From: Eledone cirrhosa
Taxonomy: Eukaryota
Direction of reading: 5' to 3'
DNA length: 64,000 nucleotides
Assembly (NCBI GenBank): GCA_964016885.1
Contig: OZ024741.1
Span: 85,436,001 to 85,500,000, forward strand
In this document: one piece after another, positions 1 to 64,000 of the stretch
Layout of the letters: each line of letters starts with the position of its first letter
How positions within the stretch are numbered: position 1 is the first letter of the stretch
Made by a program: the position numbers and the translations under genes
The notes under the pieces: generated by a model
What the model saw: only the letters and a program-made list of their open reading frames with translations
What the model was told of the DNA's origin: nothing
Database searches by the model: none

Positions 1-10
1 TATATATATA

Positions 11-105
<95 letters not shown>

Positions 106-143
106 ATATATATATATATAAAATATATATTATATATATATTA

Positions 144-435
144 TCTATATATCTAAGACAGAGATTGTCTGTCTGTCTGTCTGTCAGCTCATTAAAACTC
201 AAGAACCACCCAACCGATTGTTTTCAAATTTTACACATGTAATGTTTAAGGTCCTGTGAGTGTTTCGAGAAAAAGATTTCAATTTTCAATGCCCTCGGGA
301 CCGTATTAGACGATTTAGCGATCTATGTCTATCATTCTTAGTCTTTCTTTTTAGATAGATACATAGATATAAGGTTGCGCCCTTATAATGTCTGTCTGTA
401 TGCTTGGCTGTCTGTATTACCACATTATGACGCGG
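144..435 (+). mobile_element. 5' module of a non-autonomous Helitron family (3' end missing)
   Basis: Starts A|TCTATATATCTAAGACAGAG; homologous to 3358-3650 and to the reverse complement of 26900-27191 and 39000-39304. Confidence 0.6.
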
Positions 436-461
436 TGTGTGTGTGTGTGTATATATATGTA

Positions 462-1044
462 CTAGCAGTGGTACCCGGCGTTGCACGGGATAAGGTATTT
501 TGGAACGCGGGCCACCAACAGACCTAATCGTGGAAAAACTGCATGCCTGGACATTATGTTACGAAAATTAATCGAATACTCTGATGGCTGGATAATCTAA
601 GATTTTCCTCGATGAAGCAGGAAAATGCAGGTTTTCACCTAATGCGGGCCCTAGGTGATCAAGAAAATGAATTTTTTCTATGTGCATAATATGCCTTGAA
701 ATTTCGGGAAAATCGGCTAGACTTAATGCCTCAAAAAAGCCCTAAAAAGCTGAAAAAAAATTAAGTTTGACCTAATGCGGGCCCTAGGCCATAAAAAAGT
801 TGGATTTTCTTTGCTCACGGTATGAAGAAGAGACTGACTAATACATAGTTACAATTTCAAGGAAATCGGTAAGACGTAACGGCTCAAGAATCCCCTGAAA
901 AGTTGAAAAAAACGCAGTTTTTCACCTAATGCGGGCCCTAGGGGATCAAAAAGTTGAAATTTTTATGTGCATTACACTCTCTGAAATATAAGTAATACAC
1001 ACGTAAAGTTTGAAAAAGATCGGTTGGGTACTTCTCGGGTTTCA

Positions 1045-1075
<31 letters not shown>

Positions 1076-1184
1076 GCGCGCGCACACATATATATATATA
1101 TATATATATATACACCCATACACACATACAAACATACATTCATACATACATCCTTCCTCAGTTTTATATATATACATATATAGA
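462..1184 (-). mobile_element. Non-autonomous Helitron, short form
   Basis: On -, 5' A|TC start at 1184, then 3' hairpin cccgtgcaacgccggg followed by CTAG|T at 462. AT target, no TSD. Confidence 0.8.
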
Positions 1185-1620
1185 TTAAAATAACAGATTA
1201 AAGTTTAAGCAAAGAATCGTTGCTTTCACCCTTAACGGGGTCTTCTGAAACTAAAAACATCAATCTATGAACGCAGAAGTAAATATTTCAAAAAACGTTG
1301 CAACCGAAAGAAAACAGGAAGACGACACTTTGGTTCGTGAAGACGTTCCCTGGCAATGAACGGATAATAGCGAACATAATACGTCATCAATGTTCGTCAG
1401 AATGTCGTAATGCAGACAGCCAGGATACAGACAGATATTATAAGAACGCGACGGAGATGGATAACCGGCGCCTAACACCCCTTTAACAACAGAAAATTGA
1501 AAAATAAAAGCTGCAATTAATATCTTTAGACCGCAAGGAATATATAAATGCAAGGTTGAAGTCAATCAGAGTAGAAATGTGGATTTGTGTAGACTTTGCG
1601 AAAATGAGGACACACACACA
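1185..1620 (+). repeat. Interspersed repeat family starting TTAAAATAACAGATTAAAGTTTAAGCAAAG (probable Penelope pLTR-derived)
   Basis: Other copies at ~2149-2270(+), ~3232-3350(-), ~3672-3802(-), ~3921-3978(-) and ~9497-9970(+), mostly abutting (TA)n. Confidence 0.6.
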
Positions 1621-2266
1621 GACAACATCAGTTTTATATATATATAGATATATAACACCCCGGCGGGCAGGCGCAGCAAAATAACACCCAGAAAACAATC
1701 CCTGCATACCAAAAATTATCCGGGAAAGACTGCCCTAACACCGGCCAAAGTTACCTCCCTTGACCTGCTGCAAAATCAAAACAAGATATTTTTGCGAGCA
1801 ATGAATCTTGATGTGGATTTAACCCCCAAAACTCTTTCCGAACTATATAAGGAACACTTGTGATTGTTTATGCCCTTGAGAAGCCCAACTGGGCGAAACG
1901 TACGTAGGTGATATTTTAAATAAACATGTTTTAACGGTCTATTCTCCGATTTTTCACTTTCCCACGTGCTTACGCTCTGCTAACTCTCTAGCCCACTAAA
2001 TATTAACACTTCGAATATTTAATACTGCCGGCACTAGTATCGAGCACCTTTGGCATACGCTACTTGGCAAATAACTATATGTATCACCTATCCCTCCTTT
2101 TTCTCTCTTTCTCGATACGTAAATACTATATATATATATATATATATATTAAAATAACAGATTAAAGTTTAAGCAAAGAGTGGCTGCTTTCACCCTTAAC
2201 GGGATCTTCTGAAACTAAAATAATCAATCTGTGAACGCAGAAGTAAATATTTCGGAAAACGTTACA

Positions 2267-2323
<57 letters not shown>

Positions 2324-2327
<4 letters not shown>

Positions 2328-3172
2328 GCGAGAATCGTATTTCGGCTGGTAGAAAAAGCGAAACGAAACGCAAAATCGTAGAAATGCTGGCAAGCGTTCC
2401 AATAGTTAAGAAAAACTAGAGCTAAACCATATGTTAAAACGCCATGCAAACTGAAAAGTGGTCAAGAAGGCATTAACCACCTAAGCCAAAAAACAAGTGA
2501 AGCTAAACAGGTCAAACAAAATAAATGATATAAACAGACCTGGACCCAAATGGAATTGGTGGTAAAATCCAAAAGCAGGGTTTCTATGACACCTAAATCA
2601 ATAATACTGTCTGCTTAAAACTATAAAATTTCAGCATAAAGATCGAACAAGGAATATCACGTTATCAACAGGTATTTTGCTCTTTAACCAACTTTGTGAG
2701 TGACACAGAACCTCGTAAAGGCACATCCGTAAGTCACGAGGGGAAAATTCCCCAGATTTTGGCAAATGAATTCAGTAAGTTTATATCATACAAAAAATTG
2801 CATAGATAGCACGAATCGAATAAGCACTCTACCAGGTAGTTTTTAAAATAAACTTATGCAATTAATCTATCAATAGAATTATTAACAGGTTAATTGTAAG
2901 ACTCGGGAGATTAATATAAATATATATTCAGCGAGAATCGTATTTCGGCTGGTAGAAAAAGCGAAACGAAACACAAAATCGTAGAAATGCTGGCAAGCGC
3001 TCCAATAGTTAAGAAAAACTAGAGCTAAACAATATATTAAAACGCCATACAAACTGAAAAGTGGTCAAGAAGGCATTAACCACCTAAGACAAAAAACAAG
3101 TCAAGCTAAACAGGTCAAACAAAATAAATGATATAAACAGACCTGGACCCAAATGGAATTGGTGGTAAAATC
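2324..3172. repeat. ~250 bp direct repeats (2324-2570 and 2925-3172) flanking a ~355 bp spacer
   Basis: Near-identical copies beginning attcagcgagaatcgtatttcggctgg; related to the arms at 17561-18054. Confidence 0.75.
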
Positions 3173-3202
3173 AATTATATATATGTATGTGTGTGTGTGT
3201 GT

Positions 3203-3234
<32 letters not shown>

Positions 3235-3357
3235 AACGTTTTCCGAAATATTTAATTCTGCGTTCACAGATTGATTTTTTTAGTTTCAGAAGATCCCATT
3301 AAGGGTGAAAGCAGCGATTCTTTGCTTAAACTTTAATCTGTTATTTTAATATATATA

Positions 3358-4511
3358 TCTATATATATAAAACAGAGGATGTCTGTGTGTCAGTTTCCCT
3401 AAAACTCGAGAAGTACCCAACCGGTTTTTTCAAACTTTATACATGTAACTCGTATGACCCCGGAAGTGTTTTGAGCAAAAAAAATTTCAAATTTTCAATG
3501 CCCTAGGGACCGCATTAGGCGATTTAGCGATCTCTTTCTCTTTCTCTTAGTCTTTCTCTTTTTAGATAGATACATAGATATGACGTCGCGCCTTCATAAT
3601 ATCTGTCTGTATGCCTGACTGTCTGCATTACGTCATTATGACGCGATCAGTGTGTGTGTGTATATATATTCTTATGCCAGGGAACGTCTTCACGAACCAA
3701 AGTATCGTCTTCCTGTTTCCAGATTGATTTTTTTAGTTTAAGAAGATCCCGTTAAGGTTGAAAGCAGCGATTCTTTGCTTAAACATTAATATGTTATTTT
3801 AATATAGATATTCGTGTACAGATATTTTTACATACACAAAAACAAAATATAAACAAACAAGGCCAAAGATTACATCAATTAGTCTTAGTGTATGTACTTC
3901 ATACTGCTTTTAGGTAGAATATCCCGTTAAGGGTGAAAGCAGTGATTCTTTGCTTAAACTTTAGTCTGTTATTTTAATATATATATATATAATTATATAT
4001 TTATGGACAGATATATTTGCATACACAATAACAAAATATAAACAAACGTATTTATTTCACGAGGTTCGATAAGCATAAATATATATCAAATATATAAGAA
4101 CCCTATAGCAAATCCCGAGCAACGCCGGGCCATTCTGCTAGTATATATATATAATTATATATTCGTGTACAGATATTTTTGCATACACAATAACAAAATA
4201 TAAACAAAAAGTATTTATTTCGCGATAAAGTATTGATTTTCTTCGCACGGAAAAAAACCCTGGTAATCTACGGCGAATTTTTTTTATAAGCACAAAATGT
4301 TGACACCATCCCGAGGCCGAGGTATTCCGTACTTCTCTGTACTGTTATATATATATATATAATTATATATTCGGGTACAGATATTTTTGCATACACGATA
4401 ACAAAATATAAACAAACGTATTTATTTCACGAGGCTCGATAAGGATAAATATATATCAAATATATAAGAACCCTAGAGCAAATCCCGAACAACGCCGGGC
4501 CATTCTGCTAG
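3358..4511 (+). mobile_element. Composite non-autonomous Helitron with two tandem 3' termini and nested insertions
   Basis: 5' A|TCTATATATATAAAACAGAGG at 3358. Hairpin cccga(g/a)caacgccggg plus CTAG|T ends at 4141 and again at 4511. Fragments of another repeat lie at ~3672-3802 and ~3921-3978. Confidence 0.65.
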
Positions 4512-4545
4512 TATATATATATATTATAATATATCGAACATTAAT

Positions 4546-4694
4546 AATTGTTTCTACTTTTGGCACAAGGCCAGCAATTACCCAGTGCATTACGTAAAGA
4601 TGCATTACGTAAAGATGAAAGGCAAAGTTAACCTCGGCGGGATTTGAACTCGCGTCACAACATGGTGTCCGACCCTCTACCGATACTGCCAATC
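4546..4694 (-). mobile_element. tRNA-derived SINE (family 1), internally rearranged
   Basis: A box TGGCAGTATCGG, B box GAGTTCAAATCCC and the shared body of the family. Confidence 0.75.
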
Positions 4695-4821
4695 AACAAT
4701 AATGTTCGATTCGTTTGTAAACAGCCCGATATAAATGTATGTGTGTACGTTTGTATACTTCCTTTTATGTATCAGCTGTGCTAGGGCGAGAAATGAAATT
4801 CTAAATTTATTTTTATATATA

Positions 4822-5330
4822 TACTAGCTCCGCAGTACCATAGTGCGGTACCCTAGCTTCAAAGTGCCATATCTTCTTACACTATCACCCCAGTGCCATA
4901 GTGCGACACCCTAGCTCCGAAGTGCCGTATTTCACCACCCTATTTCCCCATTGCTTTAGGATGTCACCCTAGCTCCAGTTCCATACTGTGCTTCCCTAGC
5001 ACCCCATTTCTATAGTGTGCCACCCTAGCTCACCAGTTCCATAGTGTGCCACCCTAGCTCCGCAGTGCCATAGCGCGGCACCCTAGCTCCGAAGTATCGC
5101 ATTTTGCCGCCCTATCTCTCCATTGCCATAGGGTATTGCCATATTTCCATACTGTGTCACTGAAGCTCTCCAGTTCCAGAGTGTGCCACCCTAGCTCTGA
5201 AGTGCCATGGTGCGGCACCCTAGCCCTGCAGTGCCATAGTGCGGCACCCTAGCTTTGAAGTTACTTGTTTCACCACTCTATCTTCCCATTGCCATATTTT
5301 ACCATTTTATGTTCCCAGTACCATACTGTC
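4822..5330. repeat. Degenerate ~28-30 bp minisatellite (ccctagctccgcagtgccatagtgcggca)
   Basis: Recurring cCCTAGCTCC and GCCATAGTG motifs. Confidence 0.75.
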
Positions 5331-5442
5331 CCTTAACAGAATCTTAAGACGTTGATGATGTTGATGGTGATGATGACGTCCGTCTTTTTGTTAACACTCA
5401 TCACTGCAGACCTATTATATATATACATCGTCTCTTGTTTAG

Positions 5443-5583
5443 GTAATGTCATGGCGGGAACATAAATATGAGCAGCTACTACTGGAGATGGAGCTACAGC
5501 AGAAGAAGTCGGAGGAAACAGCGAAGAAAGAGAGTGAGAAGACGGAGAAGAAGAAACAAAAGAGAGACAAGACTAAGAACGAG
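5443..5583 (+). CDS. CCDC148: Internal coding exon A (141 nt, phase 0-0) of a CCDC148-like coiled-coil protein: VMSWREHKYEQLLLEMELQQKKSEETAKKESEKTEKKKQKRDKTKNE
   Basis: Acceptor tctcttgtttAG at 5441-42, donor GTaact at 5584, open frame. Resembles, from memory, the vertebrate CCDC148 segment VLQWRAHQEEVARLEME. Phase joins the next exon. Confidence 0.75.
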
Positions 5584-5600
5584 GTAACTATTAAAGAGTT

Positions 5601-5644
<44 letters not shown>

Positions 5645-6104
5645 TTTTGTGGAGTGAGAGAAATACCCACCTCCCTTCTAGAGGATATATTTCATCAGCA
5701 CATGCCCACAGGCAGAATTGGTAAAGTGTTAGATAACATGCCATTACGGTATTTGTTCTGGTTCTTTGCATTCTGAATTCAAATCCCTCCAAGTTAAACT
5801 TTGCCTTTTATCTTTCCGAGGTTGATAAAATAAAGTACCAGTTAAGTACAGGGCTTCATTTAATCAACTTTGCATTTCCCTCAAATTTGCTGGCATTGTG
5901 ATTAAATTCGATATTTTGAAAGTATGTTAGCTTGTCAAGCTACTGCAACGTATATTTAACTATGAAATAGTTGAATAAGTTGGGTAAATAAAGTCCAGGA
6001 GACGCTGACAGATGTGAGGTATATTTTTCCAGGGGCGAAGAGTCCGTGCATGCAACGCATGCAGTGCATGCGTTATAGAATCTTGAGTTGATCAATTGCG
6101 TCGG

Positions 6105-6465
6105 TTGGAGCAAGCAGAATTTTGGCTGCTTACTAAAACGTAAACACACACACACACATACACACAAACACATACACACAAACACACGACAGCTTTGGGG
6201 CAAGCAGAATTTTGACTGCTTACTAAATCGTAGACTCATAAAAAGATAACACACACACACATACACACACACATACATACAAACACACGACAGCTTTGGG
6301 GCAGGCAGAACTTTGACTGCTTACTAAATCGTAGACACACAAAAAGATATAACACACACACACATACACACAAACACACGACAGCTTTGGGGCAAGCAGA
6401 ATTTTGACTGCTTACTAAATCGAAAACATAAAAAGATAACACATACACACACACACAAGATAACA
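6105..6465. repeat. ~95-105 bp tandem repeat, about 4 units, with internal (CA)n, inside an unclassified element (~5925-6690)
   Basis: Repeated gacagctttggggcaagcagaattttgactgcttactaaatcg. Confidence 0.7.
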
Positions 6466-7499
6466 CTACATGCGGCTTTGACCAGGAGGGTTATTTAGAG
6501 GGAATTGTGTGTGTGGGGGGGGGAGGGGTAAGGCTGCACAACCCCACTTTCCGCCATGGCGCATGGGCCTACCTTGAGTGCTTGGAAAAATAAATTTCCC
6601 CTTCTTTCGGTAAATGAAACTACTCGGAGTGGCCTGATTCGCCCCGGGGGCCCGGAGCGCGGCCGGTTTTTTAACCGCCACATAGTACCTTTAAATTACG
6701 GATCAAATCAGAACTGTTAGATATATCAACCTTAAAATGTTAAACTGTTTGACTTTGAATTTTCTAATTTCTTTGATATTGAATATTGATAATTAATTTT
6801 TAACTTCATCCTATAAGTCTAAACAAAAACGTAACGTTCCAATCTTCTGCTCACACATTATAACACACTGACCCCCACTATATTTACCTCTGCTAAGATA
6901 CGGGTCCCTGTGAAAATTTTCTCGCGCCACTCCTGGCCTGACTGTAGTCTGACATTAATATCGACCTTTCTTCCTCTTTCTTTCTATCTTCCTTCTTGTA
7001 GCCATCAACCCTGATTTTTCTAATTCTTCCTTTTCTTCCTTCTCTTCTCCCTTCTTTCTGTCTTCCTCCCGCAGACTTATCTTCCTTCCCCTTTTTGTTT
7101 GCCTATATCTGACCGGTAGTAGTTGTTTAGATAGAATAAAAAAATTTCTTCGCGACAATCCTGGCCTGACTGTAATACCGAATACCGACCTTTCCTCCTC
7201 TTTCTTTCTGTCTTTCTTCTTATAGCTGACATTAACCCTGGCTTCTCTTCTTCTTCCTTCCCCCTTCTTCTCTCTTCTTCCTTTCTTTCTTTTGTCTCGT
7301 GGCATGAGATTAACGCTAACTTATGTTCCCATCCCTTTCTGTTTTCCTTTATCTGACCGGTAGTAGCACACTGTAAGCTTTAGCCACGTCACTCGAGGGC
7401 GACCGGCTAAGGTACAAGGTGCTGGATAGCGGTCGCCCTCGGGCCCTCGATTTTCAGCCCCATGGATTTTATCTATTATATTCACGTATTATATTTCGA

Positions 7500-7557
7500 A
7501 TACCTGATGATATCACCGGATTCATACGGAACCCGGTCATTGAAATGATCATAGTAT
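7500..7557 (+). ncRNA. Minimal type I hammerhead ribozyme motif (Penelope pLTR type)
   Basis: atac CTGATGA [tatcaccgg...ccggtcatt] GAAA tgatca TA gtat: stem I atac/gtat, palindromic stem III, imperfect stem II. Confidence 0.6.
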
Positions 7558-7604
7558 AATAAACCTTTCAAGGATTTACACAAATCCAGCCTCCTGTCAT
7601 TTCA

Positions 7605-8420
<816 letters not shown>

Positions 8421-8576
8421 TATATATATATATATAAATTTTGAGTATATGTTGGTTGTTTACCGACACATCAGTATACAGATTGGAGCACTCGACGAAG
8501 TGCGCAGGTTGGTTTGGTTACTCTGAAGTAATGTAAAATAAAATAAATAAGTCAAATATTTAAATTTATTTTATTT

Positions 8577-8622
<46 letters not shown>

Positions 8623-9250
8623 CGTTTAAAATTTAAAATGTCATGTTTGAAATAATTTCAAACATGCACCTTATCCCCTAAGAATAAACTCAAAGAATAA
8701 TGATTAAATGCTCAGATTTATTCTTTGAACTTATTCTTAGGGGATAAGTCACATGTTTGAGATTATCTCAAACGTGGCATTTTTAATTTTAAATGTATTA
8801 TATTTATGCTCCTACTTGGTTGAGCTTCTACTATATCGAGTGATTAGGCTGTTATTCCTAGTTGTTTCTAAACCTTTTCACGTCACTGGGACTGTGACAG
8901 TATACGGTGATTTTTTTTTATAAGAGTATGTGCTGCTTTCGCTGTTCTCAGTTCTGTATTTTCCGTGTGTGAGTTCAGATGGATTGATTCTCCTTTACTG
9001 ACGATCCAGATCGATCATCTAACTGCACTTATATATTTGGCGAAACGTATTCATGATTTCTGAAGGATGCGTATAAAGGAGAAACATATAATTTTTATCA
9101 GGTATCTATATTTAAAGTTTTTGTTAAATTTTAATATGATACCGAATTGAACCATGTGTTCTTACATTCAATGCAGATTACCTCCAGTTAAAGTTTGTGA
9201 TATTGTGCGTGTATATCATTAGATATATGTATGTATATATGTCATTCACG

Positions 9251-9325
<75 letters not shown>

Positions 9326-9359
9326 GTAACATTTTTGGTCGTTTTGGAAGCCTCAACAA

Positions 9360-9419
<60 letters not shown>

Positions 9420-9966
9420 TTGAAGACTAAAATCCAAAGAGGGCTCGATAAGGATAAATATATGTCAAATATATAAGAACCGTAGAGCAAATATTTATTA
9501 AAATAACAGATTAAAGTTTAATCAAAGAATCGCTGCTTTCACCCTTAACGGGATCTTCTGAAACTAAAAAAGTCAATCTGTGAACTCAGAAGTAAATATA
9601 AAAAAAAACTTTGCAACCGGAGAAAGACAGGAAGACGATACTTTGGTTCGTGGTAACGTTCCCTGGCAAAGAACGGAAAAAGACGAAGATAATACGTCAT
9701 TATTTGGAGCGGTGAAAACAAAACCACGTTTATGGTATAAATGAAGTCGTAGACTAATAAAGGTGGTTCATGGAGACGTTCTCTGGCAATGAACGGAAAA
9801 AACGAAGATAATTCGTCCTTATATGGATCGGTGAGAACAATTGCACGCAAAGACAAAACTACGCAAATGGTATAAGTCGTCGACTAAAATTCTAACTAGG
9901 AAACCGAATGATTCTCGGCTTCAGAGTTAACAATAAAGTAAATAAAATACAGAGGTAATTGAAATT

Positions 9967-10058
<92 letters not shown>

Positions 10059-10069
10059 TTAGTTAAGCA

Positions 10070-11560
10070 AAACAATACCACAAATTTCACAAGGAAGACA
10101 TTATTAAAAGATTGTCAACATATTTTAGTTTGATGTAAGTAATGTAGAGAATAATAATAATAATATTAATAATAATAATGTCCGTTTACAGTTGTTTCGC
10201 TACTCCATATAATATGCCTGGATCAAATGATTATATATCATTATTGATCTGGTTCAGTTGAAAATAATTAACATAGGTAAAGATAGAACAGCTCATCGGA
10301 ACTTCAAAAGGAATATAAATTAAAATAAGGAAAGAATGTTACATAAATGTAATGTTCCATATATTGGTATTTCACTATGGTGTCCTGGGTATATCAATTG
10401 TCTGCCATAGTCTAGCAGTATTCTTCTGTCGAGGCTGCATTGTGTGAGATCTGCCTATAGGTAACAAGATGGCCGCCAATGGACATATTTACCTTACTAA
10501 TTAGAGGGTGGTTTCAGAGGAAGTAACTCCTCGAGAGATTAGAAATTGTGGGTAGTTTATAGTTAAGTGCTATTTTTTTAATTTTTCAATTGAGAGACAA
10601 TGTAAGGGAGGTAACATATAATTATCTAAGTTAGTTATAGCTATTTAACTTATTAGTAAAAATGGGGCTAGATGACTATGTTGGGTCAAATATTCTGTTG
10701 GCGAAGGAATTAGCCCTTCGACGTTGACAGCTAATAGTTACCTCCGTTCTATCGTTAATCGGTAGAGGTCGTGATAGAGTTATGTAATATGCTTCGGTAA
10801 TACAGAGGTCACAAGATTTTCTTCGTCCATTGAACGGTTGGGCCCTAGCCAAGATATCCCATGTTAGTGAGTGTTCAATGTTGGTTAATTTAAGGTTTTT
10901 AATGAGCCTAGCTAGAGATGTCGAACATCTGTTGTTAGGGGTCTCGGAAGGAAAAGGACTGCGCGTTATAGCGTACCATAAAAGGGTTAGAGGTAGATCC
11001 GATATAGGAGCTGGTATGCGAAGCAGTTTTAACCGTGCACCTATAGACTATGTTGGGTGTCAGGCAATGTCCATTTAGTGGGAATGCATTAGGGTAACGG
11101 CAGTTGCAGTTACTTTTGCGGTTAGTGAGAGTAGGGTTGTTTAACCTAAGCGGTTGGTCAGTGCTAGAAGGATTAGATGGGGGAGGTGTGCTACTAGAGT
11201 AAGTATTGGTGTAGTGGCGTGGTGTATTTGATGGGGGTGGTGGTACCGCGGTGTGGGAGTTATACTGTCTTAGTTTATGATGGTTACTGAATGCGATGTG
11301 GCTAGCTAGGGTTGTGGAGAATGAGATTTTAATGTTATTTTTATTAAAGAGTTTGTAATATCTATGGTGGGGGGGGGGGTTAGATAGGATATAGAAGAAG
11401 CGTTTAGGGATATTAGTGGCTAGATTAGATGAGAACGGGGGGTTAAGCCAGGTGATATTTCTAGGCCTATTCCTTCTAGGGGTTCTAGTGAAGTTGGTAG
11501 GGGCCTTCATAGGGTTATTATTACCTGGGCATTTGTTATTTGTCATCCCATTGATCATTC
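10070..11560 (-). mobile_element. Penelope-like element, 3' fragment (linker, GIY-YIG endonuclease and pLTR), decayed
   Basis: ORF 10935-11558 contains RNITWLNPPFS, CNCR..PLNGHCL and IVYRC...YIGST. Hammerhead-like gtt CCGATGA gct...agc GAAA caactg TA aac at 10184-10302. Bounded by (TA)n. Confidence 0.8.
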
Positions 11561-11562
11561 CT

Positions 11563-11616
<54 letters not shown>

Positions 11617-11618
11617 AG

Positions 11619-11737
11619 ATAAAAATGTACAAAGACCAGAAGTTAGCTGAACAGAGGCAGCAAGAAGAAAGTTATAGACGACGTCTTGCAGAGGTCCAAG
11701 AGGAATTAGAACAACAAAATAAACGAAACTTGGATAG
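11619..11737 (+). CDS. CCDC148: Internal coding exon B (119 nt, phase 0-2): IKMYKDQKLAEQRQQEESYRRRLAEVQEELEQQNKRNLD(R)
   Basis: ccttAG acceptor, GTAAGT donor at 11738, open coiled-coil frame. The terminal AG plus the first A of exon C gives Arg. Confidence 0.75.
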
Positions 11738-11783
11738 GTAAGTTTGTGTGTTTATCTTTAATTATTTGGCGTAATTATTTTAA

Positions 11784-12037
11784 CTAGCGAACCCCATGAG
11801 TTTTCATGGTGCAATTATAAACAGCAACCAAGTATTACAGATTAATATGCTATTTTAAATGATTTATTTATAACATAATATAACAAATAATACACGCACT
11901 TACCACCCGTTTTGTAAAGACCTCTTACTGTGTGGGATTAATGATGTTAGTGTGCTAATATGTGGAAGCTAATAGGTAATTAGTACGTTTTATAGGAAAT
12001 AACAATGAAGTCATGAAACGTCCACTAATAATTACGA
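11784..12037 (-). mobile_element. Possible small non-autonomous Helitron of a different family
   Basis: On -, hairpin ccatgaaaactcatgg followed by CTAG|T at 11784. The 5' A|TC at 12037 is tentative. Confidence 0.35.
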
Positions 12038-12044
12038 TTGCTTT

Positions 12045-12800
12045 ATTAGCCACATAGGGCTCACATTAAGGAATCATTAAAGACGGTACAGAACGATACA
12101 GTGTGGGTTTTTTTGTGTAAAATAAAAGTTATAACAGAGACTAAGAAAAATAGACATTAAAAAAAAACAAACGAATTCCCCAAAGGTGGGGTGGCTCCAT
12201 GGGTCACTCGTGGAGAAAGACCCTACAGGTGTATACTAAGGCTGGCTCATTCACGGACCATGCTCGCTACTCTTACCCACCTTTCTAAAAATTGGTTGGA
12301 ATGTAGCACTTCCCTCTCCACCCTCGTTTTCTTCTTAAAGTGAAACCTGAAAAGGTTAATCAGGGCTTCACTGAAGAGGAAAGTAGTTGTCTTCAACCCT
12401 TTCAAAAGCATCCACCACACGGACTCTTTCACTGTGGCAGATAAAAACTGCCTTTCCTTCTCCTCTAAACGAAAGCGATGGGGCGATCTTAACAATGGAA
12501 TCAGTTGATAGTCGGATCTGTCTTACATGTGACAGCAGGTGATCGACATAAACCAACAGGTCAGCAATACTCGGGCACTGGATGTGTGTGTGCATGACGG
12601 CTTCGTCGCCTTGCGCACACGTCGAACAGGGCTGGGTGACGGTATTTCCATACCTGTACAGTTTATCTCGAACTGGCGTAGCTCCTTGGTAGCACTGCCA
12701 GGTCAGGGATTTCTGAAAGTTATCCATGGGCCCTGGACCGAAAGTCCTCTGAAAAAGAATGGCTAATTGATTTTCGTCAGCGTCCAGATTCTTCCTCAAG
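12045..12800 (-). mobile_element. Tx1/L1-clade LINE, 3' fragment (zf-RVT region)
   Basis: ORF 12368-12799 with TWQCYQGATPVRDKL...CSTC...EAVMHTHIQC; frameshifted continuation. Confidence 0.7.
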
Positions 12801-12825
12801 AACGTTGACGTTTTAATAATAATTG

Positions 12826-13587
12826 TTTGTACGTTTGTCCCAGTGCATTACTGGTACTTTATTTTATCGACCCCGCAAGGATGAAAGGCAAAGTTAACCT
12901 CGGCGGGATTTGAACTCATACTGTAAAGGGACGTAACTATGCTAGAAATCATGGCGTCCAACCCTCTACCGATACTGCCAATTCACCGCTCAAGGCAAAG
13001 TTAAAATAATGCATGTAAATGTGGGCTCGTAGTTACTGATGGAAACGCAGTTGCGCAGGCATTTTAAAGATCGCGGGGCCTATACCCTCTCTTGGTCTGA
13101 ATAGAGTCGATTTCTTCCAGAGAAGGTGCAAGAGAGAAAGATATATAGATGAAGAATCGACCCTAGTACTGGACTTGTCTTTTTTTATTTATTTATTTTT
13201 CTTTTGACCTGGAAAGACTGAAAGACTAAGTTGACCTCACCGGAACGAAAATGACAATGCATTCTATACGGCGTTCTAACAACTCTGCCAATTTGCAGCC
13301 AATGAAAATCTATAATGTAATAAAGGGAGGAGTGCGAGACAGCGTCCGTTTTATAATTTTTTATCCCGTTAGTAAAATAAGTTGGATTACTTTGAATAAA
13401 TAATTGTTTCTACTTTAGGCACAAGGCCAACAATTACCCAATACATTACTGGTACTTTATTTTATCGACCCCGTAAGGATGAAAGGCAAAGCTAACCTCG
13501 GCGGGATTTGAACTCAGACTGTAAAGAGTCGTAACTATGCTAGAAAGCATGGCGTCCAACCCTCTACCGATACTACCAATTCACCGT
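12826..13587 (-). mobile_element. Cluster of family 1 SINEs (12826-12989, diverged ~13165-13285, 13401-13587)
   Basis: Shared ctttgcctttcatccttacggggtcgataaaataaagtaccag body with A and B boxes. Confidence 0.8.
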
Positions 13588-14121
13588 CATTACTTTGAAT
13601 AAATAATGAATGAATATTATGTAATTTATCTACTAAATTTCGTAGCTCTTCATTAAACATAAATATTCTTATATATAAAGTGTTGCTTATTTTAAGATTC
13701 ACTTCTTTAAAATATTCAAATGTCAATCCTTCCGGTTAGCGCCCGTTATATTATAACACTTATTACATCGCTTATATAAACGTTCATATATTTTCATTGT
13801 TATATTATGTTTATATTTCCGTCGCTAGTTTTCTCCTTTTTCGTTTTCATAACATTTTAGTTTATTATATATGCAGTTTATATATAATATCGTCTTTTTT
13901 TAATGTATCATGGCTTACTTTACTGATTACAGAAGAGAGTGTAACACAGACTTCGTTCAATTTCTGTGCATGTTGTCAATTACGATTTCATTTGACGTAT
14001 CATATCTACATGCATATATATTTGCTTATAATATCAATATACACACTACACATACTAGCAGAAAAACCACCCTTCGGGTGGTTTTTCTGCTAGTATTAAT
14101 AATAATTTTTACAATTTTCTC

Positions 14122-14560
14122 GAGGGTGGTGGAATTGATAGAGCGTCTGAGAAAATGTGTTGCATTTATTCCGGCTCATTTACGTTCCGAATTCAAATCC
14201 CACCGATATCAACTTTGCATTCTATCCTCCATGAGTCGATGAGAAATCGACCATTCAAAAACTGAAGTCGATGTAGCTGATTTTCTCTTTCTCTGCACTT
14301 GCCCCTAAATTAGAAACCATTATTATTATTTTAATATTAATTAGGGCGGTGGATTGGCAGTATCGGCTGAGGGTCGGACGCCATATTTGGCAGCATAGAG
14401 TTACGGCTCTTTATGATTTGAGTTCAAATCCCGCCGAGGTTAACTTTGCCTTTCATCCTTACGGGGGTCGATAAAATAAAGTACCAGTCACGCACTGTAG
14501 TCGATTTAATCGACTTTCCCCTCCTCCAAAATTAACTGGCCTTGTGCCTATATAACTAAC
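14122..14560 (+). mobile_element. Two tandem family 1 SINEs (diverged 14122-14320; young 14344-14560) just upstream of exon C
   Basis: A and B boxes and conserved body. Confidence 0.8.
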
Positions 14561-14606
14561 CATCATTTTAATATTAATGTTGTGATTGTTATTTTTCTCC
14601 GTCTAG

Positions 14607-14724
14607 AATAAAATATCGCGAACATGAATGGTTGAAGAAAATTGATGAATTGCAAGAGAAAAAACTACTAAAAGAGCACGAAGAAACTGAAAGATTTTTA
14701 AGACTGGAAGCTCTGCGAGAAAAA
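14607..14724 (+). CDS. CCDC148: Internal coding exon C (118 nt, phase 2-0): IKYREHEWLKKIDELQEKKLLKEHEETERFLRLEALREK
   Basis: ttttctccgtctAG acceptor, GTaatt donor. RIKYR...RLEALREK matches the recalled CCDC148 motif RVKYR...RLEALRKQ. Confidence 0.8.
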
Positions 14725-15143
14725 GTAATTCTTATCAGTACTTTTCTTTATTTTTCAATAGTTTTGTTTATTGCGTGCTTTTTCTGCACTAGGATCGGCT
14801 GCGAATTGGCAGTCGTTACAGGATTTGCAACCGGTTGACTTAAGGAAGCATTGGGAAAATTTAAAATATTTACACTTGTTTATATTTAAAATCTTCTAGT
14901 TAGTCGTCAACGCCTCTTTAGCATAATGATTACCGCACTCGCTCGACACACAGCAGATGCTGTGTTCGCTTTCTTGGAGACGCCGTTGTCCGTTTTTTCC
15001 GTCTCCAGTGGTACTTAACTTATTTTCTTTATTATGAATAGTGACCAACTATTCTTACAGTCATTTGCTTTGGTACAACTACATTTCAAATATATATATA
15101 CTGACACACATGTGTGTGTACATGCATACATATATGTATATAT

Positions 15144-15181
<38 letters not shown>

Positions 15182-15304
15182 AGAAAGATAAATTAAAATT
15201 TTGCAGACCAACACAATGCGTTATGAAGTTTGTTAAAACTGCCAAGATAACAAAAGAATTTTACCTTAGCAAATTTAACGATCCCAAATATTTTCGGGTT
15301 TAAA

Positions 15305-15545
15305 AACCCATTATCAAGGGATTGACCCTATAAGAGACTTAAAAATCGATCAGCTAGACTTGTTTGTATGGGAGGAACTGGCTGTGGACCGTCAAGGATG
15401 GAGGCCGACTTGCTACAGCCTGCTCGCAGATTTTGAAGCCCGCAGACGAGAACACCATGATTGGTTGCGCACGGAGCTAAAATCGCGTCTCAGTGGGAGT
15501 GATGGGTTTGAGGTTGCCTCATAATGTATAATATTTGCTGGACCT
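15305..15545 (+). mobile_element. RTE-type LINE, extreme 3' remnant
   Basis: Encodes WEELAVDRQGWR, matching the W..A.DR..WR motif in the LINE at 47237-49243. Confidence 0.55.
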
Positions 15546-15929
15546 TCATCTGCCGTCTACGACTAGAGAGTCCATCATATACGTGTATAGATTATGTTTA
15601 TTTGTATGTTTATGATATTGGATAGTCATGTTAGAGGAGGAAATTTAAGACATTTTATTCGTCTTACACGTGTTTCAACAAAACAGGGATGAAGAAAGGA
15701 ATTGGTTGAAAGACTTGCTCAGGCTCCATTATTAATATATAGAAACGTGTCTGTATATTAGAATCTAGGCATTGACTCGAGGAATTCACATTTAACCCTT
15801 AGTTTCACTCAATACTGTATCTTCAAAGATTTCATAGACTTATAGAAAAATGTAAGAACAGACAATTTAAAGGAAAAGTTCAAATATCACGACAATTTCA
15901 TATCTATATATATACATACACACACACAC

Positions 15930-17340
15930 GTGCGCGCCGTTATGGAAAGCATCCAGCAAATAGCTAACTCCATCCACCAGAGTATTAGAGTTACTATAGA
16001 CTACCCAAGCAAACACCCCAACCATCGATTACCTGTACTAGACACAGAGCTCTGGTTAGATACCATTAATAACAAAAAACAAATCCTCCATTCCCTTTAT
16101 GCCGAACCCATGACTTCCAAATATCTGATCCACTGAAACTCAGCTGTTTCGGACCATACCAAAATCAATATACTGATTGCGGATTTGGTACGAGTGACGA
16201 GAAACGTGTCCCGCATGTGCAACCCCAAAGAACTAGAGAGACACATACAACGCTTCATCCACCGTATGCAGTTCTCTGGTTACAATCAGAGAGATAAAAT
16301 CAGAGTGTATAGAGGAACCAGAACCAAATGGGAAAAAATGGTAAATATGGGAACAAAAATGACACAAATGGGACCTGCCCCTTGTATAGGAGCAAATTTT
16401 AGAATAGAATAGAAAGAACTAGGAATAAGGCTAATAGAATAAACTCATGGTATGATAGCAATAAATACCAGAGTGTAATGTTCATCGATACAACCCCTAG
16501 AGGTGAATTAGCTTACAAATTTAGAAGGGCCCTAGATAAACATAAACTCAATATTAAGATAGTAGAAAGACCAGGTACCTCCATAAAAACACTTATTAGC
16601 AATACATACCTTTTTCAAAGACCTCCCTGTATAGATTAGAAATGTATAATCTGTAAATTAAGCCCCCATATTAACTGTAAAACTAGAAATGTAGTATATA
16701 GCATAAGATGTACTGAAGGACAATGTAGAGATAAAAATATAGTGTACATCGGTGAGACAGCTCGTAGTATAGGGGAACGGATAAATGAACAATGGCGAGA
16801 CCTTCAAGATAGTAAAGAATCATCTGTACTCTACCAACATGCTAAAATAGAACATAAGGGTAAACTAGAGAACATAGAAATTAAAATAGATTCTACACAC
16901 AGAAAAGATGCAATGTTTAGACAAATCACAGAGGTAATAAACATAAATGAACTCCAACCAAAATTAAATAGAAAACATGAATGGAACAGCAACATCACAA
17001 CTTACAATTAAGGACAAAATTAAAACACACACGCACATAGAACAAACGACTAACCAGTAACATGCAAATAAACAAATAAATAAACGAATATAAACACACA
17101 CGGACACCCGGATGTAACACATGCGCAAACTAAGCACACAACACATACACAAAAACAAGATGGCGTAGGACAGAACAAAGGAGATGCACAAAAATAAAGA
17201 AAAGAATCCCCAGTCACTCAAGAGGTCACAGAATGTGTGACGAAAGAACTTTGACAATATATAAACAATCTTCTGGTTGTGGAACCAACCAACCAGCCGG
17301 AAATTTATAAATTCCTAAATTTATAAATGTATTATAATAA
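15930..17340 (+). mobile_element. Penelope-like element, 5'-truncated (RT thumb, GIY-YIG and pLTR), with stops and frameshifts
   Basis: LPVLDTELW, RMQFSGY, CKTRNVVYSIRC and YIGETARSIGERINEQ. Hammerhead-like gtca CTCAAGA g gtcaca/tgtgac GAAA gaac tt tgac at 17213-17255. Confidence 0.85.
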
Positions 17341-17463
17341 ATTGAAGTGAAAGCAACTGGTGCGTGTGTTTCTTATTGGCAACATGACCCTCCCAAAGTA
17401 TAACAATATCGGTTTCAACACACGTTTTCAGATAAAGAATCTTGGTAAACAAATGCAGAAACG

Positions 17464-18054
<591 letters not shown>

Positions 18055-18066
18055 TATATATATATG

Positions 18067-18165
<99 letters not shown>

Positions 18166-18239
18166 TTAATTATACTATTTATGGTTATGCAAATACAAAA
18201 ACCTTTTGCAGTTATATATATTTTTATAAACCCTAAATA

Positions 18240-19110
18240 GTGGTAGGCAGTAATATATTACTACCTTATTACCAGTAAGTTAAATAGCTCAATGTAAAAA
18301 CATCAGATGATTTACAGAGCAGGTATATGAATTATAAGAATCAAAGAACTGTTCAAAACATTTTTATGCTTACAACTGTTTCCTCCAAACCGAGGTTTGG
18401 ATCCTTCGGAGCAATTTATTATTGAATGAACACTTATATGACCTCCTTTTCACCCAAGAGTCATACAGATACATATGCAAATATTGTGGGTCAACATTCA
18501 TTATAGCATTCAGAGTGGCAGTACACACTTAGAGATTACATTCATATTAAAAGATACAATCAAAAATACAGGTTAAAATACAGCATGAAATTAAGCGGTT
18601 ATATAGTGCAAAGGTTATATGTGTGGCAAGCACGTGCGTCTTGTTTATATAGTGTGGCAGAGAGTTACGTGTAATAGAAGAACTTAAGCAGGTAATCGAG
18701 AGTGTTAAGGTGGTTGATCTGGTGATGAATTCTTTATATGATTGTTATAGTCTGTGTGTGGAGAAATAATATAAGTATTAAAAATAGTGTAAGTATTAAA
18801 AATATTGGAAATGCGTAGCGAAGCGATGATATGGATTTCATGCACTGCGACATTTTCATAGTCTGGGGAGCGTATTTTTCAGATTATATGCCCCTCACAT
18901 AATCCACGGCTATTCGATATTGGGCGTTTGACAATCCAGTTAGAGAATCGTAGTCTGATGTTCTTTAGCTCAATACAGGAGGATGTTACGTTGCGAGAAT
19001 CGACATCGAAATACTACCCGGAAGTGTGTGTGTGGCTAAGGGGAGTTAATGCATGAGGGGAGGTAACTCAGTGGTTTCTATTACTAACTATTAAATTGTG
19101 TCTCAAAATA
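18240..19110 (-). mobile_element. Probable non-coding Penelope-like 3' remnant
   Basis: Patchy similarity to 10480-10620. Hammerhead-like tgct CCGAAGG a tccaaacc/ggtttgga g GAAA cagttg TA agca at 18367-18413. Confidence 0.45.
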
Positions 19111-19318
19111 TCCCTTTGACAGCTGTGACATATTAAAGGACAATGACCAGAATGTTATAAATACCCGGGGAAGCTTTGTTGCTGGTCGACGTGATTAAAA
19201 AGCGAGGTCAGCATTTTGTGAACTTTATCCAAGATAAAGGAAGCTGCCTAAAATACTTCTCATCTGACGGAACCAAATAATAAAATGGAAGCAGTGAAAG
19301 GTCATTTTTTTAATGGTT

Positions 19319-20081
19319 TTAGAAATTAAAAAGTAAAAAATATATGATCAACACTACTGTGTTTTTTTTTTTGCAAAATGACAATAATTTTTTAGCCAGA
19401 TAGAAATACCTTAATTCAAGTACATATAGTCCGTCTGTATCGATCTAGAGAATTTTAAATATTAAATCTATACTTACAGACGTAAAATGGCAACTGCCTG
19501 GTGCCTAGACAAGTTTAAATTTCAAAATTCAAACCTTTTCAGCAGATCGGGCAGAACTTCAAAACATAAACCTGTTTCACAAGGGATGTTATACTAATGA
19601 AATAATTAATTAATTACGGAACAACTATTTATAAAATAATTATTAGTAGAGTAATCAATTTTCTGTGATCTACGGTAGGCACCCAGAAATTAAAATCACT
19701 TCTCAGTATCTTAAGACTGATCTGTCGCAAGCCTAATACATGTGCTTTTGCACACGACCTTCTCAGCATTCTGGCTCATATCCTTGGCGCTAGAAATAAC
19801 AGCCGTGAATATGTGATTATGAATTCAGCTCGACCGTAGGAGCAGATAATTTCAGTTTAGTAGTCATTTACAAATATTAAGCTCTAAGAAAAATACTTCT
19901 GAGCATTACATTACAATTTAGAAATTAAAAAGTAAAAAATATATGATCAACACTACTGTGTTTTTTTGTTTTTTTTTGCAAAATGACAATAATTTTTTAG
20001 CCAGATAGAAATACCTTAATTCAAGTACATATAGTCCGTCTGTATCGATCTAGAGAATTTTAAATATAAAATCTATACTTA
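19319..20081. repeat. ~160 bp direct duplication (19319-19476 and 19918-20081)
   Basis: Near-identical ttagaaattaaaaagtaaaaaatatatgatcaacac...tctatactta. Confidence 0.8.
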
Positions 20082-20123
20082 TGTATACTTGTAATGTAAT
20101 GCTCAGAAGTATTTTTCTTAGAG

Positions 20124-20223
<100 letters not shown>

Positions 20224-20247
20224 AGATGTACGTACATATATAAATGA

Positions 20248-20278
<31 letters not shown>

Positions 20279-20338
20279 AGTTATTCCGGGTTGAATCGGA
20301 GGTAACCACGGTAAGTAAGGTACTCAATACATAGCAGA

Positions 20339-20403
<65 letters not shown>

Positions 20404-20742
20404 TTTCCTCCCGTTAGACCTGTGCGAAAATCCTTCCTTGCTCACATTTCAACCAGGTTTGGTGGTCTTTATTCTCTCGTTCACGATTTCACCGAATTTA
20501 AATTCATAGAAATCTGGGACTTGTCTCTTTCTTCCTCACTTTCTGTTGCTTCACCATTTTGTTTGTTTACCCTCGCGTCCCCTTTATTTACGTGTCCCAA
20601 CGACTTTTTTTAGCCGTTGCTCGCACCAACCGGAGGTATATGGTCTTTAAAGCGATGAAATGCCTATGATGGTTGGAAGATCACTGATGAAGGACAACTT
20701 TTTTCATATGTAACCCATTTGCAACTCCGCAGCGCTTTTATT

Positions 20743-20826
<84 letters not shown>

Positions 20827-20879
20827 TTTGGAAACCTTGCGCTATTATTTTAAAGTAGTGACTATGTCACTTACTTTTT

Positions 20880-20969
20880 ATTTCAACAAACAAAGGGAGA
20901 TAAGCTGACAGATCTGTTTCATACTGTTGGTAATCATCAGAGCTTAGCACTCGCTTTGTCTGTTGAAAA
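20880..20969 (-). ncRNA. Extended type I hammerhead ribozyme, inverted twin of 21141-21230
   Basis: Reverse complement of the same core at 20901-20946. Confidence 0.75.
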
Positions 20970-21140
20970 TTACAGATGTTGGATTCTTATAGAATTCCTG
21001 TAATAATCAGGAACTGAACGATTGCTGGTCCAGCAAAAATTGAAAATTAGTATTGCTGCTCTGAAATAGCGATGTATACATGAATGTATATATAGTATAT
21101 TTGGCAATATACTGTATGCTTAAGAATCCAACATCTATAA

Positions 21141-21230
21141 TTTTCAATAGACAAAGCGAGTGCTAAGCTCTGATGATTACCAACAGTATGAAACAGATCT
21201 GTCAGCTTATCTCCTTTTGTTTGTTGGAAA
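21141..21230 (+). ncRNA. Extended type I hammerhead ribozyme; predicted cleavage after GUC at 21203
   Basis: taagct CTGATGA ttac caaca gtat GAAA cagatctg TC agctta, with stem I extended by ttttcaatagacaaag/ttttgtttgttggaaa. The first pair of stem II is T-T in this copy. Confidence 0.75.
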
Positions 21231-21928
21231 AAGAAGTGAGTGACATAGTCACTACTTTAAAATAATAGCGCAAGGTCTCAAAAATGTTTTTAATATATAT
21301 ATACATATACTTTGCTATGTATTGAGTACCTTACTTAATGTGGTTACCGCCAGTATTTGACCGTTACTTTATTTTCTTGACCTGGGAAGAGTGAAAATCA
21401 AAGTTGACTTTGAACTCATAACGTACCGAGCCAGAATACATACGGAAGTAGCATTTTATCGGATACCCTATCTGCCAATCATTTACACTTTCTTTTTTCA
21501 CATTTTATTGATGTTTAAAAATATATATTAGATGTAATTTTCCTGTCAAAATCTTTAAAATCATTCCTCTGCTAACACCGGGGCCTGTGATCTCTTTTAT
21601 CCATGGGAAATACTTGGCCTAAAATCTGACTTTGGTGCTGCCAATCCACACACGTACACACACTCAAGCAAGCTCACACATTTATACACTCACACGCAAA
21701 TAAACTCATACAGTCACACACATATACACCCACATGCACTCGTACACAGACACACACAAACGTACACATAGACACACACACATACACATATACACACACA
21801 TACACACACATACACACACACATATTTCTCTCCCTGGATCAGCTCCAAAAATAACACTTTCGGGAAATTATTTTGTGTATTCCAATATAACAGCAGTAGT
21901 AGTAGTAGTGGTTGTAAGGTTGCGTCGA

Positions 21929-21994
<66 letters not shown>

Positions 21995-22329
21995 CTGTAG
22001 TGGTGGTGCTTGGGGGGGGGGGTCAACGTTGTTATAGTAGTAGTAGTAGTAGCTTTTGTTTCGTGGTGGTGGTGGTGGTGGTGGTAGTTTCTAATTTAGG
22101 CAGAAGACCAGCAACATGGAGCGAAAGGGGGGGGGGGGTCTCTTACATACTTTATTTTACCCACCCAGGCAAATTTGACCTCGACGGGATTTGAACCCAG
22201 AAACTTAAAAAGGTGGAACAAATACCACGTGGTATGTTGTCCTACGCTCTACCAATTCACCACCGTTTGTGATGACGGTGCTGCTGCTGCTGTTACTTCT
22301 GTTGCTTCTGTTGTTCTGTTTTTCTACTG

Positions 22330-23120
22330 TTGTTGCTCTACTGCTGCTTCTCTGCTGCTCTACAACTGCTCTACTGATGCTATTTCTCTGCTGCTCTACT
22401 GCTTTTGCTTTTCTATTGTTCTACTGCTGCTTCTCTGCTGTTCTACAACTGCTCTACTGATGCTATTTCTCTGCTGCTCTACTGCTGTTGCTTTTCTATT
22501 GTTCTACTGCTGCTTCTCTGCTGTTCTACAACTGCTCTACTGATGCTATTTCTCTGCAGCTCTACTGCTGTTGCTTTTCTATTGTTCTACTGCTGCTTCT
22601 CTGCTGCTCTACAACTGCTCTACTGATGCTATTTCTCTGCTGCTCTACTGCTGTTGCTTTTCTATTGTTCTACTGCTGCTTCTCTGCTGCTCTACAACTG
22701 CTCTACTGATGCTATTTCTCTGCTGCTCTACTGCTGTTGCTTTTCTATTGTTCTACTGCTGCTTCTCTGCTGCTCTACAACTGCTCTACTGATGCTATTT
22801 CTCTGCAGCTCTACTGCTGTTGCTTTTCTATTGCTCTACTGCTGCTTCTCTGCTGCTCTACAACTGCTCTACTGATGCTATTTCTCTGCTGCTCTACTGC
22901 TGTTGCTTTTCTTTTGCTCTACTGCTGCTTCTCTGCTGTTCTACAACTGCTCTACTGATGCTATTTCTCTGCTGCTCTACTGCTGTTGCTTATCTATTGC
23001 TCTTCTGCTGCTTCTCTGCTGTTCTACAACTGCTCTACTGATGCTATTTCTCAGTTGCTCTACTGCTGTTGATTTTCTATTGCTCTACTGCTGCTTCTTT
23101 GCTGTTCTACAACTGCTCTG
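22330..23120. repeat. 83 bp minisatellite, about 9.5 highly similar units, CTG/CTA-rich
   Basis: Unit recurs every 83 nt (ORF-track starts 22405, 22488, 22571, 22654, 22737, 22820, 22903). Confidence 0.9.
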
Positions 23121-23199
23121 CTGCTGTTGGTGCTGCTCTACTGCTGCTGCTCTGTTACTACTGACGGTAATGATGATGATGATGATGATAACTTTGTTA

Positions 23200-23890
23200 G
23201 TCATACGAGCTAAAGGACAAATAAGAAAGGAATTCATATAATGTAAAAAGGAAATAGCTAAAACAAGAAATAACCAAAATACCACAACATAGAAAATTCC
23301 CCAATAGCAAGGGTGAACGGCCACTACCTAGGACCAATCAAGGAACCCCACATAATCCGGCATACATTGGACACCAAAGACATGTGCCCCCTCTCTCTAC
23401 TGTCATTTCCAGTCTACAGACGCATGCTTAAAGTAAGCCTGTTCACTCGGACTATATTCGCCCCTCTCTGCCACCGTTCAGCAAAATATTTGAGGAGCAA
23501 CAATTCTATCTCCCTTCTCACCTTCCTCACCAAGACAAACTTATAAAAGTTGATAAAGCTGCACCCACCAAGCAACTTCTTTTGTCATAGCCACCAGAGG
23601 AAAACTGCTTGCCCTCCCGGCAAGAGAAAAGCGACGGCGTAGTTTTCACAGCTGATAGCCAGATCCCTCTGACAATCGGTAATAAATTTTCGAAAAAAAC
23701 ACTACAAATCATCACTGCTCTAACGCACTTGCGTACAGGCCTGACTGACACCACTCATGTGCCTGTAGAGTTTATTCCGAATTGGCAATATCTGCTGGTA
23801 AAACTGCCAGGCCAGGGATTTGTGGAAAGTCCTCTGGATCAGATCAGCTGATTGATTCTCCTCGACTCCCAGAGTTTCTCCGAGAACGCT
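23200..23890 (-). mobile_element. Older, decayed Tx1/L1-like 3' fragment related to 12045-12800
   Basis: Nucleotide similarity (actgccaggccagggattt, acaggcctgactgacacc) and a broken zf-RVT-like reading. Confidence 0.55.
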
Positions 23891-24591
23891 GTTACACTTT
23901 TATTGTTTTACCAGAGTTTTTCTCAGTTCGTTTGCGAAGTCTAGATAATTTTCATTTTTTTTTTTTTCCATGTTGCACTTTAAAACAAATGTTTCTTTGT
24001 TACAATCATTCGTGCCTCAGTTATATTACATGTGTTTACAAAAAAATAAAGCATTTTTCTAAGTGTAGTGTATTATAAACATTTTGAATCGTGCTAGTCT
24101 ATCTTTTCAGCTGCTTTGAATACCAGAAACTCCATTAACAAATTTGTTTACTACATAATTAGCTGTCATGTTTTCTTTTTATATTCATTTAGCGTCATTT
24201 TGCTACTTTCACATACACATTGATTCATCTACTTTGACAAGTTTTGAACATATGGTAACTTGGTGACATATGTCTGTTTGCTTTACGCCTCTCCTTACCA
24301 TGTTACTCATGAAAGATTCCGCCTCTGATTTTTAAGTAATTTTTTAAATGGTCAAGAATTTTGTGAGATTTAGTAATATAACTACCATAATATATTAAGC
24401 TGGTGTTTGAACCATAACTTAAGATTTCATACATAGAATTATGATGAAAGTTTTTTATACAGGATAACTCTTTCGTAATATTCCTAATGAAAAACACTGC
24501 CTATAATTTTCAAATAACTTTGGAAATAATCAAGAAGTTTTAGAGATAAAATGTTTGGAGTATAACTTAACACGTTCTCACATAGAATTAT

Positions 24592-25013
24592 AATTGTTTC
24601 TACATTTGGCACAAGGCCATCAATTACCCAGTACATTACTGGTACTTTATTTTATCGACCCCGTAAGGATGAAAGGCAAAGTTAACCACGGCGGGGTTTG
24701 AACTCAGACCGCAAAGGGACGTAACTATGCTGGAAAGCATGGCGTCCGACCCTCTACCGATACTGCCAATCCACCGCCCTCTCACATAGAATTTTAATGG
24801 TTTCTCATTTAGACACAAGGCCAACAATTTGGGGGAAGGGGAAAGTCGATTAAATCAACCCCAGTGCGTTACTGGTACTTTATTTTATCGACCCCGTGAG
24901 GATAAAAGGCAAAACTAACCTCGGCGTGATTTGATCTCAGAATGTAAAGAGCCATAACTCTATACTGCAAAGCATGGTGTCTGAAGCTCTACCGATACTG
25001 CCAATGCACCGCC
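24592..25013 (-). mobile_element. Two tandem family 1 SINEs
   Basis: Full heads (gcggtggattggcagtatcggtagag on -) and bodies. Confidence 0.85.
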
Positions 25014-25448
25014 ATCTTACATAGAATTATAATAAAAGACTTTTAGATAGATATAAGCAATTTAAAACAAACAGCTTTGTTTAGAAGAACCAGGATTGGC
25101 TAAAAGCGGTTTTGTATCAAAAGAGTTAACTATTTTTTTCTAGCCTCTTGCTCTTGTATAACAAGCAACGGATTGTCTGATTCTTTCTTCAGAATTTCAT
25201 CTTTCAACCAAGTTTATAATAATTGAGTAGTTTGTCATCAACATCGCCACCATCATCATATCACAGCCGCAACCACACCGCCATCACATCCATCGTCATC
25301 ACTCTCAGCAACATTACCAACACCACCACTATCATCATTCTCATCATCGTAGTCGTCGTTGTCATCATCTTAGTTATCATCAACACCAGTACTGTTCTCA
25401 TCTCCATCACTATTATCGGTATATTTTACACTTCTATCATCCAAACAG

Positions 25449-25499
25449 GTCCAAGTTATTGCTGGGAGAAATCCAATGAGAGTACGGAATGAAACCAAG
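25449..25499 (+). CDS. CCDC148: Short coding exon D (51 nt, phase 0-0): VQVIAGRNPMRVRNETK
   Basis: ccaaacAG acceptor, GTAAGA donor at 25500. Aligns by eye with the recalled CCDC148 segment VAVVAQFDPVRMMSDT. Confidence 0.7.
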
Positions 25500-25621
25500 G
25501 TAAGACAACGTTACTTTCAATTCCAGGCGTTACAATAATTTACTGTTACTAGCGTATGCAAACAAGCATATATGTATCTATCTATGGCATACAAGCACAT
25601 ATGCACACATACACACACATG

Positions 25622-25715
<94 letters not shown>

Positions 25716-25721
25716 GGGGGG

Positions 25722-25759
<38 letters not shown>

Positions 25760-25919
25760 CGAAACATAAGTCAATTGCATGAACTCATAATCCTTTATTT
25801 ACTGCTATATATATTTCGATCATAGCTATTGAATGGCTATGACCTCATCGGGCAGTTAGTCAGTTCTTAGATATGCCAGCTCTGTGTTTATGGTGTTGAT
25901 GGTTTTAGAGCCTTGGGGC

Positions 25920-25960
<41 letters not shown>

Positions 25961-25966
25961 TTATAA

Positions 25967-26155
25967 GGGTGGTGGATTGGCAGTATCGGTAGAGGGTCGG
26001 ACGCCATGTTTTCCAGCATAGTTACGTCCCTTTACGATCTGAGTTCAAATCCCGCCGAGGTTGACTTTGCCTTTCATCCTTACGGGGTCGATAAAATAAA
26101 GTACCAGTAATGCACTGGGTAATTGCTGGCCTTGTGCCAAAAGTAGAAACAATTA
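25967..26155 (+). mobile_element. Family 1 SINE, full length
   Basis: A box, B box, body and tail gctggccttgtgccaaaagtagaaac. Confidence 0.85.
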
Positions 26156-26208
26156 TAAGGGAAAGCACATATATTTCGGCTGGTGGAAATTTGTTTTCTT
26201 ATTACAAA

Positions 26209-26783
26209 CTAGCAGTGGTACCCGGCGTTGCACGGGATAAGGTATTTTGGAACGCGGGCCGCCAACAGACCTCATCGTGGAAAAACTGCATGCCTTGACA
26301 ATATGTAAAGAAAATAAACAGAATACTCTGATGGCTGGATAATCTTTAAGATTTTACTCGATAAAGCAGGAAAAATGCAGGTTTTCACTTAATACCTAGG
26401 AGATCAAGAAAATGAATTTGTTTTATGTGCATTGAAGTTTCGGGAAAATCGGCTAGACGTACCGCCTCAAAAAAGGCCTAAAAAGCTGAAAAAATAAAGT
26501 TTTTCACCTAAGGCCATAAAAAGTTGGATTTTCTTTGCTCACGGTATGAGGAAGAGACTGACTAATATATAGTTACAATTTCAAGGAAATCGGTCTGACG
26601 TAACGCCTCAAAATAAACCTAAAAACCTGAAAAAACGCAGTTATTCACGTAATGCGGGCCCTTGGTGATCAAAACGTTGAATTTTTATGTGCATAACACT
26701 CCCTGAAACATAAGTAATACACATGTAAAGTTTGAAAAAAGTCAGTTGGGTATTTCTCGAGTTTTAGGGATTCAAACTCACAG

Positions 26784-26825
<42 letters not shown>

Positions 26826-26844
26826 ACACACAGACACACACACA

Positions 26845-26898
<54 letters not shown>

Positions 26899-27191
26899 TC
26901 CTCAGGGAAGTGACGTAATGCAGACAGCCAGACATACAGACAGATATTATAAGGGCGCGAAGTTATATGTATGTATCTATCTAAAAAGAGAAAGACTAAG
27001 AATTATAGAGAGATATCGCTCAATGCGGTCTCTAGGGCATTGAAAATTTGAAATTTGTTTTTCTCAGAACATTCCCTGAAACATAAGTATTACATGTGTA
27101 AAGTTTGAAAATTGTCGGTTGGGTGTTTCACGAGTTTTAGCGATTCAAACTCACACACACAGACAGACATCCTCAGTTTTATATATATAGA
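26209..27191 (-). mobile_element. Non-autonomous Helitron, long form
   Basis: Same termini as 462-1184 (TC start, hairpin plus CTAG end, AT target), with an internal (CA)n and an extra 5' module. Confidence 0.8.
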
Positions 27192-27377
27192 TGAATCCCT
27201 CTGATGATGAATGTCTTCTCCCAATGTTAATGTTATCTTGGTTAGTTAAGATAATTGATATCGGTCTTGCGTTTTGAAACAGCAGTAACGGAATTTTGAT
27301 GAGAGTATTAATATTCTTCTCTGAATTTATTTTGCTAACGTCTCCCATTTATGAATATATAATTTTTGAACTATTCA

Positions 27378-27423
<46 letters not shown>

Positions 27424-29017
27424 GAGGAAGAGGGAGAGAGAGAGACATAAGCAAACATAAATATATTGTTACGATTTCGTAAAGGAACCGAATATTATTT
27501 ATATCCTTCGTAAAACAACGGTTTATGTACTAGTAATACTAAAAAATGTATTTCTTCAAAATTTGGAAACACGACAGATTTTTTTACACCTAGTGTATCG
27601 AAATTGCAAAAAAAAAAAAGAATTCTCGCAGCCATATATAAAGAAAGTAAAATCAGAAAGAGACACAATAAAAAAAAATATAAACGAAAGACAAATTGCA
27701 AATCTCACAAATTGAAATTCCTTCATTCTAATGTTCAGCACATTCTGGTTTAGCATCCTCAGTACACCACGGGTAATCAAGAGAAAAACTGAATTCAGTT
27801 CAGGTTCACTAATCAAATTCCACCATATTTCGTTCATTGATTTTCGCAAAGATATTTCCTCAAAATTGCTTCTTTCAAAATAAATACTTAAAAAAAAAAT
27901 CAAAATGATTCTCGTATGTCACAGCAACTTAATCTGTAGCAGTAGGCCAATGATAGTGAAGTTAGTGGTAATGATGGTAGAGTTGGTGTGGGTTATGGTG
28001 TTGGTGTGTTGGTGGTGGTGATAATGGTGGTGCTAGCAGTGGTGATATTGAAAAATACAAAACCAGTGGGCCAATGGTAGTGATTGTGGTGATGTTGAAA
28101 AACAAGCAAAATCAATGGTAGTGGAGATAGTGACGATGATGATGATGATGGTGGTGGTGGTGGTGGTAGAGATGAGAGTAGTGATTTTGTTGAAAAATAA
28201 CAAAATAGTGAGTCAGTGGTAGTGGTGATAGTGATGTTGATAGTAGTGCTGATAGGGAGGATGTTGTTGGTGATGCAGTGAGGAGGAGGAGGATGTTTGG
28301 TTTTCCAAAAGTCAACTACAACGACTGATGATGGGAGGGAGGCTGTTGATGGTGCTGGCGGAGGAGTGGGGATAAGAGAAAAAAGGATAAAAGAAAAGAT
28401 ATTGGTATTTTAATAATATACAGAAATTGTCAACTGCTTTATTTTCTGTGATCTTCGCGAGGCAGACATGGCTAAGTTGTAAAGAAGTTCGCTTTTCAAT
28501 CATCTGGTGCGACATTCGATCATTCGATCTTATTGCCTCAGGTAGACCCAAGCCTTGCGAGGAAAATTGGGGAGACAGAAACTGTGGAAAGAAACTCGTC
28601 AGATTGTACTATGCCTGTAATTTAAAGGTCCAGCCCTTATCACATATTAAGTCACGCTGATTTTGCCTCATAAGTACGTTGGTGATTAATTAACATATAT
28701 ATTAAAAAGTGCGGTAATGTACGATAAAGTATATAAGCCCATCAAATATATGTTCCTTTGTGATTAATTTAAATATATGTTCCTTTGTGGTTATTCTGAT
28801 GAGGGCCCAATTAGATCTGAAATTCGATTAAAGGTGTTTATCATTTGTTTCAATTTACTGGGAAATTCCTATATTCTGGCTTGTTTACATGCCTACATAT
28901 TAAAAATATACGCATGTATTTAGACATTGGTGCATTCCCTGTTACCCACTCTGCAGGTGGGTTTAACTTTATTGTACAGGTTTAACGTTATTGTACAGTT
29001 CGGCTGCCATCACATTT

Positions 29018-29051
<34 letters not shown>

Positions 29052-29174
29052 AGGATATTTTCGAAACAGCGAGTTGGTTTTGAAATGTAAGCTATCGCCG
29101 TGTTTTGACTAAAGAAATTATTTAGCCTGATAGTGGGGTTAAGAACCCTCGGAGAAATGGAAAAAGATGAGTAT

Positions 29175-29246
29175 TGACGTACATGGGAGTCGAACCCACA
29201 TCTTTGGTTATCCGGGCCACTGTGCTACCATTTACACCAACACATC
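29175..29246 (-). pseudogene. tRNA-like sequence (tRNA pseudogene or SINE head)
   Basis: On -, gatgtgt/gtacgtc acceptor-like stem, tggtgtaaatggtagcac D arm and gtgggTTCGActcccat T arm, with T5 nearby downstream. The anticodon stem is mismatched. Confidence 0.5.
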
Positions 29247-29274
29247 ACCCTGTGATGTGATATATATATATATT

Positions 29275-29308
<34 letters not shown>

Positions 29309-29904
29309 CATTTCTCACTCTTAGTACGGCTGTTACTTAAATATAAGTATGTATACGTACATACATATATGTATACAGCCGTACAGTAGTATGTATATAT
29401 ATATATATACACACATGCACACATATATATATGTACGTATGGATTTACCGAACATCTATTATAATGCTCGGTGTGTTTGTAAACAAACATCCCGAATTAA
29501 GCCGCACAGCGCCCAGCAACCAACGTTGCCCTTTTGTTCAACACTGACAAAGGAACGATGTACTAGTTTCAAGCTTATTAGCTATCGTCAGCACCGCATA
29601 CCTTTCTGTCAGATGATTGAACGTCTGAAATTATATACTTTCCTCATGCATATTAACGGCTGAGCAGCCTAATTTGCATATCGAGTGAGTTAATCAGCCG
29701 GGCGTACCGAAAACAATAAACGGAAAAAAATTATATATAAGAAGCCTAGAGCAAATCTCGAGCAACGCCGGGCTATTCTGCTAGGGGTCGATGAAATAAA
29801 GTACCAGTAACGCACTGGGTAATTGCTGGCCTTGTGCCTAAAGTAGAAACAATTATATTTTATTATATTATATTATATTATATTAAATGTGTGTGTGTGT
29901 GTGC

Positions 29905-30223
29905 GCGTGAAAGCGCATGGCTTAGTGGTTGTGAGTTCGATTCTCTGACCGGGCTTTGCGTTCTCTCCTATAGCAAGACATCTTATTTCACGTTGCTCCA
30001 CTTTACTCGTCTGTAGAAATGGGTTTTGACGTCACTGGTGCCAAGCTGTATTGGCCTTTGCCTTTCCCTTGAAGAACATCGGTGGCGTGGAGAGGGGAGG
30101 CTGGTATGCATGGGTGACTGCTGGTCTTCCACAAACAACCTTGTCCGGACTTATACCTCGGAGGGAAGCTTTCTAGGTACAAATCCCATGGTCATTCGTG
30201 ACCGAAGGGGGTCTACACCCTTT

Positions 30224-30225
<2 letters not shown>
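29905..30225 (+). mobile_element. tRNA-derived SINE (family 2); a related head lies at ~31930-32060
   Basis: TGGCTTAGTGGTT A box, GAGTTCGATTC B box and a distinct body. Confidence 0.65.
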
Positions 30226-30280
<55 letters not shown>

Positions 30281-30427
30281 AACGAGTAGGACCCCGACGG
30301 CTGAGCTCAAGCCGTTTCGACGGCTAATTCTGGAATTAGCCGTCGAAACGGCTTCAGCTATTATATTGACCTATTACCCACTCTACTACCCTAAGTATTG
30401 AGTACTTTGGTACGTTATGGTCCATCT

Positions 30428-30459
<32 letters not shown>

Positions 30460-30464
<5 letters not shown>

Positions 30465-30690
30465 AATAAAGGAACAAAGAATTAGTGTTGCATCATAACA
30501 TATTTAATAACATATTACATATGTTTCACTGTCGTTCAGCTCGAGGAACGATCTATTATGGATCGAACTTGACTCTGGAATCGAAATATCCTCAGATATG
30601 CCTCAGTTTGTAAGCTAGCCTCTGATTTTGTGCGACTATCCCCAGTTCATTGTTAACAAGGTAGGCAATTATCTTGCACCTATACACCTA
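30460..30690 (-). mobile_element. pLTR-like repeat with a hammerhead motif at 30511-30600
   Basis: catat CTGAGGA ...long stem II... GAAA catatg TA atatg; homologous to 39305-39523. Confidence 0.6.
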
Positions 30691-30818
30691 TATATATATA
30701 TACAAGGGTGAATATATTCAAATTTCCTCTCCCGTCCAAATTGCTGACCTTGTGCCTAAATTAGAAATCGTTATTATATATTACTTTCTTTATTTCACGT
30801 GTTCGTGACGGCAATCAG

Positions 30819-30908
30819 TCTTGGCACGCAAAGATTTCCAAAAACAGAGAAGAGTATGCAGACGAACAGAAACGTTTGTTTCAGACATATGGTTTCACCA
30901 GTGAGCAG
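30819..30908 (+). CDS. CCDC148: Coding exon E (90 nt, phase 0-0): SWHAKISKNREEYADEQKRLFQTYGFTSEQ
   Basis: aatcAG acceptor, GTAAGT donor at 30909. QKRLFQTYGFTSEQ resembles the recalled QKPLFTLNTYNEQQ. Confidence 0.75.
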
Positions 30909-31576
30909 GTAAGTCATATTTCTATTGAGTCTCCTCCTCCTCCTGCTCCTCTTCAATACACCACCACCACCACCACAACAACAACAACAGCAGCAGCACC
31001 AACAGAAACAACATAAGCACCCGCAACAACAAAACCAATAACAGCAACAACAAGCATAGCAGCCACCCCAGCAACAGATGCAAGCTGCAGCTGCACACGT
31101 TTCTCTAATTGATAAAATGGCATTCCACCAAAATGAAAAGAAAACAATACATTACAATACAATCCAATATACGCTATGCTATATCAATAGAAAGAATTGA
31201 ATGGAGCTCCCTCGGTTACGACGAGGAATGTTACTGTTGTTCGAACAACGGAACAGCTTGTTTGTGAATTTGATGTGTAAGTGACTGAGAATTCCACTGT
31301 CACTGAGTACTTCAGGGAAATTCAGTGGTGCACATTATGCCTTTGAATTACAAAACTGTCACTTTAAATTACAGATACGGTCCACCTGACAAACTTCAAA
31401 ATAGTTTCCGCCTACCCAATTTCACTTACAAAGCATGGATCGAACCGAAGCTAAGTTAAAGGATGCTTGCTCAAGATACTAATTAATGCAAAGCGAACTC
31501 TTTAACTATTCGGTCATGCTGCCCCCACAATACAATGCAATACATTTATATTTTGTTACTATCATTGTTGTGTCAC

Positions 31577-31915
31577 CGGTGGATTGGCAGTATCGGTAGA
31601 GCGTCGAACAACATGCTTTGCAGCATAGTTACGGCCCTTTACGGTCTGAGTTCAAATCCCGCCGAGGTTAACTTTGCCTTTCATCTTTACGGAGTCGATA
31701 AAATAAAGTACCAGTAATGCACTGGGATAATTGCTGGCCTGGTGGCAAAAGTAGAAACAATTATTATTGTGTCACACCACTGAACACTGGGTTATTATAT
31801 CTGGTGGGAATCCTGTTAATAATTGTTTCTACTTTTGGCACAAGGCCAGCAATTACCACAGTGCATTACTGGTGCTTTATTTGAGCTCAGACCGTAAAAG
31901 GCCGTAACTCTATGC
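31577..31915. mobile_element. Family 1 SINEs in inverted orientation (31577-31763 on +; partial 31820-31915 on -)
   Basis: Shared family sequence. Confidence 0.75.
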
Positions 31916-32099
31916 TAATGTCTGTTCGGAAAAGCGTGTGGCTTAGTGGTTCGAGTGTTCGCTTCACAATTGTAAGGTCGTGAGTTCTATTCGCGACTGT
32001 GCATTTTTATCTTGAACAAGACTTTATTTCTCGTTATTCCAGTCCACTCAGGTTGGATCTCAATACATGTTTAGGTGCAGAGTAGATATAGAAATAGAG

Positions 32100-32137
<38 letters not shown>

Positions 32138-32139
<2 letters not shown>

Positions 32140-33740
32140 TCATCATCATCATCATCATTTTACGTCCGCTTTTCCCTGTTTGCAAGGGTTGGAGGGGTCC
32201 TATTCAGCACAGCATCTCTCCACTTGTCACAGTCCTTCGTCATCTCCTCGGTGAGTTTCAGCGATTGGAGGTCTGCTCTCACCACCTCCGCCCATGTTTT
32301 TCGTGGTCTACCTCTACGGCGTCTTCCCTCCACTGGGACTTCCTGGCACTTCTTTACCCAGCGGTCATCCTCCATGCGCATCACATGTCCATACCATCTC
32401 CGCCTTCTCTTCTGCACACAACTTATCCCTCTTATACCCAGTTTCTTTCTCAACTCGTCTATGCTTGGTCGTTCACGCACATTGCACATCCAACGGAGCA
32501 TACTTGCTACATTTCTCTCCAGCCGTCGCATATATTCTGCAGTTGCTGCCCATGTCTTACTACCATACAGCATCGCGCATCTCACACAGGCATCATATAA
32601 CCGTCCTTTTGTACGCAGGAAGAAACCCTTCTTTGTCAACAGAGGAAGCAACTCCCTAAACTTCTTCCAACCCGTCCTTATTCTAGCTACTATGGCCTCG
32701 GAACACCCCCTCCCATGCTAATCTGATCACCTAGGTACCGGAAGCTATCAACCACTTCTATAGAACCTAACTGCATTGGAAAAATGAGTCTATCACACCA
32801 TTACTACTGCCAACTTTCCCTGTACATCTACTGCATACGTAATTTTCCCTACCTGTTAGTATCCCACTACATCTCTTGTGTACCCAAGATCTGCATTGCG
32901 TACATTTTATGGAATTTATGCCAGTTCCTACATATCGAACATGGCAATTTCCCTGATGGAATCAGAGTATTGTCCTCTCTTCTACTTATCAACACTTTTG
33001 TTTTAGCTATGTTCACTCGCAGGCCTCTTGATTCCAACTGCTGTTTCCATAGCCAGAATGTATTCTCTAGCTCCTCTACTGATTCTGCTATAAGAACCAG
33101 ATCATCAGCATAGAGAAGTTCCCGTGGGCATCCAGTCTTAAACTCCTCTGTTATGGCGTGGAGGACTATAACGAGCAAGAGTGGGCTGAGGATAGAACCT
33201 TGATGTACACCTACTTGTATCTGGAATTCCTCACTAAACTCCATTCCTATTCTCACTTTACTGACAGCACCCCTGTACATAGCTTGCACTGTTCTCATAA
33301 GCCATTCCTCTACACCTAGTTTCCTTAGGGACCACCAGATGACAGATCGGGGTACCCTATCAAAGGCCTTCTCTAGGTCAACAAAAGCTAAGTATAGTGG
33401 CTTATTCTTCTCTAAGAACCTCTCTTGTAGTTGCCTCACTATGAAGAGGGCACCTGTTGTACTTTTCCGAGGCACAAAACCAAACCGCATCTCATCAGTT
33501 GCGCTAATATTCTCACTGCCACTTTCATAACCTGATCCATCAGCTTTATGCCCCTATAATTGCTCCTCTCTAGAGCATCCCCTTTACCTTTGTAACAATT
33601 TATGAGAATACTGCTGCACCAGTCTTTGGGTATGACACCACCATATATAGCTTGATTAATGATGCGTGCAACTAGTTTAGTGCCTACTTCTCCTGAAGCC
33701 TTCAGCATCTCAGCAACTATCCCCGCCGGCCCAAAAGCCA
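32138..33740 (-). mobile_element. RTE-clade LINE, 5'-truncated, RT and 3' end, frameshifted
   Basis: NYRGIKLM, FVDLEKAFDRV, GVHQGSILSP, LLYADD and RGRPRKTW; (ATG)n tail on -. Confidence 0.9.
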
Positions 33741-33800
33741 GATGAGTATCGAGTACTCTGCTGAGTAAGAGTCTAACTGGTTTTTACCGCCTCCATTCTG

Positions 33801-33838
<38 letters not shown>

Positions 33839-35134
33839 ATTGGAATTTCGTATTTCAGAAGAAATACAGTATGTTTAAAATAAACATTTAGAGAGCCGTA
33901 GCTGTGCCAAAACACCAGCGACTAACGTCGTCTGGCGGTGTCCAGAAAAAGCAAAGAGAGACAATCGTGGATGCGCATTTCGAACTGAAATGATTCTCAT
34001 TAGCACGATCCCTCCCACTCTTGCAACTGCTGGAATAATAATTTTTTAAAATGTTTAAATTATACCATACAGTTTCAATACAACTGAACGCAGAAAATAG
34101 TTCTTTTATATTCGATCTTGTGAAAAGTTTCTTTCCAAATCCCACGTGTTGAGAATATCAGTCAGATTCAAATATATCACGCCAAGCATTCAATGTATCA
34201 TTGATCGATCTCTTCCTTATCTACCATTAGTAATATCACGGTGACATTATCGATATTTTAAGAATGACAAGGTTCAACATTTTTAGACAGTTTTATTAAA
34301 GGAGAGAGGCGGCTAATTGGTAGAACTGTTAGAACGTCGTATAGAATGATTTGCGGCATGCGGTCTGAGGTCTGACTTCAAATCCCACCGAAGTCAACTT
34401 TGCCTTTCATGCTTTCGTCGATAAAAAAAGTACCAGTCCAGTTCTGGGATCGAATTTTCCTCAATATCTCTTTCCTATTTACTCTCTCTCTCTCTGGAAG
34501 AAATTGGTTGCATTCCGACCCAGAGAGGGTTGTACTTTGCCAGGTTTCAAAACCCCCTACGATTCCACCAGGAGTTAAGGGCCCATGGTAACGTGTCAAC
34601 CCTGGTTGGACAATCATTTTGTCAAGAGCGTTCAAGCTATATATAGAAGGGGCGCCGGGGAATGAATAGGAGCACCAGATGGTAAGTGTGTGACAGGAGG
34701 GGGTAGTGGAAGAAAAGGGCAAAAAATACACATCATCAGTTCTTCATAATACTGTTACTTATAGTTATTCAATAAATGCCAAAATACAATTTATAAAAAA
34801 ATATTATTAAAATTTTATTTTCAATATATAATATTTTTCTTTGTTGATCGAACAACTGAATGCTCACCGTCGTAGCCAATGAAGGATTCATTATCTTAAG
34901 GCTTGTAACAGGGATCCACTTTTTCTGATGAAGCCATAGTGTCATACGACGTATTTTAGGCACTTTAAACCTCTCCACGTCTGAGCACAGCCGATTTCTT
35001 CCACAGAAAAAGAAAGAGACACAGAGAAAGGAAGAATGAGATATAGAGAAAGAATTGGAACCAGCAGCCAACCCCCGTCCCGCAAATTACAACCTATTAC
35101 CTTAAAATGGGATTATATATATATACACACACAC

Positions 35135-35184
<50 letters not shown>

Positions 35185-35492
35185 ACCGTGACAAGTGGAG
35201 AGATGCTAAATAGGAGCTGTTCAACCCTTGCAAGCAGAAAAAAGCGGACATAAAATGATGATGATGATATGGATATTCATACTTATATATTATATATCTA
35301 TCTGTGTGTGTAGAGAGAGAGAGGAACTCAGGAAAGTCAATGGCCATCCAATAATGCGTATATATGTTCATTTGTATATATATATATAAATGTATATATA
35401 GTGTATTTTGCAATATACTGTATGCTTAATTAAAAGCATTTTGAAGACCTTACGCTATTGTTTTAAAGTAGTGACTATGTCATTTACTTCTT

Positions 35493-35584
35493 TTTTCAGC
35501 AAACAAAGGGAGATAAGCTGGCAGATCTCTGTTTCGTACTGTTGGTACTCCTCAGAGCTTACCACTCCCTTTGCCTGCTGAAAA
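35493..35584 (-). ncRNA. Extended type I hammerhead of the same family, in a repeat copy at ~35385-35600; cleavage triplet mutated to GCC
   Basis: taagct CTGAGGA gtac caaca gtac GAAA cagagatctg CC agctta; outer stem ttttcagcaggcaaagggag/ctccctttgtttgctgaaaa. Confidence 0.7.
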
Positions 35585-35698
35585 TTATGAATCCAGCATT
35601 CATAATTTTATATATACAGCATTCTAATAAATATTGCCTGTATGTATACAATTTGCGAGGACACACTTTATATATATATATATATTTATACATATGTA

Positions 35699-35907
35699 CT
35701 CACGGGTCCCAAATAATAGGTCGGTAGAATAAGCGGGTGGTTGGGAAATCGGTAATTTTTCTAGTTTGCCATGTATAATGTTTGTTAATGTATGAAGAAA
35801 ATTAATTGTCTCTGAAATTTTACTACATAAAATAAAATTTCGCCGGATATAGATTAGCAAAATTTAATAAGCGGGGGCGGTGGGGGGCATAGTTCGAGAC
35901 CCAAGAG
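35699..35907. mobile_element. Tc1/mariner-type MITE candidate
   Basis: Imperfect TIRs ctcacgggtcccaaata / tagttcgagacccaagag, TA on both sides, repeated internal aataagcggg. Confidence 0.5.
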
Positions 35908-36276
35908 TATACATATGTATATGCACAGGGACATGGAAATACTCGGTTTGATGCCCGAGCGTATGGTTAGCCCACTGGGAGTTCAAGACTCCTGGTCCTA
36001 GTTGGGACATCATTCTAGGAGAAGGAAAACTGATGTAAAACCTGCGACTGGAAGGCAGCCAAGTATATTGACTTATTCTTCATTTTGGCTACCTGTCACC
36101 GTTTATCAGAGATTGGTCCAATGCAAAGTCTTTCTTTTTCACTTAAAAAGCTTCAAGCATCATTCACATGTGTTGACTAAAAATGCATTTTTTTTTTCGC
36201 TGCAACACATGCAGAAAGGAATGTAAGTGTTCGGCAGGGTTAAAAAGTAATACCCACGAAATTGAGATGCAGCTAT

Positions 36277-36337
<61 letters not shown>

Positions 36338-36344
36338 ACACGCA

Positions 36345-36378
<34 letters not shown>

Positions 36379-36443
36379 AAGGATATATTGCCACGATCAT
36401 TCTGAGGAAAGATGCGGGAAAGGCAGAAGTACCGATGTCTAAC

Positions 36444-36487
<44 letters not shown>

Positions 36488-36617
36488 GCTACTGTACGTC
36501 TGTATACATATATGTATGTACGTATACATACATACTTACATTTAAGTAAGTGCCGTACTAAGAGTGAGAAATGAAATTTCGTTTCATTCTATTCTCTCTC
36601 TATATATATAAATATAT

Positions 36618-36942
36618 ATATACGATATTAATAAATGGAAACTATATTTATAAAACCATATTTATTTCATTATACATATTTCAGGGATACCAAATTAAGA
36701 TATGGTATGCCTTCATCAGACAAAATACAATATATAAACAGTTTTATAAATAATTTTGACGTACCCAATTAGATGCAACCATTATTTTTGGAAGGGTACG
36801 TCAAAATTATTTATAAAACTGTTTATATATTGTATTTTGTCTGATGAAGGCATACCATATTTTAATTTGGTATCCCTGAAATATGTATAATGAAATAAAT
36901 ATGGTTTTATAAATATAGTTTCCATTTATTAATATCGTATAT
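36618..36942. repeat. ~149 bp inverted repeat with a 27 nt spacer; each arm carries a minimal hammerhead motif
   Basis: Arms 36618-36766 and 36794-36942, one mismatch seen. tttgt CTGATGA agg-catacca..tggtat-ccct GAAA tatgta TA atgaa at 36836-36894(+) and 36666-36725(-). Confidence 0.8.
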
Positions 36943-37024
36943 CTACTCCAAAAACTTGTCGAGTGCTTTATATCAGTTATAAAATATTTACTTGTTGTAT
37001 CCCAACAATTTTAAATAGAACTTT

Positions 37025-37096
<72 letters not shown>

Positions 37097-37639
37097 TATA
37101 TTCCTTTTCGTCTATCTTCCTATTTCTTCTCTCTCCTGTATGTCTATCATCCAACGAAAGACTAATGTTGGAAAAATTATGTCCCTTCTACGCTTATATT
37201 ATGTATTGTATAGCGTGATCATAGCGTGATCATTGACTGAAAACAAGTTGGTTATGGCTGGAACACTTTTGACCATATATCTATTCGGTCAAATCAAAAT
37301 TCATTTCTTTCAGGCTGAAATTCATTTATTGTTTTTAAATTGAATTTTGTTGTTTGTTATTTTCCTCCATGCCAGCAAGCCCCCACTTCACCCACCCACT
37401 ACAACAACCACCTGAAAAATAAAACCCCACACTAAGAGAAAAAAATAGCTGGCGAACGACTTAATATGGTGAACACGATAAAATGGATTAATCGAAATTT
37501 TGTTCATAGCAAACATTTTCTCTTTTAGATAACAGAATACAGTTGAATTACAAATAAACATACATTTCAGCACGCCAAACACATGCTATTTCCTTAATCC
37601 TTGTTTCTACATTTGGCACAAGACCAGCAATTTGTAAAG

Positions 37640-38165
37640 TGGTTGTGATTGAGTCATGTTAACATGCACTCACTACATTCTGTAAAGTGATAGTGCTAGT
37701 GCTATGATAAATTGCACCCTGGACACTCTGTAAAGGGATAGAACTGGTGCTACAATTAATTGCACCCGGTACCCTCTTTAACTTGGTAGTGGTGGTGCTA
37801 CAATAAAAGCACCCAGTACACACTATAAAGTGATAGAACTGGTACCACGATAAAATGTATTCAATACATTCTGTATAAATGTACCACTGCTGCTACGAGT
37901 GCAATTTATAAAGTGTTAGTGTTTGTGCCCCTATAAAAGACACCCAGTACACTCTGTGCACTCGTAGCGCTGATGCCACGATAGTATGCCACAAGTACAG
38001 TTTGTAAAGTGGTTGGCGTTAAAAAGGGAAACCAACTATGGAAAGCACAACAAAATATGAAACATAAGGACATGACGTTATTCTCCATCTTTGATTCGTC
38101 CAATCTCTGGTCATGACAACCCCTCAAACCAATCCACACCAGCATTCAATATATAAATGACGACA
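37640..38165 (+). repeat. Degenerate ~47 bp tandem units in an old interspersed repeat
   Basis: Recurring gcacccagtacactctgtaaagtg...gtgctacgataaa. Confidence 0.6.
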
Positions 38166-38286
38166 GCTGAACAAATAATGCCTGTGTTTATCTTATGGCT
38201 TTTTACCTACCGCTTTTTTCTAAATAAGTCTCCGTTCTTCGTTTGATTTTGATAGATGACATATGCTGCTAAATATTGTAACATAT

Positions 38287-38384
<98 letters not shown>

Positions 38385-38385
<1 letters not shown>

Positions 38386-38955
38386 TAGCAGTGGTACCCG
38401 GCATTGCACGGGATAAGGTATTTTGGAACGCGGGCCTCCAACAGACCTAATCGTGGAAAAACTGCATGCGTGGACAATATGTAAAGAAAATAAACCGAAT
38501 ACTCTGATGGCTGGATAATCTTTAAGATTTTCCTCGATGAAGCAGGAAAAATGCAGGTTTTCACCTACGGGATCAAGAAAATGAATTATGCCTTGGAATT
38601 TCGGGAAAATCGGCTAGACGTAACGCCTCAAAAAAGCCCTAAAAAGCTGAAAAAATGAAGTTTTTCACCTAATGCGGGCCCTAGGCCATAAAAAAGTTGG
38701 ATTTTCTTTGCTCACGGTATGAAGAAGAGACTGACTAATTCATAGTTACAATTTCAAGGAAATTGGTCTGACGTAACGCCTCAAAAAAAACCTAAAAACC
38801 TGAAAAAACGCAGTTTTTCAACTAATGCGTCCCTAGGGGATCAAAAAGTTGAATTTTATGTGCATAACACTCCCTGAAACATAAGTAATACACATGTAAA
38901 GTTTGAAAAAAGTCGGTTGGGTACTTCTCGAGTTTTAGGGATTCAAACTCACACA

Positions 38956-38987
<32 letters not shown>

Positions 38988-39304
38988 GAGACATCCTCAG
39001 GGAAGTGACGTAATGCAGACAGCCAGACATACAGACAGATATTATAAGGCGCGACGTTATATGTATGTATCTATCTAAAAAGAAAAAAGAGAAAGACTAA
39101 AAATTATAGAGAGAGATCGCTAAATCGCCTAATGCGGTCCCTAAGGCATTGAAAATTTGAAATTTATTTTGCTTAGAACACTCCCTGAAACATAAGTATT
39201 ACATGTGTAAAGTTTGAAAACAGTTGGTTGGGTGGTTCTCGAGTTTTAGGCATTCAAACTCACACGCACACACAGACAGACATCTTCAGGTTTATATATA
39301 TAGA
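38385..39304 (-). mobile_element. Non-autonomous Helitron, long form
   Basis: Colinear and highly similar to 26209-27191; CTAG at 38385, TC start at 39304; adjoins (TA)n. Confidence 0.8.
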
Positions 39305-39523
39305 TAATTAGGGAACAAAGAATCAGTATTGCATCATATACATATTTAATTCCATACGTTTCACAGCCGAGCAGCTCGAGGTACGATCGACTATGTTCGT
39401 TCCTTGAGCTGATCGGAAGCTCCTCGGATATCTAGCTGATCGGCAGTGAAACATATGTAATATGTAATTCAGTATGTATATGATGCAATACTGATTTTTT
39501 TTTTGTTTTTGTTCCCTAATTAT
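39305..39523. mobile_element. pLTR-like repeat plus inverted partial copy, same family as 30460-30690
   Basis: Terminal inverted arms ataattagggaaca/tgttccctaattat. Long stem II ccgatcagctcaagg/cctcgagctgctcgg. GAAAcatatgTAatatg on +. Confidence 0.6.
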
Positions 39524-39644
39524 TATTATTGATACTCTGCTCCCCAAAAGCATCGAGTGCTCATCTTAGCATACCGCCCGTGAACGCAATCTAATTGAAC
39601 CTTTACTACTATATATATATGTGTGTGTGTGTATGTGTGTATTG

Positions 39645-40184
39645 TGTCAGGTCGCTCTCGAGTGCTACTGGTAACATGTAACCCAGTATAACCTGTCTGA
39701 TGGTCGGGTCGTCGGCGACTAAACTGGCAACTCAACTAAGCTAGCTTGGTGAGGTGGGTGATATTTGGATACCCTGCGGGATGAAATATAAGATCCGGCA
39801 AAGGGCGAAGGAACTCAGCAGATTAAACGGCCATCCAAATAGTACTTTTTTTTAACCTGGGAGTGAAAGCCCCCCCCCCCCCCCCAGTTGTTGTCACAAC
39901 ACCTTTCTAAGAGAGGGAAACTGAAAAAAACCTGCGGCTTCGGAAGCATCCGATGATGTTCACTGGTTCTCCTTTTAGGGTAGTGTTTGCGATGCTCAGA
40001 GAGTGGGAATGGTCGAGTGCAAGGCCTTTCCCTACTTAAAAAACCTTCAAAGCACAGGCATTGCTTGTTCAGGATCTGTTACGGGTTCGTGTGGTTGGCT
40101 GTAGCCTAAAGGTGTACCCTTTTCTGTAATCTGACAAGCGATTGCAATACTCTTAGCAGAGTTTGCAGCCATGATATATATATA

Positions 40185-40230
<46 letters not shown>

Positions 40231-40662
40231 AGAGTGGCCATCCAAAATCATCGGGATAGATGACCCCTTAGCCTTTGTCAAGGCAAAATTCTAGGAGAAG
40301 GAAAACTCTGATATAACACCTGCAACCCTGATGGTATCCAATGATGTTGACTTGTTCTTCTTTTTGGTAAATATCATCCTGGTTAAGAGAGTGGGACTGG
40401 CTTTGTGCAGTGCCTTTGCTCACTATAAAAGCTTCACGGCACAGGCATTGCTTTATATCTGGAGATCTCTCAGCACTTGTCATCACATGGTACCATGGGC
40501 CCAGCACTGTGTCAATAATTGTCACAAGTGTAGTGTTTGTACCAGAGTTTTCAAATCGCTGGCTGGACTAAAAAGTCACACTTCTTCAGCGCATCGGTAG
40601 GGGTTCTCCTACATGGATATAAGGTAGCGGCCGTACTCGAAAACGAGTTGGCAGCCACCATA
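39645..40662 (+). mobile_element. Non-autonomous RTE-derived elements (older 39645-40170; younger 5'-truncated 40230-40662)
   Basis: Homologous to 54667-55262. The 3' end encodes a remnant finger CSVCTRVFKSLAGLKSH. Confidence 0.7.
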
Positions 40663-40784
40663 TATGAGAGTGACAGAGAGACTAAAATAATACCTCGAAC
40701 ACCAGACCGACGATTCATCTAAATTTTGATGATAAAATCTTAAAAATATCTTTTACTTTTTTTCCTGTCTCCTTTCATTCTTTT

Positions 40785-41075
40785 GTTATTGTTGTTGATG
40801 CTGTTATTGTTGTTGCTATTGTTGATGTTATTGTTGTTGCTATTGTTGGTGTTATTGTTGTTGCTATTGTTGATGTTATTGTTGTTGCTATTGTTGGTGT
40901 TATTGTTGTTGCTGTTGTTGATGTTATTGTTGTTGCTATTGTTGCTGTTATTGTTATTGCTATTGTTGATGTTATTGTTGTTGCTATTGTTGGTGTTATT
41001 GTTGCTGCTATTGTTGATGTTATTGTTGTTGCTATTGTTGGTGTTATTGATGTTGCTATTGTTGATGTTATTGCT
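40785..41075. repeat. 24 bp minisatellite (ttgttgttgctattgttgRtgtta), about 11 units
   Basis: Direct reading; GAT and GGT variants often alternate. Confidence 0.85.
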
Positions 41076-41969
41076 GTGCTATTGTTGATGTTATTGCTGT
41101 TGTTATTGTTGGTGTTATTGTTGTTGCTGTTCTCATTGTTCTTTTTATATTTATTATTGTCGTTGTTACTGCTGTTGCTGTTATTGGTGCTGTTGCTGCT
41201 CTTGTTATTATTGTGCCATGCTTTGCAGCATAGACGGGATCGGTAAAATAAAGTACCAGTCAAGTACTGGAGTCGATTTAATCGACTTTACCCTCCCCCC
41301 AAATTTCTGGCCTTGTGCCTATATAAGAAACCGCTATTGTTCGTGCTGTTGTTATTGTTGCTGTTGGTAGTGTTGCAGTTTTTTTTTTTTATTTTTTGTT
41401 TCTTTGTTGTTGTTTGTTTCTGTCTGCTCTTTATAATTTCTTCATTACAAAAAATACACAATTATCTGTTGTTTTGTATTTATAAATATTTTATTTTCGC
41501 ATATTTTTAATTTTAATATTTTTTAATATTTATATTTTGACTTTGTTTAAGTTTATTTATTTATATATTGATTTATTTATTTTTTGGTTAATATGTTCTT
41601 CATTTCTTTAAATATGGTTTAAATTTAAACCTGCCCCCCCCCCCCCCACACACACACTCACTATCCAGTTGTCTTGAAGACAAAATAAATATGTAATTAA
41701 TGAAACGTCAATAATTATCATTATAGGTGGAGGTAATTTGAAATGTGTGCGTCCCAACGCAACTGACTCCAATAATAGCATGTATATATGGACCCGTAAC
41801 TCCTGGTGGAGTCATGTGACGCTGTAGTGACATACAGCGTGCCTGGCTGGGGCATTTAAAACATGACGTAGCCCGTCATTCTTCACCTCTGAAAACAACT
41901 AATTTCTTTCTTTCAGAGAAGGTAAGAGAGAGAGAGAGAGAGAAGAGAGAAGAGAGAGAGAGAGAGAGA

Positions 41970-42509
41970 GCAATCAACTCCAGTACTTGACTTGTACTTT
42001 TTTATTGACCTCGAATGAAGAAAAACAAAGTTTACCTCAGCGGGATTTGAATTCAGAGCGCAGAGAGATGAAATGAATACGACAAAGAATTCTATTTGAT
42101 GTCCTAATGACTCTGCTAATTTACCGCATAATAGTGGTTTCTTATATAGGCACAAGGCCAGTAATTTTGAGGGAGGGGAAAGTCGATTAAATCGATCCCA
42201 GTGCATCACTGGTACTTCATTTTATCGATCCCCGTAAGGATGAATGGCAAAGTTAACCTCGGCGCGATTTGAATTCAGATCATAAAGGGACGTAACTCTA
42301 TGCTGCAAAGCATGGCGTCCGACCCTCTACCGATACTGCCAATCCACCGCCCTACTGATAATAGTTGTATATCATTATAGATACGAAAAGGGGCGGTGGA
42401 TTGGCAGTATCGGTAGAGGGTCGGACGCTATGCTTTGCAGCATAGTTACGTCCCTTTACGATCTGAGTTCAAATCCCGCCGAGGTTGACTTTGCCTTTCA
42501 TCCTTACGG
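41970..42509. mobile_element. Family 1 SINE cluster including a head-to-head pair (42135-42352 on -; 42390-42509 on +, cut by the gap)
   Basis: Near-identical inverted heads about 37 nt apart. Confidence 0.85.
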
Positions 42510-42709
42510 NNNNNNNNNNNNNNNNNNNNNNNNNNNNNNNNNNNNNNNNNNNNNNNNNNNNNNNNNNNNNNNNNNNNNNNNNNNNNNNNNNNNNNNNNNN
42601 NNNNNNNNNNNNNNNNNNNNNNNNNNNNNNNNNNNNNNNNNNNNNNNNNNNNNNNNNNNNNNNNNNNNNNNNNNNNNNNNNNNNNNNNNNNNNNNNNNNN
42701 NNNNNNNNN
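42510..42709. other. Assembly gap (200 N)
   Basis: Run of N. Confidence 1.
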
Positions 42710-44600
42710 ATGTTATCAGCCACCTTGAAGATCTCCAGGCTTTTGGTGATCCAAGAATGAGGCACCATGTCAAATGCCTTTTTGTAGTCTATCCATCCCA
42801 TGGCAAGACCAGTGTGTCTCCTCTTGCAATTCCTCATTACCATCTTATCAATAAGTAACTGGTCCTTTGTACCACGTGACTTCTTTCGGCATCCTTTCTG
42901 TTCGTCCGGTAACAAGTTGTTTGTGTGGAGGTGATGGTAGATTTCCTCAGACATAATGCTTGTCAACAGTTTCCACATTACGGACAGACATGTGATAGGT
43001 CTATAGTTGGTAACATCATTACCCTTGATTCGGTCTTTCATTATCAGAACTGTGGTACCTTTTGTCAACCACTCTGGTACCTCACCTGACATCAAGCAGT
43101 CATTGAATATGGTTGTCAGTTTCGGGTGGAGGGATGTTATATTTTTAATCCAATATCCCTGCACACCATCTGGGCCTGGTGATTTCCAGTTGGTTAGTTT
43201 TTTGGCCTGCCCCTTAAGAGTTTCAACTGTGATACTCAAATCAGTTTGTTGGTGTGCCTGTTCACCAATTTCCTTCTGTACTGTCTCAATCCACACTGCT
43301 TGGTCATTATGTTTAACATCCTGCTCCCATATTCCTCTCCAGAGTGTTTTAGTTTGTTCCGCCTCAGGGATCAAGTCGTTGCCTCTTTCTTTCCCTTCAA
43401 GCTGTCCAAACAGCATCTTCTGGTTGTTGTCGAACATGCGGTTCTGTCTATACTGGCTGACTCTGTTCTCGTATCGCCTGATTTTTGCACTCTTTGCTAC
43501 AATGCATTGCTTCAGTTCCTCTATGATAATATTTAGCTTTTTCCTCCTAGTTTTGTACTTTATTTCCAGTCTATTTTTAGTGTCTATGTTTTTTAGTGTC
43601 CCATTCAGTAGGGACTCAAGGTTTCCAATGTCATTTCTCATTTCCCTGATTTGACCACTCAGTCGTTTTTTCCACCAAGGCTCTGCTCTTTCTTGTCTGT
43701 TGTTTCCTCTCGCTTTTATACCAAGTAGTTTCCTCACCGTATTTGCTGTTGCTTTGAGGATATTGTTGCACTGGTGAAGGCTCCTCGCCTCAAGGTATGG
43801 GATGACTTTGTTTACCTTAGCTGCTGTTTCTTTTAACTTTTTCCTGTCTACAAATCTTAGGTTCATAGGTCTCCCACTATCATTGTTCAATTCATCTACC
43901 ACTAAGTTTAGGATATCAACCAAATCTTGTCCTAGCCCATCAGCATTCATCTCCTCAGTGGCCGTATCTCTGTTCCAGGTATTATTTATCTCAGCATTCA
44001 GATCATTGTCTGCTTCGAGTGGTTCCTCCGTTCTCTCGGCCTCTTCACCTTCATTTCCCACTGGCTCGTTTGCCTGGCATACTCCACTCTCCATCTCCAA
44101 GCTAATCTCTCTGCTCAGTTCCTCCAGTTCCAGCTCGCTTATCCACCCATTAGTTCTTATTACCCGAGCCTGCCCGGCCAATTTTTGTTCATCTAATTTA
44201 AATAGACCAATCTCGTTCCAGATGTTATGGATCCGTTTCCTATAGCCTTTCTCCTTGGGGTTACTCTTCAGGTAACATTGCATAACAGTTCTATTCAATT
44301 CTTTCGTCCAGTTGGTTCTGGTCCCTTTCCTTCTTCTTCTTCCTCCGACACCAGCAGTATTTGGGTGACAGCCAGGTCCCTGCTGCTGAGCCAGGGAGCA
44401 CCTGTTGGGTGAGAGTCTGTCACATGACATTCTAGTCGCCATTTCACCGTTATTCGAACTGTTTAGGTTCGACATTTAAACACTCTTATCGAGGATTGGC
44501 GAATGTATGGTTACATAACCACCGGTGAATTCATGGTCTCCGGTGGTTCCGTCACTCCACGTGATTTTTGTGTGACATTATCACGCTGTAGACGAACATA
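42710..44600 (-). mobile_element. R4/Dong-like non-LTR retrotransposon, 5' half with an uninterrupted ORF from ATG 44475 to the gap
   Basis: About 588 codons open. NWKSPGPDG, NYRPITCL, EQKGC, RGTKDQLLIDK and WIDYKKAFDMVPHSW are R4-type RT motifs. Confidence 0.9.
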
Positions 44601-45878
44601 AATAAACAAACAAACAAACAGGCAAAAAAACCCCCCAAAATGAATAAGCATAAGTTTCATTGTAATGTAGTGTTTGAATGTCTGACTTAGTTTTTCCCTT
44701 CCCTTCTCTGTCCGTCTGTTTGTTTTTCTCTTCATTCTTATTTTCTTTACCTTTTTCGTTGTTGCTGTGCTGCTTTGATTTTTATTTTTGTTTTTTTTTA
44801 TTTTGACCGGATCATCAATTCAGTCTATTTATATATTTTGATGCCTTCCTCTTTTAGTGGGGGTTCTACGGTGTAGCAGGGGGTAGCGGGAGAGAATAGC
44901 GGCGGTAGTGATAATGAGGCAGTGGTGGTGGTGGTGGTGGTGGCGGTGCTGTGCTAGCAGCAACTAGCAGGAGGTAGTGGGAGAGAATAGCGGCGGTAGC
45001 GATAAATCATTATTAGGCAGTGGTGGTGGTGATGTGATCGTATTACTGTAGTGATGGTGTTGAAGTTGGAGTAGAAATAGCGGTTGAGTCGACTTAACCA
45101 GAGTTTTCATCGTGGTAGTGGTGGTGGTGTTGGTGGTGAAATTATCTTTAGTTATTTAGTCATTTTGTCATTTTCCTCCTTTTCGACTCTAACATTCCTG
45201 ATCCAAAATTAAATATTAATATTGTTTATTAATATTGTCTAGTGATACCGCCATCTTCCCCTTTCGTAAGTTAACAGAAGGTAATGGGGGGATAACGGTG
45301 GTAGCAATGAAGGAGTGGTGGCGGCGGTGATGGGATAGTGGTAGCAATGATGGATGGGCGGCGGTGGCGGTGACTGTAGTGATGGCGTTGTCGTTACTGA
45401 GTTTTGTTGAATGAACTGTATTTTTGTTTGATCGGTGAATCTATGGGGTTAGTCGCGTATATGTGTTGACATATTTTCTTAATATTGGAATTAAACATTT
45501 TGTTAAAACTTGAGACAATAATAATAGTAATTACTATTATTATGCTGAGATTGGTGGTGGTGGTGGTGGTGAAATTGCCGTTATCTGGCTGATGTGTTTA
45601 GTGTACACAGAGGGGTGATGGGGTAGGTTGTGTATCTAGTTTCTGGTGTTGGTGAAATTGCTGTTATTTGACTGTTCTATATAGTGTAGACAGAGGGGGT
45701 TTTCTTCCATTTATAACCATTTTCTTTTTTGAATATAAAATGTATAATACAAAATTGAATATTTGAGCGATATAATAATATATTATGGATCCGAATTTTT
45801 TTGGGACTCAAGCCGGATGTTTTATGTATCATTTGTACTAAGAATTGTTATTTTACAATTGATTTAAATATGTTAAAA

Positions 45879-45947
<69 letters not shown>

Positions 45948-45984
45948 GTTGTTACTATTATTATTAGTTTTTTTTTTTTTTTTT

Positions 45985-48900
45985 CCAATTCAATGATGTT
46001 CCAGAACAATATAAAAGAGATAATTGACAATTTAGGTTCTGGAACAAAAAAGATAATTGGCAATAAGGGCAGGGGCCCCAGGTTATCACAGCCTGGGTCC
46101 ACTCGTCATCGTGCCATTGTAATAGAGCCAAACAAGGCATTTAGTCTTGGCTGCTGGAACGTACGGACGCTGCTTCACAGGGATTCCTTTGAGCGTCCTG
46201 AACGAAGGATCGCTCTTGTTGCAAAGGAGCTTCGACGTTACGATCTTGACATCGTGGCTTTATCTGAGACGAGGTTAGCTGGAGATGGTCATCTTACAGA
46301 ATTTTGTGGAGAATATACATTCTTCTGGAAAGGAAGAGATGAAGGAACCAGAAGAGAGACTGGGGTAGGATTTGCTGTTAAGACTGTTCTTGTGAATAAA
46401 TTAGAAGAATTCCCAGTAGGGATTAGTGAGCGTCTTATGTCCATGAGAATTCCGCTGGACAAAGGAAGATATGCGACCCTGGTGAGTGTGTATGCTCCAA
46501 CTATGAATTGTCATGCCTTGAAAGGTGTTTTAAGAAATATCCCTCAGGCAGACAAAGTCATCGTGCTTGGTGACTTTAATGCTAGAGTGGGTAGGGATTT
46601 TAACACATGGAATGTAATCGGAAGGCATGGGGTGGGAAAGTGTAACAACAATGGTATGCTCCTGCTGCAGATGTGTGAGGAGCTGGATCTCTGTGTTACC
46701 AACACCATGTTCCAACAAAAGAACAAATTCAAGACCACATGGATGCATCCTGCATCTAAGGAATGGCATCTTTTGGACTACGTCCTAGTCAGGATGTGTG
46801 ACAGACAGGATGTGCAGTGTGTTCGTGCTCTTCGTGGAGCTGAGTGCTGGACGGACCACCGCCTGGTACGCGCAAAAGTGAAACTAATCACTAAACGTAA
46901 AATCGGGGTCCTGGTGTTGCCCTGCCCAAAAGATTGAATGCTGCTCGTCTTAAGGATAAAAATGTGAAGAGAACATTGGAAGAAGAGATGCAGGCTGCAG
47001 ATCATGGTGAGGATTGGTCGACCCTTAAAAAGTCGGTTTATGATGTAGGCAGGCGTGTTCTGGGTTGTTGCAGAGAAAACATCAGGACTGGTTTAATGAG
47101 AATGATGTACATAGAGAAGACTTGTTGGCTGATAAGAGGCGTGCTCTGTCACGCTACTTGACGGCAAAACCACAGGAGAGGAATACGTTGCATGAGGAAC
47201 TCAAGGATGTAAAATCTTAGGCGGAGTCTTTCTCAGATGAAGGATCAGTGGTGGAGTGAGAAGGCTGATGAGATACAAACTGCGTCAGATTCCAATAACA
47301 CAAAGCTGTTGTACAGTCTCTTGCGTGAGGTTTATGGACCGTCTTCTTCTCTGGTGACACCGCTTCGCAGCAAGGATGGCAAAGAACTTCTTCGTGACTC
47401 ACAAGGAATTCTACGAAGGTGGCGAAAGCACTTTGATGATCTTTTGAATCAGCCGTCTGTCGTCAGTGAAGATTTCCTCAATCTCATTCCAGAAAATCCT
47501 GTGAAAGTAGCTCTCACAGTACCTCCGACGCTTGTGGAGGTTGCAGTGGCTATCTCGAAGCTGAACAGTGGAAGGTCTCCAGGTATGGATGGCATACATT
47601 CTGAGCTCCTACAATATGGTGGTGAGAGACTCCTGCAACATCTTCACTCTTTGTTTGGCAGGATATGGGCTAATGAATCTGTACCTGAGGACTGGAGAGA
47701 TGCAGTAATGGTAGTCTTGTACAATGAAAAGGGTAACAGGAATGATTGTGGGAACTACAGAGGTATATCATTGCTTTCTGTCGTAGGGAAAGTTTTATGT
47801 AGAGTGCTTCTGGACCGCCTGCTGACACACATTTCAGATTGTGTTCTTCCTGAAAGTCAATCTGGTTTTCGTGCTGGACGCGGCACTACTGATATGATCT
47901 TCTCAGCTAGACAGCTCCAGGAGAAGTGCATGGAACAAGGTTTGGATCTGTATCAGGTTTTTGTCGATCTAACAAAAGCTTTCGATACTGTTAACAGAGA
48001 TGCATTATGGAAGGTTCTCCAGAAACTGGGTTTCCCTGATAAGTTCCTTGCTTTAGTTAGGTCGTGCCATGACGACATGAAGGTTTGGGTTAATGTCGGA
48101 GGTAACATGTCGGAGCCTATCTCAGTAAAAAATAGAGTGAAACAGGGGGATATTCCAGCACCGACCCTGTTTGCCATATACTTTGCAATGGTTTTCTGTA
48201 TTGCATTCAGGAATTGCGAGCATGGTGTTTACATCCGATATCGAACCTCAGGCAGGATATTTAACATCAGGCGCTTTGCTGCAAAGACAAAAGTATTTAC
48301 ATCAATCATAAGAGACCTCTTGTATACAGATGATTGCCATCTTGTAGCGCACACAGAGAGTGATATGCAGCACATTATGAATGCATTTTCTGACGCTTGC
48401 ACTGCCCTAGGATTGACTGTCAGTCTCAAGAAAACCGGCGTCATGTACCAACCTGCCCCTGGTAAGCAGTACACTGAACCAAATATCTATGTGTATGGTA
48501 AAGGACTTGGAGTGGTTGATCAGTTTGTCTACCTGGGAAGCACTGTCAATCGATACAGCAACTTTGACAGTGAAATCTCACTTAGGATTAGGAAAGCAAG
48601 TGATGCTTTCGGAAAGCTAGAAAGGCGACTCTGGGGTCGGCGAGACATATGCAGGAGGACAAAGGTAAAGGTGTACAAGGCATGTGTGCTCTCTTGTCTT
48701 CTTTATGCCTGCGAGACCTGGGTCACATATCGACACCACCTTAAGCAATTGGAGCGTTTCCATCAGATGTGTCTCAGACGGATCCATGGCGTTCACTGGA
48801 GAGACCACATCAGTGATGTCGATATTTTGGAAAGCTCTATGTGTGACAGTATAGAAGCTCTTGTGTTTAAGCAACGACTCCGTTGGAGTGGTCACCTTGC

Positions 48901-49830
48901 CAGGATGAAGGATTCTAGAATACCAAAACAACTCTTTTGTGGAGAGTTGGTTAAAGGAAAACGACCGCTACATAAACCAAAAAAGAGGTATAAGGATTCC
49001 TTGAAAGCCTCTTTGAAAGACGCTAACATCTCTGCTGATACATGGGAAAATATTGCTGCTGATCGTAATAAATGGAGAAAGACTGTATATGAGGGAAAAG
49101 TTGCCTTTGAGGCATCTCGAATCGCATACGAGAAAGTAAAGCGGGATGTGAGGAAGGGCATTGCTGTTGCACTTCCAGACGGCGAGGGTCCTCTTATGGC
49201 GCTGACATGCAGCGTCTGTGCGAGACTCTGCATGTCAGCCTAAGCATGTCAGTCTGTGCGAGACTCTGCCTAAGCAAAGCTGGACTCGAAAGTCATCTTC
49301 GCAGTCATAAAGTAAGACCAGTGGTTGACTACCAGGCTGCTGTTGGAGATACTACTCATCATGCTTGCCAAACATGTGGTAGAGAATGTAAATCAGCAGG
49401 AGGGCTCAAGCGACATGCAAAAGTACATGAACTCCAACCACAGCCGGCTATTCCCAGTGAATGTTTTGGTTGCCGACTCTGTGCAAGACATTTTAGATCA
49501 TTGGCTGGGCTAAAAAGCCACATTCGATCGCAGCGCTGTTAGTTGCTATCGTGTGTGTGTGTGTGTGTATAGATATGTTTATGTGTGTGCGTGTGTGTGT
49601 ATATATATGTATATGTATATTATTATTGTTGTTGTTGTCGTTATTATTATTATTGTTGTTATTATTATTATTGTTATTAGTGTATATGTGTGTATGTATA
49701 TATATATATGTGTATATATATGTATGTGTGTATATATATATATATATATTTCTTTTTTTTATTTTTATTTTTTATTTTTTTCTCGTGCAATGGCCATACT
49801 CGATAACGAGGGGGCAGCCATCATCATGTA
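45985..49830 (+). mobile_element. Near full-length RTE-clade LINE (APE, RT and C-terminal C2H2 fingers), disrupted
   Basis: APE motifs WNVRTL, LSETR, GDFNARVG and TDH. RT motifs NYRGISLLS, FVDLTKAFDTV, KQGD and YTDD. Frameshifts and a stop at ~46900-47220, a local duplication at ~49205-49270, and a 3' tail ...gcagccatcatcatg after a microsatellite insertion. Confidence 0.92.
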
Positions 49831-50195
49831 TGTATGTATTATGTATGTATTATGTATGTATTATGTATGTATGCATGTATGTATGTATGTATGTATGTAT
49901 GTATGTATGTATGTATACATGTATGCATGTATTATGTATGCTGATGCGTAGAAATAGAGTGTGGGGAAAATTATATTTTTCAATATTTCAGAAAAATAAG
50001 AACTGGGAGAAAAGCTGCTTATAAAGATATTGTAAAGATACAAAAGGGGGTTGTGCCGTGAATATTGTGGAAAGGAGACAATACATGCAAATACATACAT
50101 ACATAAATACATACATGCGTTTATGTATATATATATATATTTATGAACGAATGTATATATGCATGTGTTTGCATTTATTGTCTCCTTTCCACAAT

Positions 50196-50307
<112 letters not shown>

Positions 50308-50689
50308 TATATGCTATTACCATACAGCGGTATTCAATCATGTTTCCATACAATACACGCATATATTCACATATGCATATGTGTGTCTATGTGTGTGCGT
50401 GTATATCTATATGTGTGGGTGTGCGCGCATGTGGGAGCCTGTGCGTGTATGTATTTAGGCTTTATGAGCGTATAAAAGTACAATGCTATATTTTGTGCTA
50501 AAGGCAATGAAATGTAATAACAGAAAAAAATCGATGGGAATGGGAAGCAAAAACAAAAAGGAGAGACATCATTAAATTATTGAGTTAAACGGAATTGGAG
50601 ATAAAATTTATGATATGTAGGTGAGATAATTATGTAAAGAAGGGAAGGAGAATGAAGGGTGGAATAAATAAATGAATATATGCATATGC

Positions 50690-51411
<722 letters not shown>

Positions 51412-51505
51412 GCGCGTGTGTGTGAAAAGTAAACGGAATAAACACAATAGACGATGAAATTAAATGAAGATGTATTTTAGTTTCACACTTAATATAGTAG
51501 GAAAG

Positions 51506-51543
51506 GTTTTAACGTTTCGGATGCTAATCCTTCATCAGAAAAT
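51506..51543 (-). ncRNA. Minimal type I hammerhead motif (Penelope pLTR type)
   Basis: tttt CTGATGA a ggat tagc atcc GAAA cgtt aaaa, with the palindromic aacgtt. Confidence 0.6.
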
Positions 51544-51624
51544 AGAATGAGAAATTAAAGAAGAATTAGAAGATAGAAGAGAGGGAACAGATGCAAAAAG
51601 TGAAAAGCAAGATACTGTGACAGT

Positions 51625-53745
51625 GATAACATCATCACAGATGAGCAAGAAGCTGGGAAGAAAAGTGTTTGGGGCGGGGAAGGGGTGGTGAACAGCTCCT
51701 AATTAACAAATCTGCGATGTCAGATGGGCGGCATCTTAAGAGGAATATAGTTACAGTTTCGTTGAACTACAGGAAATCATTTGATCCTTGGATGATAGAG
51801 GCGCTCCGACTTGCTAAAGTCCCAGACACTATTAGAGCAATTAAGAACTTCTCTTCTTCTTTGGCTAATATCCGAAAGTTAAAAACAGAGGAGGACTCTA
51901 TTTTCAATGATAAAATATATCACAGGAGTATATTTCAAGGAGACAGTCTCTCTGTGCTACTATTTATTCTGTCATTAAACCCATTGTTTGTTCCGCTCAA
52001 GACATGTGAAGGATACATAATTAGCTCACAGAAAGACAGAAATACGTACCTTTGTGGATGACCTGAAACTCTATGCCAAGAACATAAATGAGATGAAGAA
52101 AAATCTTGACCTGGTTACAACGCTCTCAAAGGATATAGAAATGGAGTTTGACCAGGACAAATGTTCATATATAATTGTAAAGCAGGGGAAAACTACAAGC
52201 CAATCTACCAGCATATTTGTCAATGGCCTAACTGTTTCACCGATATCTGACGAGGATACCTGGAGATAGATGAGAATATATCCTATGATTGTATCTGTAA
52301 CAAGGAACGTGTAACCAAGGAAGAAAATACCCGATTAAGAAAAATATGGTCATCTGAAATATCTGCGCACAATAAAACAGTGGTTCACAATATGTTTGCT
52401 GTATCTGTGCTAACACCAACGTTTGGAATACTCGATTGGACGATAGACTAAATCCGAGGAATTGATGTTAAAACAAAAAAAAATCCTAAACAACACCGGA
52501 TTCAACAGTGACATAGACCGCCTATACATGAAATGTAAGCAGGGAGGCAGAAGCCTAACATCAGTCCAAGCAGCATTTGAGTGTCGCATCATATCCCTCC
52601 GAAAACATCTGCGAACCTCCAAGCGTAGGAGCCCATCGGCTGAGCAAGTTTGTTTGCATAAGATCACGAGAGATGGGAAGGAACTCCTTGAAAAATACTC
52701 TCTGCATGAAATTGCCCAGTAAACAGCAGTAAATCCATAGATGAAAAACTACATGCTTATCAGCAAAAGATCATGGATGGATATGTTGCCAGGAGGTTCT
52801 GGAGTGAGAATAATATAGATAAGCAAAGTAGTCTATCTTGGACCAACAACCGCTATATTGGCTCTCACTTTGAAGGATATCGTTTTGCAATCCAAGAACA
52901 GGAAATCAATATAAAATATCTTATTCACAAAAGAGATAGGGATGCAGGCAAAACACATTGATTGACAGCAAATGCAGACTCTGTAGAATTAACATCGAAG
53001 ATGTCACCCATGTCATAAGAAGCTGTCCAAAAATGTCATCATACCTATGAGGCATGATGTAGTGGCCAAATAACTATATAATACAATCCGTAGATAATAA
53101 ACCCCGACAATAAACATATTAAAAGTTACAGCAATGTGGAAAACTTACACATACATAATATGAAAGGGTGCTGGTGGAATGTTACAGCAAAACCCCAATA
53201 AAATGCAAGCATAACAGACCAGATATAATGATATGGGACAGGGAAAAGAAGGCATGCTAAGTGGAAGTTAGCTGCCCAGCAGATTCCAATATAATATTAA
53301 AGATTAGCAAGAAGTAGAATATCTATTCAGAACTAACGAGGAATCTGCAGATACTCCACCTTGACTATACCTTCAGATTTATACCTGTAATTATTGGGGA
53401 ACTGGGATATGTTAGTAACTGCCCCAGTACAAATCGTGTTCTTTCTGCTTCACAGAACCAGAAAGAACACGACTAGTTAGGAAATTACAAGTACAATCCA
53501 TTAATGGAACAGTAAAAATATGTAAAACATTCCAAAAGGTCTGCAGGTAATAACTGCATATACACATGTACAGATACAAAACATATGCACACATATAACT
53601 CAAAACATACACACATACATGCATGCAGACATGCATACATATCTATCTAGTTGATGTTGTTTAAATTCCAATGAAAGAGTCTTCTGTCTACATTAGAAAA
53701 TGACTCTCTCTATTGGTAAAAATTTATAAAATTATAAAAGCAGAA
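51625..53745 (+). mobile_element. Decayed R4/Dong-like retrotransposon, 3' half
   Basis: QGDSLS, DDLKLYA, RLYMKCKQGGRSL and CRLC; homologous to 60186-62450. Confidence 0.85.
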
Positions 53746-53759
53746 CATACATACATACA

Positions 53760-55262
53760 TGGTGGCTGCCAACTCGTTTTCGAGTACGGCCACTACTTTA
53801 TATCCATGTAGGAGAACCCCTACTGATGCGCTGAACGGCTGACTTTTTAGTCCAGCCAGCGACTTGAAAACTCTGGTGCAAACACTACACTTGTGACAAT
53901 TATTGACACATAGTGCTGGGCCCATGGTACCATGTGACGACAAGTGCAGAGAGATCTCCAGATATAAAGCAATGCCTGTGCCGTGACGCTTTTATAGTGA
54001 GCACATACATACATACATGGTGGCTGCCAACTCGTTTTCGAGTACGGCCACTACTTTATATCCATGTAAGAGAACCCCTACCGATACGCTGAACGAGTGT
54101 GACGTTTTAGTCCAGCCAGCGACTTGAAAACTCTGGTACAAACACTACACTTGTGACAATTATTGACACATAGTGCTGGGCTCATGTTACCATATGACGA
54201 CAAGTGTAGAGAGATCTCCAGATATAAAGCAATGCCTGTGCCGTGAAGCTTTTATAGTGAGCAAAAGCACTGCACAAAGCCAGTCCCACTCTCTTAACCA
54301 AGATGATATTTACCAAAAAGAAGAACAAGTCAACATCATTGGATACCATCAGGGTTGCAGGTGTTATATCAGAGTTTTCCTTCTCCTAGAATTCTGCCTT
54401 GACAAAAGCTAAGGGGTGATCTCTCCTGGTGATTTTGGATGGCCATTGCCTCTTAAGAGCTCCTTTGGCCTGTGACAGGTTGTTTTTTTTGTCCTGCAGG
54501 ATGTCCAAAGTCACCCTCCTCACCAAGAAACCTTGGTGGGGTTGCCAGTTTAGTCGCCAATGACCCGACATACATACATACATACATACATACATACATA
54601 CATACATACATACATACATACATACATACATACATACATACATACATACATACATACATACATACATGGTGGCTGCCAACTCGTTTTCGAGTACGGCCAC
54701 TACTTTACATCCATATAGGAGAACCCCTAAACAAGTGTGACTTTTTAGTCCAGCCAGCGACTTGAAAACTCTGGTACAAACACTACACTTGTGACAATTA
54801 TTGACACATAGTGCTGGGCCCATGGTACCATGTGACGACAAGTGCAGAGAGATCTCCAGATATAAAGCAATGCCTGTGCCGTGAAGCTTTTATAGTGAGT
54901 AAAGGCACTGCACAAAGCCAGTCCCACTCTCTTAACCAAAATGATATTTACCAAAAAGAAGAACAAGTCAACATCATTGGATACCATCAGAGTTGCAGGT
55001 GTTATATCAGAGTTTTCCTTCTCCTAGAATTCTGCCTTGACAAAGGCTAAGGGGTCATCTCTCCCGGTGATTTTGGATGGCCATTGACTCTTAAGAGCTC
55101 CTTTGCCCTTTGACAGGTTTTGTTTTTAGTCCCGCAGGATGTCCAAAGTCACCCTCCTCACCAAGAAACCTTGGTGGGGTTGCCAGTTTAGTCGCCAACG
55201 ACCCGACCATGAGACAGGTTGTACTGGGATACATGTTACCAGTAGCACCAACTGGTGACCTG
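53760..55262 (-). mobile_element. Tandem array of three non-autonomous RTE-derived elements (53760-54002, 54018-54570, 54667-55262) separated by (CATA)n
   Basis: Shared 3' ends and variable 5' truncation; the longest is ~600 bp. Confidence 0.8.
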
Positions 55263-55323
55263 ACATGTATGTATGTATGTATGTATGTATGTATGTATGT
55301 ACACATGTACATACATACATACA

Positions 55324-55354
<31 letters not shown>

Positions 55355-55417
55355 GTATGTATATACATACGTATATACATACGTATGTATGTATATACAT
55401 ACATACATACATACATA

Positions 55418-57100
55418 TTGGTAAAACTTTGTGAAATTATAAAACTTTGTGAAATTATAAAACCAGAAGAACATACATACATACATACATACATACATAC
55501 ATACATACATACATACATACATACATACATACATACATACATACATACATACATACATACATACATACATACATACATACACTTTGAAGGATACGCTTTT
55601 GCAATCCAAGAACAGGAGATTAGCACGAAATAAGTGATTCACAAAAGAAATAGGGATGCAGGCAAAACATCTAGATGTGATAACAAGTGCAGACTCTGCA
55701 GAACTAACATCGAGGATATCACCTATGTCATAAGCAGCTGTCCAAAGATGTCATCGCGGTACTATCTACCTATGAGGCCTGATGTAGTGGCCAAAACACT
55801 GTACAATGTAGTTCGTAAAAAAGATAGCCCCGATAATAAACATATTAAAAGCTACAGCAATGTGGAAGACATCCATGTACATAATATGAAAGAGTACTGG
55901 TGGAATGTTCCAGTAAAAACCCCAATAAAATGCAGGCATAACAGACCAGATATTATGATATGGGACAGGCAGAAGTAATCATGCACAGTAGTGGAAATTA
56001 ACTGCCCAGCAGATGCCAATATATCAAAGATTAGTGAAAGGGAGAATATTTATGCAGAACTGATGAGAAATCTGCAGATACTCCACCCTGATTACACCTT
56101 CAGATTTATGCCTGTGATTATTGGGGCACTGGGATATGTTAGTAACTGCCTCAATACAAATCTTGAGAAGCTAGGCTTCACAGGAACAGAAAGAAAACAA
56201 CTAGTTAGGAAACTACAAGTACAATCCATTAATGGAACAGTAAAAATATGTAAAACATTCCAAAAATTTTGCATCTAATGACTGCATATACACATGTACA
56301 GATACAAAGCATATACACATGCACACATACAACTCAAAACATCCACATCCACACATACAATAACATCCATATCTACACATGCATACATATATATCTACCT
56401 AGTTGATGTTGTGTAAATTCCAATGAGTGAGTCTTGTGTCTATGTTAGAAACTGACTCTCTCTCTATTGGTAAAACTTTGTGAAATTATAAAACCAGAAA
56501 AACATACATACATACATAAATACATACATACATAAATACATACATACATACATACATACATACATACATACATACATACATACATACATACATACATACA
56601 TACATACATACATACATACATACATACATGAAAAGGAGAATATTTATGCAGAACTGATGAGAATCTGCAGATACTCCACCCTGATTACACATTCAGATTT
56701 ATGCCTGTGATTATTGAGGCACTGGGATATGTTAGTAACTGCCTCAATACAAATCTTGAGAAGCTAGGCTTCACAGGAACAGATTGAACACAACTAGTTA
56801 GGAAATTACAAGTACAATACATTAATGGAACAGTAAAAATATGTGAAACATTTCAAAAATTTTGCATCTAATAACTGCATATACACATGTATAGATACAA
56901 AGCATATACACATGCACACATACAACTCAAAACATACACATCCACATATACATTAACATCCATATCTACACATGCATGCATACATACATATCTACCTAGT
57001 TGATGTTGTGTAAATTCCAATGAGAGAGTCTTGTGTCTATGTTAGAAACCGACTCTCTCTCTATTGGTAAAACTTTGTGAAATTATAAAACCAGAAGAAC
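55418..57100 (+). mobile_element. Three tandem 5'-truncated R4/Dong-like 3' ends (55418-55471, 55580-56502, 56630-57099), each followed by (CATA)n
   Basis: CRLC zinc knuckle region, RPDIMIWD...VVEINCP RLE motif and a common terminus gaaattataaaaccagaa(g/a)aa. Confidence 0.85.
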
Positions 57101-57286
57101 ATACATACATACATCTGTGTGTGAAATTTTATAAACGGTGGATTGACTGCACCTGAAATTCATGGGTGCAGTCTTGTTACACAATGCTTTCCATTGATTC
57201 CATTTGAAAAACGTGTCAGGAATATACAACCATTTGTTCACTAATTAAAAAAAATCGTTCAAACAATTAGACTAACGGCTCCTTAC

Positions 57287-57470
57287 CTGTGGTCTGGAAG
57301 GTCAGTACTTGGGCTCCCTGAGCTAAATTCAAATTTTCAAGTACTTTGTTATAAACATGACATGTACATGCTATTGGGTAGCCATTCATCTCTGGGTATA
57401 AACATTTCTGTTTTGGGATTGATATTATCTCAGCAAAGTAATCTGGGTAGAGAGTAACTGTAGCAAGGAT
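57287..57470 (-). CDS. Candidate internal exon (184 nt, phase 0-1) of an unidentified minus-strand gene: ILATVTLYPDYFAEIISIPKQKCLYPEMNGYPIACTCHVYNKVLENLNLAQGAQVLTFQTT
   Basis: tttctcttAG acceptor and CAG/GTAAGG donor on -. Only one frame is open across it, and the sequence is non-repetitive. No partner exon was found and the protein was not recognised. Confidence 0.45.
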
Positions 57471-58689
57471 CTAAGAGAAATCTCATATAAAAATAAAGGT
57501 GTTCTTTGGTAAACAAAATATTGCGAGCCATAGTACTAAACGTTCATATCTTCAATTTAAGGTGGAACCGCTCGACATCGTGCACATATGATCGTACTCT
57601 TATGAAAGATCTGATGAAGAAAATAGAGATAAAAAAATAATGATTCTTTTCTTTGTAAAATGTTTTTTTTTAATGTGAATGAAAATATTTGTGTGTGAGT
57701 GCGTGTGTGCGTGTGTGCTTTGTGTCAGTGTCTGTGTATATGCAAGTGCGTGTAGAATTCTTTCCACGGACATTTATATTTTGATAGAATTCTAGGGTTG
57801 ACGTCATGACATTTAAATCTTCTTCGGGTTTAAGGACACAAGATTTATTTCGGAGAATGAGAGGGTGTGAGCACGAGAGAGAAAGAAAGTGAGAAAAGGG
57901 AATGTAATAAAAATCGACCCCAGTAATGGACTAGTACATTATTTTATCGACCTCTCATCTCGATGGGACGAATGCCATAAAAAAATCATATCACGACTCT
58001 GCCAAATCACTGCCATTTTCTGAAAATATTTAACGAATATCGTTTTCTGAAAATGTTAACACGTAGATTTACCTATAGATATTTTCGCCGGAAAAATGTG
58101 TTATTTTATCTACCAGAGATCCCTTATCTCTGTCCGATCGCTGGTGTAATTCTATCGTCTCTTTATTATTTATTAATATACAATCTGATCGTTATTTATA
58201 AATATATAATCTTGTCGTTATTTATAAATCTATTGTCTGATTCTTAATTAAATATCTTTGATGTTTTTTTTTATTAACAAATCTATCATCCGTTATTTGT
58301 TATTAATAAATATATTATCTGTTTCTAAATAATAAATCTATTATTTGTTTATCATTTCTAAATTGATTATAGTTTGTTTTGGTTTAATAAAACTGTGTAT
58401 CCGTTTTGGTTATTAATAAGATATTGATCTCATATTAAGAACAGTTGATCGCAACTTAAGCACATAAAAAGAATTTTGTCTAATTCGCCATCAATAGACT
58501 GGAACTACTGATGCTAACAAAACTTTCTTACATTTCGAGACCTCATACTTAAGTAGAGTAATGGTAGAGGTAATGGAGTCGTGGGAACGCCATTCTGACA
58601 CTCGGCGTGTCTTGGACATTCTAAACCTGGCGGTGTCCACTCCTATCCAGGCCTGAACACAGCTGATATCTTCCAGAAAGAAAAAGAGA

Positions 58690-59300
58690 ATCTACCCCTA
58701 GTGTTGGTACTTTATTTAACCTCGCAATAATGAAGTGTAATGTTGACCCCAACAAGATATGAACTCAGAGCACAGTGAACAAGAACAAATGCCAAAGCAT
58801 ATTTTTTTAATCCGCCGCTTTGAAACTTAAGTAAGAAATACATAATAGTAACTATGATTTCTAATTTAGGTATATGGCCAGCTATTTTAGAGGGAAGGAT
58901 AAGTTGATTATACCTATGTTAGTATTTAAATAGTACATTATTTTATTGACACCGGAAGGATGAACTGTAAATCTAACCTCAGTGGGATTTGAACACAGAA
59001 TGTAAAGGACCGTAGCCAGTAACTCGAAGTTCGACGCTGTAACGAGTTTACCAATCCATAATAATGGCTTCTGATTTAGACACAACGCCAACAATTTGGA
59101 GGAGGGGAAGTCAATTAAATCGACCCAGTGCATTACTGGTGCTTTATTTTATCGACCCCGTAAGGGTGAAAGAGAAAGCTGACCTCGGAAATGTTTTCTA
59201 ACATTGGCACAGAGCCAACAATTTGAAGTGAGGTGGAGTTGGTCATACTGACCTCAGCAGATGAATGGTATTTTATTTTATCGATCTCAAAGGTATGGAA
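58690..59300 (-). mobile_element. Cluster of diverged family 1 SINEs
   Basis: Repeated attttatcgaccc / ggatttgaac(t/a)caga body motifs. Confidence 0.65.
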
Positions 59301-59558
59301 CAGCAAAATTGCATTTCTTGTTCTTCGAGGTTTTTGTAACGACCCTCCAAAATTCTATTGTTTGCAATACTTTTCATGATACCCCAGAAGTGTCCTCTGA
59401 GGTATCGTTACGTTTCAAATGTTGTCATCAATAAGACGCTTCCCTATCTGGTTCTAGAGAAGGTCATCACAAATAGTCCTTGCTCAAAGAAAAATTTATA
59501 TGTTTGTATGTTTGTATGAAATCCATGAATTCCACGTACGTATGCACATACACAAACA

Positions 59559-59673
<115 letters not shown>

Positions 59674-59839
59674 TATGTAGAAAATTACTACTTAGCGAGG
59701 AACTACACGACCAGTACAATGAGGACGAATCATTAGCTAGAAATAGAAGCAACTACACACGATAAGCAAAATAAGAATAAATTTCTTAACCAATTCTGCG
59801 AACACATTACAAATTACCCATATTAATACCTACACAGAC

Positions 59840-60105
59840 AAAAACACAGGCCAAACTTCTAGGAGAAGGCAACTCAGGAAACTGGGATAACTCCGACATA
59901 AAATCTGCGGCTCAGTAGTTACCGATGATGTTGATCTTTTCTTCTTTTCGGGTTATAGCTCAGAGAGTGGGATTGGCTCAGGGCAGTGTTTCCTCACTTT
60001 AAACTTTCTTCACGCACAGGCATTGCACGATAGAATTAATTAATAATTATTAATAATGCTATATCGTGCAATGGCCATACTCGATAACGAGGGGGCAGCC
60101 ATCAT
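59840..60105 (+). mobile_element. Short non-autonomous RTE derivative (5' UTR-like part joined to the LINE 3' tail)
   Basis: ttctaggagaagg...gcacaggcattgc is shared with 40290-40450. Tail cgtgcaatggccatactcgataacgagggggcagccatcat is identical to the LINE tail at ~49784-49823. Confidence 0.65.
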
Positions 60106-60185
60106 GTATGTATGTATGTATGTATGTATGTATGTATGTATGTATGTATGTATGTATGTATGTATGTATGTATGTATGTATGTAT

Positions 60186-63100
60186 GTTCTTCTGGTTTTA
60201 TAATTTCACAAAGTTTTACCAATAGAGAGAGAGTCGGTTTCTAACATAGATACAAGACTCTCTCATTGGAATTTACACAACATCAACTAGGCAGTTATGT
60301 ATGTATGCATGCATGTGTAGATATGGATGTTATTGTATGTGTGGATGTGTATATTTTGAGTTGTATGTGTGCATGTGTATATGCTTTGTATCTGTACATG
60401 TGTATATGCAGTTATTAGATGCAAAATTTTTGGAATGTTTTACATATTTTTACTGTTCCATTAATGGATTGTACTTGTAATTTCCTAACTAGTTGTGTTC
60501 TTTCTGTTCCTGTGAAGCCTAGCTTCTCAAGATTTGTATTGAGGCAGTTACTAACATATCCCAGTGCCCCAATAATCACAGGCATAAATCTGAAGGTGTA
60601 ATCAGGGTGGAGTATCTGCAGATTTCTCATCAGTTCTGCATAAATATTCTCCCTTTCACTAATCTTTGATATATTGGCATCTGCTGGGCAGTTAATTTCC
60701 ACTACTGTGCATGATTACTTCTGCCTGTCTCATATCATAATATCTGGTCTGTTATGCCTGCATTTTATTGGGGTTTTTACTGGAACATTCCACCAGTACT
60801 CTTTCATATTATGTACATGGATGTCTTCCACATTGTTGTAGCTTTTAATGTGTTTATTATCGGGGCTATCTTTTTTACGAATTGCATTGTACAGTGTTTT
60901 GGCCAGTACATCATGCCTCATAGGTAGATAGTACCGCGATGACATCTTTGGACAACTGCTGATGACATGGGTGATATCCTCGATGTTAGTTCTGCAGAGT
61001 CTGCACTTGTTATTACATCTAGGTGTTTTGCCTGCATCCCTATCTCTTTTGTGAATCAGGTATTTCGTGCTAATCTCCTGTTCCTGGATTGCAAAAGCGT
61101 ATCCTTCAAAGTGGGAGCCAATATAGCGGTTGTTGGTCCTAGATAGACTACTTTCCTTATCTATATTACTCTCACTCTGGAGCTTCCTGGCAACATATCC
61201 AAGCATGATTTTTTGCTGATAGGCATGCAGTTTTTCATCCATGGATTCACTGCGATACTACTGAGCGACATCCCTGGGTGTGAGTTTTTGATTATCACAC
61301 AGAGAATATCTCTCGAAGAGTTCCTTCCCAACTCTCATGATCTTATCTGTTTCATGCAGGTAGACTTGCTCGAGAAACGGGCTCCTACGCTTCGAGGTTC
61401 GTAGATATTGTCGGAGAGATATGATGCGACATTCAAATGTTGTCTGGACTGATGCTAGGCCTCTGCCTCCCTGCTTACGTTTCAAGTAAAGGCGGTCTAT
61501 GTCACTGTTGAGGTGGAAGTTTCCGGTGTTGTTTAGTATTTTTCGAGCACCAACATCAACTTCTCGGATTTCGTCTACCGTCCAATTGAGTATTCCAAAC
61601 GTTGGTGTTAGGACAGGCACAGCAAACACATTGTAGGCCACTGTTTTATTTTGCGCAGAGTGTTCCGATGACCAGATCTTTCTTAATCGGTGTAGTATTC
61701 CCTGGTTACGCGTTCCTTATTACAGATACCATTATAGGATATGGTCTCGTCTATCCCCATGTATCTGTAGCAGTCCTCATCAGATATCGGTGAAACAGTT
61801 AGGCCATTGATGACAATGTTGCTAGATTGGGTTGTTGTTTTTCCCCGCTTTACAGTCATGTATGAGCATTTATCTTGGCCAAACTCCATTCCTATATCCT
61901 TTGAGAACGTTGTAACCAGGTCAAGATTTTTCTTCATCCCATCCATGTTCTTGGCATAGAGTTTCAGATCGTCCACAAAGAAATTATGGGTTAGGTTCGT
62001 ATTTCTGTCCTCCTGTGAGCCAATGATGTATCCCTCACATTTCTTGAGCAGAAAGGACAAGGGGTTTAAGGACAAGGTGAATAATATCACATAGAGACTG
62101 TCCCCCTGAAATATACCCCTGCAATATTTTATTTTATCAGTGAAAATAGAGTCCTCCTTCTCTGTCTTTAACCTTAGGATAGTAGCCCAAGAAGAAGACA
62201 GCCTCTCTATGGCTCTGATAATAATGTCTGGGACTTTAGCAAGTTGGAGGGCCTCTATCATCCAAGAGTGGGGAACAGAATCGAAAGCTTTCCTGTAGCC
62301 CAGCCAAACTGTAGCCATATTCCTCCTAAGTTGTCGCAACTCCGACATCGCATTTTTGTTGATTAGGAGTTGTTCAGCACATCCCCAAACCCCGTTCTTT
62401 CCAGCTGCTTGTTCATCTGTGATGATGTTATTATTTTCACAGTGATCTTGGAGGAATAGGTCCAGGCAGGCTGTATACATCTTATACATCAGATTCTGGC
62501 ATGCAATGGGTCGGTAGTTTTTTGCCAAGTGGGTGTCTTTGTTCTTGGGGACCAGTAATGTTTGTGCTAATGTCAACCATTCTGGTATAAGTGTATCTAC
62601 CTTAAGAACTTGTTAGTAGAGGTCAGTAAGATACCTCCGATACAATATCAGTTTTTTTGTACCAGTAGCCGACAATCATGTCTCTTCCTGGTGTTTTCTT
62701 ATCTTGGAGTTTTCCTATCACAGTCTCAAGAGTACCCTCACTTATTTCGTATGTTTTTGTTGTAGTGTAGGAGCAATAGTTCTTTGGGATTTCTCTTAGC
62801 CACACTGCATCTTGGTTGAAATTCTTCTTTTTACCCCATATTTTGCTCCAAAAGGAATCTATGTCTTTCTGGGATGGGGCCTCAGTGACACTTATTATTT
62901 TGTTCTTCATATCTCTATAGACTGATGTTTGGTTTCGTCTGAATCTTTTATTAAGCACTTTTCTCTCATCTACCTTCTTCAGGTATCGGCGTTTTTCGCT
63001 AGCAGCTCTCAATTCTTGTTGAAGGGTGATCAGCTTATATTGAAGACTTCTGGTTCTACCAGACATCGTCTCTATTTTATTTCTCACTCTTTGTTGGTGA

Positions 63101-64000
63101 GGAGTGAGATCTTTTTGTGTTTGTTTGCATGTAAGGAGCATTGTCACATATCCTATGGTTTTTCGTAGGTCAACAATCTTTTTTTCTATTTTAGTTATAT
63201 ATGATGGTATTTTTGGTGGTGTTCTGTTCTTGTTAATATCTCTGCTATCACCAAGATAATGCTTCACTGTCGTTGCTAGGGCATATAAACAGGCATTGAT
63301 TTGCCAAAATGTTTGGATTTTTATCCGTCGTAAATATTCATCCCCTATTTAGTCAATAACACGTAATATTTCATTATTTGGTTTTTTATTAAACATTGTC
63401 GTTTTAATACGTTCAGCAAGAGAGATATTTATACATGAATTAATTTCTCTTTGGAAGATTTCGTTGAGGGAAATTTTCAATTGTTTATACTTTTGATTAT
63501 TATCATTATCGATAGTATTTTCCACAACAGTCGAGGTAGACTCAGATGGTACACGCGGTGTGAAATTTCTTCGATTATTATTATTATTGCTTCGATTTTT
63601 ATTATTATCGATAGTGTTTTCCCCAGCATTCGAGGTAGACTTAGATGGTACAGGTGGTGTCAAGTTTCTTACAAGCATAGTTGTTTCAAGGCGCTGTTCG
63701 ACCTGGCTGCTCGGAAGTCTAGTAGCATGGCGATCTGTAGCACGTGTTGTTGATAACATGTTTGTTGTGGGGGACTTACAATTAATAATATTTATCTTAT
63801 TTTTACGTTCAACAAACGTCGCTTGTTGGCGTAATTGTTTCGCTGTGAAATAATTTAGCTCTGGGTGTATTTCGTCCCAGTGTAGCTTCATTTTGTTCAT
63901 ATAGCCAATGGAGGGATTTTGTTGCCATTTTATAACAATTAAATAAATCATTATTAAGTTCGCAACTCCAAGAGAAATGCGATTTATAATTTCGGTCTCT
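60186..64000 (-). mobile_element. R4/Dong-like non-LTR retrotransposon (RT, CCHC and RLE), several frameshifts, running off the window end
   Basis: NYRPIACQ, EQLLINK, GIFQGDSL, FVDDLKLYA, CRLC..H..SC..RHD and RPDIMI; the 3' end abuts (TATG)n. Confidence 0.92.

Follow-up and report, generated by a model that had tools for sequence, protein, structure and literature searches.

A non-coding hammerhead repeat of Eledone cirrhosa, probably copied from RNA circles by a Penelope-like enzyme

A 64-kb stretch of the Eledone cirrhosa genome (the window; assembly GCA_964016885.1, contig OZ024741.1, positions 85,436,001 to 85,500,000) contains three loci built from one short repeat. What kind of element leaves such copies, and how were they inserted? 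A first-pass annotation had suggested a non-autonomous retrozyme, copied from a self-cleaved circular RNA, possibly by a Penelope reverse transcriptase. We find that the three loci share a non-coding monomer of 316-317 nt, as had been claimed and as homology comparison bears out. Across subfamilies the monomer measures 310-317 nt with a GC content of 33-39%, and when the monomers are repeated endlessly, no frame stays open for longer than 46-59 aa. All 3' ends at the three loci point outward into (TA)n.

The subfamily A locus consists of a minus-strand arm of about one monomer (20818..21120, 303 nt) and, head-to-head with it, an inverted plus-strand arm of 173 nt (21121..21293), 94.7% identical to it over 189 nt. 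Both end about +91 from the cleavage site, the minus arm abutting (TA)n at 20745-20817 and the plus arm beside a short (TA)n. It had been read as a single permuted copy, but is a full minus-strand monomer (21120 to 20818) joined to a plus-strand partial (21121-21293). The differing start points reported for the three loci are in fact the 3' ends of minus-strand arms, which cluster at two points genome-wide; this locus is atypical in that both its arms end outside them. At 7.8 kb, subfamily B likewise forms an inverted pair. Its minus arm (7771..8016) runs from 8016 to about 7771 and ends at the second, or "tail", point (about +168), and its plus arm (8017..8417) runs from 8017 to about 8417 and ends at the first point (about +134), each beside (TA)n. 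The 316-nt period (8017/8333) and the 1.3 units described for this locus are true of the plus arm. The third locus, subfamily C, is a 5'-truncated minus arm (35388..35587) with its 3' end at the first point, extended to 35609 by a short fold-back stub. None of the three loci has two ribozymes on the same strand, and all are about 4-7% diverged from their subfamily majority.

Both the repeat and its type I hammerhead hold up. Each of the five arms contains a whole hammerhead, with three helices, an open helix I and the core CUGANGA / GAAA / NUH, which is intact in three of them. The hammerhead at 20901..20946 (minus strand; CUGAUGA, GAAA, GUC) has a palindromic stem III, a stem II of 3 bp on a U.U pair, an extended stem I (~20880-20970) and a predicted cut between 20907 and 20906. 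A second intact one lies at 21164..21209 on the plus strand, with a predicted cut after 21203. In the 7771..8016 arm (~7930-7975, minus) the core carries U3:A8; the 8017..8417 arm (~8245-8291, plus) has a damaged core, GUAA for GAAA; and the 35388..35587 arm (~35514-35561, minus) has the canonical G10.1:C11.1 pair and GCC for GUC at the cut site. A complete hammerhead had earlier been assembled by combining copies. The type I fold holds, but every arm already has it whole and the composite mixes two subfamilies.

The checks proposed for this ribozyme included an Rfam search and a covariation analysis. The first, run on the whole window and on the 20817 locus alone, returned no hammerhead family match. 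For the second we aligned 30 copies from four subfamilies, the structure being drawn from those same sequences. Paired states fill 94.1% of the hammerhead cells, and 18 of the 25 ribozyme pairs show double changes, a score that none of 500 shuffles reached; slid controls gave 1-6 pairs. Because the copies fall into four related subfamilies, the cell counts overstate the number of independent changes. Double changes affect 6/6 pairs of stem I and 8/12 of its extension, where compensatory change had correctly been noticed. A15.1:U16.1 and C15.2:G16.2 are present in all 30 copies, and the 10.1:11.1 pair is standard in 11/30 and mostly a mismatch. The core pair is C3:G8 in 25/30 and U3:A8 in the remaining five, all of subfamily B; U3:A8 is a natural variant described from Schistosoma in the available part of PMC4209133. 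Covariation and the intact-core match counts given below suggest that the ribozyme is under selection. Three further minimal hammerhead-like motifs lie in unrelated repeats of the window, at 28790 (+), 29597 (-) and 15323 (-), and the 29597 type turns up again in the random genome sample.

The additional hairpins proposed for the monomer fared unevenly. Double changes occur in 4/36 of their pairs, a result matched or beaten by 111/500 shuffles. All four lie in the CAGUAUAUU/AAUAUACUG hairpin, whose loop differs by subfamily (GCCA, GCAA or UUCG); in the alignment, the perfect forms of ttgctgg/ccagcaa and ttcctg/caggaa are private to the 20817 copy. Circular folds of the monomers give z scores of -8.1, -9.3 and -5.0 (40 shuffles each) and are thus highly self-paired, and the antisense strand folds about equally well. 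At 21034-21047 (minus strand), AAUUUUUG is followed by a hairpin, a combination that we take to resemble an Sm-binding site; subfamily D has AAUUUCUG. The sole Rfam echo for this region is SmY, with an E value of 2.9, far below threshold.

The repeat is abundant in the 3.0 Gb searched. First-look DNA searches gave 2,671 candidates for A, 3,543 for B and 2,102 for C, and a strict pattern gave 1,209 exact intact-core ribozyme matches for these subfamilies and 0 for the reversed control. Two loci turned up in 59 evenly spaced stretches totalling 590 kb, which extrapolates to ~10,000 loci genome-wide (Poisson range roughly 1,200-37,000); given this density, the window is richer than average. Subfamily D, found outside the window (G000:C1:5388708-5392668 and loci L234-L265), adjoins two surveyed loci, is 67-68% identical to A and B, and has the same two 3' ends. 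Its ribozyme 31-mer has 4,249 exact matches genome-wide and its reversed control 0. Sequence of A and D is present at very high summed depth in three sequencing runs of unrecorded kind, all from one sample, which may be the one that yielded the assembly; this depth does not bear on expression. We also observed two distant hammerhead repeat families, E and F (window ~33840-34035, minus; L120:7560-8180; L266-L295), which likewise end at two points. Both carry ATGCAAAT, an octamer motif, and a CTCF-like motif; the core of F is UUGAUAA. All of A-F have in common a segment immediately before the first 3' end, a candidate recognition element for a helper.

Where copies begin and end bears most directly on how they were made. 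We surveyed 125 arms at 82 loci, left from 90 after the removal of 8 that overlapped or were duplicates, using queries that favoured ribozyme-spanning arms; three arms belong to subfamily D, and positions are numbered from the cleavage site. In total, 112 of the 125 arms end in two narrow zones ~30 nt apart, 76 of them between +122 and +150 and the other 36 between +160 and +175. At the first point the aligner overruns by ~8 nt into (AT)n, and the true position is near +130 to +134. The 5' ends, by contrast, are spread round the whole monomer, with none at +1 to +5. Fixed termini had been named in advance as evidence against a circular template: the 3' ends are indeed fixed, but the 5' ends are variable and cross the cleavage site. 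Head-to-head arrangement characterises 39 of the 82 loci, one locus is tail-to-tail and 42 have a single orientation. Among the 39 inverted pairs, 26 have one end zone per side; the inversion point is different at every locus, the two ends lying ~30 nt apart. Arms of A, B and C reach at most 2.2 units, and 10/125 carry two or more hammerheads in tandem. Target-site duplications are mostly hidden in (TA)n; visual inspection shows one of 9 bp at L258, and at L235 and L253 the flanks have longer units in common.

Two 3' ends with one per side, head-to-head inversion and an AT-rich target are the marks of Penelope mobilisation. An inverted 5'-truncated copy and a 30-40-bp tail at one end have been described for Penelope-like elements in the available text of 10.1101/2021.04.23.441226 and PMC3846280. 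Random circular permutation was rejected, since the 3' ends cluster at two fixed points, as was mirror-image fold-back, since the 5' ends of the two arms differ freely; a MITE reading was also considered and rejected. A seeming cluster of 5' ends at +87 was caused by a 4-nt gap in the query and disappeared with a better reference.

Subfamily D is probably still active, judging from its sequence. Its copies are dispersed head-to-head arrays with exact 310-nt spacing, and all 81 complete units from 12 fetched loci measure 310 nt, with 8 distinct sequences among them. Hundreds of these palindromic arrays, nearly unmutated and up to ~6 kb long, are scattered through the genome. We compiled haplotypes for 30 arrays, of which 20 were picked for carrying A92G or A276G. 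Arms in this set reach 18.8 units, 56/61 end at the two points, and (TA)n flanks both sides in 23 of 27 two-armed loci. By eye, both flanks repeat the same interrupted (TA)n unit several times at L234, L235, L239, L248, L251, L253 and L264, as if the target had been reiterated during insertion. The shorter arms of A, B and C may reflect the collapse of old arrays, or a stronger stem III that opens the circle sooner.

The 30 D arrays comprise 17 haplotypes, mostly pure across both arms. Fifty-eight variants occupy every unit of their array, in both arms where two exist, including the unselected A164T (20/20 units), A241G (19/19), T146C (6/6) and T53C (6/6). A variant fixed in all 20 units on both arms and absent from the rest of the 30 arrays implies a bottleneck of one unit, and we infer that a ligated monomer would provide it. 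Another 53 variants are confined to a single unit, and only two unselected ones recur (C29A and C6T). Of 22 variants present in some units, most arose through the merging of two neighbouring insertions; after separation, eight remain, in seven arrays. One of these, at L262, lies on the matching unit from the primed end of both arms, a pattern that a multimeric template or later gene conversion fits better than does one monomer circle. Sharing between arms is also detectable in 38 older pairs, where 25 rare variants are common to both arms and 232 are on one arm; by arithmetic estimate, fewer than one shared variant is expected by chance.

Our main reading, to which we assign a probability of about 0.7, is that the repeat is a non-coding retrozyme whose transcript likely self-cleaves, circularises and is copied into cut (TA)n by a Penelope-like enzyme. 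A hammerhead-bearing transcript would cleave itself into a 310-317-nt monomer, which would then be ligated to a circle, by analogy with the RtcB-type ligation described in the available part of PMC7229834. A Penelope reverse transcriptase-endonuclease would cut both strands of AT-rich DNA, and each strand would prime one cDNA, the starts being the two fixed points inside the RNA. Both steps have a parallel in vitro: the Anolis Poseidon Penelope protein cleaves AT-rich DNA on both strands and extends each of them, and its reverse transcription begins at two sites within the RNA, which bound the tail (PMC11167929). The two cDNAs would share one circle, each going round it 0.2-19 times, and would join at their 5' ends through short microhomology. 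We favour a circle because the variable 5' ends cross the cleavage site, multi-unit arms are seamless and haplotypes are pure within arrays. The first-pass proposal of a non-autonomous, hammerhead-bearing, Penelope-mobilised and probably circle-templated element thus finds support in the ends, the covariation, the haplotypes and a chimeric locus described below, and the three loci of the window are older copies from the proposed process. The fullest form of this reading has somewhat better than even odds in our judgement: a Penelope enzyme copied RNA circles made by the ribozyme, through target-primed reverse transcription in rolling-circle mode, and the genome records this freshly as two fixed start points, up to 19 turns and kilobase palindromes that each fix one RNA variant, with a candidate helper and at least six related ribozyme subfamilies in succession.

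Which element might supply the enzyme? The repeat itself has no ORF for reverse transcriptase plus GIY-YIG, as an autonomous Penelope-like element would. Truncated remnants of two abundant Penelope-like families lie in the window, at 16640-17470 (+; 32,535 first-look candidates genome-wide) and 10676-11642 (-; 65,536), and the terminal repeats of both end in (TA)n. Copies of the 16640-17470 family stop at one or the other of two points, again against (TA)n, and have a head-to-head, one-tail layout like that of the repeat. A CX4CxxC motif precedes its GIY-YIG, which would make it Neptune/Nematis type by the available account in 10.1101/2021.04.23.441226. A 791-aa Penelope-like ORF drew no match in Pfam. 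For a Penelope-like ORF from this genome, the best named relative is an Octopus vulgaris protein (64%). We detected no significant sequence common to the monomer and the 3' repeats of the 16640-17470 family (30 loci), of its 47-79% relatives or of the 10676-11642 family (30 loci), and family F has a Penelope ORF at 0/30 loci.

At one of the 42 single-orientation loci, a near-complete Penelope-like ORF and a subfamily B arm meet head-to-head, with nothing between them. The 3' ends of this chimera both lie in (TA)n, and neither end has a tail. Its coding element has ~60% protein identity to the 16640-17470 family. A coding Penelope-like element of this genome, at L180, has the same layout as the repeat. 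A chimera of this kind would be expected if a single cut were primed on two different RNAs, and later deletion between two neighbours could also yield it. The window also contains long, mostly (TA)n-rich near-palindromes (17466-18151, 36441-37106 and 50689-51422) and remnants of reverse transcriptase ORFs with RVT_1 matches, LINE-type by appearance (42469-44475, minus; 47213-49243, plus; 61683-62612, minus).

Three other explanations were weighed. The same Penelope parasite could have used as its template a multimeric transcript of a tandem array that stayed linear and uncleaved; the ribozyme would then do no more than trim transcripts, and gene conversion would purify the arrays. We regard this as unlikely, though it has precedent: uncleaved RNA was the main substrate of the one Penelope tested in vitro, the Anolis element, for which hammerhead cleavage was not needed (PMC11167929). 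The eight partial D variants would suit it, including the one that the two arms of L262 carry in corresponding units, and D cleavage may be slow because stem III is weak (1-2 bp). That stem is palindromic, however, a form reported to cleave as dimers in the available part of PMC4209133, and a 19-unit transcript would contain 19 ribozymes. New variants fill all units of both arms in young arrays that are 99.4-100% identical, which argues for a one-unit bottleneck, and the near-absence of recurring single-unit variants also speaks against a linear template.

A far less probable source is a long coding Penelope outside the sampled families, with the copies as its 5'-truncated terminal repeats (pLTRs). 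All end features match Penelope pLTRs, but the monomer runs back into itself upstream of the ribozyme for up to 18.8 units, 5' ends are scattered over its whole length, and a Penelope ORF occupies only one of 42 5' flanks, inverted there. The ribozyme also has a canonical 6-bp stem I and a 3-4-bp stem II, whereas pLTR motifs are described with a 4-5-bp stem I and a 7-8-bp stem II in the available text of PMC4209133. To a DNA-level element, whether a MITE-like foldback or a satellite spread via extrachromosomal DNA circles with the hammerhead as a relic, we give the least credence of all. The 20817 locus does look MITE-like, its terminal inverted repeats being 173 bp long and lying at TA, and DNA circles can produce palindromic tandem arrays. 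Against this, the inversion point varies by locus, the two ends differ by ~30 nt, and catalytic-core covariation with G.U-tolerant stems points to selection on RNA.

Earlier publications describe non-LTR retrozymes of animals and propose a link to Penelope (PMC7229834; 10.64898/2026.07.22.740005; PMC7761336), and the available parts of these sources permit comparison with the repeat. As in PMC7229834, it is a low-GC non-coding unit of the 150-450-bp class with tandem copies, a canonical type I hammerhead with palindromic stem III and a highly self-paired predicted circle, and it co-occurs with Penelope-like elements; axolotl HHR_Amex2 shares the U.U pair at the base of stem II. Animal retrozymes are described there as tandem arrays or monomers and, in PMC7761336, are reported without a motif indicating a helper, whereas the repeat forms head-to-head palindromic arrays with two fixed 3' ends of Penelope type. 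They have RNA data, while the repeat is known from genome sequence alone. In the available text of Li et al. 2026 (10.64898/2026.07.22.740005), Xenopus retrozymes have pLTR homology, of which we found none with the families sampled here, and only one of nine dimers cleaved in vitro. The species named in these accessible parts are coral, mussel, axolotl, vertebrates and insects, with no cephalopod. A literature search over openly accessible main texts listed no cephalopod retrozyme, and no account of tail-type ends or array-pure haplotypes in retrozymes.

With endonuclease-positive Penelope-like elements, as far as their accessible descriptions go (10.1101/2021.04.23.441226; PMC11167929; PMC3846280), the repeat shares partial tandems, AT-rich or (TA)n targets, and the head-to-head inverted 5'-truncated copy with a 30-40-bp tail at one end only. 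Unlike them, it has no ORF, its unit closes on itself, its hammerhead is canonical rather than minimal, and its arms reach 19 units. The Chlamys clade (MRC1 of Chlamydomonas) is reported to lack hammerheads in the available part of 10.1101/2021.04.23.441226, and its non-autonomous parasites share 3' sequence with their helper; the repeat differs in having a selected ribozyme and no sequence found in common with the sampled Penelope-like families.

A retrotransposon that moves retrozymes with the circle as template has been proposed rather than shown in the available text of PMC7229834 and PMC7761336, and Li et al. 2026 (10.64898/2026.07.22.740005), in its accessible part, calls the mobilisation mechanism unresolved. 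Insertions that bear both the Penelope tail signature and single-template haplotypes make this model testable. Since D is almost unmutated, its 310-nt RNA, its two start points and the candidate helper could be used in the published Penelope in vitro assay. Such a system would offer DNA writing based on Penelope a small cargo of natural origin and would explain one source of large palindromes in the genome. The repeat appears to add a new member to the non-LTR retrozymes of animals, and its genomic record bears with unusual directness on the rolling-circle copying by Penelope that has been proposed for them.
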